A DNA stretch of 63,300 nucleotides, counting the filler, from Ministeria vibrans ATCC 50519 (taxonomy: Eukaryota; Protista; Filasterea): the NCBI GenBank assembly GCA_943704425.1. It is 9 parts of 9 records of this genome, joined end to end, with 100 filler letters (N's around TTAATTAATTAA, not from the genome) between each part and the next. Parts side by side here need not be neighbours in the genome. Positions count along the whole stretch, not along the records: positions 45,527 to 47,767 come from CALSCP010002621.1; 8 more parts are not named here. One strand, 5' to 3'. The notes beneath the pieces were generated by a model, which did not search any database, was not told the origin of the DNA, and saw only the letters and a program-made list of their open reading frames with translations. The translations under genes were made by a program, and so were the position numbers. Positions 1-63,300 of this stretch are shown here, one piece after another. Numbering within the stretch: the stretch's first letter is position 1; each line of letters begins with the position of its first letter.

Positions 1-103
1 GATTAGGATCGCATGGTTGTTGTTGTGTGCAACTTGAAGCTTTTCGTGTTTGCTTTAGTCATGAAGAAAAAAAAGGGAAAAGCGCTCACAAACGATTTGT
101 ATA

Positions 104-324
104 GTGCGTCATTTTGGCACGGAGGGACGACGTGCGGGTGTGGGGGAGGTGGCACCGAGCACGGAGGTGTACGAGTACATTGTGTTCCGCGGGGCGGACA
201 TCAAAGACCTGCAGGTGTGCGAAGCGCCCAAGGCGGCTGAGGCCAAGGTAAGCGAGGGGCTCAGGAGGCGAAGGGGGCGTCTGCTGCGCCGTCTTCGTGC
301 GCTGCTGTCTGACTCTTGTGTGTG

Positions 325-399
<75 letters not shown>

Positions 400-1483
400 C
401 TAGCAGCAGCCCAGTCTGCTACCGACGCCGCAGCAGCAGATGGAGCAGCAGCGGGCGAGAGCGCAGCAGCAGGCGCAGCAGCAGGCGCAGCAGCAGCAGG
501 CGCAGCAGCACCAACAGCGCCAGCAGCACCAACAGCAACGCTCGGCACAGCGTACTGCAGGAGCGCCGCCCCGTTCGACGGTTCTTCCTGAAGACACTCG
601 CAAAGATTTCGATTTTGAAGCGGCCAATGCCAAGTTGAAGAAGGACGAGCTGATGGCAGAGTTTGCCAAACTGAAGCTGGGTGAGGGTGCTGCTGCAGCC
701 GCGGAGGCTGGCGAAGATGCAGAGGGCGGCAGTGGTGCTGCTGCCGAGGCCACTGTGGTGATTCCACCTCCCGAAGAGTTCTATGACAAGTCAAAGTCGT
801 TTTTTGACGACATTTCGTGTGATCTCAAAGACCGCGCGTCGAACACGGGACGGTAAGTGAGCGCTTGGTGAAAGGGCAGTGTTTTTGTGGTGTGTGATGG
901 TGGTGATAGGGCGTGTGAGTGAGTGAGTGAGTGTGTGAGTGAGTGAGTGTGTGAGGGAGTGAGTATGTGAGTGAGTGTGTGAGGGAGTGAGTGTGCGAGT
1001 GAGTGAGTGTGTGAGTGAGTGTGTGAGTGAGTGAGTGAGTGAGTGAGTGAGTGAGTGAGTGTGTGTGTGTGTATCGTGTTTTTTTTTGAATGTCTTTGTG
1101 GTGTGCGTGTGTGTGATGACAAATGATGTGTGCGTAGACGATACAACCGCCGGGATGACCGACAGCTGAACTCGGAAACGTTTGGCGAAGCGGCGGTGCA
1201 GCAGGAGAGCCAGCGACGACGACAGCAGCAGCAGCAGCAGCGGGGAAGAGGGCGCGGGGGTGGCTACAGGGGCGGGTACAACGCTGGAGGAGGTGGTAAC
1301 AGTGGATATGGCGGGTACAGGGGTGGTGGTAATGGAGGGTACCGTGGTGGACGAGGCGGATACAGTGGAGGTCAGGGGTACCGCGGTGGTGGCAGTGGCA
1401 GTGGCAGTGGCAGTGGCAGTGGTGGGCACCGGAGGGGCGGGCGTACGACTGGGGGAACTGGCCGACCTGCTGATGATATGTAG
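104..1483 (+). CDS. LSM14: LSM14/Scd6/RAP55 P-body protein (5'-partial; exons ~104-247, 404-852, 1138-1483)
   Basis: LSm14 domain [24 protein letters not shown] motif ([10 protein letters not shown]), FFD box ([14 protein letters not shown]), TFG box (LNSETFG) and RGG tail; GT-AG introns keep the frame. Confidence 0.95.
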
Positions 1484-1666
1484 AGTGGAGCACCTAAAAA
1501 CAGTGAAAGACTGTCAAGTCAATAATTCAAAAAGAATAATAATCGACAACAGTTTACTTATAATGTGAACTTATTCAAGATTGATCTTTGAAGCAATTGT
1601 TAATTAATGTTAAAAAATAACAGTTAATATTTTTCCGCGGCGTCTTCTGTGTGGAATCTTGTCGGG

Positions 1667-1822
1667 ATGTCTACGTTGGCGGAGAGCAGACTCAAAGACG
1701 ATGTGGTTGTGATTGAGCGGCAGAAGAACACGGCCAGTATGGCCGCAGCAGCCGCCTGCACCATCTCATGGTTCACCCTCAACATCATCATTGCCAATGT
1801 GAACAAGTGGATCTTCTATCGG
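1667..1822 (+). CDS. Triose-phosphate/nucleotide-sugar transporter (SLC35E-like), N-terminal exon; remainder unresolved before the gap
   Basis: ISWFTLNIIIANVNKWIF matches the first TM helix motif of TPT-family transporters. Confidence 0.65.
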
Positions 1823-2054
1823 TCAGCGAGAAGTGTGTTGGATGCGAATCGAGACATTTTCCCCTTTTTTTTTCATCTTTGTAATCTTTTTTTTCAATGG
1901 ATGGCACATCTGGTCCATTCAACGCCCATGCGTCCCTTCTCCTCGCTTGCAATCTGCCCTCTCACGTGGCAGTGGTACTAATCCACGAGATGGCGTGGTG
2001 CACTACTCTTGGGATCTCTCCCATCTGCGTTGATTGAGTTTGAGAGAAACAAAG

Positions 2055-2131
<77 letters not shown>

Positions 2132-2231
2132 NNNNNNNNNNNNNNNNNNNNNNNNNNNNNNNNNNNNNNNNNNNNTTAATTAATTAANNNNNNNNNNNNN
2201 NNNNNNNNNNNNNNNNNNNNNNNNNNNNNNN
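2132..2231. other. Artificial contig spacer N-TTAATTAATTAA-N (also near 22280, 24460, 45471, 47812, 58262, 60048, 61834)
   Basis: The same all-frame-stop 12-mer flanked by ~44-nt N runs at every occurrence. Confidence 0.97.
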
Positions 2232-2395
<164 letters not shown>

Positions 2396-2504
2396 ATGAA
2401 CGCCAATGAACCTTTTTTTGTTTTGTTGAAATTGACAAAAATTAATCATATTTACGATTCAATCAATTATTCAATTTGTGTTATCGGAACTCTTCCCGCA
2501 CGAC

Positions 2505-4485
<1,981 letters not shown>

Positions 4486-4637
4486 TCTGTTCTCTTCGCG
4501 GCATTCTTTTGCTGTACACATCTTTACATTAATGTTTTTATTATTGTGTTTGTGTTTATTCATTGATTTCGATTATCAGACTCCATAAATCTCTATTCTC
4601 TCAAGTCTAATTCACTTTTGCTTTGTTTGCGCACGGG

Positions 4638-5503
4638 ATGCCTGGCTCCGACCCTTACGCTGGGAGGGATCAGTACCAGATCCAAGTGTCTGAGCTTGAG
4701 TTGGATCCCAAATCGTGTCGCGCCAAATGTCGGAAATGCTGTGAGCCGAGTGCCGCGCGTGTCGCCTTTGGCTTTGGCATTGCCGGCCTCAGTCTGATCG
4801 TGATAGCCGCAGTGTGTCTTCCGGCGCTCAACGGACTCGTCAACAACATCGTTGCAAGTGTACGAACGAGCCAAAAGGGTGTTCGCAGGGAGTTGTTTGG
4901 TTTTGGGGGTTTGGTCGTTGCGCCGTCGCTGTTCTCACTGCGTATGCCTTGCATTCGTCTGAACACCTTGTATCCAAGCCCATCCGCCACAAGCAGCCGT
5001 CTATTTCGCTACTCACGAGACCAACTATTTTTTTTTTCTGCTCCCCACTTTGTGTCGCGTCTCGTTTCGTCGCCCGTGGACTCGCAATTCACTAACACTC
5101 GACGAGATTGTAACTGGAAGAGTGGAGGCCACGCCTTTGGTGCGATGCGACTGGGGGTTGCGCTGTGTCTTGCGCCCTGTGTGTGCTGTTGTTCTGCTCG
5201 GCGGTTAGCTTGTGACCTCCTCTGAACCCCTGACCGCACACCCTACACTCGCCGCTGGCTGATATGTATGTGTATCGGTTGCGAGCGCCTTTTGCTGTGT
5301 CGATTTTGCCTTTCTGTGGCGAGTTGAGCCGAGTTTGCCTCTCACTTGTGTTTGTTTTGTGCGTGTGTCCGTAGAGCATCCAGTTGGACCAGCCTACACG
5401 CCGTCAATTCGACTTCTGGCAGAACTGGGGGGCCGACGCACCCTCCTACATGATGTTCTACATGTGGAACATCAACAATCCCGACGAAGTGAGTTCAGGC
5501 TTT

Positions 5504-5599
<96 letters not shown>

Positions 5600-6963
5600 C
5601 CTCTGAACCGCTGCGCACTATTTTTTAAGGTCCGAGAAGGACTCAAGGCAAACCTGACCATTCGCGGGACATATGTGTATCGAGAGTGGAAGACACGCAT
5701 TAATCTCACGTGGTACGATGAACGTGAAAAGCTCGGATTCCACCAGCGCTCCTACTACGAATTTCTTCCGGAAAACTCCACTGGTGAGGCAACCTGCATT
5801 GCAATGCATATGAGCTTCTTATCGATGGGTGTGTGTTTTTTGTCCGAGTGTAGGGCCTGATACAGAAATGGTAACGACAATCAACTTGCCGCTGCTGGGA
5901 GTGTTGTCGCGGGTCAAGGAAGGAGGAGTGATGGCAAAGCTGCTGGTGGAAGCCATTGCAAGCGTCGACGGCGAAGACCTTATCTACGAGAAGAGTGTGC
6001 GCGATCTGCTCTGGGGCTATGAGTGAGTTTTTCATTATGATTATATTTGTTGAAGAGAGAGGAGGGAGAGAGAAACGAAGAGAGAGTTTCAATGGGTGTG
6101 TGTTCATTTTAACTTTTATTTGCGTTGTAGGGATAAGCTGTTGAAACTGGTCCATAGGTTTGACTCGTCGGTTGATCCGGTATTCTCTCTTCAGGTGCAA
6201 ACAAAATGGATATAACTATATTGAGAGAAAGAAACCCATTCAATGCTTGAATATTTTGGTTGTGGTATTGAGTAGTTCAATAACAGCAAAGATGATCTGG
6301 ACCACGAATCAATTGTGTGGACTGGTCTCAATAATCTTGATAAGGTCGGGCAGAGGATATATATAGAGAGAAAACATACACTTTGAGTTGAGAGCTGAAG
6401 CCCATGTTGTTTCTTTCTCTCTTTCTTTCCTTTTTTTTTTTTTTTTTTTTTGTTTGTTTGTAGGTTCAGTATTATTACCAATGGAATGGAGTTCGCAACT
6501 TGAGTCAGCGACACTACTGGGGAAACGAATGGGCGAACATGATCAACGGAAGCGACGGAACACAGTAAGAGCAGCACAGACAGAGTGACATGACATATAT
6601 GTGTGTGTGTGTGTGATACCAGTGATCGTAATTGAGAGACTGTGTGAGTAAAATCGAGTGGCAGTGGGTGAGTGAGTATCAATGCACAAGTGAAAGTGAA
6701 CGAGTGACATTAACCTTCTTTTCTTTCTGTTTCTGACCAGGCTTGTCCCTCGCATGACGCCCGAGACGGTCCCGCCCGTGTGGGTTGATTCTATATACCG
6801 CAGTGTAACTCTGTCGTATCAGCATGATTCTCATGTCTACGGCATTCCCACCTACCGCTATACGATTTCCCCTGAGCTCTTCCGCAATGAGTCTCAGGGC
6901 AACTACGGTTGGTATGCGTATGGGCCTGCAGGCGTGCTCAACCTTACCAGTGTCCAAAGCGTA

Positions 6964-7059
<96 letters not shown>

Positions 7060-7671
7060 ACCTACTTTGTGTAGGCTCCTGTGTTTATCAGCAAACCACA
7101 TTTTCTCACGGCCGATCCGTACTACCTGTCGCTTGTTGACATTGCGCCGCCCGATCCGTACTGGGACGAGACGTGGATCGACTGCGAGCCGATCTCGGGT
7201 GCCACTGTCAACGCACAGAAGCGCATCCAGCTCAATGCCGAGGTGGAGCACATCAAAGACATTGAGAAGACCCACAAGATTGCTCATGCCTACATTCCTA
7301 TCTTCTTTGTCAACGAGGCAAGTTTTTCTCACCTTCATCCTTACCCTAACACTAGTTCTATTCAATAGACTGCGACCATCCCTCAACCGTTGGCCGCCGA
7401 ACTGAAATCATCCATGGTTGACGTCCTCCAAGGCTTCAACATCTTCCACTACGTTGCCTATGCCATTGGCGGCATCTTCCTTATCGTGTCCCTCGTCGGT
7501 CTCATTGTCATGCTACGCGCGTACGTCTCCCTCTATCTCTTTCACGTTATTTCTTTCTCACTCACTCACTCAATTTTGTCACCTCTTTTCGCCTCCTTTT
7601 TTTTGTACAGGAGACATCAAGGGCGTTTCTACTCGACTTTGGAAGAACATCAAAAGCTCGTTTCGTCGTGA
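4638..7671 (+). CDS. CD36/SCARB (LIMP-2-like) scavenger receptor, multi-exon
   Basis: N- and C-terminal TM helices; motifs FYMWNINNPDE, GTYVYRE, VRDLLWGY, INGSDGT, APVFISKPHF, IDCEPISG, KRIQLN. Confidence 0.92.
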
Positions 7672-7809
7672 TCTTTTCAACAGTAAAATTTTTCTCAGTC
7701 TATTAATGATAATAATTATCAAACGCAATAGTTTTGTTTGTTGTTTTTTTCTTTCATCAATAATTTTCAAATCCAAGCAAAATTTCAATCTCAAAGCCAT
7801 ATCTTCAAC

Positions 7810-10648
<2,839 letters not shown>

Positions 10649-10735
10649 TGCTACATTACTCTATAACTCGCGCGAGAAAGTGTATAATTGGTCATCAGTA
10701 TAATCAATATTGTCAGAGAATATGGGATGCGGTCG

Positions 10736-12171
10736 TTATTTGAGAGGCGAGCACTCCATTGGGTTCAGAATGCGCGAGTTCATAGTGCGGATCAGGGGAA
10801 CTAACAAAAGACAGCGAGTGAGTGAGTTGGTGAGAGCGGGGCGGGGAATGGACACTGACTGGTATTGGTGACGGTCGCAGCCCATCCATCAATACGCCAC
10901 GCAGCCTCTCGTGTCATCTTGCGCGTGGTCAGGTCTGGATACGCCCACATGTGATGCACTTGGCTGAGGTCCCCAAGCTGGTTGAACCACGCAGCTGCAT
11001 ACACAACGCCATATCAGCATAAAGTAACAGCACATACACATACACACACACTCCTCTTCTGTCTGACCAATGGGCTCGCACAACTGCCGACGGCACTCAA
11101 GTCCCTTGCGCCACTCGTTCTCCCACAAGAGCAGCGAACCTGGCTTGAGTGTATAGCTGCGCAGTTCGTACACTCCCCCTTCCTGTTCCGGCATTTGGTA
11201 TTCCCAGAACTTAAATGCCAACATAATGTTGGAAGTGCGCGCGCGCAACATGGGACGCAGGGCCCTCTGAAACGCATTGTACTCCTGCAAGCTACCGTCA
11301 GCTCCTCCTCCCTTTTGCTCACTTGATGTATATATTTTGTGTGTGTGTGTGTGTGTGTGCGTGTGTGTGTGTGTGTGTGTCCGTGTGGGAGTATTTGAGT
11401 GTACCGGGCACTGTGACAGAATAGTGTAGGCACTTTGGTAGCCATCGTAGCCGCTGTAGTCAAAGACGTGAACTAAGAGACGCAACAATAAACAACCAGG
11501 TATGATTTTGCATGCGTCCCATTACCCCCTTGATCCATGTCACCCGTCAAGGATGACCAACTGCCAAGAAGGCGCACCTTGTGCTTGGACAAGTCCAAAG
11601 TCGAGTAATATCCGTTTCTGAGCACAAAAAGAACAATAATTAATAATAATAATATAGTAATAGTAATAGTAGTAATAATAAGATTGGTATCATGGTGATG
11701 CAGATTCACTGCTGCTTACACAAGCTTGGTGTACTCCTCGAAGTACTCGGGCTTCACCGAGTGCACCTGCATTTCACTCAGCTGATTCTGCTTCGCGGCC
11801 GTGGCGGACTGCGTGTTGGGCTGGACGAACGAGAGAGGCATGATCAGGCGACACACACACAGACACACACACACAGAGAGAGAGAGAGACACACACACAC
11901 AAATCGAGACAGTACGGCCAGACGGGGCGCGTCGCGTCTCGCTCCAACCCCATCACATACCGCGTCGTCGTCCTCGTCGAATCCATGCAGCAGGTTGTGC
12001 ATCAGCGTCTTCCGTCCCCTGAGACAAAGCGAAAGACCATTGACAAGTTCAGCGAGACAGATCAGCACCTCCATCACGCATCTTGCCATACATCCATGCC
12101 GCCGCCGAGGTGTGGACTAGACGGCGAGAACTCAGTGTTGAGACTGCTGTCAGGCGAGATAACAGCGACAT
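10736..12171 (-). CDS. NIPSNAP: NipSnap family mitochondrial protein, multi-exon
   Basis: [36 protein letters not shown]-terminal [13 protein letters not shown]; presequence-like N-terminus [10 protein letters not shown]. Confidence 0.92.
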
Positions 12172-12302
12172 CACAGTCCGATGAGGGTTCAAATTTTGGT
12201 GTTGAAATTTGAAAATTGAAAATTGACAAAAATATTTTGTTGATCCTTCAAAAAAAACAACAGTGAGATCAACTGAAAGTGAAACCACATAATTTTCAAT
12301 AG

Positions 12303-13787
12303 ATGTCAAGAAAATCTGTCGCCAATACGGTGGCGCAGACATTACGTCAGTTTCAGACGATTCGGTACGCTCACTGGGAGTAGTTTCACGCACAGTTTGC
12401 ACTCACATCTAACCCTAACCCTAACCCTAACCCTAACGCCAGCACTGGCTTCGATGGTTGCGTCGGCGTCACTCCACTGGTGGAGCTTCGAGGGTAGGCT
12501 ACACGTGAGTACTATACAGCTGTAGCGGATGTGGTGTAGGCCAAGCGAAGAGGCAGGATGTCGGATCGTCGCCAAGGCAGAGATGCTCAACGCCGGAGGA
12601 AGCGTCAAAGATCGTGCGGCGCTCTATCTCATCAAAGTAGACAGATTTGCTGCTTGGTGTCTGGGCTCTATAACATACATATGTGTGTGTGTGTGTGTGT
12701 GTGTGTTAGGATGCCGAGGAGAAGGGACTGCTCCTCCCTGGCGGGACAGTGGTCGAGGGCACAGCGGGCAACACAGGCATTGGTAGCTCTCGCTCGCTCT
12801 CTCTCTCATACGCTCACACAACATTGTTTTTTGGCTTCTTTCTTTCTTCTTGTTTGTATCAGGTCTGGCACACGTGTGCAATGCGCGAGGATACAAGTGT
12901 GTGATTTTCATGCCAAACACACAGTCGGCGGAGAAGGTTGCGGCTCTGCGAATTCTCGGGGCTCAAGTGCACACTGTGCCGGCCGTGCCCTTTGCCAACG
13001 AACAAAACTACAACCACCAGGCGCGTCGCTGGGCCGACGAGCACGACAATGCCGTCTGGACCAACCAGGTATCAATGTTGCGCTCCTACTATTGAAGATT
13101 GAAGAACCATCGTACTTAGTTTGACAATACGGCGAATCGTCTGGCTCACTACGCAACGACGGGGCCCGAGCTGTGGGCGCAGACGGACGGGGCTGTGACA
13201 GCGTTTACGTGTGCGACGGGGACGGGTGGCACGCTGCACGGGACGGCGCAGTACCTCAAGGAGGTGTCGGACGGGCGAGTGCGCACTGTGCTCGCTGACC
13301 CGCCAGGCTCTGTTCTCTACGAGTGGGTGACGCGCGGCGAGCTCGTGCGCACGGGCGACGGGTCTGTGACAGAGGGCATTGGGCAGGGGCGTGTCACCGA
13401 CAACCTGCGCGGTGCCCCCATCGACGACGCCGTGCACATCCCCGACAGCGAGAGTGTCGCGACCGCCTTCCGCCTCCTCCACCGCGACGGCTTCTTTGTG
13501 GGCCTCTCGTCTGCCCTCAATGTTGCCGCTGCCATACGCGTCGGTCGGACCCTCAACCATCGCTCTGCCATTGTCGCCACTATTCTTTGCGATTCCGGAA
13601 CGGTAAAAAGATCAATATTTTTTTTTGTTTCTCTTCTTCTTCTTCTAATTGTCCCTCTGTCTGTTCCTCTGCCACCCTCAACCCTCAGCGGTACGCCTCG
13701 AAAATGTGCAGCAAAGGATGGCTGGAGAAAAATGATTTGCTCAAAGCAGTTCCAGAGGAGTATCATTCGTCCATTCCTTTTGAATAA
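12303..13787 (+). CDS. Cysteine synthase (O-acetylserine sulfhydrylase, PLP-dependent), multi-exon
   Basis: [22 protein letters not shown] (PLP lysine), [29 protein letters not shown]. Confidence 0.95.
12409..12437 (+). repeat. (CCCTAA)n telomere-type tract in intron 1 of cysteine synthase
   Basis: CTAACCCTAACCCTAACCCTAACCCTAAC lies just before the 3' AG at 12441-12442. Confidence 0.95.
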
Positions 13788-13995
13788 ATTGCGCCTGAGC
13801 GCCTCTCAGCAATAAGTCAGCATTCTCTCTTCACGCGGTGTCTTGATTCGTCAATCTTTGTCATCTTTCTTGTCACTCGATTTTTTGCTTGTATCACAGA
13901 TCAGAATCATTATAAGAATTTTTTTACGATTATTTTATTGAAATTATTTCTTTGCCGCGCCCATACTATAGTATAGTATATAAATACATAGTGCA

Positions 13996-15830
13996 ATGCC
14001 TGTAGATGTCTCTTTTGATAGACTCCGCGTACGTCGTCGTTTTGTATGTGGGACGTCGTAACAATTGTATTGTTTTTGATTCTCAGGACGCAGCACGCGA
14101 GCGCTGGGGCCATCTGACGGTGATCAGCGTTGACACTGTGTTCCTGGAGTATGTACACGTGATGATCTCGAACGGCAAGAGTCCGCGCAAGCTGCAAGAG
14201 GATTTGTCGGTGTTCCTCGAGGACGACACGGACGCCTTCTGCGAATGGCTTACAGACGCACTCGCGACGACGGCGCTTGCCGGCAGCCCGCCCGCGCCTG
14301 CCGCAGCGACGAAGCAGGAGGCGCGGAGGCCGTCGGGGTCGTCGCAGAGCGAGCCAGCGCCACAGTCGGAAATCCATCGGGAGACGCGAAGACGTCCGGC
14401 CAACGAACAGACCGCACGCGCCTCAACGCGCCTTGTCGCCAGCGCCGTCAGCGAGGCCGTGGAAAGTAGCACCCAGTCGAGCAACTCTCGGGCCGCGGTC
14501 ACTCGCAAGGGTCGCGATCTAAAGAGGTAAAAGAGAAACGAGAAACGAGAAACGAAAACGACGCAGAAAAGGGCCCTTGTGCTGATATCAGTGTGTTTTG
14601 CCCACAGTCGCATTGGACCGGTGAAGCGAACGCACCAGGACCTCAAGGACAGCCATGACGGCGGTGACCACAGCACTGGAGCACTGCCAAGCAGTGTGCC
14701 GGCTCGTCTGCGCGGACGATTGGGTGAAGTGCCACAGCAGAGAATGGATGAACGCACGGAAGAATACGAATATGAACAGGAGGAAGAAGAAGGAGAAGAG
14801 GAAGAGGTGGGCTACGACGAAGGGTCGCGCAAGCGAGCCAAGACTACCGGGCAGCAGCAACGGTGTTCGTTCTGGCCCGCATGCACCAAACAGGACTGTC
14901 CCTTTGTGCATCCCACTCAAGTGTGCAAGTATGTCATTTCCCACAATAGAGTGATGTAGAGCCACGTCTCAGGGGCTAATGGTGTCTCTGCGGGTGTGTA
15001 GATTATTCCCCAAGTGCCCGTATGGCGATCGCAAGTGTCTCTTTGTCCATCCGGCTGTGCCCTGTCGCTTTGGGGTCCTCTGCACAAATCCAAACTGTAG
15101 ATTTGCTCATCCGCCCAAACAGAAGCACAGACGTAATACAATGAGAGGGGGAAAGAGAGCGCGCGCGAGAGAGAAGAAGAAAAAAATGATACATGTTTGT
15201 GTAGCGAGTGTGCGTGCGGCTCCTCCTACCTCCAAACCTACTCCCCAGTTCCAGTAAGAGATAGATATATAGATAGAGAGAGAGAGAAGGGAGAAAGAAA
15301 CAAAGTGATAGAGAGAAAGAAACAAAGTGATAGAGAGAAAGAAACAAAGTGATAGGAAGAGAGAGAGAGAGAGAGAGATTCACTCGCACGTTGACTGACT
15401 TGACTGACTGTCTCCAGACTCTGTCGGTTTGGCCCAGCATGCACCCGCCCCGCCTGTCCCTTTCAGCACCTTCAAAAGGCAACTGCTCCCACCGCAGAGA
15501 CACCCGACACCTCCACTAGCGCTACCAGCAGTGTCTTGTGTCGCTTCCACCCTCACTGCTCCCGTCGCCCTGCCTGCCCCTTCCTTCACCCGACGTCGTC
15601 CTCGCGCCACAAGAGCCTCCTCCTCGTCAACAACCGACCTCATGCAATCACAGACAAGCCACCGCAGCAGCTCATTCCCGCTGTACTCACACACACAAAA
15701 TAATATATTTAAAGATAAAGAGGAGATTATGCACATACTCACACACTCATTCCCACTCTCTGTATGTGTGCAGGAGAGCGAGCCGCAAAATGTCGACAAG
15801 AGTGCCGCTTTTATTCCTCTCTCCGAATGA
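13996..15830 (+). CDS. Nab2/ZC3H14-like poly(A)-binding CCCH zinc-finger protein
   Basis: PWI-like N-terminus (FLEYVHVMISNGKS...LSVFLEDDTDAFCEWL) and tandem CCCH fingers such as CSFWPACTKQDCPFVHP and CRFGVLCTNPNCRFAHP. Confidence 0.85.
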
Positions 15831-15934
15831 ACATAGTTTCCCTCTTTTGACATTGCATAAAAATATTTTTCTGCATTCTCTCCTTAATTTTTTTTTTAGT
15901 TGTTGTTGCTGTTGATACACAAATCGCACAGGTT

Positions 15935-16728
15935 TCACGCGCGGCCCACCTTGATACGGCGGGGGCCCAACGGCTCGACCTTGGGCTCCTTCTTCTTGGG
16001 CTTGGCCTCCGAGTCGCCCATCAGCAGCCCCATCACGCCTTGCTCCTGCAGTGCCTCCTGCTGCTCCTTCATCTCGGGCGAGTCGGTCAGCTTGGGCATC
16101 AGAAACATCATCCCTCCCATGAAGACCTATCAACCAACAAGATGGGGAGGGGGTGAGTGGAGAGTTGTACGAGGTGCTCCCTAAGTACCAGAGAGAGCAT
16201 CATGGGATTCATGAGAATCGATCGGATGTTGAAGCTCTCGCGAGGCACAAAGTAGTTTGTGCGCGCAAGAGCCGTCCAGACGAGCGGCTGCGGGAGGTTC
16301 TTGCCGGCCGTCGTGCCGGCAATCAGGTTGGCAACACGAGCGCGCACGCGTCCCTTGTGCGTTGCGCTCACTTCGATGCGGATCGCCTCAAACACAAACG
16401 ACGGACTCTAAGAAGGGACACGACAGAGCAAAATAATATGATTTTTGAGCCAAAGTCACTTTCAGTGGCAGTTCCAAGCCCATACCTCCACCTCCAGATA
16501 GTGCAGTCCAACGGGGAGGTCGTCGACAACGAACTCGCCACCTGGGCGAACGTACGCCACGCGTGCCCCGCCGTCAATGAGAATGCGAGTGTGGCTCTCC
16601 CAACCCGTCCCGTCGCCACCCAGCGCCGCAGGCACCGCCAGCGTCCCCGCCAGCACCCCCGACGCAGTCGTCTCCGTGCCCTGCGCAACGACTATCGCAG
16701 CTGCGACGACAACAAGGTATCGTAGCAT
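15935..16728 (-). CDS. EMC7: ER membrane protein complex subunit 7
   Basis: Signal peptide; AYVRPGGEFVVDDLPVGLHYLEV, FEAIRIEVS, YFVPRESFNIRSILMNPMML, LMPKL..DSPEMKE. Confidence 0.9.
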
Positions 16729-16928
16729 GTTTTATTATATACGAGAAATCACTGAATTAATTTGGGACTTTGCGAGACGATCAGTCGTGACGAAACGAAT
16801 TAGTCGAGCACTCGCGTCGAGTCGCCTCACTTCACACTTGCGTGTCTAGTCTTTTTTCTTCTGGTTTGTTTCGGATCGAAGTGAACCGCCTGCCGACCCT
16901 TGGTGCCGCGCAAGTCTCTCTGTTCAGA

Positions 16929-17504
16929 ATGCTCAACGCACGACAGGCGAGTCGATCAGTCGTTGCGCTGACTCGACTCTCGCCGCTCCACACGACCGCC
17001 GCAGCCGCCAGGAAGGTCCGGCGACAGCCGCCCCGGTTTGAGACGACAGTGGTGTGGACCGATGGCTCCAGTACTAAGGAAATGGTGAGTGTCCATTCCA
17101 CTTTCAAATCAATCCTTTTTTTTCTTTTTCTTTTTTTTCTTCTTTTTTCTTCAACTGTCCTTTTTCGCACTCTTGCAGCTCACCAGGAGACGGACCGAGC
17201 CTGTATTCTATGCCAAATGTCCCAAAAACATCTGGCCGTACGTGAAAACGGAGGATGTCTATGTCGAGTCTGTGAAGGAGACCAAGTAAGAGCGACTCAC
17301 TCTAACCCTAACCCTAACCCTAACCCTAACGCCATGGATAGGTTTCGCCAGCAACACGGGACGACGGAGAACTTGGAGAAGGAGATTCTTGCCTCCTTTG
17401 ATCAGTCTATCCACAAGGAGATTGTGGACACGGCGCACAAGGCTAGAGGGGCGGAGAAGGGGCAGAAGGAGCAGAAGGGGCAGAAGGGGGACAAGGAGAG
17501 CTAG
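16929..17504 (+). CDS. Probable mitochondrial ribosomal protein bL31m (MRPL36-like), 3 exons
   Basis: Arg/Ser-rich presequence; FETTVVWTDGSS resembles the bL31m 'xxxDGST' motif; spliced frame is continuous. Confidence 0.55.
   Translation: MLNARQASRSVVALTRLSPLHTTAAAARKVRRQPPRFETTVVWTDGSSTKEMVSVHSTFKSILFFLFLFFLLFSSTVLFRTLAAHQETDRACILCQMSQKHLAVRENGGCLCRVCEGDQVRATHSNPNPNPNPNAMDRFRQQHGTTENLEKEILASFDQSIHKEIVDTAHKARGAEKGQKEQKGQKGDKES
17302..17330 (+). repeat. (CCCTAA)n telomere-type tract in the last intron of the bL31m-like gene
   Basis: Identical 29-nt tract before the 3' AG at 17340-17341. Confidence 0.95.
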
Positions 17505-17829
17505 ATGCTTTCCACAATGTATACAAATACAACTATGCACGTCATACACTGACACTCACACATACACACAGAGACACGCACATATACACACACACACCAC
17601 AAAGACATACAATACCACACACACATACAAACATACATACATGGAACATACACACACACACACATACAAACATACATACATAGTACATACACACATACAT
17701 ACATTACACATCGACACGCAGGCGCGCTTTCTATATTCTCTTTTGATGAAGACATTAGACGTAAGAAGGGTCATTTCACTTTTTCCGATCCCAAATTGTA
17801 ATAATTAAGTTTTTAATCAAATAAATTGG

Positions 17830-19136
17830 ATGTCGGTTGTAACGGTGCAGGTTGGCCAGTGTGGCAACCAGACTGGCGGATCGTTCTTCGACGTGCTGGC
17901 AAGCGATCTCATCCGGCCTGGCGAGGGGGGCGCCCGTGCCAGTCGAGAATACTGTCAACAGTCGCGAAATCGCTTTTTCCGGCAACGTCCCCGACGCGGC
18001 TTGTCTTCGGCTGCGGACGAACCCGAACATGTTGCCAGGGCGGTTCTTGTGGATATGGAACAGAAGGTACGCCGCGACGGTGCGTGTGTTGGGTTTGGTG
18101 CAAGCACTCACTGACAGGAGGGGGGGGGTCTCAGGCGGTCGCTGCGACGCGGACGAGTGCACTGCGGGGCGGCCACTATGTGTACGATGCGCATCGCGAG
18201 TATGTAGCACGCCGTGGCTCTGGCAACAATTGGGCGTACGGCTACAGGGGCCACGGCGCGACGGCGTGCGACGACATTGTCGAGATGGTACGACAGGAAG
18301 TCGAACTGTGCGATGGACTCGACGGCTTCCTCGTGCCCATGAGTCTCGCGGGCGGTACCGGCTCGGGGGTGGGCACGGCACTTACGGAGGCACTGCGAGA
18401 CCGGTTCCCCTCGGCGTTCCTCTTCAACCAGGTAGTGTGGCCCTACAGCACCGGCGAGGTCATTGTGCAGCACTACAACGCAGCACTCACGCTGGCACAT
18501 CTGCACGCCGCCAGCGACGGCATCCTCATCTTTGAAAATGACGCCCTTCAGGCGACATGCACGCGTCTGCTGGGCCTCAAGGACGTCTCGTTCGACGCCA
18601 TCAATGGCCTCATTGCCCAGAGCATGGCGTGTGTCTTCCAGCCCGTCTCGCCCTCCTGCGCCGCCCCCGCCCCGCTCGGTGCTCTTTGCGACGCTGTCTG
18701 CACCCATCCCAGCTTTCCCTTGCTTACCGTTGCCACCGCTCCCATCATGCCTGACTCATCGCGACCCTTCACGACCTACCGATGGCCTGCCGTCCTGCGT
18801 CCCGTCTCGACCGCCCTGAGAGACCGCGCCGTCGCCTCGCTTGTTGTCCTCCGCGGACCCGACGCACCCTCGCAAGCCCGCCAACTTTACTCTAACTCGC
18901 ACACAACCGTCTGGCACTCTGAACGACCCTTTCACCGTCACGAGCTCAGTGCCGCCGTCGTCACCAACTCCCAATCGGTCGTGCGTCCCCTCGAGCACAC
19001 CATGACTCGCGCGTCTGCCATGCTCGCCGCGCGTGCCTTTCTCCACCAGTACGAGCGCCACGGAGTGTCCTCCGACGACTTTGTCATCGCCTTCGCGCGC
19101 GTCGAACAGCTCATTCGTAACTATCAAACCTTGTAA
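17830..19136 (+). CDS. TUBD1: Delta-tubulin
   Basis: MSVVTVQVGQCGNQ, ARAVLVDME, GSGNNWAYGY, SLAGGTGSGVG, VWPYSTGEVIVQHYN, AFLHQY; one intron ~18067-18134. Confidence 0.95.
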
Positions 19137-19192
19137 AGTACACGAAACTAAAATAATCAACTAAAATATGTCTAATTCAACTTTTTTTTCCA

Positions 19193-21148
<1,956 letters not shown>

Positions 21149-21205
21149 ATAAAAAATATAGATCATTTTTTAGTTTTAATCTACGAATTGGAGCAATTCT
21201 TCGGC

Positions 21206-21753
21206 ATGCTTCGGACTCGACTGGCACAGATGCTGGGACCGCTGCTGGAGGGCAATGGGTTTGACAAGACGGTGGGTCTGGCACACTTGCAAGTGCGCTC
21301 GGCCGAGGCAGGGCGCGCCCAGTTCGCCCTGACGCTGACGGAGGACCACATGGCAAGACGGGCGCTGTGGTGTGGGCGAGCAGTGCGCACGCGTGGTTAT
21401 AATGCGAGTGTTGTGTGTTGTGCAGAATCGAATGGGCTTCCTCCACGGCGGAATGAGCGCAACGCTTGTTGACGTGTGCACGACGCTCGCGATGATGACG
21501 CAGGAGAACGCACGGCCAGGCGTGACCACAGACCTCAACGTCAGCTATTTGAGTGCTGTCCCGGCGGTAGGACGAGACGGCGTGTGTCACTGTGATTGAC
21601 TGATCAGTCTTCACTTGTGGAGTGTAGGGTGAGGAGATTACCATTGATGCTCGCGTGCTGCGAACTGGAAGAACACTCTCGTTCTCGTCTTGTGACATTC
21701 TTGCTGGCGAGAGGCTAGTGGCGACTGGGCGTCACACCAAATTTGTTGGTTGA
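21206..21753 (+). CDS. PaaI/hot-dog acyl-CoA thioesterase (ACOT13/THEM2-like)
   Basis: NRMGFLHGGMSATLVD, GVTTDLNVSYLS, GRTLSF, ATGRHTKF. Confidence 0.9.
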
Positions 21754-21910
21754 ATGAAATTATTGCTATGAACTTAAAAAAAATACAATTATTATTGTAG
21801 TTTTTTTTTCCCCTTTGACCAGTCGCATTGCAAGCGTTGTTTGGAGACAGTGCCCGCTGTTTACGGTCCAGCCAGCGTTCTTCCTTTCGTCACTCGTTGC
21901 GATCACAATT

Positions 21911-23748
<1,838 letters not shown>

Positions 23749-23966
23749 GCAATTTATAATACAACATTAGTCTATACTTGGTGTCTCCCACCCTACATGC
23801 AACGAAGCGCTCTTGCCCCTTCGAAGGTCTTCTTCTTTGGTGGCACTCTTGAGAGAAGTCATAATTATAATACTAATCAATTACAATTAATAATTTTCAC
23901 TATTATTTTTTTCTGAATCCCCTCGTTCAGCTCTTTCACGTGGTTGAATCGGTGCCGTAAAGGCGC

Positions 23967-24378
23967 ATGACCTTCAACCTATCTTTATTGGTTTGCTCAG
24001 AAGTGCAGGTGAGTCATATTTGCGACTGCTCGACAACACAAATCTCATTCTCTCTGTCACTGTCTCTCTCTCTCTCCCTTCTTCTCCCTCCCAGGTCTTG
24101 TGTGCAACCCTTTCAAAGAAAACTAGCAAAGCAGCCGTCGCTGAGCTTAACGAGGTGCGTTGTATGATTGTGCTTTCCTTTTTCTCTCTCGTCCGTTGTC
24201 AACTATTCCCTCTCTCACACACACACACTCTCTCTCTCTCTCAATCTCTCAATCTCTCTCTCATACTCCTCCCCCCCGCCTCCCCGCCCGGTCCGTCCAG
24301 CTCGTCAACGTCCACGGCTCCGAAGCGTACGCCTTCGCTGTGCGCTGTCTCCTCCAACCAGACGCAGATCAGCCAGAG
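23967..24378 (+). CDS. CNOT1: CCR4-NOT subunit 1, N-terminal exons (3'-partial)
   Basis: Spliced peptide ..LSKKTSKAAVAELNE/LVNVHGSEAYAFAVRCLL resembles the Not1 N-terminus (L.KK....EI..LV..HG.E....LRCL). Confidence 0.7.
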
Positions 24379-24537
24379 GTAAAAAAAAAAAAAAAAAAAA
24401 AAACGCTCTCTTTCCNNNNNNNNNNNNNNNNNNNNNNNNNNNNNNNNNNNNNNNNNNNNTTAATTAATTAANNNNNNNNNNNNNNNNNNNNNNNNNNNNN
24501 NNNNNNNNNNNNNNNTAATAATAATAAAAATAATAAA

Positions 24538-24603
<66 letters not shown>

Positions 24604-24697
24604 TTTAATACTATTTAATTATAAGATAATAATATATAGATACGTATTTTATTTAATTTGTTATGAGTTACGAGTTATGATTAGTATAAAGGATATT

Positions 24698-27538
24698 TTA
24701 GAGAGCAGTTTCGTTGATGGCAGCGTCGTTGTCGTCGTTGTGGTCGTCGTCAATGCGCAACTCGAGAGTCATTGGCGTCTCCTTTGTCATTTCCTCTGCA
24801 TTGTCCTCGTGCCAGGAGGTCGTAGTACCGCCAGTTTCGTCATGGGAATCAGCAGCAGCAGTTGCAGTGACACCATCACCATCACCATCGGCATTAGTAT
24901 CAGTATCGATCGACTGGATATCATCGCCAAATCCATCGGCAACAACGACCACCGCCAGTTCGTGGGCGGTCAGCGTCTGTTCCTCTTTGTCAGTGCCCGC
25001 GTCGCTGCTATTTTCTTCGTTGTCACCCGTGCGCAAGTGGCTGTCAAGCGACACTGCCTGGCTGTTGGTCGACACGAGAATGTCGGAGCAATGTGGTTGT
25101 TGGCGTCGACGGCGATACACCACGATGAGAAGTATTGCGACAAGGGCAATGGCAATGACGGCAATGACAGCAACCACAACGGTCGAAGACGAGGAAGAGG
25201 AGGGAGAAGAAGAGGGTGTACCGGCGTTGGCAGCCGAGAGTACTTGCGACGGATAAAATGGGTAGGTGCGCAGGTCGTCAGGAGTGAGACCAAGGGACAT
25301 GGGCATGGGTGTCATGGCGTTGTCCTGTTCGGGCAATGGTGGTAACTGTACATTTGCGGGGCACGATGACAAGTCGTTCATGACAATATGGAGGCGCACG
25401 GTGGGCGCCTCAGAGGGCAGGTTGTTGGCAACATCGTGAACAAGACCCTCTCCGAGGCCCACGAGCAGATCCTCATCGCTGACATCGCTGGGGATCGATG
25501 GGTTGACAAAAAACGAAATGACTATGGTGTGGGGTGCGCGAAAGGTTGCCGTGGGTGACACAGTCACAAAGCTAGTGTGCGGCTGGGGAATGACCACTTT
25601 GCTAGGGTCAAACGAGTGAACGCCATTGCTGCTGGAACCAAAAAAAACATTGCGGAAGGTGAGGTGAGCATCGAAGCGATGACAGTCGCCGCCAATGCCC
25701 TGTACCACGCCCCATACAACAGGCTTGACGCGGCGAGTAGGCTGGCAGCCGGTGGCGACAAGCGCGTCGCCATGTGAGAGTGACACATTGCTGACGACGG
25801 TCGACGGATCGAACTCGACAATGTTTACAGCGGCATTCGGCTCGACGCCACGCACCACATTGACGGTGCGGCTGGCAGGCCAGTACACGACAACCGAGTA
25901 GAGGTGCTGAGTGTTGGAGGTGAGAATGGAGGTGCGCGAGGCACCCAGTCCAAAGTGGGGCCACAGCGCACTGCGAGCCATGAAGTGATCGCCTGTGACG
26001 CCCATTTCCCACAACGTAAGAGTGCCAGCAGCACACATGTACACGCGTGCGCCAATGCCTCGACGATTGGAGCGTACGCCGCGTAACATCACGCGCGTCC
26101 ACGCGTTTGGCTCGGTCACGGTCGAGGCGGACGGGCGATTCTCGTAGAGACGGGGTGCGTGTGGGCCACTGCGCACGGTCAAGAGATCCAGATCGCCATC
26201 GCCGTCAAAGTCAAAGGACGTGACGGTGCGCGTGTCCTCCGTAAACATCCCATGGTTGGAAAGGTCGTACGTGAAAAAGGGCGCAGTGGGACTGCCGATA
26301 TTTTCAAGAAGGGGACGCGTGAGGACGGGTCGAAGGCCCGTGGGCACGTAGCCGCCCGTGACAGCAACCGAGAGCATGCCGCTGTTGTCTATGTCGGTAG
26401 AGGTGACACCCCACAGCCAGCCAAAAGTGACAGCCGGATCCACATAGGTATTAGTCATAGCGTGACCTTGGTTCCAAAAGAGCATTTGATTGATGTCGCT
26501 CACGACAAAGTCGGTGCGACCGTCGTGGTCAAGGTCCGCGCCAGCCAGTCCCATTTCGGCGGCAAACCCCGCTGAAACGCCAACGTTTGGCGACATCGAC
26601 GCCGTGGCGTCGCTGAATGCAATTGATGTGTTGATGGCAGGGTCACCCAGGTTCAGGAAGAATCGATCGGTGGAAAAATCGCCGGCGACAATGAGGTCTG
26701 GCCAGCCATCGCCGTCAAGATCGCCAAAGGCGCCCGCAAAGGCGTACGCCTGAAGTGACGAAATAGGCACCAAGGCCTCCAGTTGGGATGTCACATCGAC
26801 AAAGTAGCCGGCGCGTGAGCTGTCACGGCCGCCTTCGTTGTGATAGAAGCGAATGGAGGCGTTATCCTCGTACGCGCCCGGCGACGACACAAACTCCGAT
26901 GTCCAAAAGAACACGGCAAGGTCGAGAAAGCCGTCAAGGTCCCAGTCGACGGTCGAAATTGACGCTGGTCCATACGTCTGTTTGGGCAGAAGTTCTAGGT
27001 GCTGAGGACAGACAAAGCCGCGCTGTTCGGAAACCTCCTCAAATTGAACGGCGCCTGTCTGTGGGGACACGCCGAGGTTGCGAAAGAGCAAGCAACGCGA
27101 CTTGACGTCTGTGTACACACCTAACATGAGTAGATCGAGCATTCCGTCGTTGTCGACGTCAATCCAAGCTGCGCCAGACATGGTGAGTGAGTCGGCAAGG
27201 GAGGCGTTGGCGGGGAAGACGGGAGCGAGCTGTTCGAGAGACACGTCGGTGTAGTGAGTTCCGTCGTGTCGATAGAGCACGGGCATCTCCCGAAAGCGCG
27301 TAAAAACAATGTCCTCGTCGCCGTCGTTGTCGTAGTCACCCACGGCGACACCGCCGAGCGTAAGATCAAAGCCTGCACGGTAGTCTTGATTGTAGAAGTC
27401 ATTGTACAGCTCTTGCTGTGCCGTGGCCGTCTGATGGATATGGTTAAGCCCCATCGACGGTGCAACGTCCACATAGTGTCGACCGTCGGAATTGCGAATG
27501 AAAAGGAGCGCCACAAAGAGAAAAAGAATGAGCGACCG
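24698..27538 (-). CDS. CRTAC1/ASPIC-UnbV family FG-GAP repeat protein, single-pass membrane
   Basis: Repeated DxDxDGxxD motifs (DYDNDGDED, DVDNDGMLD, DLDGDGWPD, DFDGDGDLD); ASPIC motif SNRRGIGARV..HFGLG..V.WP; TM helix then RRRR; hydrophobic leader just after an AG acceptor near 27539. Confidence 0.88.
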   Translation of the reverse strand, partial: RSLILFLFVALLFIRNSDGRHYVDVAPSMGLNHIHQTATAQQELYNDFYNQDYRAGFDLTLGGVAVGDYDNDGDEDIVFTRFREMPVLYRHDGTHYTDVSLEQLAPVFPANASLADSLTMSGAAWIDVDNDGMLDLLMLGVYTDVKSRCLLFRNLGVSPQTGAVQFEEVSEQRGFVCPQHLELLPKQTYGPASISTVDWDLDGFLDLAVFFWTSEFVSSPGAYEDNASIRFYHNEGGRDSSRAGYFVDVTSQLEALVPISSLQAYAFAGAFGDLDGDGWPDLIVAGDFSTDRFFLNLGDPAINTSIAFSDATASMSPNVGVSAGFAAEMGLAGADLDHDGRTDFVVSDINQMLFWNQGHAMTNTYVDPAVTFGWLWGVTSTDIDNSGMLSVAVTGGYVPTGLRPVLTRPLLENIGSPTAPFFTYDLSNHGMFTEDTRTVTSFDFDGDGDLDLLTVRSGPHAPRLYENRPSASTVTEPNAWTRVMLRGVRSNRRGIGARVYMCAAGTLTLWEMGVTGDHFMARSALWPHFGLGASRTSILTSNTQHLYSVVVYWPASRTVNVVRGVEPNAAVNIVEFDPSTVVSNVSLSHGDALVATGCQPTRRVKPVVWGVVQGIGGDCHRFDAHLTFRNVFFGSSSNGVHSFDPSKVVIPQPHTSFVTVSPTATFRAPHTIVISFFVNPSIPSDVSDEDLLVGLGEGLVHDVANNLPSEAPTVRLHIVMNDLSSCPANVQLPPLPEQDNAMTPMPMSLGLTPDDLRTYPFYPSQVLSAANAGTPSSSPSSSSSSTVVVAVIAVIAIALVAILLIVVYRRRRQQPHCSDILVSTNSQAVSLDSHLRTGDNEENSSDAGTDKEEQTLTAHELAVVVVADGFGDDIQSIDTDTNADGDGDGVTATAAADSHDETGGTTTSWHEDNAEEMTKETPMTLELRIDDDHNDDNDAAINETAL

Positions 27539-28567
27539 CTAAAAACCAAAATGTTGTGTCAATATAATGATTTATTTTGAACGTGAGAAAAGTTCGAAAA
27601 AAAAGGTAGAAAGAAACACGAAAAAGCGGCAAGTACGCAACAAACAACGTAAATCATAAACGACAACCAGGTCGTAGAGAGACGGTAGTCATGGGAGAGA
27701 CTGCGAGAAGGGAAAAAAAAAAAAAAAAAAAAAAAAAAACAAANNNNNNNNNNCGGATTAATATTGAGAACAGTGAGTGACAAGTTGCATAAGTGGGAAT
27801 GTAACACAAAACGTTTCTTTGTACCAGACACTAAAAAAACGAAGTTAGGTTTCAACGGTCAAACGTCGGCGCTGTTGCGGCCCAAGCGGGCATGCAAGGG
27901 ATACACAGGCGTGGGTTGAGTGTGTGCGTGCGTGGGGGAGTGCTGGTGGGCGTGGAGGGGCGCAGGAAGATGTCGGTGTTTTAACGGCACGTTGCCTTCG
28001 CCATCGCCCGCGACGCGTCGAGAGGCCGCCGCCGCCGCCCCCACGTATGCACAGTGTGGGTGCTGCAGGGTGGTCGGGCGGTCGTGCTTCTTTCCTCTTC
28101 TCTATCTTTTATCTTTTTTCTTTTCTTTTCTTTTTTTTCTCACCATTCTCGCTAAGCAAATTCAGGCACGTCTCAGACTCGGTGAAGCAAATCAAAAGAA
28201 CTGGCCCTTCCTGTTTAAACGCGACAGAGTACACGCGGAATGATTGAAGAAATATTCTAATCGTATATTTAAATTTTGTTGCGTAAACATCGCGTTGATT
28301 TGTTTTGATGTGAAAATGTCAAATTTTCCGTTTGACTGAGCGAATTTTCCAGTTGGGCAAGCGCCAAGCACTGGGTCACTTGTTGGTCGAGCGCGATCCG
28401 GGACAAACGCATTGCTTTGTTGCTGCTCAATTCACAATTTTTCAGAAAAGTGAAGAAAAAAAAAAACAATCTTTGTGCGAAATGAATTAATAAAGTTATT
28501 TACTCTCCAAATTCTCGAATCTCGACCAATTTATCTCCTCAGATCTTCACACGCACCTTAACCGGCA

Positions 28568-29805
28568 ATGGCGCTACTACTGGCATCGACGACGATGTTG
28601 CCAGCAAGCGCGCTTTTGCTGGGCCCCGCCTTGACTGTGCGGGTGAGTGTCATTCTCTGTGTCGTCCACAGCCTGATCGCTGCCGTACGAATCTCGCTGC
28701 TACGGCCCATTGCGTGGGCGCTTCAGGTCCCATTCCTTGTTGTTGTGGCCCTGGTAGATGCTTACACCGGCCTATCGGCACCTCTGGCCAGGTGGATTGT
28801 CGGTAAGCAAAGCACAAGGAATGAGTTGGGTGTTCACCGCTCAAACGTGCAGGATTGAACGTCCCCGAGAAGGCACACAGTCTGCTGGTGTTTGGAGAAC
28901 CGTTGTTTGTCATGGTTGTCGTGATACTGACGTCGGATGGCCTTGCGTGGATCATGCGACGTCGCGAGACGGTCGGAAAGTCGCTCGTGTTGGGCGGCTC
29001 GTTTTGTGCTGCGCTCTTTGCCACACAGACCTTCTATTCGGTGTGGTCTCGGGACGATCTCATTGCCGGCTCTCACTCTGCCGTCGTGGTGAGCTCTCTT
29101 CTCGCAGTCACTCTCGTTGTGCTCTCGCTGGTCATTGACAGAGCAGTGCTGACCGAGCCGCTCATTCTCGCTCTCTACTTCTCCCTCATGGCTGCCACAT
29201 ACCTGCCGGTACGCGCGGCATCAACGCATCAACCGCTTGATGCTCCACCTCAAGCAGTTTCCTTTGATTTAGACCTCGAGTAAGAATTGTCCACATTAAT
29301 TATGAGTGAAACAAACACTTCCTTTCCCCTTGTGTAATCCAGCCCGTTTCCCGACTGTGACGGAAACGCCGCCAGCTATCATTGTCTGTCGGGAATCCTC
29401 TTTACACTGCGGTCACGCGTCGACACCCTCGGTGAATACGTTGCACGCCTGGCAACGGTCGCAGCAACGCGTGCACGCGTCTCATGGGCCAACCTGTCGG
29501 GTGCGGGTGCGCTGCTCCTCTTGCGTCAGGCAGTGCTTCTTGTGTGTGCTGTGGACCACCGATTCTGGCGCCTCACTGACGTAGGCATTGCAGACGAAGA
29601 CACGGAGCAAACAGACGAGATTGGTCACAGCAGAGGGCCCGACAGCGAAGGGTCGCGACTCATTGCGACAGTGCTGTACACGGCGACGATCACTCATCTC
29701 GCACTCCTCTTCTCTCACAGCTCTCTTTTGACTCCCTCTGTCTTCTCTGCGCTCACGGGTCCCATCATTGGCTCAATCTTGTACTTTTACTATTGTCTTA
29801 AATAA
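28568..29805 (+). CDS. Polytopic membrane protein, possibly ICE2-like
   Basis: Several hydrophobic helices over about 3 exons with an acidic loop near the C-terminus; only weak recalled resemblance to ICE2. Confidence 0.5.
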
Positions 29806-29966
29806 AACTTTGAAGAGTGTAAAAACAAAAATAACTCTGATGAAGGAAGGTCAGCAAACGACACGATGATGCGACGGGTTTGTTTAACGTGCGTCTGCCT
29901 ATACTGCAGCGTCAACGGTAGACGCTGCATACACGTAGTAATACCTACTGTGGCGCTGAGTGCCGT

Positions 29967-30443
29967 CTACTCACAAGCGTGTGGAGTGAGAAAGCCCACA
30001 TGGCCATCCAAAGTGCCAATCGCAATCAAAGGCGCAGCCGGAGACCATCTGCAAAACGCAACAGACCAAAATAACCATTAGTTGTTCCACTTTATTTGTT
30101 CTTTCTCCCTCCCTCCTCTCTCTATTTGTTCTCTCTCCCTCCCTCCTCTCTCTATTTGTTCTTTCTCCCTCCCTCCTCTCTCTATTGGTTCTCTCTCCCT
30201 CCCTCCTCTCTCTATTTGTTTTTTCTCCCTCCCTCCTCTCTCTATTTGTTCTCTCTCCCTCCCTCCTCTCTCTATTTGTTCTTTCTCCCTCCCTCCTCTC
30301 TCTATTTGTTCTCTCTCCCTCCCTCCTCTCTCTATTTGTTCTTTCTCCCTCCCTCTTCTCTCTATTTGTTCTCTCTCCCTCCCTCCTCTCTCTATTTGTT
30401 CTTTCTCCCTCCCTCCTCTCTCTATTGGTTCTCTCTCTCCCTC

Positions 30444-30542
<99 letters not shown>

Positions 30543-31834
30543 CTTCCTTTCTTTCTCCCTCAAACGATCTCGTCACTTTATCTCTTTCTCCCTCCCACTT
30601 TGTTTCTTTTTCCCTTCTTTCTCTCTCCCTCTTTACCCACTATGACTTACTCGGCTTTAAGGACAATGGACGAGTGAGAGGGGAGCGACGGAGGAAAGGC
30701 AATGGGGCGCGGTTGGAGGGGCGCCTGTCGGTGGGTGATGGGTGTTGTGAGACCATCGAGGAAAGGGAAGATGCGTACAGAGCGGTAGTGGGGGGAAACA
30801 AAGAAAGCGGCCTTGGGAGCAAAGGAGACGCCCTTGATGAAGGCGTTGTTGTCGTCGGCGATGGTCAGGGGGGAATGCTCGGAGACGGCGAGCACGAGGG
30901 GAAGACCGAGCGTGCGGTTCTCGTCAAGGTTGTAGATGTGCGTGGTGGACGAGTCGGACTGGCGTGCAAGAAGGAAGCGTGAGGAGGAGTCAATGGCCAA
31001 GTCGTTGGTTGGGAAGTATGTTTCGAGGCGTGTTACTTGAATTTGATTGGGGGTCACGCGAGAGGCGCGCGGTTCCTCAGCGACTCTCTCGTCGAATGCA
31101 GCGAGGCGTCTTCGCAGGCAATCACGCAACTTCGCTGGTGACAGTGCATACCTCAGCGAAGGAATGTCAAGATTGCGAATCGTCAAGAGATAACTGTGGC
31201 GTGTGGCCAAGACTAGCGTGGTGCCGTCGGGCGACAACACAGCGCGACACAACCGATCCACCTCAATCACGATAGGCTCTCCCTCATTTCCATTGATTGG
31301 CCAACATCGAAGGGTCTCGTCAAAGGCACACGTCAAGAACCACTGTCGATCCGAAGACATCTCGATGTTTTTCACCCAGTGCTCGTGTCGAAGGGGAACC
31401 GGACAGACAGTCAGTTCTCTGCGTAAATCGCGCACATCCCAAACTCTACAGAAACAATCCTCGCCACCCGTTGCAAACACCGAATCACCCAGCGCCTTGG
31501 CAACATTCACCCCATCGGTGTGCGCCTTGAAGCGATGAAACGCCCTGTGTGTTCGTGTGTCGTGCAGCTGCACTGCGCCAAAGGCATGCGTCGACAGCAA
31601 CGTCTCGCACTGTCCTCCGAGAAACTCCAAATTATATGTCGCACCCAGGGTGTCGTCGGTGCACATATGCACAGTACGCATGTTGAACAGCGACACAATG
31701 CTTCTTGGTAGAGTTGTGGCACGCACTCGCCCTTCCAACGTTGCGGTCAACAAAGCACTGCGACTGAATTCACGCGCAGTCACATGCCGATGCAATGACG
31801 ATCCGGTGACGGGCGTTTGCTGTCGATGTAACAT
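29967..31834 (-). CDS. DCAF10: DDB1/CUL4-associated WD40 protein DCAF10-like (exons ~31834-30651 and ~30048-29967)
   Basis: [31 protein letters not shown]...SPH; last exon [17 protein letters not shown] completes the final WD blade. Confidence 0.8.
30090..30430. repeat. 30-bp minisatellite (about 11 copies) in the DCAF10 intron, followed by (CT)n
   Basis: TCTATTTGTTCTYTCTCCCTCCCTCCTCTC repeated in tandem. Confidence 0.95.
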
Positions 31835-31933
31835 GTGTGTGAGAAGAGAAGTGAACAAAATTGTGATGACTAAAGAGTGAAAGTGAAAAATTGCCACTAC
31901 ACTCAATCACCTCACAATCATTTATTTTTTATC

Positions 31934-32563
31934 ATGTCAAACACAATAAAGGAACATTCTCCAGCTAGGTGGAGAAGAAGCCTTGCCTTGAAGCTTGCTC
32001 GTGCGTTACGAAGTGGTCGTCCTGATGATTTTTTTGACATTTACGATGATTCTAACAACGATTTCCATGGCAACGCGAACGTACAGAACCTTGTGGCCCC
32101 TTTACCTGATACTGATGGATGCTGTATCTAGTGGGATGCCGTCAAGGCCGATGCCCGAGAACTGTACTTGCTTGATGACGACACCTTCGAGTTGGCAGAA
32201 GAGGAAGAAGAAGACGAAGTAGAAGAAGAAGTAGCAGAAGAAGAAAGTCTCAATTGGCGTCAATCCCCGCTCCCTTTGGGCGTTTCCAGAGCCAACAGTA
32301 GTATCAATGAGAGCTCGAGCAGGAGGGGTGAAAGCCAGAGTCCCAAGAGACAAGCGTCGCAAGAATTCGACGCTGAAGAAGTTCGACAGTACTTTCTTCA
32401 GCAAAATCAAAATGGAATGGACAACCAATCAAGTCTTAGTAATCAAAATAATATAATTAATTTATCTCTAACTGATAGTATACGTCTTTTTTATTTGAAT
32501 CATGTGATTAAAGTGCAAGGGAAGAGAGGCTCTATGGCGCGCGCGCAAGGTGACGGAAAATGA
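31934..32563 (+). CDS. Small acidic hypothetical protein (3' end uncertain)
   Basis: ATG divergent from DCAF10, plausible intron ~32081-32131, Glu-rich ORF. Confidence 0.4.
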
Positions 32564-33674
32564 GATGAACCACGATCAAATGTGCGACAAATGCCATCGC
32601 ATTGAGCGCCACAAACTGCTCGACGATTTCCGTCGCAGTCAGCACGTGAAGAGTAATCTTTAAAGTGGAAGCACAGAGAGAAAATCAGTCGCTTAGCAAT
32701 AAACACACACATACTACTCTTATTCTTACCTGAAACACTTTCCAGAATTCAGCGTATTCGGGCGAAGTGGTTGTCATGAAGAGAGCAATGGCGGCATAGG
32801 AGAGGCAAGTATAGAGAAGGGCACGAAAGAGGCAGGCAAAGACGACGATGGAGGCGAGAAAGAGTGCAACAGGCACGGCCACAAGAGCGTACAAACGAAG
32901 ACGCACAAAGCGATGATCTGTCAGCTGCAGCAGACGCGCACGTACAGAGCCACGAGTCAGCTGGAAGGTGTGCTGCTGTTGCTGTGCCAAAGTAAGTTCG
33001 TTGTTAGGGTGACCGCCGGGAGCTGCGTTGTCAACAAAGAAGAGGGAGGCGAGCCAGCGCATGAGACCCACAACGGTAGTCCAAGAGTGTCGCAGCGCGT
33101 CGCGCTCTTCGCGCCGTCGATCGCTCTCGGACGGATCCAAATCGGTGTCAATAACGCCGTCACCGTCGTCACTACCACCGCTGTCGTCGAGGAAGCGCGA
33201 GAGTTCAATAGGAATGTAGTCGAGAGCGGCGGGCCAGTAGATGAAAAGAGTCGTCTCGGTGAACACTGCCAGCGCACCGTGCTTACGAATGTGCTCGAGC
33301 GTCTCGCCAACGTGCGCGTTGCTGACAAACACGAAGAGTGAATCGAAGTAGGTGTCGACGCCAGCGTTGTGTGTGTCGTGCGGGAAGGGGATTGTGATGG
33401 GGAGCGGCTGGTTGAACGAAAGCGTCGCGTCGACCGACGACCAACTGATGATAAGATCCTCGGGAATGACATTGGCGCCGTCGCTAATGAACGAGCGCAA
33501 GTCGAATCGTGCCAGAGGGAGCACGAATTTGCCCGTGGCGACCAGTGCGACGAGGAGAAGCAACATCGCGTAGTACGATCGTGTTTCGACCATGTCGCGC
33601 GACGTCATCACTTTCATGTAGTACTTCTTCGACGAGAGTGACCCCATCACGTGTTGCGCAAACCACCGAAGCAT
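32532..33674 (-). CDS. Hypothetical multi-pass membrane protein
   Basis: 335-aa ORF with hydrophobic helices; GTAAGA donor near 32730 leads to a final hydrophobic exon ending RHLARAP*. Confidence 0.6.
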
Positions 33675-35288
33675 CGCGGCTTTGCAAAACAAACAAAACT
33701 GTGTGCGTGTGAAACTTATATTAATAACTCATTATTATTAAGAAGAAGAAGAATACAACCCATTTAGTAATGGTTCAGTCACCAGGATCAACAACAAAAG
33801 CACGAGTGCAATCGGCCAAACGCTATTCAGTGAGACAGTGACTACTCTGACTAGTGAGGTAATCGCAATTCTTAATAAGAAGAAAAAGAATACAACCCAT
33901 TTAGAAAAGATGCAGTCTCCAAGCGAAGGCACAGCCAGACCGCCTTGCAAACTCAACCGAAACTCCTACTTAGCCTGACAGGTACCTTTCCATCCGAGGC
34001 AAGTCAGAGACCCAGAGTGCTGTATCGTCGCTATCCCAGGTGAGGCAATTGCAATGGTACGCCATACCCCCAGTGGTGTACATCTCTCCCAGCCACAGGG
34101 GACGAAATGCTTCCTACTGCGTGTCATTTTGGTCGCACGTAGTGCCTCGGCATGGTTCTAAATGTTCTTGCCTACCAGTGAGTCGGATTGCTGTCTGTAC
34201 ACCGCTGGGTGAGCAGGAAGTGTTCCTGGCTGGGCTCTCCGTGTGACAGCCGTCGCGGGGCCATCATACCTCGCGACTCGGCGGATGTAGGTGGTACCCG
34301 TGATAAGTGCGTTTGCAGCGCAGCAGCAGCAGCATCACTTGCCCTGATCTCTTGGCATCTTGCACATGTACTTGGACGTGCTCAGCGGGTCGAACTTCGG
34401 TCGAACATTCTATCCTAGTGCTCGTGGGTCCCGAGAGGCTGCGCGTCCCCTACCTAGCTAGAGACGCGCGCACCACTCCTACGTTGACAGACCCTCCGCT
34501 GATAGAGAATCGAGAGCTGTACTCAATGTATAATTATTTAATCTTAACAGAACACAAAGCGTATTTAATTCTACAGCATAGGCATAGAAAATGGAATGAT
34601 AAATGTCCTCGTTTGACTGAAAAACCAAAGGAAAATTAATAATAATAATTATTCACTTTTTTTTATTCGACGACTGTTTCCCAAGAGTAAGATAATTATA
34701 CGCTCAGCCTTGCTGAGAACATAAAACTGTCAACTGGTCATTTATCGGTGCACGCCGATGAGAAGGAGAAAGAGAAAAAGATCGCGTTTGTGTTTACCGC
34801 TTTGCTTTTAAATTCCGCTAAAATACCTAAGAAAAATTGCTCTGCAAACAAAACTGGGCGGTGCTTTTGCCTTTTTCCTCTCTCATACTGACAATATATA
34901 TGTATACGTTGCACCAGCGGGGGTGAACAAGCCTTGATAAGGTTAAAAATTCCATTTCGCTTAAAATCGGGGTTAAAATTTTTTCTTAAAAATTCGTTAA
35001 AAAGTTTTCGTCACAAGCCCGAGAGTGCCCTGTGCCCGCACTTGCTCCTCCACAACAGACCACACATGCGTCCTGTATGGTTTGCACAACGACGAAGAAA
35101 ACAGCGCTGTTAGAGGCTTTCTTCTATGCCTCAACTTTCCCTCCAGTCGTGGATGTTTTTTTGTGTTTTTGCTCTGGGACGAACTTTGGTCGAACATCAT
35201 TTTTGCTTTTAAATTTTGAAAGAGAGCGGCGTATCCATGACGAACGTCAACTGTGACAATATTATAATTATTAAGATCATTCTTGTAG

Positions 35289-35627
35289 ATGATAGGCGTA
35301 CAGCGGCCCTCATTCGGCAGACTCTTGCAGTTTGGGGCGATGCTCTGCTTCCTCTGCATCGTTGCGGCAAATCTCGAGGAACGCTCGCCAGACATACCAA
35401 ATGACGAGTCAGAACAACTGCTCGATACCTCCTACCTGACACGCGCCCAATCACAAACACAACCGAATGTTGCGTCACAATTGGAAACCTCTGAAAAGCG
35501 TGGCGGCGACTCGGCTCTCCAAAACGAAACTATTTACAAAAATGCTTTGAAGCTGATGGCGTCTCTTGATGATGCACCCAAAGAAGGCGCCTACTCGGAG
35601 ATTGTCAAGCGATGGGGCCGTCGTCGT

Positions 35628-35670
<43 letters not shown>

Positions 35671-35830
35671 GTCGCCGTCGCAACGTCATCTGCCCTGCTG
35701 GACAGGTATAAGATAATTGAAATAATAACGTCTTCATAATAATATATTTTATTATTATTAATTATTATTTTATTATTATAATAATAATCATTATTTTTAT
35801 TATTATTATTATTAATATTATTTATTTATT

Positions 35831-35908
<78 letters not shown>

Positions 35909-35919
35909 ATTAATATTAA

Positions 35920-36005
<86 letters not shown>

Positions 36006-36241
36006 ATGAGTTCTTCTTCTTATTATTATTGTTATTATTATTATTATTATTATTCAGTGGCGCGCCGGTACGGCTCCAGGTAGCTGCATTTTGTGTGTTG
36101 CTGGTCGTTACCAGCCCCACATCAACCAAGCAGACTTGAATGTATGTCTTGCTTGCCCCAGCGGTCAATATCAGTCTGACTCTGGTCAATCGAGCTGCCG
36201 CGGATGTTCCTCAGGTTAGAAAAATAATGATAATAATAATG

Positions 36242-36279
<38 letters not shown>

Positions 36280-39200
36280 TATAATAATAATAATAATAAT
36301 AATTATAATAATAATAATAATAAAAATAATAATAATAATAGTAATAGTAATAATAACAATAATAACAATAGTAACAAATATTTTAGTAACAATAATAACA
36401 ATAATAATAATTTTTCGTTTGAATGTTACAGGATACTACCAGCCGTTGACGGGCCAGGCTTTGTGCCATAACTGCTCAGTTGGCTACTACTCGGGCACCA
36501 ATGCCGCGGCATGCATTCCCGACGCGTGCCAGTCCAGTCCTTGTCACAATGACGCAAGTTGTCATCTCATCAATGCTACCAGCTATCATCACTATCGCTG
36601 TGAGTGCGTGCCCGGCTATACCGGCGCTCATTGCGAGACGGACATCGATGAGTGCACCTCTTCGCCTTGCCAGAGAGGCAGCACGTGCATTGACCAGATC
36701 AACAACTTTTTGTGTGGGTGCCACGCTGGCGACAAGGGCATCTACTGCGAATTAGACGTGGACGAGTGTACCTCGTCCCCGTGCGCAAACGGTGCGACTT
36801 GTATACACGGACGGAACGTCTTTGCGTGTGTGTGCGCGACGGGCTTTGAAGGCATCATGTGCCGCACCAACATTGATGAGTGTGCCTCGAACCCATGTAC
36901 AAATGGAGCGACATGCGTTGACCAAGCCAACGGCTTCACCTGCACCTGTGCCTCGGGCTACTTTGGCGTTAACTGTGAAGCAGACGTGGACGAGTGTGCA
37001 TCACGTCCCTGCCAAAACGGCGCGACTTGCCGCGACATTATTGATGGGTTCGCTTGCGTTTGCCACAGCGCCTACACGGGCACTGTGTGCGATGTAGAGA
37101 TTGACGAATGTGACTCGTCGCCGTGCCAATATGGCGGGACGTGCACCGACCATCTTGACTCGTTCACGTGTGTGTGCTTTCTTGGCGTTGTGGGTCTTAT
37201 GTGTGAGACCAACATCGACGAGTGCGCCTCGTCGCCCTGCCGCAACGCTGCGACATGTATCGACGGCTTTAACGAGTACCGTTGCGAGTGTCTCAGCGGC
37301 ACCGCGGGCATCTGGTGTGAGTATGATTTGGATGTGTGCGTGTCGAGTCCGTGTGTCAACGGTGGCACCTGCGTCGACTCCCAGCAGGGGTTCGCCTGCA
37401 TGTGTCCACCTGGATATGCTGGGGCACAGTGCGAAACTGACGTTGGCAAGTGCGTGTCGTCGCCGTGTCAGAATGGTGCCACATGTATCGATTCTGAAGG
37501 CGCCTTTGCTTGCAGCTGTGTCCCTGGCTACATGGGCATCCAGTGTGAGTCTGACATTGACGAATGCCTGTCTAGCCCATGTGCAAACGGTGCAACTTGC
37601 CTCAACGATGTGAACGGATTCACTTGCATCTGTGCGTCGGGTTACTTTGGCAGCTGGTGCGAGGCAGACGTGAGCGAATGTGCCTCGAGCCCGTGCCAAC
37701 ACAATGCAACCTGCACGGACAACATCAACGGATTTGCTTGCACATGCGACAGTGCCTACACTGGCACTGTGTGTAACGTGGAGGTCAACGAGTGCGACTC
37801 GTCGCCGTGCAAATCGAACAGCACCTGCATCGATTTTTTCAACGGGTTTACCTGCGTTTGCATTTCCGGCTTTGTAGGCCTGTTGTGTGAGACCAATACC
37901 GACGAATGTGCCTCGTCGCCATGTCGCAATGCCGGAAGTTGTGTTGATGGTATTAACGAGTTCACGTGCGAGTGTCTGAGCGGTACGGTGGGGGAGCTGT
38001 GTCAGTATGACTTGGACGTGTGTGCGTCGCGGCCATGCGTCAACGGCGGCACCTGCGTCGATTCCCATCAAGGGTTCGATTGTACGTGTCCACATGGATT
38101 TGCTGGAACACAATGCGAAACGGATGTTGGCAAGTGCGTTTCGTCGCCGTGTCAGAATGGCGCCGCATGCAACGATTCTACTGGCATCTTTTTGTGCGAC
38201 TGTGTGGCCGGCTACACGGGTATCGTGTGTGAGCTGAATGTTGATGAGTGTGCGTCGAGCCCGTGTACAAACGGCGCAATGTGTTTCGATGGCATTGATA
38301 GTTTCACCTGCACTTGCACCTCGGGTTACTTTGGCGTCACGTGCGAGACCAACAAGAATGAGTGTGCCTCGAGTCCGTGCCAGAACAGCGCCACTTGCAC
38401 CGACGTTGTTGATGGGTTTGCTTGCACTTGCATCAACGCCTATACGGGCTCTGTGTGCGATGTGGAAATCAATGAGTGCGATTCGTCGCCTTGCCAGAAC
38501 AATGGGATGTGCACGGACAATTTTGATGGATTTGTGTGTGCGTGCATTCCGGGCTTTGTGGGCGTGATGTGCGCGGAAAATGTCGACGAATGCGCCTCCG
38601 CGCCATGTCGCCATGCAGGAACATGTGTCGACGGTATCAACGAGTACACGTGTGAATGTCTGGGTGGCACGGCAGGCGACGAGTGTGAATACGACCTGGA
38701 TGTATGTTCATCGTGGCCATGTGCCAACGGTGGCACGTGCAGTGACTCCCATCACGGCTTTAATTGCACCTGCCTGCCGGGCTACCTGGGCGAGTCGTGC
38801 GAAACCGACAACGACGAGTGCGCTTCGTCACCGTGTCGCAACGGTGCCACATGCAATGACAACCCGGGTGCATTTGTGTGCGACTGTGTCCCCGGCTACA
38901 CAGGCATCCAATGTGAGGTGAATTTTGACGAGTGCGCTTCGACTCCGTGCTTGAATGGCGCCACTTGCAGCGATTACCTCGACGTGTTTGAATGTGTTTG
39001 TGCGAGTGGATACGTCGGCACCAACTGCGAGACCAACGTGGACGAGTGCGCGTCGAGCCCATGCTCAAATGCTGCCACCTGTGCCGATGGTGTGGACGGC
39101 TACGTATGTGCCTGCGCCAGTGGCTTCACTGGAAACCAGTGCACGTCGGACATGAACGAGTGTGCGTCGAGTCCTTGCTCAAATGGCGCGGCGTGTGCCG

Positions 39201-42200
39201 ACAATGTCGACGGATTCACGTGCACATGTGTGAGTGGATATACTGGAGTCAACTGCGAGTCGGATATGAACGAGTGTGCGTCGAGTCCCTGTTTGAATGG
39301 TGCCACCTGCACGAACAACGTGAACGGCTTCATGTGTTCTTGTGTGAGCGGATACATTGGCACTGTGTGCGACACGGAGACCAACGAGTGCGATTCGAGT
39401 CCGTGCCACAACAACGGCACGTGCAGCGACAATATTGGTGGATTTAATTGTACTTGCCTGCCCGGCGCAGTCGGTGCCCTGTGCGAGACGGACCTGGATG
39501 TGTGTGCGTCGAGCCCGTGCTCAAACGGAGCCACGTGCCATGACTCGCTTCTGGGCTTTTTGTGTGTGTGTGGAGGCGGATTTGTCGGCACCAACTGCGA
39601 CACCAATGTTGATGAGTGTGCGTCGTCGCCGTGCTTCAACAGCGCCACCTGCAGCGACAATGTAGATGGCTTTGTATGTATGTGTCCAAGTGGCTTCACC
39701 GGCACGCAGTGCGAGTCCGAATTGGATGAGTGCGCCTCGTTGCCCTGTTCCAACGGTGCCACCTGCGCGGACAACGCAGACGGATTTGCATGTACCTGTG
39801 CGAGCGGATATGTCGGCAACACCTGCGAGTACAATGTCGACGAGTGCTCATCAAGTCCGTGTTCCAACGGTGGCACGTGCAGCGATGGTGTAGACGGATA
39901 CGTGTGCGTCTGCGCCAGTGGCTTTACCGGCACTCTTTGTGACGCGAACATGGACGAGTGCGCATCGAGTCCTTGCTCAAATGGCGCTACTTGCACGGAC
40001 AATGTGGACGGGTTCGCGTGCATATGCGCAAATGGATACGCTGACACAAACTGTGAGACGGATGTGGACGAGTGTGCGTCGAGACCCTGTTTGAATGGCG
40101 CTACTTGCACACATAGCGTCGATACCTTCGCGTGCATTTGTGTTGTGGGATTTGTGGGAAACATCTGTGAGACAGACGTTGACGAGTGTGCGTCGTCGCC
40201 GTGTTCGAATGGCGCCACTTGCGCCGATGGTGTCAATGGATTCGCTTGCATGTGTACCGCGGGGTTCACCGGGATACATTGCGAATCGGAGGTGAACGAG
40301 TGCGACTCGAGCCCGTGCCAGTTTGGTGGCACCTGCAACAATGCTGTTGGAAGGTTTATTTGCCACTGTGCCTGCGGCTATGAAGGGCATGATTGTGCCA
40401 CAAGCACAGACGAGTGTGCGTCGAGTCCGTGCCAAAATGGCGCGTCGTGCTCCGATGACTTGTGTGGCTACCAGTGTGAATGTCGCTTTGGCTTCTCCGG
40501 GATGCACTGTGAGAGTCTGTTGGACTTGTGCATGTCATCACCGTGTAAGTTTGGTAGCTGTGAGCAGATGGGTAATGAAGTTGTCTGTCACTGTCTTGCC
40601 CTCTATACGGGTGTTGTGTGTGACTACCGCATGAACAAATGCAACCCGAACCCATGTCAAAGCGGCGGCTCTTGCGTGGAAAACCCCCCCGCCAACAGCA
40701 CGGAGGTGTCAGAGGTCGCGTGCGTGTGTCCAGTGGAATACACAGGTGCTCGATGTGAATTGGATGTGAACGAGTGTGAGTCAAGCCCGTGCCAAAATGG
40801 CGGGCACTGCTACAACACAATTGGCAGTTTTGGCTGTGCATGCCTCCCTGGTTACATAGGAGGGGTGTGCGAAGCCATTCATGCGGCATGCGACTCGAGT
40901 CCGTGCAAGAATGCCGGAACTTGTCGGCGCGTTTCTGTTCCTGTGGGTTCATTCACTTGTGACTGTCCCACTGGCTGGTCGGGAACGCAATGTGAGTTTT
41001 TTAGTGGCTGCTCAGTCTCACCCTGTGGGTTTGGCGGCACGTGCGAGGACCTTGATAACTCCGGCAAGTATTTATGCCACTGCTTCCGCGGTTGGTCCGG
41101 CCTGACATGTGATCGGTGTGAGTCGTCACCCTGTCAGAATGGCGCTACGTGCGACTCGCAGTCAGGCGATTGCACTTGCACAGCGGCGTGGGTTGGCGTA
41201 CTTTGCGAGGCACCAAGTCCCTGTCTGGGCAATCCCTGCTACAACGGCCAGTGCAAGACCCAGTTTCCCTCGCGTTTCACCAACATTGATGATTTCTACT
41301 GTGAATGCCCGTTTCCTCGTCGAACTTTCTGTGGCCGCCTTTGTGCCTCGTGTACGCGAGTCAATGTGACAGGATTGTCCAGCTTTCAGACATTCCGCAT
41401 TGGGGGACAAAACTCGCCCAGTGGCCTCGCTGAAAACATCACTATTCTGACACATACACCGCTGGAGTTGCAATATGGTCCCGAGCCTGACTCGGTCTTC
41501 CTTCCGAGCAATAATGTTGGTCCACCGGCGTCACCGCGCCTAAGCGCCTACTTTTCCATCAACACCACTACAAGCGCAAGGTTTGGCATTCCCATTCCTG
41601 CCGCCGGCACAAATCTGTATGCAACGCGTGGTTATAGCCGTTGGTTGCTCCAGATACCAGTGTTTTCAGGTCGACGTGACGCCCAGGCGCAGGCATTTTA
41701 CGATTTTCAACAAGGAGTTGCTTTTTTTGCCGTCTTTGAGCAGACGGGCTGCTCGGATTACCCGTGTCAGAATGGCGCCGAGTGCTCGACGTCTGGCACC
41801 ACAGACTTCAACTGTGCGTGTGGTGTTGGCTACTCTGGCGTTACCTGCGAAATGCAGTCTGCTGCGGGTGTACGTGACATGAGTGCTGGGGCCATCGGTG
41901 CAATTGTCTTTGGCCTTGCCATTTTCAATGTTGCACTGCTCCTCTTTGTCTGGTGGCGTTGTCGACAAAATAGCAATCAGGGGCTTCGCCGAATCGTGAC
42001 GACAGCGACGAAACGAGAAATTCTAGGCCATGGAACGCCGAAAACCTCGGACATTACTAAACATTGTAACGGTGACACATGCACAGATCCCTCATGCATA
42101 TGCGTCGCGACGCCTGAGGATTTCAACCCAATCTTCATGTACGATGCTACCGATGCTAATGAGTCAGAAGGTGCATCGGAGTTCACACGTCGGGTAAAAC

Positions 42201-42313
42201 AACCAAGGACATTAACTCAAGTAGACGCGACAGCTGCAGAAACGTTTCAGTCAGTCCACCTGCTTGATCGTACGGCAGTGTTTGTGGAGCCGCGAGTTGA
42301 GTCACCTATCTAG
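35289..42313 (+). CDS. Notch/fibropellin-like EGF-repeat type I membrane protein (exons 35289-35705, 36058-36214, 36432-42313)
   Basis: Signal peptide, poly-Arg tract, Cys-rich CPxGxYQ repeats, roughly 40-45 EGF/cbEGF repeats (DECASSPCxNGATC), TM helix AIGAIVFGLAIFNVALLLFVWW; both (TAA)n-filled introns keep the frame. Confidence 0.9.
35720..36410. repeat. (TTA)n/(TAA)n microsatellites filling the two introns of the EGF gene
   Basis: Visible trinucleotide tracts; similar ones at 8645-8885, 24516-24640 and 50550-50730. Confidence 0.95.
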
Positions 42314-42701
42314 AGCTGAGAGTAGCTTGCGAGTGTAGAGTGTTGGTATTGACCATTTTAAAATATAATAAAACTGATTTTCCGTACATTCTTGTCCCAT
42401 TCTTGTCATGGGGTGTCCATGCCCACTCCATGGGGTGTATTGACTATTGATTATTGAATGTGTATCAGTGGGGACTGGGGACATTGAGTTAAATGAGTTT
42501 ATATTGAGTACAACTCTCGATTCTGTATTAATAATTATTATAATTATTATTAATTTTTGATTATTCTTATTGTTAGAATTATTTCACACCCACACACACT
42601 CACATACACACGTATTGCACCGTTGTTAGGTATTTTGTGTTTGTTGTGCATTAAAACACTGATCTTTCATCTTCCGCCGTAACTGTTTGTAGTCGATTCG
42701 G

Positions 42702-42909
42702 ATGGAGAAGGAGACGAGAGAAGAGGCGCCAGCGATTGCCGATCCCAACAGCGACCGGTACCTGTCCCGATTCCTCATGGCGCCCTGCAACCGTGACGCT
42801 ATGTTGACGGGAATGGCCGTGGGCACCGGTGGCGGAGTTCTTTCGTTCGTTACCGCTGGAAGTAAGCTCAACACTCTCATCCAACATGTTGCACTTCCTT
42901 CGAGCCCAC

Positions 42910-42983
<74 letters not shown>

Positions 42984-42996
42984 CTTTGTTTCTTTC

Positions 42997-43034
<38 letters not shown>

Positions 43035-43386
43035 CTTTGTTTCTTTCGTCTCTNNNNNNNNNNNNNNNNNNNNNNNNNNNNNNNNNNNNNNNNNNNNNNN
43101 NNNNNNNNNNNNNNNNNNNNNNNNNNNNNNNNNNNNNNNNNNNNNNNNNNNNNNNNNNNNNNNNNNNNNNNNNNNNNNNNNNNNNNNNNNNNNNNNNNNN
43201 NNNNNNNNNNNNNNNNNNNNNNNNNNNNNNNNNNNNNNNNNNNNNNNNNNNNNNNNNNNNNNNNNNNNNNNNNNNNNNNNNNNNNNNNNNNNNNNNNNNN
43301 NNNNNNNNNNNNNNNNNNNNNNNNNNNNNNNNNNNNNNNNNNNNNNNNNNNNNNNNNNNNNNNNNNNNNNNNNNNNNNNNNNNNNN

Positions 43387-43450
<64 letters not shown>

Positions 43451-44128
43451 ACACTGCATGTATACATGCATACTATGTACATACGTGCCTCTTCAATGTC
43501 TGTCTTCACAAGACCAGCGTGCTTGTGCATATGCCAACACGACATCTTGTTCAGAGAGGGCGATTTCTGCTCATCATCTTCGGTGATGCGACATCACTCG
43601 CGTTGCTCCGCGTCAATGCTCCGTGTTGCAGAATGTACATCATGGCATTGTATTCGTTTGCTCACCTTCAACAGCGCCTATGATCAGAGACCAAACTTAC
43701 ATCCATTGATTGTTGTACGTGCGCACTTCTCTCAACTCCTTTTCTTTCGCTCTTCCTCAGAGTCCCAGCTACAGTACGTGCCGAAGGCCTGTACCGTTGC
43801 CATCTTCACATTTGTAGTTGCTTCGTCGATTTATAGGTACACCCTTTCTTTATTGTGTCAGTCGGTCTGCGTGTCGTCTGTCTCTCTCAATCTATTCAAC
43901 CCTTTCAGCCTCATACCCTTGAGCGCTACTCAAGTAGTGTCGAAACTCAAACAAACGCGTCCCACTGCACTCTTGAGCCCTCGTTCTCTCCTCACTGTCA
44001 CTCGTTTGTGGTGCTCCACTCACCCCGCTCTCTCTCACTCTCTCAGAGAATCCTGTCTCCTTCTGCGTCGTTCGAAGCAACGCGAAATCTCCAAAACCTT
44101 TGAGGAGGCCTCGTCAAAGCAGCGGTGA
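42702..44128 (+). CDS. COX20: Cytochrome c oxidase assembly protein COX20-like
   Basis: PCNRDAMLTGMAVGTGGG first TM, KAC..AIFTFVVAS second TM, C...R motif in the last exon. Confidence 0.75.
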
Positions 44129-45108
44129 CCCCCTCATCGCCCCGGCTTGCCACCATTCACCTTCTACTTGTATACACTATTTCTCAATGCCACCACTCAC
44201 TTCATTCTCTGCTTTTTTTTTTTTTTTTTTTTTTTTTGCAAATCTTTTTTCTTCTCCCCATACTTGACCAAAGGGATCCGCTCAAGAAACCTGATAATGA
44301 TCGTGAACTCGTGACAATTCTTTTCTTTTTGCTTCAAACGCAGTCGAGCACGCACCCTCTGTGACGGTAAGAATGCATCTTCTCCGTACCGCCTAGCGTT
44401 GAGCTTCAAACGCGACAGATCTTTGTCGGCATCCAAAACGAATCCAAAACACCTATTCTCAGGCAAAACCTGTGTTTCGAAAAGGGAATAATTCTCAAGG
44501 ACATGCGTTTATGTCACTTTATGTTGTGTGTTGTGCAACCGACGAGTGTGGCATGCGCTATGAGCTTGTCAATTTGTGCCAAATAACTTTGGGAGGAAAC
44601 ACACCGCGTCGCTCCCGCAGCGTTGATCGCTGCATAGCTTGCAATATGCAGCACGCACGTTCTCCATTTTGCTTGGAGACTGCTTAACAGAATGGAAGTG
44701 ACTCGATTACCGGGAAGAAGTGGAGCCTGGGTATAGTAAATCGTGTCGTGGATATAGTGTCAATCCTTGAATATATAAAAACAAAGCTACAGCAACCCAC
44801 GCTATCCAACGTTCTGGAGGGTGTCGTTCAAATCGCATTCCCAAAACCCCTTCACCAATTGTCATCATGTCTCGTGCGCCGCGCAACCGCGTCACTCCTG
44901 CCACTTTATGTCAATCATAGTAGTACGAAAACTCAAAGCCGAAAAAAAAACTTCAAAAAACTCTTCTTCAGACTAGCTTCAGACTAGCCTGCAAATGTAT
45001 CGAGCCAACCCCCCTCCCCTCCTGCGTTACTTTCATCAGTAACCAATGTGCCCTAGCCTGAACACACTACTATATGAAACGTCGGGAAAATGAGAAAAAC
45101 GCCCCACG

Positions 45109-45139
<31 letters not shown>

Positions 45140-45532
45140 CTGCAACACCACAGAAGCAAGGACACCAAGGGAAGCCTGTCAAACATTCCCCTGCACTTGT
45201 GCCAGTCAATATCCTGATGTTGTGTACATACTAGCAGTCTTCATTCGATGAAAGCGAGAGGGCTTGTTTATTTTTGGCGCGAGCAAACAACGGCAGATGC
45301 CAAAAGCAAACACCAAATAGTTGTTCGATGAACTCTTCGACAAGAAGACTTAACAATGCACTTTGTTTAATCGCCTCTAAAAGCCCAGTTCACTAAAACA
45401 ACAATATAGAGAAGGGGGATAGGTAANNNNNNNNNNNNNNNNNNNNNNNNNNNNNNNNNNNNNNNNNNNNTTAATTAATTAANNNNNNNNNNNNNNNNNN
45501 NNNNNNNNNNNNNNNNNNNNNNNNNNAGTTTT

Positions 45533-47767
45533 GTGAATGTTGATGTGTCTTCAGACTTTCACATTTGTGGTGCAGTGCGACACTTTGTCCAGTCTGACTT
45601 GTACATTGCTGATGTTGAATGGTATGGAATGAGTCAAGATGACTGGAATCAAGCGTGCGAGATGGTGAAGAAGGTGGACACTGTGTTAAGTCCGAGTATT
45701 CTGGGGCTGCTACTCCATGTACCGACTTTGTGTCTCTGGATCAAGGCGGACGGTGGTGTGCATGTGCGCGATGCACAGCTTCAACACACCGTGTTAATGT
45801 GGGCGTCTTCTTTTGGCTCGATAGACTGTTTGCGGATTCTGTTCTCACAGGCTGCAGGTGCCAATGTGCTACAGCATGATGAAGTACGTGGGATCACTGC
45901 GTTGATGTGTGCAGCAGCCGGCGGTCATATTGATTGTGTGAAGTACCTGTTTACACAGCCAGGTGGCAATAAACCACGACAGGCCAATGATGGGCGGACT
46001 GCGTTGATGTATGCAGCAGCCAACGGGCATCTTGGCTGTGTGGAGTACCTGTTTACACAGCCAGGTGGCAATGAACCACGACAGGCCAATAATGGGCGGA
46101 CTGCGTTGATGTATGCAGCAGCCAACGGGCATCTTGGCTGTGTGGAGTACCTGTTTACACAGCCAGGTGGCAATGAACCACGACAGGACAAGGATGGGTG
46201 GACTGCGTTGATGCACGCAGCAGCCAACGGGCATCGTGATTGTGTGGAGTACCTGTTCGCACGTGAAGGTGGCAATGAACCACGACAGGATGAAGTGCGT
46301 GGGATGACTGCGTTGATGTATGCAGCAGCAAACGGTCATCTTGACTGTGTGAAGTACCTGTTTACACAGCCAGGTGGCAATGAGCCACGACAGGACAAGG
46401 ATGGTTTGACTGCGTTGATGTATGCAGCAGCAAAAGGGCATCGTGATTGTGTGGAGTACCTGTTCGCACGTGAAGGTGGCAATGAACCACGACAGGCCAA
46501 TGATGGGCGGACTGCGTTGATGTATGCAGCAGCAAAAGGTCATCTTGACTGTGTGGAGTACCTGTTTACACAGCCAGGTGGCAATGAACCACGACAGGAC
46601 AAGGATGGGCGGACTGCGTTGATGTTTGGAGCAGCAACAGGTCATCTTGACTGTGTGGAGTATCTGTTTACACAGCCAGGTGGCAATGAACCACGACAGG
46701 ACAAGGATGGGTGGACTGCGTTGCTGTATGCAGCAGCCAACGGGCATCGTGATTGTGTGGAGTACCTGTTCGCACGTGAAGGTGGCAATGAACCACGACA
46801 GGACAAGGATGGGATGACTGCGTTGATGTATGCAGCAGCAAAAGGTCATCTTGACTGTGTGGAGTATCTGTTTACACAGCCAGGTGGCAATGAACCACGA
46901 CAGGCCAAGGATGGGCGGACTGCGTTGATGTTTGGAGCAGCAAACGGGCATCGTGATTGTGTGGAGTACCTGTTCGCACGTGAAGGTGGCAATGAACCAC
47001 GACAGGATGAAGTGCGTGGGATGACTGCGTTGATGCATGCAGCAGCCAACGGGCATCGTGATTGTGTGGAGTACCTGTTCGCACGTGAAGGTGGCAATGA
47101 ACCACGACAGGACAAGGCTGGGATGACTGCATTGATGTATGCAGCAGCAAACGGTCATCTTGACTGTGTGAAGTACCTGTTTACACAGCCAGGTGGCAAT
47201 GAGCCACGACAGGACAAGGATGGGATGACTGCGTTGATGTATGCAGCAGCAAAAGGGCATCGTGATTGTGTGGAGTACCTGTTCGCACGTGAAGGTGGCA
47301 ATGAACCACGACAGGATGAAGTGCGTGGGATGACTGCGTTGATGTATGCAGCAGCAAAAGGTCATCTTGACTGTGTGGAGTACCTGTTTACACAGCCAGG
47401 TGGCAATGAACCACGACAGGACAAGGATGGGTGGACTGCGTTGCTGTATGCAGCAGCCAACGGGCATCGTGATTGTGTGGAGTACCTGTTCGCACGTGAA
47501 GGTGGCAATGAACCACGACAGGATNNNNNNNNNNNNNNNNNNNNNNNNNNNNNNNNNNNNNNNNNNNNNNNNNNNNNNNNNNNNNNNNNNNNNNNNNNNN
47601 NNNNNNNNNNNNNNNNNNNNNNCGACAGGACAAGGATGGGTGGACTGCGTTGCTGTATGCAGCAGCCAACGGGCATCGTGATTGTGTGGAGTACCTGTTC
47701 GCACGTGAAGGTGGCAATGAACCACGACAGGATGAAGTGCGTGGGATGACTGCGTTGATGTATGCAG
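45533..47767 (+). CDS. Ankyrin-repeat protein with near-identical 35/36-aa repeats (both ends in gaps)
   Basis: At least 16 copies of GxTALMxAAAxGHxDCVEYLF; 105/108-bp DNA period. Confidence 0.92.
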
Positions 47768-47899
47768 NNNNNNNNNNNNNNNNNNNNNNNNNNNNNNNNN
47801 NNNNNNNNNNNTTAATTAATTAANNNNNNNNNNNNNNNNNNNNNNNNNNNNNNNNNNNNNNNNNNNNAGAGAGAAACAAAGTGAGAGAGAGAGAAACAA

Positions 47900-47939
<40 letters not shown>

Positions 47940-48029
47940 AAAAGAGCAGATAGAAACATAAAGAGAAATAAACAAAGCAAGAGAGTGAGAGAGAATGAAC
48001 AGATAGGAGGGCGCGGGAATAATATGCAC

Positions 48030-48436
48030 TTAATACCAGACACCGAGAGAGGTATTGGACGGGTAGGAGGGACAGTAGCCGCAAGAGGAGTGGGTGGTGC
48101 AGGCGTTGCAGTCGGTGAAGGAGGCGCACACTGAGCCGATGGCGGGACTGGGTGCAAGCGAAGGGCTGTGGAGTTGGCCAAGGAAGAAGGCAACGCCCAG
48201 CAGAACAAGGCTGAAAGTGATGCCGACAAGACTTGTGAGAGCCAGACGACGCCGGCCGGCACGCTCGATGAAGTAGACACCAAAGAAGGTAAATACAAAG
48301 TTGATGCCGGCGACTCCGGCGGCAAGCCATATGGCCGAATTTGCACTCGCAATGCCAGCCATACCATGCAAGATAGTTGCTGAGTAGTACATGACGGTGT
48401 TGATGCTAAACAAAACAATACATGGTTCGGTGTGTC

Positions 48437-48510
<74 letters not shown>

Positions 48511-49502
48511 GTGTGTGTGTGTATGTATCTGTGCATATGTGTTGGATTCCTATTACCCGGCAAGTTGTTGCAGCGCCTGGAGACCACAGCCAAGGAAGAT
48601 GGCGCGGCGAACAGAGGGCACCGCAAGTGCCTTGAAAAGCATTCCACCCCCGTTAGAGGCAGACGTGGATTCGCGCACGGACTCGACAATGTCGTGGAGC
48701 TCGGCATCAACGTCGTCTGTGCCACGCATGCGCACAAGCACACGACGCGCCTCGTCTGCACGACCCTTGTTGACGAGCCAGCGCGGAGATTCGGGCAAGA
48801 AGAGGAAGCCCACAAACTGAATAGCACCCGGGATGGCGGCAAGCCCGAGCATGTAGCGCCAGCCTTCGTCCACATTGGCAAAAGCCCCGTCGATTAGAGC
48901 AGCAACAAATTGACCGCCCGTCACAAACATATTGACGGTGGTCACAAGCGTACCGCGCAAATGCGTTGGAGCCATTTCGGCAACAAACAGAGGCACAACC
49001 ATGGAGGCGACGCCGACACCAAAGCCCACGACGACGCGCCCAAGCACGAGCATCCACACCTGTGTGGCGGCCGCCTGCACAAGCGAACCCACCACAAAGA
49101 CGACCGCGCCCAGCATGATGACGGGCCGACGACCAAACCGACTGTTCATTGGCCCACACAAGGCCGTGCCCACAGCCGCACTGCCAATTGCCCCCGACAC
49201 AACCACTTCCTTCAAAACAAACCAGAACGAACGAATGACAAAGCGAAGAGCGTTTGTGTTCTCACCTGCATTACAGAGGAGAGGCGGAAATGAGGCGCTA
49301 TGAGAAGCATGGCACCGCTAATGACACCCGTGTCGTAGCCAAAGAGCAGCCCCCCGAGGGCACTGAACGCGGTAAGGAGGTAAACGATGGAGGGAACCGT
49401 CGACGCCGACTTGCAACCGTCGCCGGCCGTATCGCGTGGCAGGAGTCGCGCCGAGTCATCTGCGCCACCAAAGTCGGCTGCATCCGCATCAAGGGAGTGC
49501 AT
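48030..49502 (-). CDS. MFS sugar porter, H+/myo-inositol transporter-like (3'-partial)
   Basis: [46 protein letters not shown]; Cys-rich loop C..C....CGYC typical of HMIT/INT. Confidence 0.92.
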
Positions 49503-49902
49503 GTGCCCGATTGGTTCTAGTTCGAAGTCGGTTCCGTCGGAAATTGTGAGGAAGGGAAAGCGAAAAACTATTATAATATTTTGATCATAATTAATTATTA
49601 TTCATTATTTTTAAGAAATTGAGCAAACGCCTACACTTTATCCAACCATTGACTAGTAACTACAAAGGTCAAAGTAGTAACTCACTAGTAAGTACGAAGT
49701 ACTGTTATTGATTACTGAGTGACTAATCAGTTATCACTCTCAAAATTTAAGAAAAAATAATTAATAGAAGAAGAATACCCGGTTTATAGAGAATACTCAA
49801 TGTCAAAACAAAAAAATCATAACTATTGGAGACTTGAGAGCCTCGCTTGGCAATTTACTGGTAATATAAAATTGAGCCAATGTCGCGTACAATCAACTCC
49901 AA

Positions 49903-51658
49903 CTACAAGGGTGGACAGGGAGTTGGCGTAACGCGACTGGCAGATCCAGATCCAACATAAAGACAGTCAAAGCCCTTTGCACCAGTGTCAGGCGTGAGCG
50001 AGACATCGGCAAAGTTAATAAACTCCAGAGGAGAGTCTGGAAGGCCAACAAGATTGCAACAGGTGTCGGTGACAGAGTGGGCAGTAATATTGGCAAAGAA
50101 AATGTCGTGGACGCGGGGCACGGCGTGCGGATCGTAGTGGCCCGAGGGATTTGTACCGCCGTAGTCGTCGTTGACTTGGATGGCCATCTTGCTCTTGGCA
50201 ATAGTCACATCCACAAAGTGCACGTCAGTCACGTACCCACCTCGACCGCGCGCCGCCTTGATGCGCAACCCCTGCGACGCGTCCACAACAAAAACATTGC
50301 TCACATCAATGCGGGTGACGCCGCCGCTCATCTCGCTGCCAATGCAGATCCCAGCACAGCAGGGCGCAGTCACGACCAGATTGCGAATGGTCACGTCCGA
50401 AGTGCTCTCGTTGAATGTGTATCCGGGGCTGTCCCACCCACTCTTGATTGCCACTCCATCGTCGCCCGTCTCAAAGTAGCTGTTCTCCAAGAGCACATGC
50501 GAACATGAGTCTAAGGCAATGTAAACATAAGATTATTTAGCAAGTATAATAACAATAATAATATTATTAATTTTTTATTATTGTTATTAATTAATTTAAT
50601 ATTATTAATTTATTTTAATATTATTTTTAGAGAAGAGAGAGTTGCAATTGGTTACTGCTGTTATTACTGTTATAATAATAATAATGATATTATTATTATT
50701 ATTATTATTGTTATTGTTATTATTATTGATATTCTTGTTGTGTCTCTCATCCAATATATTTATTTTCTTATTATTGGGCTGACCAGGATCAAATCCATCT
50801 GTATTGGGAGCCACGTGCGAGTCGAGGGGATTCAGAATGGTGATCTCGTGCGCCCAAATGTTGCTGCTGGCGTAGGGGTGAAGTGTCCAAAAGGGCGAGT
50901 TGACGAACGTTACATTGCTCATTTCAATTCCATCTGTAAACATAAACTGACAAATACCATCATAAAAACCAAACAAACCGACTCCTTAGGCTGCGTCGGG
51001 TTGCTCCATATGCGTACCTCGACCAGTCGTCCGCGCGTGTACGTCTTCTCAATGTTCCACCAGGCGGCACCTTGGCCGTCGACAGTGCCATTGTTGCCCT
51101 TGATCGCAACGTCAACAAGATGCTCTCCGTGAAGCAGCGACGTAAATCGTGGCCCGGGATGATCGCGTCCTTGTCCATACCTGAGAAGGGCGGGAGAGGG
51201 CAAGGTGAGCGCAAGAGAGACAAATGAACAGAGACTGTTTGGATGTGCACGCCTCGTACGACGGCAGCGGAGGAATGACTGGCCACTGCGAACGAACGGT
51301 CGAGCCGAGGATGACGCTGTTGGCCTCGAGGAACAGCGTCATATGCGACGTGAAGTTGAAAGGGGCTGTGAGGAATCGGCCGGCGGGAACATAAACCTGC
51401 GCCAATGAAGAAGATCAGCGAGCTATGGCGCGCTCTCGTTTGTCCACGCTCAACCTCTCCTTCACCGGCATCCCGAACAGCCTGCACGGCCTTTTCAAAC
51501 GCCGTCGTGCAGTCGGTTGTCCCGTCACCGTTTGCGCCGAAGTCAACAATGTTAAATCGATGCTGCCGTGCAGCCGCGCGAAAGGGAACGTCGCTACTGC
51601 ATACAGATGATAACACCGATACGAACACTGCACAGAGCAGTACAATTTGGTGCATCAT
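49903..51658 (-). CDS. Secreted GH28 polygalacturonase
   Basis: Signal peptide; FNIVDFGA.GDG, SPFWTLHP, PNTDGFDP, TGDDGVAIKSG, IGSEMSGG, GLRIK. Confidence 0.93.
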
Positions 51659-51809
51659 GTTAAAAAAATAGAAATTTCTATTTTCGTAGAAGGGATACGT
51701 TGCAAGAGTCCAAGAAGACAGTCATTATAAAAAATAATAATAAAAAATAATAATAATAATAATTATTCATTATTTTCACTTCCCGCTGGTCTGCTTTCCG
51801 GACCCTCTC

Positions 51810-54800
51810 ATGGACCCATCCTCGAATTTGTCTTCTCAGCTCGACACCTCGCCTCATTGGCGGTGGTACAAGCTGGGTTGCGCGAGAATGCAAACGATGG
51901 ACAAAATTCGTCCCTTTGTGCAACAACGAGCCGACAACATGCTCGCCGCGCACCCCGAACTGCGTGACGGTCGCTGGCGGACGTTTCTTCCAACGCTTCA
52001 CTCGGAGGAAGTGCCGAAATTAAAGTGGAGTAACGGTCCTCGCAAGAACGAACGGACCCCCAAAGAACGCGCCTGGGCTCTTTCGCGCGTCTTTGTCAAC
52101 ACACCAGTGCAAAAACTATTGTGTGACGCCGACACGACCGCCATCTGCAACTTCCTCGCCTTTTACAAGCCGGTGGTTCAAACGAACGAGGACAAAACAA
52201 TTTCTCGCTGGGCGACAGAGGTCCGCATATCGCGCAACCTTTGCGAGCACGCTGTCGACATGCGGTTGAGCAAGGACGACTACACCAATGGGGAGACCGC
52301 CCTTCGCGAGCTCATGATCTGTTGCGGGGTCTCTCTCGACAACGCCGACCAGGCGTTTCGCATGCCTGACACTCAGAACAACGTGCGACGCATGTTCGAC
52401 AATGAGTACGCCGGCATGGAGCGGCTATCGCTGGACGCACTCATAGCTTGGACTAAATCTATCCTATCACTGGATCCGGGACCGCCCGTCGACTTTTGCT
52501 CTGAGGTCTTGGCGATATATCGCCAACTCCTCACTCGCAAACTCCGCGACGGTGCTTGCCTGGACCTGCGCTACGAGCTCGAATCCGCGCTGCCACTGTT
52601 GGATGCGGATGTCGCGTCCCCAGACATGTGGGAACGCGACTTTGTGGGTCACGTCCGCAAGCATCGCATTCAGTGGCTTGTTGGTGACCACGGCACTGGC
52701 AAGTCAACCGTCATGCGGAACCTCTTCGACTATATCAACGACGAACGGCCCGGCGAGTGCTCAGAGCGCGATATGCTTGCCATTCGCCACCACTTTCGCT
52801 TCAGCGAAGAGCAGTACGCCAATCCTCGTCAAGCGATCCGCTCGCTCTGTGACCAATTGTGCAATGCATTCGAGTCGTTTGGCGCCGCGTTGTCGCACGC
52901 CGAGCAAGATTGCTCTTTTGCGACAGAACCCGACATCGACATTGGGAAACTCTTCCAGCGCATCATCTACAGACCAATGGAGGATATGCGACAGCGCCAC
53001 GAACGCGACAACAATGTACCCGCAGTGCCACACCTGGTCGTCCTCCTCGATGCCCTCGACGAGTGCAGCAGCCCACAGCTCCGCGACGGCTTGCTTGCCG
53101 GTACGAGTGCCTTCACCGAGTCCGAGCACATCTCCTTTGTCGTCTCCGACTGCGCCGGTGCCGCGCTGTCCCCATCCAAGTCTGCAGCGCACGCCGCCCA
53201 CCGCGTCATCTGGCTCCAGCCGACCGAAATCGGCAACGGTGACACTGCGCAAAACACGCTCGACTGGCCCTTGCGCGCCGACGCCATCAATCGTCGCATG
53301 AGAACGTTCTACAATGACAGGCCACCGAGCGAGTCGCAGCTTGAACGAGTGCGCAACCAACTCCTTGCCTCCTCCTTTGTCACGCCATTCACCATCTCGC
53401 TAATGTGTCCGCCCACCGACACCAATGACCTTGATGCGTACGTCGACGCTCTCGTGCGTTTGCAGCACACACCAGAAGCCCTCAGCCAACACATCTTCAA
53501 GTACGTGCTCCGCGCCTTCAAAGCACTCAGTGAGCGACTTGCTCCAACTCTCGCCAGCGTCATCCAAATCATCGCCGCCCTTCACGCTCGCACGCTTCCT
53601 CTTCACCATCTCAAGGATCTTCTTGACAAACGGGAAGTGACCATGGCGCAAATGCGTGCCGAGAGCCTTCCAGAGCATTTCTACCACATAATCAGGGATC
53701 AGCTCCCAGTGCCTGTCGACTTGGATTGCGCTCTTGCATCGGTCGAGGATCTCTTTGTGTGCGTGCGCGAGGGCCAGCACCAATTCTTCCATGTGCGCCA
53801 ACGTGCCGTGCTGCGATGGATCGTCGACAAAGCCTATGCTTACGCTGCCAGCGACGACTTTTCGACCGGCGAGAATAAGCAATGCCCTTCCGTCTGCAAG
53901 CTCCACGACTGTCTTGCCAACCTCGCGCTTGAGAAGCGCTCAGAGCATCGTATTGCGCTTATCAACAGCGCCATGGTGTGGGACCAGCATCGCGCGGTTG
54001 ACTCGATGTCGCCACAGGACAAGGGGACGCGCGCGAATTCCATTCTGCGCACCCTTGTGGACTATGTGTTACCAGACGCGCGCGAGCTGGTGCCGTCCCT
54101 TGAGCAGCACGAGCTTGTCCGCAAGGTTATGATGCGCGAGATGGAGCGCGTGATGAAGAAGCCCGACGTCAAGCTGCGCCTGTTCCTGGAGCCGTTTCTT
54201 GCCGGAGGCGTATGGCTGTGCCACCAGGGCCCCAAGTTTGTAAAAATTTAATGTCGATCTCTTGTGCATCTGTTTCACAGTTTGTTTTCACAACCACACG
54301 CATAGGACGACACGATGTTGTATTTGGAAGAGTGCATGTTCCCGCGACTCAGCCGAGCGCTCAACCCGAAGGGGGCCTCCAATGAAGGCGACGACGAGAA
54401 CGACTTTGTTGTTGCTGCCCTGGTGCGTGCCGCGGCTAAGATGGGCCATCGTGATCTCGCCAAGAGCATCCACGTGCGACATTTTTCACAGTACGACGCG
54501 CGCGTGTGCACTCTCACAGTGCGCATCTACCTCGCCAATTTTATACGCGACTGCAGTAAGCGCATGGCAAGTGCCCTTAGCGACTACCGTCAGCTGAGTC
54601 TGCACCATGCGAAGAAGCACCTGCGTCCCACTTCCCACACACTTGGGACGCTGCTGCACGTATACCGATCGGAGGCGGGCGCCGCTGACACCGTGGGTTT
54701 CTTTGAGGAGTACTTTCGCGCGTACGAGGAGCAACTACAACAGGCGAATGCGCTGGAGTGCCCGAACGACTTTGCCGTTGGCTTTTACATCCGTGCGCTG

Positions 54801-55430
54801 TGCTTTCTCAAACTGTGGCAGACGGCCGTGGCATTTCTGGAGCGCAATTGTCACCAAGAGTGGAAGTTGCTGCGCTCTTTCAACCACGTCGTGCGCAGTC
54901 TGTTGGAGTCGGAGAGCACTCCGCTTGCATGCAAAAAAATGCAATTGCCCAACGCGCGGGTGTCGCCTCTGGAGAATGCCATTGTGCTGGTGGTCTCTTA
55001 CGGCGACTTTGAGTTGGGACTCAAGGACTTTGCGGAAGAGTACGAGCTGTACTTTTGCAAGGTGCTTCTACCACAGATACTCTCGCGTGCTCAGACAGAC
55101 ACGCTTCATGATCCGCAACTGAAGTGCCGACTCGCCGAGTTTACCATGAGCCTGGCCGCGTCGGACTCTCTGCGAAGCGCCGACACTGCCCTGCGCAATC
55201 GACTCGCCCTGCAAGCGAGTGGGCTCCAGACAGCTGCAGTGTGGGCACAGGATTCGAAATTTCAGTGGCCCCGCGTCACCCCGCAGCAGCCGAAACGCCC
55301 GCAAAGCAACGCAAGTGCCACCACATCAGCTGCAGTCGTGCCCGCTTTTGCGCGTGCCATTTCCGCCTCAAGAAGTGTTCGATCGTCCCGGGCACGTCGT
55401 GGACAGACAGAAGATCACAAAACAGAGTAA
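51810..55430 (+). CDS. NACHT/STAND NTPase, NLR-like protein (exons 51810-54239 and 54306-55430)
   Basis: Walker A WLVGDHGTGKS (52683-52706), HHF..IRSLCDQL, Walker B LVVLLDALDEC, FH..V..W winged-helix-like motif; the 66-bp GT-AG intron keeps the frame. Confidence 0.82.
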
Positions 55431-55908
55431 CACTCGCGTGTGGTCGTAGGTGTCCTGTAAAAATGATAAGCACGCGTGAGATTTGTTCTGCTCGACAAGT
55501 ATATGGCTATCTCCTTTTCCTCGTTGTTATTCTTACCCTCAGCTTCGCTTGCGTCGTTCTCTCCCCTGTTTGTACCGGTGGCATTCTATGCGACGAGAGT
55601 GGCTTCGTCGTCGTCAACAGGAATGTTCAAGCTCTCTCACTGTGGAAAGTCCAATGAAGATCCTCCTCGCTAGTCATTGACAACGTCGATAACAAGAATT
55701 TCAACACATGACAGGGATTGACAGGAGAGTCCAGATTCACCCGGATTCGTTAGATTCGCCCAGATTCGCATCGCCTCGAGACCTCTCCACTGCAGTAGCT
55801 TCAATGCGCAAGACAATCTAGCCATCCGTTTTACTTTTACTCGTAAGTAACGCTCATGGCATGGAGTGAGAGGGAGTGACAAGTCCAACAATAAAATGAT
55901 ACCAGTCG

Positions 55909-55986
55909 ATGTATCAACAGCATCATCAACAGCAACAACAACAACAGCAACAGCATCATCACCACCACTATCAACAACAACCACAA

Positions 55987-56018
<32 letters not shown>

Positions 56019-56498
56019 ACAGCAACGCCACCCGCAGCCCTCCACACCCACCACCCCTTTCACGATGACTGCTCTTCCGCCCCCACCTCCCTTTCCCGCA
56101 CCCGATCTCTCTCTCATCCCTCATCTCACCGTCCCCACCGAAGGCGATCGGTTCACCCAGCAGATGCTCAGTCATGAACACGAGTCGCGTCTCCAGCGCG
56201 CCAAAGNNNNNTTCCCGCACCCGATCTCTCTCTCATCCCTCATCTCACCGTCCCCACCGAAGGCGATCGGTTCACCCAGCAGATGCTCAGTCATGAACAC
56301 GAGTCGCGTCTCCAGCGCGCCAAAGACTCCTCTTTGCCCGACCTCATTTGCTCGTATGCCCATTGCGATTCCTTACGAGTTCGCGCCCAACTTGCCCTTG
56401 TCGGCGTCCAGCGCTCCTATGACGCCATTGCCCATCTCGAAGAACGCGGTGTGCTCACTTCCAACAATTCCAAGGGCTCTGTAACTTCAACTTCATAA
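55909..56498 (+). CDS. Gln/Pro-rich hypothetical protein (contains an assembly duplication)
   Basis: ATG plus poly-Q; the frame is restored if the duplicated segment around the NNNN at 56207 is collapsed. Confidence 0.45.
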
Positions 56499-57267
56499 TA
56501 ATAACAATGATAATAATAAGCAAACATCTTTGTGGAATCAGTCTAATAAGTGTACGGCGTTATTGGTGCAAATATTGCATAATTATTACCCCTGCGTTGT
56601 AAACCAGTTCCTCCTTTCACCTTTGAGTGTCAATCAAGGGGTGTAAATTATCCCAGGCACACTACTCAAGCGCGTACAAAGACACTTTTTACTGCCTAGT
56701 ACATTATTAATTATTACTCCTTACAACATGTGATGAGTCCTTTTCATTCTTTCGACCCCCGAGAGCGGGGTTTGGAGGTTTGAAGTGGAGGGGCTCCCGC
56801 CGGCGTGCGGTAGTGCAGGGAGAGCGAGGCGGGGGGACCGACCCTCCTCTTTCGGGAAGAAAAACGAAGTCGAGAACGTCAGGGCGGCGAGTCCCTGCCG
56901 AAAGGGGGTTGAGGTTAGGGTTAGGGTTCGGGTTCGATGGCCGGGGCCGTCGAGTGGAGCGCGCGGATGCCGGAGCGGCCAATCAGGTGCCTGTTGATAG
57001 AGCTGGTGCTACTGCCGGTCTAGATTTGCAGGATCATAATGCAAAACGACTGTTGAAGGACGTGCAACGTGATCGAATGTGGCGTGCGATGTCGGGCCAT
57101 GTACACCAGGGCAAGGTCGTTCGGGAGTCTGGTCATGAGTGAGTCAGGAGTGTGACAAGTAAGGTGGAGTGGAACGTCCGTCGTTTTCTTGGGTGAACTT
57201 TGAGTTTGGATGGTGCGGTTCCATCATTTGAGCTTTGACATGAGTCTTTGTGGCTTTGAGTGCCTGC

Positions 57268-57890
57268 TGAGCACGTTGTGTTTGTTTGTTTACCCTTGTG
57301 TTTGTTAGTGTGGCGCGCTTTATTACTTTTGTGTGTGACTGTGTTGTTTTCTTAGTGTTCGTGATTGTTTGTTTTTGATATTATGTGTGTTGTTTTGGCA
57401 TTTGTTCTTTGGTGTTGGTTGTAGTATCCTCTTGTGTGTTATTTTGTGTTTGATGTGTGTGTTGAGGATCGCGATGTATTTCGAGTGGGCCCCATAAGCT
57501 GCTTGAGTATGTGTTAAACGTCTGAATACAATCGTAAAGTTCATGTCTCGGTTAGGGTTAGATTTAGGGTTAGGGTTAGATTTAGGGTTTGAGCACGTTG
57601 TGTTTGTTTGTTTGCTCTTGTGTTTGTTAGTGTGGCGCGTTTTATTACTTTTGTGTGTGACTGTGTTGTTTTGTTAATGTTTGTGATTGTTTGTTTTTGA
57701 TATTATGTGTGTTGTTTTGGTATTTGTTCTTTGGTGTTGCTTGTAGTATCCTCTTGTGTGTTTTTGTGTTTGATGTGTGTGTTGAGGATCGCGATGTATT
57801 CCGAGTGGGCCCCATAAGCTGCTTGAGTATGTGTTAAACGTCTGAATACAATCGTAAAGTTCATGTCTCGGTTAGGGTTAGGGTTAGGGT
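57268..57890 (+). repeat. Two ~322-bp G/T-rich tandem units, each ending in TTAGGG/TTAGAT repeats
   Basis: Units start TGAGCACGTTGTG at 57268 and 57590 with scattered substitutions; telomeric repeats at 57551-57589 and 57871-57890. Confidence 0.92.
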
Positions 57891-58342
57891 CAGTTTTATT
57901 CATTTCTTCCTTCCCCAGCAAACTCCTGTGCGTACTGCCGGGCGTTCGTTGATCAATCTGATCGACTTTTTCAAATTTGAAAAAGCAAAAAGAGGAAAAA
58001 CATTTCGCGACTAAAGTCTCTCTTCTTCCCGGCCCCGGCGGGCTGGATGCCTCCCGGGAAGGCAGCTCTAACTGCGCTGGTGAAGGAGGGCCTCGGCTCT
58101 GCGGCGGGTGACGTGATATCTGTGGGAACGAGGGTCGACGTGCAGCGGTCACCCGAGAGCCCCATTGCGCCGGTTCCGGTCCGCGTGCTGGCCGACGCGC
58201 GCCCCGGAGTGGTAGTCNNNNNNNNNNNNNNNNNNNNNNNNNNNNNNNNNNNNNNNNNNNNTTAATTAATTAANNNNNNNNNNNNNNNNNNNNNNNNNNN
58301 NNNNNNNNNNNNNNNNNCACACAGACACACACACGCACACAC

Positions 58343-58389
<47 letters not shown>

Positions 58390-59048
58390 AATGTGTCTCA
58401 TCAGAACGCACTTGCGCCTTAAACACTCCACACATCCGCATTCACCATCATCGGCCGGGAGTATCAAACAATACTCAAACAAGACCAGCCCCATGCGAGG
58501 TGCTGCTGACGCGCCCAAAGCCCAGTGGAAGCAAACCACGAACGAGCTGTCAGAATGAAAAATCTCTTTGTCTGTCTCTCTCTCTCTTCCTCTCCATCCG
58601 CTCCACGTCGTCTCTTCTGTTCTTCGCATGCGCCAAATCTCTTTCACACCCTAATACTCGTCTGATTCACATGCAAGCGGCGTCCTCCATATCCCGCAGT
58701 GTCTCATTGTCTTACCAAATCCAAACGCTGTCGCTTCGTCATCTTGCTTCTGCATTTTTCGTTCGTTCTGTTTCAAATTGCGCTACACGCACCACCAAGA
58801 ATTACACCAGTCGCCAGGATGATCAAGCGCCTGATCCGGGCACACAAAGAGAAAAATCTAACAGTTCTAATCGGAGCGTAGGCTGATCAGTGAAATCACT
58901 AATCAGTGAAACCGAAAACCACTCTCTTTTCTCTCATCCACCTCGCCTTCCCGAGCCGGTGCACACTCTCACTCTCCCCCGGGCGTGCCTGTGTTCATCT
59001 TTCCAAAGCTCTTTTCGTTGCTCCTCCCCTCTCCGCTCCACTCCCAAC

Positions 59049-59953
59049 ATGGCTGATACTGAGAAGGTGAACAGAGAAAAAAAAGAAAAAAAAAAAAGAA
59101 GAGAGTAACCTAAGCAGGTCGATGCTCTTCTCATGATTATGAGTGTGCACCCCACGCCGCGTTGCTCCTCCTCGACGATTTGTGCATTCGCTGCCTCACA
59201 TGGCGTTCACACGAGAAATTGTTTTTTTGGCCGGCACCTTGAAACGCGTTCTCGTCGTCCGTCCCCCACTCCCGCCCTTCGTTCGATGCCGCTCTGCGAC
59301 CCCACGGCTGCCTTGTGTCCCGGCCGTCTTCTTCGTTGGGCCGCATTGATGGACACGCCGTCGTTCTTTCGCATCACAGCCTTTAGTCCACGTGTGTTGT
59401 GTCATTTTCCACCTTTTTGCCCTTTGCCTTTTTTTTTTTTTTTTTCCTGTTTGGTGCAGTGCTCAGCGTTTTGCGTCTCTCGCCCGTCCCCGTGCGCCAT
59501 TGCCCTCTCTGTCCGCCCCCTTCAACGAAACGCACTGTGTTCAACTCTCCCTATCAAGTGCACTGCCAACGGCATTCCCTATCTCGGTCATACAAGACGG
59601 AGAAAAAAAAAAAAAAAGTCGCACTGCTATCGCATGTCACTTCCGCCGACCAAACACACACACACTCACTCACTCACTCACTCACTCACTCACTCGCACG
59701 GACCTTCATACCGCCTCACTAACGCTCTTCTCTCTCCTCCCCCCTCCCCCCTCCCCCGCTCCCTGTGCAGACAACAGCACCGACGGCAACGACGCCAGTG
59801 AGCGAAGAGGATCTCAAGACTCAGCTGAAACGCCAACTGGAATTCTACTTTTCCCTCGACAATCTTGCCAACGACAAGTTTCTCGTCTCCCAAATGTCCT
59901 CCGATCATTATGTACTTCTTTCCATTGTCGCTGGCTTCCGTCTCGTTCGTCAG
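59049..59953 (+). CDS. LARP4: La-related protein, LARP4-like (5' exons)
   Basis: La motif LKRQLEFYFSLDNLANDKFLVSQM..DHYV.LSIVAGF. Confidence 0.8.
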
Positions 59954-60103
59954 GTACGATTACATCAGTTGTTTTTTTTTTTTTTTTTTTTTTTTTTTTT
60001 GTTNNNNNNNNNNNNNNNNNNNNNNNNNNNNNNNNNNNNNNNNNNNNTTAATTAATTAANNNNNNNNNNNNNNNNNNNNNNNNNNNNNNNNNNNNNNNNN
60101 NNN

Positions 60104-60250
60104 GGAGGGAGTAACAAAGTGATAGAGAGTGAGAGAGAGAAGGGAGGGAGTAACAAAGTGATAGAGAGTGAGAGAGAGAAGGGAGGGAGTAACAAAGTGA
60201 TAGAGAGTGAGAGAGAGAAGGGAGGGAGTAACAAAGTGATAGAGAGTGAG
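60104..60250. repeat. 36-bp minisatellite containing the AACAAAGTGATAGAG motif (SMC6 intron)
   Basis: GGAGGGAGTAACAAAGTGATAGAGAGTGAGAGAGAGAAG repeated about 4 times. Confidence 0.9.
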
Positions 60251-60305
60251 AAAGAAACAAAAGAGAGAGACGTCGTGCTGAATAGGGGGAATATTATTGT
60301 GCTAG

Positions 60306-61751
60306 GATACGAGTCGACAATTTCTGAGCGGGACGAGCAGCAAAGACAAGTACAAGTTTTTTATGCTGGCGACGGACCTGGAGAAGATCAACAACCACTT
60401 TGCGGCGGCCGTGACGCACAAGGAGGAGGCGCTCGAGATGGTCAACTCGAAGAAAAGATTGCTTGATGGCATGACCGCAAACGTGGAGCAGCTCAGGCGG
60501 AAGTACGAGGCGACGCAAACCGCGCGCAAGTTGACACGCCATCTTGCCGAGAAGGAGGCCGAACGATTGTGGGCGTTGGTGCGCGACAAGGAGGTAGAGA
60601 TTGAGGCGAAGAATGTGGAGCTGGAGAAGGCGCAGAGCAAAATGCAGGAGTACGACGAGAAGGTAGAAAAGCTGCTTGGCGACATTGAGAAGGTGCGCGC
60701 CAAGCACACTCAGAACACAACACCGGTGCTTTCGTACACCGAACGTTGCGCCGAGGCAAGGAAGGAACAGGAGGGTCTTGATCGGGCGGCGGCGCACGCC
60801 AAGGAGATGGTGTCGCGTGCACGCGAGGGGCTGCGCGACATTGGTGGACGCATTGACGAGCTGCGCAGCGAAAAGAGGGCAGTTGAGTCGCAGATTGCAG
60901 AGATTCAGGGCCGCGACACGGGACGCGAGGCGCGCGAGCGACAGGAACGATTGCAAAGAAAGCAACACCAGCTCGAGGACGTGGATGCCAACGTGCGACA
61001 GGCGCGTAAGACGGAGAGCGATTTGCAGAATGCATTGATGCGACTGGAGCAGGCGCAGGAGGAGCTGAAGCGAGTGACGCGATCGCACCGCGGCGAGGCG
61101 ACAGCGATTGATACGGCTCTACGGGCCATGCAGGTACAGTCACAAGACAAGATGGCTGCCTACGGCAAGTACACGAGCCGGCTACTGGCGGCGATCAAGA
61201 ACACACGCGGGTGGCGACGCGAGCCCATTGGGCCCGCTGGCATGTTTGTGTCGGTGCCCAACCAGGAGCACGTGGAGGCTGTGGAGGCGCTCACGCACGC
61301 GAGTCTGTCCAAGTTTTGTGTCGACAACACGGCCGACTACGGGCTGCTCCAGCGTGTGTTTGCGCAAGTGATTCCCAACAAGCACGAGTACCCGCAGGTA
61401 GTCATTCGCAAGTTTGAGCGTCGTTTTCAGCTACCCGATGTGCCACACGGTCTTGGTGTGCCCACCATCATGGAGCTGATTCAATGTGACAACGAAATCG
61501 TCTTTAACATGCTTGTCGATGCGCACTCTATCCACCACGTGGCGTACGTTGAAGACGCCGTTGCCAAAATGCAGTTTATGCGTCAGTGTCGCAACCGGCA
61601 CGTCAAGTCGGCGTACGATCGTCAGGGTGGACAGGCGACCAAGACAGGCGCAAGCTACGCGCCGTCGCACTCGGGCGCACGTGTTCTCAAGGGCTTTTCC
61701 GACGGTGACATTCGGCAAGAGAAGACTCGACTCGAGCAAGCAAAGCAAAAG
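60306..61751 (+). CDS. SMC6: Structural maintenance of chromosomes protein 6, internal exon
   Basis: DTSRQFL...KDKYKFFM.AT.L motif, long coiled coil, hinge PIGPAG. Confidence 0.88.
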
Positions 61752-61996
61752 GTAAGCTGTTCTTTTTTTTTTTTTTTTTGCCGTTCAGANNNNNNNNNNN
61801 NNNNNNNNNNNNNNNNNNNNNNNNNNNNNNNNNTTAATTAATTAANNNNNNNNNNNNNNNNNNNNNNNNNNNNNNNNNNNNNNNNNNNNAAGAGAGAGAG
61901 AGAGTTCAAGAGAGAGAGAGATCAAGAGTTCAAGAGAGAGTTCAAGAGTTCAAGAGTTCAAGAGTTCAAGAGTTCAAGAGAGAGAGAGAGAGAGAT

Positions 61997-62169
<173 letters not shown>

Positions 62170-62363
62170 GAAGGAGGGAGAAAGAAACAAAAGTGATAGA
62201 GAGAGAGAGAAAGGAGGGAGAAAGAAACAAAGTGTAGAGAGAGAGAACAGAGGGAAACAAAAGCGATAAAGAGAGATACAAAGTCATAGAAAGGAGAGAA
62301 AGAAGAAATAACGAATGTGGTAGAAAGAAATTGTGTGTGTGTGTGCAACAATGAATGACAAAC

Positions 62364-63078
62364 CTTGTCGAAACAGCTCGGAGATGTTCAGACCGGATTT
62401 GGAGGAGACGGAATGGAAAGGAAGATTGTTGAGATCGTGTGCGAGACGACGACCCTCCACTTCGGGCACATGGGTCGGTTTGATCTTCTCCTCATTCGCT
62501 ACACACACAAAGAAAAAAAAAGGGAAAAAAAAAAGTGTGTTGAGAGAGGCTTCCAGCGCGCATCGGGTTTGGGTGGAGTTTACTCTGAAGACCCACAAGA
62601 AGTGCGGGAAATGGCTCGCCATTGCGGTACTGTTGGATCTTCTGGTAGAGCTGGAAGATCGGCGAGACTGAGTCGGACTGTCGCGAGTTGTATGCGATCA
62701 AAAACACATCGGCCCAAGCACAAATCTACAACAGCAAGCAGAACAACAATGAGAAACCCATTTCAAAGATTCGACTTGTGTGTGTGTACCTTTGCAGTGG
62801 GAGCTCCCGAGAACTCCTGGGCGATAATTTGTCGCTCTTCGTTCTCGAACTTGATAATCTTCTTGTACATGTTGTCTAAACACAACCACACAGTTTAGAA
62901 AATAAATAAATAAAATTCCTTTTCTTGTGCGAGTACCTGGCTGTGCCTTGGGCGTCTTGGAGTACTTGTTTGTGACAAATCGATTGAGCAGGACAGTTTT
63001 GCCAATGCCAGGCGCACCAAACAGAGCCACTTTCACACCGGGCGCTGTACCGTCGTCAACAGGTGCCATCACAATGTC
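62364..63078 (-). CDS. Divergent Ras-superfamily small GTPase (partial)
   Basis: KVALFGAPGIGKT..LNRFV P-loop, ADVFLIAY, EGRRLA, SSKSGLNISELF (G5). Confidence 0.8.
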
Positions 63079-63300
63079 TGCAAAAGGGAAAGAGTGACAA
63101 AAAAAAATCAGTATGATTGATTATGAATCGAGTCACCAAGGTGTGAAAAGAAAAGCGTGATTCAGAGACGGAAGCCATGCAATAGCACAGCAAGGACGGA
63201 CTCAAGATCAATGCCAAACGTCAGCACACATGTGCAGACGCAAGAAGGAGAACAGCGGCATTGAAAGGAGCAAAGAAAACAATCCCAAAAAAAAAAAAAA

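What the first reader, a model, noticed from the sequence alone, without database searches (positions are those of the whole stretch)
45880..47767. Ankyrin array of near-identical repeats that appear combinatorially shuffled (candidate diversifying receptor)
Seen: at least 16 repeats nearly identical at DNA level, built from a few interchangeable modules. Hairpin variants are DKDG/ANDG/ANNG/AKDG/DKAG/DEVRG. The residue before TAL is R/W/M/L, helix-1 positions are Y/H/F and N/K/T, and two largely linked back halves occur (HL..FTQP versus HR..FARE). These modules appear in mosaic order. Known: hairpin and helix-1 positions form the ankyrin binding face, and fungal NLR WD40/ANK/TPR repeats with high internal conservation diversify by unequal crossing-over. 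Inference: a recognition protein whose specificity is reshuffled by repeat exchange, possibly non-self sensing in a protist.
Basis: partly seen in the sequence, partly recalled or inferred. Interest (0 to 1): 0.8.

Follow-up and report, generated by a model that had tools for sequence, protein, structure and literature searches.

The report
Recombining tandem ankyrin-repeat array, gene fragment
This 2.2-kb piece is a fragment of a gene for a long ankyrin-repeat protein whose 34-residue repeats are about 88% alike in DNA and have exchanged parts with one another, a known kind of repeat behaviour that cannot be tied to immune-type recognition from this fragment.

Summary
From 45878 there is one divergent unit, then 15 very similar ankyrin units (34 aa, or 35 aa for the DEVRG type), up to 47521. 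One more full unit and a partial unit follow the gap. "Near-identical" is too strong: mean pairwise DNA identity is 88% (range 77.5-100%).

The mosaic is statistically real. 146 of 351 informative site pairs fail the four-gamete test, Rmin is 3 and the permutation p is below 0.0002. The back halves fall into two fully linked types that mostly alternate. Front halves are shuffled independently of them.

The five most variable residues are positions 2, 3, 5, 10 and 14, which lie on the usual ankyrin binding face. These are also the most variable positions in ankyrin repeats generally. pN/pS is 0.60 overall and about 1 at face positions, so positive selection is not shown.

The gap (98 N) breaks the frame only nominally. 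A 96-nt fill, or merging the 111-nt exact overlap of the two flanking contigs, restores it.

No relative above 49% identity was found anywhere. The 88 aa upstream of the array have no homologue, and no NACHT or effector domain is visible.

The repeats are of the TALM type, and their internal conservation (85.8% to consensus) sits at the 85% threshold of Dyrka et al. I file it as a new member of a known kind.

The parts
45527..45784 (+). Non-repeat coding region of 86 aa upstream of the array, cut by the piece's 5' edge
   Evidence: Open frame with no stop, while the other two frames carry stops. No Pfam family. phmmer of residues 1-88 against 1.84 billion representatives found 0 hits at E<=0.001. 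AF2 pLDDT is below 50 for residues 1-63.
45785..45877 (+). Degenerate ankyrin repeat that acts as the N-terminal lead-in of the array
   Evidence: Weak Ank and Ank_2 matches at residues 81-115 of the N-terminal query (E about 0.006-0.009, below the curated cut-off). AF2 predicts a helix pair there.
45878..45982 (+). Unit 1: a divergent 35-aa ankyrin unit (DEVRGI hairpin, type-A-like back half)
   Evidence: Unit table.
45983..47521 (+). Units 2-16: fifteen highly similar TALM-type ankyrin units of 102 nt (105 nt for the DEVRG units), with back-half types in the order AABABAABABBABAB
   Evidence: Pfam Ank_2 at E=2e-144. AF2 predicts one helix pair per unit, with helices at pLDDT about 90.
47522..47524 (+). 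First codon (GAT) of the next unit, last bases before the gap. GAT is used only by DEVRG-type units.
   Evidence: Codon table.
47525..47622 (.). Assembly gap of 98 N (length estimated). As written it shifts the frame by 2.
   Evidence: A 96-nt fill would complete one 35-codon unit in frame. Alternatively the flanking contigs overlap exactly by 111 nt.
47623..47730 (+). Last two codons (CGA CAG) of a unit, then unit 17, identical to units 9 and 16. Possibly unit 16 seen again.
   Evidence: The first 111 nt of this contig equal the last 111 nt of the left contig.
47731..47767 (+). Partial DEVRGM unit (12 codons plus 1 nt), cut by the piece's 3' edge

Best explanation
The piece is a real fragment of a protein-coding gene, open at both ends. 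It encodes a long ankyrin solenoid of at least 17 repeats of the TALM subclass.

I infer that the array grew by tandem amplification of a few older unit types. There are two back-half types, A and B, mostly alternating, which suggests a two-unit building block. There are also several hairpin and helix-1 variants that differ at synonymous sites too. Unequal crossing-over or gene conversion with breakpoints inside units has since recombined front-half modules with either back half, and has homogenised the back halves within each type.

The protein most likely works as a protein-binding scaffold, like other long ankyrin arrays. The repeat-to-repeat differences on the hairpin and inner-helix face would give a non-uniform binding groove.

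Shown: the array, the coding frame, the ankyrin identity, the mosaic, and where the variation lies. Inferred: the recombination mechanism, the binding role and any partner. Nothing on the piece shows that it is an immune or non-self receptor.
For: - Ankyrin identity: Pfam Ank_2 at 2e-144 and four more Ank families above cut-off. AF2 gives one helix pair per unit. PDB sequence matches are NOMPC, ankyrin-1/2 and DARPins at E down to 5e-56.
- Coding: about 740 codons without a stop in the plus frame.
- Mosaic: 146 of 351 site pairs are incompatible, arranged in three internally compatible blocks (nt 2-17, 31-45, 48-96). Rmin is 3 and PHI-type p<0.0002.
- Independence of front and back halves: front-half pS is the same within and between back-half types (0.17, 0.19, 0.18). 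Back-half pS is 0 within B, 0.09 within A and 0.27 between types.
- Near-alternation of A and B: 11 of 14 switches, p=0.05.
- Framework constraint: pN/pS is 0.47 outside the DARPin-randomised positions (2, 3, 5, 13, 14, 33) and about 1 at them. By minimum-event counts the non-syn:syn ratio is 14:1 at positions 2, 3, 5, 10, 14 against 10.5:9.5 elsewhere (Fisher p=0.009, with positions chosen post hoc).
- The same kind of array is seen elsewhere, including a contig whose name (ptg000772l) suggests a long-read assembly: P0009 has an invariant framework, variable hairpin and helix-1 positions and block duplications.
Against: - Only one short scaffold is available, with no reads, no expression data, no second isolate and no known organism.
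- Unit order and number may be partly wrong. Exact internal repeats of 140, 104 and 100 nt exist, and the contig stops 1 nt after the 140-nt one. Short-read assemblies of such arrays are documented to omit or create repeats (PMC12222747).
- The binding role rests on analogy with other ankyrin proteins.
- The array might be a decaying or non-expressed copy, although no stop or frameshift is seen.
Confidence: 0.6

Rival explanations
1. One reading: the array is the sensor domain of a non-self recognition protein (NLR-like or otherwise). Its specificity is diversified by repeat exchange and by positive selection on the binding face, as in fungal NLRs with highly internally conserved WD40, ANK or TPR repeats.
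For: - Internal conservation reaches the published threshold: 85.8% mean identity to consensus over 513 aa, against 85% over 100 aa in PMC4986451.
- Recombination between units.
- The five highest-entropy residues (5, 3, 2, 14, 10) fall on the hairpin and inner-helix face. Four of them lie in the set 2, 3, 5, 10, 13, 33 used in an ankyrin library design (hypergeometric p=0.0015; PMC4308713).
- Back halves are homogenised while front halves stay diverse.
- Among the nearest database arrays are several with similar internal conservation and TALM motifs: NACHT-ANK proteins, a HET-ANK protein, and a Mycena protein whose precomputed Pfam families I did not identify.
Against: - No NOD, HET or other effector domain is on the piece.
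- The 88 aa upstream have no homologue at all.
- pN/pS does not exceed 1 (0.60 overall, about 1 at face positions).
- The front-half variants also differ at synonymous sites (pS about 0.18), so they look like old diverged unit types recombined, not fresh adaptive substitutions.
- The variable positions are those that vary in ankyrin repeats in general.
- Six of the fourteen variable residues are in the outer helix or the loop after it.
- Similar arrays occur in bacteria and in Giardia cytoskeletal and kinase families with no known immune role.
Confidence: 0.15
2. The unit order, the unit number and part of the mosaic are an assembly artefact: reads from one or several near-identical arrays were threaded into a chimeric path.
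For: - The array contains 10 branching 62-mers and still 3 branching 100-mers, and exact repeats of 140, 104 and 100 nt.
- The left contig ends 1 nt after the 140-nt repeat.
- The contig after the gap is only 145 nt, and its first 111 nt duplicate the end of the left contig.
- The scaffold ends inside the array.
- SPAdes assemblies from 125-150-nt reads omitted or created repeats in comparable arrays (PMC12222747).
Against: - Informative sites within a unit are never more than about 24 invariant nt apart, and a whole unit is 102-105 nt. Any read of about 110 nt therefore phases a complete unit, so the within-unit mosaics (14 distinct units among 15) are hard to produce by mis-threading.
- The assembler broke the contig at the only repeat longer than 127 nt instead of guessing, which suggests the shorter repeats were spanned.
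- The frame is intact over 15 units.
- Arrays with the same mosaic style exist in at least one contig whose name suggests a long-read assembly.
Confidence: 0.2
3. A young, selectively unimportant expansion: a repeat array drifting under relaxed constraint, or a pseudogene copy, with no specific recognition function.
For: - Overall pN/pS of 0.60 with a wide interval reaching 1.4.
- No homologues of the unique part.
- The gene model is incomplete.
Against: - 21 of 35 alignment columns are invariant in amino acid over 15 units, although pS is 0.17.
- pN/pS is about 0.4-0.5 outside the face positions.
- No stop or frameshift in about 2.2 kb.
- The invariant residues are the framework residues of the ankyrin fold (T, A, L, A-A, G-H, C-V, Y-L-F).
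Confidence: 0.05

Closest known systems
Highly internally conserved (HIC) ANK/TPR/WD40 repeat domains of fungal NOD-like receptors (Paoletti, Saupe and co-workers; Dyrka et al. 2014, PMC4986451; Podospora het-d/het-e, PMC12222747)
   Same: - Tandem repeats of 33-42 aa with about 85% or more identity.
- Evidence of exchange between repeats.
- Variation concentrated on the hairpin and inner-helix face.
- Hard to assemble from short reads.
   Different: - No NACHT or NB-ARC domain and no effector domain is visible.
- Positive selection is not shown.
- Repeat-number polymorphism could not be tested.
- Conservation is only at the threshold (85.8% to consensus, 80% pairwise).
- There are two alternating back-half types.
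- The organism is unknown.
TALM-ankyrin (TA) repeats of Giardia Nek kinases and Protein 21.1 (Manning et al. 2011, PMC3218828)
   Same: - An exact TALM motif opens helix 1 in 14 of 17 units.
- GH.DCV and an E-G-G loop in place of the usual G-A-D-V-N loop.
- Long arrays.
- The best named database hits are Giardia Nek and 21.1 proteins. The top local identity is 49% over 93 aa, to a G. muris protein.
   Different: - Giardia TA repeats are described as divergent in sequence within a protein, and in the Giardia Nek protein I read they are about 31 aa long. Here the units are 34-35 aa and highly similar.
- No kinase, RING or coiled-coil part is seen.
- Identity is only 35-49%, so this is a shared repeat style and not orthology.
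Long ankyrin solenoids with solved structures: ankyrin-R/B membrane-binding domain (4rlv, 7tw3) and the NOMPC ankyrin spring (5vkq)
   Same: The best PDB sequence matches (E=5e-56 and 9e-56). An array of 17 or more stacked repeats is expected to form a superhelical groove that binds partners along the inner helices and hairpins.
   Different: Their repeats are diverged from one another and conserved between species. Here the repeats are recent copies of each other.
Designed ankyrin repeat libraries (DARPins; ANK-N5C, PMC4308713)
   Same: An identical framework in every repeat, with differences confined mostly to positions 2, 3, 5, 10 and 13/14.
   Different: This is a natural sequence. It has extra variation in the outer helix and loop (positions 17, 18, 21, 25-27), a 34-aa unit and an occasional one-residue hairpin insertion.

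Membership tests
Ankyrin repeat proteins (Pfam Ank clan) | Sequence matches to the ankyrin repeat profiles above the curated cut-offs | tested here: met
   Ank_2 470.9 bits (cut-off 27.3), Ank 362, Ank_4 351, Ank_5 308, Ank_3 292.
Ankyrin repeat proteins (Pfam Ank clan) | Each repeat forms a helix-turn-helix pair followed by a loop or hairpin, and the pairs stack into a solenoid | tested here: met
   The AF2 single-sequence model has two helices per 34-aa unit with pLDDT about 90 in the helices (mean 72.5, pTM 0.66). The loops have low confidence. Coordinates were not inspected.
TALM-ankyrin subclass (Manning et al. 2011) | TALM motif at the start of the repeat | tested here: met
   14 of 17 complete units read TALM and 3 read TALL.
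TALM-ankyrin subclass (Manning et al. 2011) | Conserved E at the end of the repeat | tested here: inconclusive
   E at position 27 occurs only in type-B units. An invariant E sits in the loop (position 31). I did not see the published logo, so the equivalence is uncertain.
TALM-ankyrin subclass (Manning et al. 2011) | Attachment to a Nek kinase domain or Protein 21.1 architecture (RING, coiled coil) | not testable with these tools
   The piece ends 86 aa upstream of the repeats and inside the array downstream.
Highly internally conserved (HIC) repeats, as defined by Dyrka et al. 2014 | At least 85% identity between repeats over at least 100 aa | tested here: met
   Mean identity to the consensus is 85.8% over 15 units (513 aa). 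This is borderline: pairwise mean 80%, range 66-100%.
Fungal-type NLR with an HIC sensor domain | A NACHT or NB-ARC NTPase domain N-terminal to the repeats in the same protein | not testable with these tools
   Only 86 non-repeat residues are present. They have no Pfam match and no homologue in 1.84 billion proteins.
Fungal-type NLR with an HIC sensor domain | Positive diversifying selection at binding-face codons | tested here: inconclusive
   pN/pS is 0.97 at the DARPin-randomised positions against 0.47 elsewhere. The minimum-event non-syn:syn ratio of 14:1 at positions 2, 3, 5, 10, 14 is about the neutral expectation. There are too few synonymous sites, and recombination invalidates tree-based tests.
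Fungal-type NLR with an HIC sensor domain | Repeat-number and repeat-content polymorphism between isolates | not testable with these tools
   Only a single assembly piece is available. No identical or near-identical sequence turned up in any collection searched.

The most novel reading that the evidence does not exclude
In an eukaryotic lineage absent from current protein databases, a TALM-type ankyrin array with high internal conservation serves as the variable sensor of a non-self or pathogen recognition protein. New specificities would arise by exchange of hairpin and helix-1 modules between repeats, on a framework held constant by gene conversion. This would be an ankyrin counterpart, outside the fungi studied so far, of the Podospora HNWD system.
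Probability: 0.12. Interest if true: 0.6.

Novelty: new member of a known kind. Interest (0 to 1): 0.3.

Why it matters
If the array is correctly assembled, it is a clean small example of how a repeat protein keeps an invariant scaffold while reshuffling its surface residues by exchange inside the gene. It also extends TALM-type, highly conserved ankyrin arrays to a lineage with no close relatives in the databases.

The phenomenon itself is already described for fungal NLRs, and comparable arrays turned up here in bacterial and metagenomic sequence. By itself the fragment neither opens nor settles a question.

The practical lesson is a caution. Such arrays on short scaffolds need long reads before repeat order, repeat number or selection are interpreted.

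Tried and rejected
- Exact DNA pattern scans with conserved repeat motifs found nothing. I used a 23-nt motif in viral contigs and a 22-nt motif in metagenome and genome contigs.
- Word-based protein searches with the whole 666 aa and with a four-unit 137-aa piece found only generic ankyrin proteins at 49% identity or less.
- Protein-guided locus searches in metagenome, prokaryotic genome and viral contigs reached at most 41% identity, and no match began before query residue 34, inside the non-repeat part.
- An exhaustive phmmer search of the 88-aa upstream region gave 0 hits. A lenient Pfam scan of the N-terminal 117 aa gave only a weak ankyrin signal.
- The ESM Atlas returned only generic ankyrin clusters, with a low recognition score.
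- Looking up the contigs of the most similar or most repetitive hits did not reveal the source organism. P0071 lies next to a ComEC-like gene and so is bacterial. P0009 lies on a 3.7-Mb contig of unknown taxon. P0044 is a NACHT-ANK protein on a metagenome contig.
- Rejected: the 618-aa ORF on the minus strand. It is a by-product of a stop-free repeat, and all family matches are on the plus strand.
- Rejected: free combinatorial order of units. The back-half types nearly alternate.
- Not attempted: tree-based codon selection tests, which recombination between units invalidates with only 15 short sequences; complex prediction, since no partner is known; a fold search, since the ankyrin identity was never in doubt.
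Full report
WHAT IS THERE. The piece 45527-47767 is a 2241-nt scaffold with 98 N inside it. One plus-strand frame is open from the first base to the gap, 666 codons with no stop. The other two plus frames are full of stops in the unique part.

Splitting the translation after each PRQ gives the following:
- 86 non-repeat residues (45527-45784);
- a degenerate ankyrin repeat (45785-45877);
- a divergent unit with a DEVRGI hairpin (45878-45982);
- fifteen highly similar units (45983-47521), each 34 aa, or 35 aa in the three units whose hairpin reads DEVRG instead of the four-residue D/A-K/N-D/N/A-G.

TRF reports a period of 102 nt, 15.9 copies, 86% matches and a score of 2237. Pfam gives Ank_2 at E=2e-144 and four further ankyrin families far above their cut-offs. 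A single-sequence AlphaFold model shows one helix pair per unit, with pLDDT about 90 in the helices and low confidence in the loops and in residues 1-63. The best solved-structure matches by sequence are the NOMPC ankyrin spring, the 24-repeat ankyrin-1/2 domain and DARPins. The 618-aa minus-strand ORF is a by-product of a stop-free repeat.

THE GAP. As written, the 98 N shift the frame by two, and the ankyrin frame continues in another frame after the gap. The gap length is only an estimate, and two in-frame solutions exist.
- The left contig ends with GAT, the first codon of a unit. GAT is used only by DEVRG-type units. The right contig starts with CGA CAG, the last two codons of a unit. A fill of 96 nt would complete one 35-codon unit exactly, very close to the estimate of 98.
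- Alternatively, the last 111 nt of the left contig are identical to the first 111 nt of the 145-nt right contig. Merging them also keeps the frame and makes the post-gap unit the same as unit 16.

Either way the frame break is not a real feature of the gene. The count is 16 units before the gap, one of them divergent, plus at least a partial further unit. The array runs off the 3' edge.

HOW ALIKE, AND WHERE THE UNITS DIFFER. Mean pairwise nucleotide identity among the 15 units is 0.88 (0.775-1.0). Amino-acid identity is 0.80 pairwise and 0.858 to the consensus. 'Nearly identical' is therefore too strong, although units 9 and 16 are identical.

Twenty-one of 35 alignment columns are invariant in amino acid. 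The invariant columns are the framework (T-A-L, A-A, G-H, C-V, Y-L-F) and the whole loop G-G-N-E-P-R-Q.

There are also M/L at position 9, A/G at 11, D/G at 18 and E/K at 21.

The back halves fall into two types:
- type A: L at 17 and T-Q-P at 25-27;
- type B: R at 17 and A-R-E at 25-27.

The two types are perfectly linked, including a synonymous TTT/TTC marker. All seven pre-gap type-B back halves are identical in DNA.

THE MOSAIC IS REAL IN THE SEQUENCE AS GIVEN. Of 351 pairs among 27 informative nucleotide sites, 146 fail the (generalised) four-gamete test. The failures lie between three blocks that are almost fully compatible internally: the hairpin (nt 2-17), helix 1 (nt 31-45) and the back half (nt 48-96). 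The minimum number of recombination events is 3, and a PHI-type permutation test gives p<0.0002.

Synonymous divergence in the front half is the same within type A (0.17), within type B (0.19) and between types (0.18). In the back half it is 0.09, 0 and 0.27 respectively. Front-half modules have therefore been distributed over both back-half types, while the back halves stayed homogeneous within type.

Because the front-half variants also differ at synonymous sites, they look like older diverged unit types that were recombined, not fresh substitutions.

The order of units is not random. The types run AABABAABABBABAB, with 11 of 14 switches (permutation p=0.05). This points to a two-unit building block.

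SELECTION. Pairwise Nei-Gojobori values are pS=0.173 and pN=0.103, so pN/pS=0.60, with a column-bootstrap 95% interval of 0.28-1.40.

The five positions with the highest amino-acid entropy are 5, 3, 2, 14 and 10. An independent ankyrin library design picked positions 2, 3, 5, 10 and 13 (plus 33). It chose them as the naturally most variable positions that form the binding surface on the beta-turn and helix 1 (PMC4308713). Four of our top five fall in that set (hypergeometric p=0.0015). From my own recollection, position 14 is one of the randomised DARPin positions (Binz et al. 2003).

By minimum-event counting, those five codons carry 14 non-synonymous and 1 synonymous change, against 10.5 and 9.5 in the rest (Fisher p=0.009). 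Two cautions apply. The positions were chosen post hoc. And 14:1 is close to the neutral site ratio for these codons, about 10:1. At the DARPin-randomised positions (2, 3, 5, 13, 14, 33) pN/pS is 0.97, against 0.47 elsewhere.

In short, the framework is under purifying selection and the face positions are free to vary. Diversifying selection is neither shown nor excluded. The same positions vary most in ankyrin repeats in general, so the pattern does not mark a special receptor. Six of the fourteen variable residues (17, 18, 21, 25-27) lie in the outer helix and the loop after it, away from the canonical binding face.

CAN THE ASSEMBLY BE TRUSTED? There are no reads to check.

Within a unit, informative sites are never more than about 24 invariant nucleotides apart, and a unit is 102-105 nt. 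Reads of about 110 nt would therefore phase whole units, and the within-unit mosaics (14 distinct units among 15) are unlikely to be threading errors.

Unit order and number are less safe. The array has 10 branching 62-mers, 3 branching 100-mers and exact repeats of 140, 104 and 100 nt. The left contig stops one base after the 140-nt repeat. This suggests an assembler that spanned the shorter repeats and gave up at the longest.

A study of Podospora NLR genes found that SPAdes assemblies from 125-150-nt reads omit or create repeats in comparable arrays (PMC12222747). I give about 0.2 to a materially wrong order or number.

RELATIVES AND ORIGIN. Nothing close exists in any collection searched.
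- The best protein matches are 35-49% identical and are generic ankyrin arrays.
- Metagenome, prokaryotic genome and viral loci reach at most 41%.
- Exact DNA motifs are absent.
- The 88 upstream residues have no homologue among 1.84 billion representative proteins and no Pfam family.

The organism is therefore unknown, and 'protist' remains a guess.

The repeat style is informative, though. Fourteen of 17 units carry the exact TALM motif, together with GH.DCV and an E-G-G-type loop. Manning et al. (PMC3218828) defined TALM-ankyrin repeats as a subclass typical of Giardia Nek kinases and Protein 21.1. They found TALM in 59% of Giardia ankyrin repeats, 2.6% of human ones and 0.5% of Trichomonas ones, and found many TALM repeats also in the mushroom Coprinopsis.

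The best named hits here are Giardia Nek and 21.1 proteins. TALM repeats with high internal conservation also occur among the other hits:
- a Mycena protein;
- several metagenomic NACHT-ANK proteins with a 34-aa period;
- a bacterial protein encoded next to a ComEC-like gene;
- a protein on a 3.7-Mb contig whose name suggests a long-read assembly. Its array shows the same picture: constant framework, variable hairpin and helix-1 residues, duplicated blocks.

About 5% of the 240 ankyrin hits are as internally conserved as this array. That sample is biased by the word search.

COMPARISON WITH WHAT IS KNOWN. The array works like the highly internally conserved repeat domains described for fungal NLRs (PMC4986451). 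It shows concerted evolution plus exchange between repeats, with differences on the binding face, and it just meets their numerical criterion. It cannot be filed as an NLR, for three reasons:
- the NOD domain cannot be tested;
- positive selection is inconclusive;
- polymorphism between isolates cannot be tested.

It shares the TALM style with the Giardia families. It differs from them in unit length (34-35 aa against about 31 in the one Giardia Nek protein I read) and in the high similarity of its units, and no kinase or RING part is visible. Structurally it should resemble the long solenoids of ankyrin-R/B and NOMPC.

VERDICT. Repeat exchange and face-centred variation are real. The receptor or immune role, the protist origin and adaptive diversification are not supported by any test that could be run.

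The most likely account (0.6) is a genuine gene fragment for a long TALM-type ankyrin scaffold. [quoted passage not shown] It is a new member of a known kind and of modest interest. Long reads and the missing flanks would decide the rest.

Noticed in passing
window 47414-47524 and 47623-47733: The 111 nt before the gap and the first 111 nt after it are identical. The 145-nt contig after the gap may simply overlap the left contig, or exactly one 35-codon unit (96 nt) may be missing. Both solutions keep the frame.
   Followed up: yes
window 45983-47521: The two back-half types nearly alternate (AABABAABABBABAB). All seven type-B back halves are identical in DNA, while type-A back halves differ slightly. 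This hints at a two-unit ancestral block and at type-specific homogenisation.
   Followed up: partly
window 45527-45790: The 88 residues upstream of the repeats are a complete orphan: 0 phmmer hits in 1.84 billion representatives, no Pfam family and low AF2 confidence. They lie in an open frame, while the other two frames carry stops.
   Followed up: yes
window 45869-47725, minus strand: A 618-aa ORF runs antisense through the whole array, and several 50-116-aa ORFs occur in other frames. These are by-products of a repeat unit that lacks stops in those frames. No family evidence supports them.
   Followed up: partly
L171:1001-3946 (protein P0009, residues about 493-957): An unrelated 33-aa TALM-type ankyrin array lies on a 3.7-Mb contig whose name suggests a long-read assembly. 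It has an invariant framework, variable hairpin and helix-1 residues, and a five-unit block duplicated in tandem, the same style as the window's array.
   Followed up: partly
L172:1132-4263 (protein P0044); also P0013, P0014, P0069, P0085, P0089: These are metagenomic NACHT-ANK proteins whose ankyrin arrays have a 34-aa period, TALM motifs and 63-79% repeat-to-repeat identity. The source organism is unknown. They show that TALM-type conserved arrays do occur on NOD proteins.
   Followed up: partly
L170:1001-4036 (protein P0071): A 1011-aa TALM-rich ankyrin protein with 74% repeat-to-repeat identity is encoded directly upstream of a ComEC-like gene on a 1.35-Mb contig. It is therefore bacterial.
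   Followed up: no
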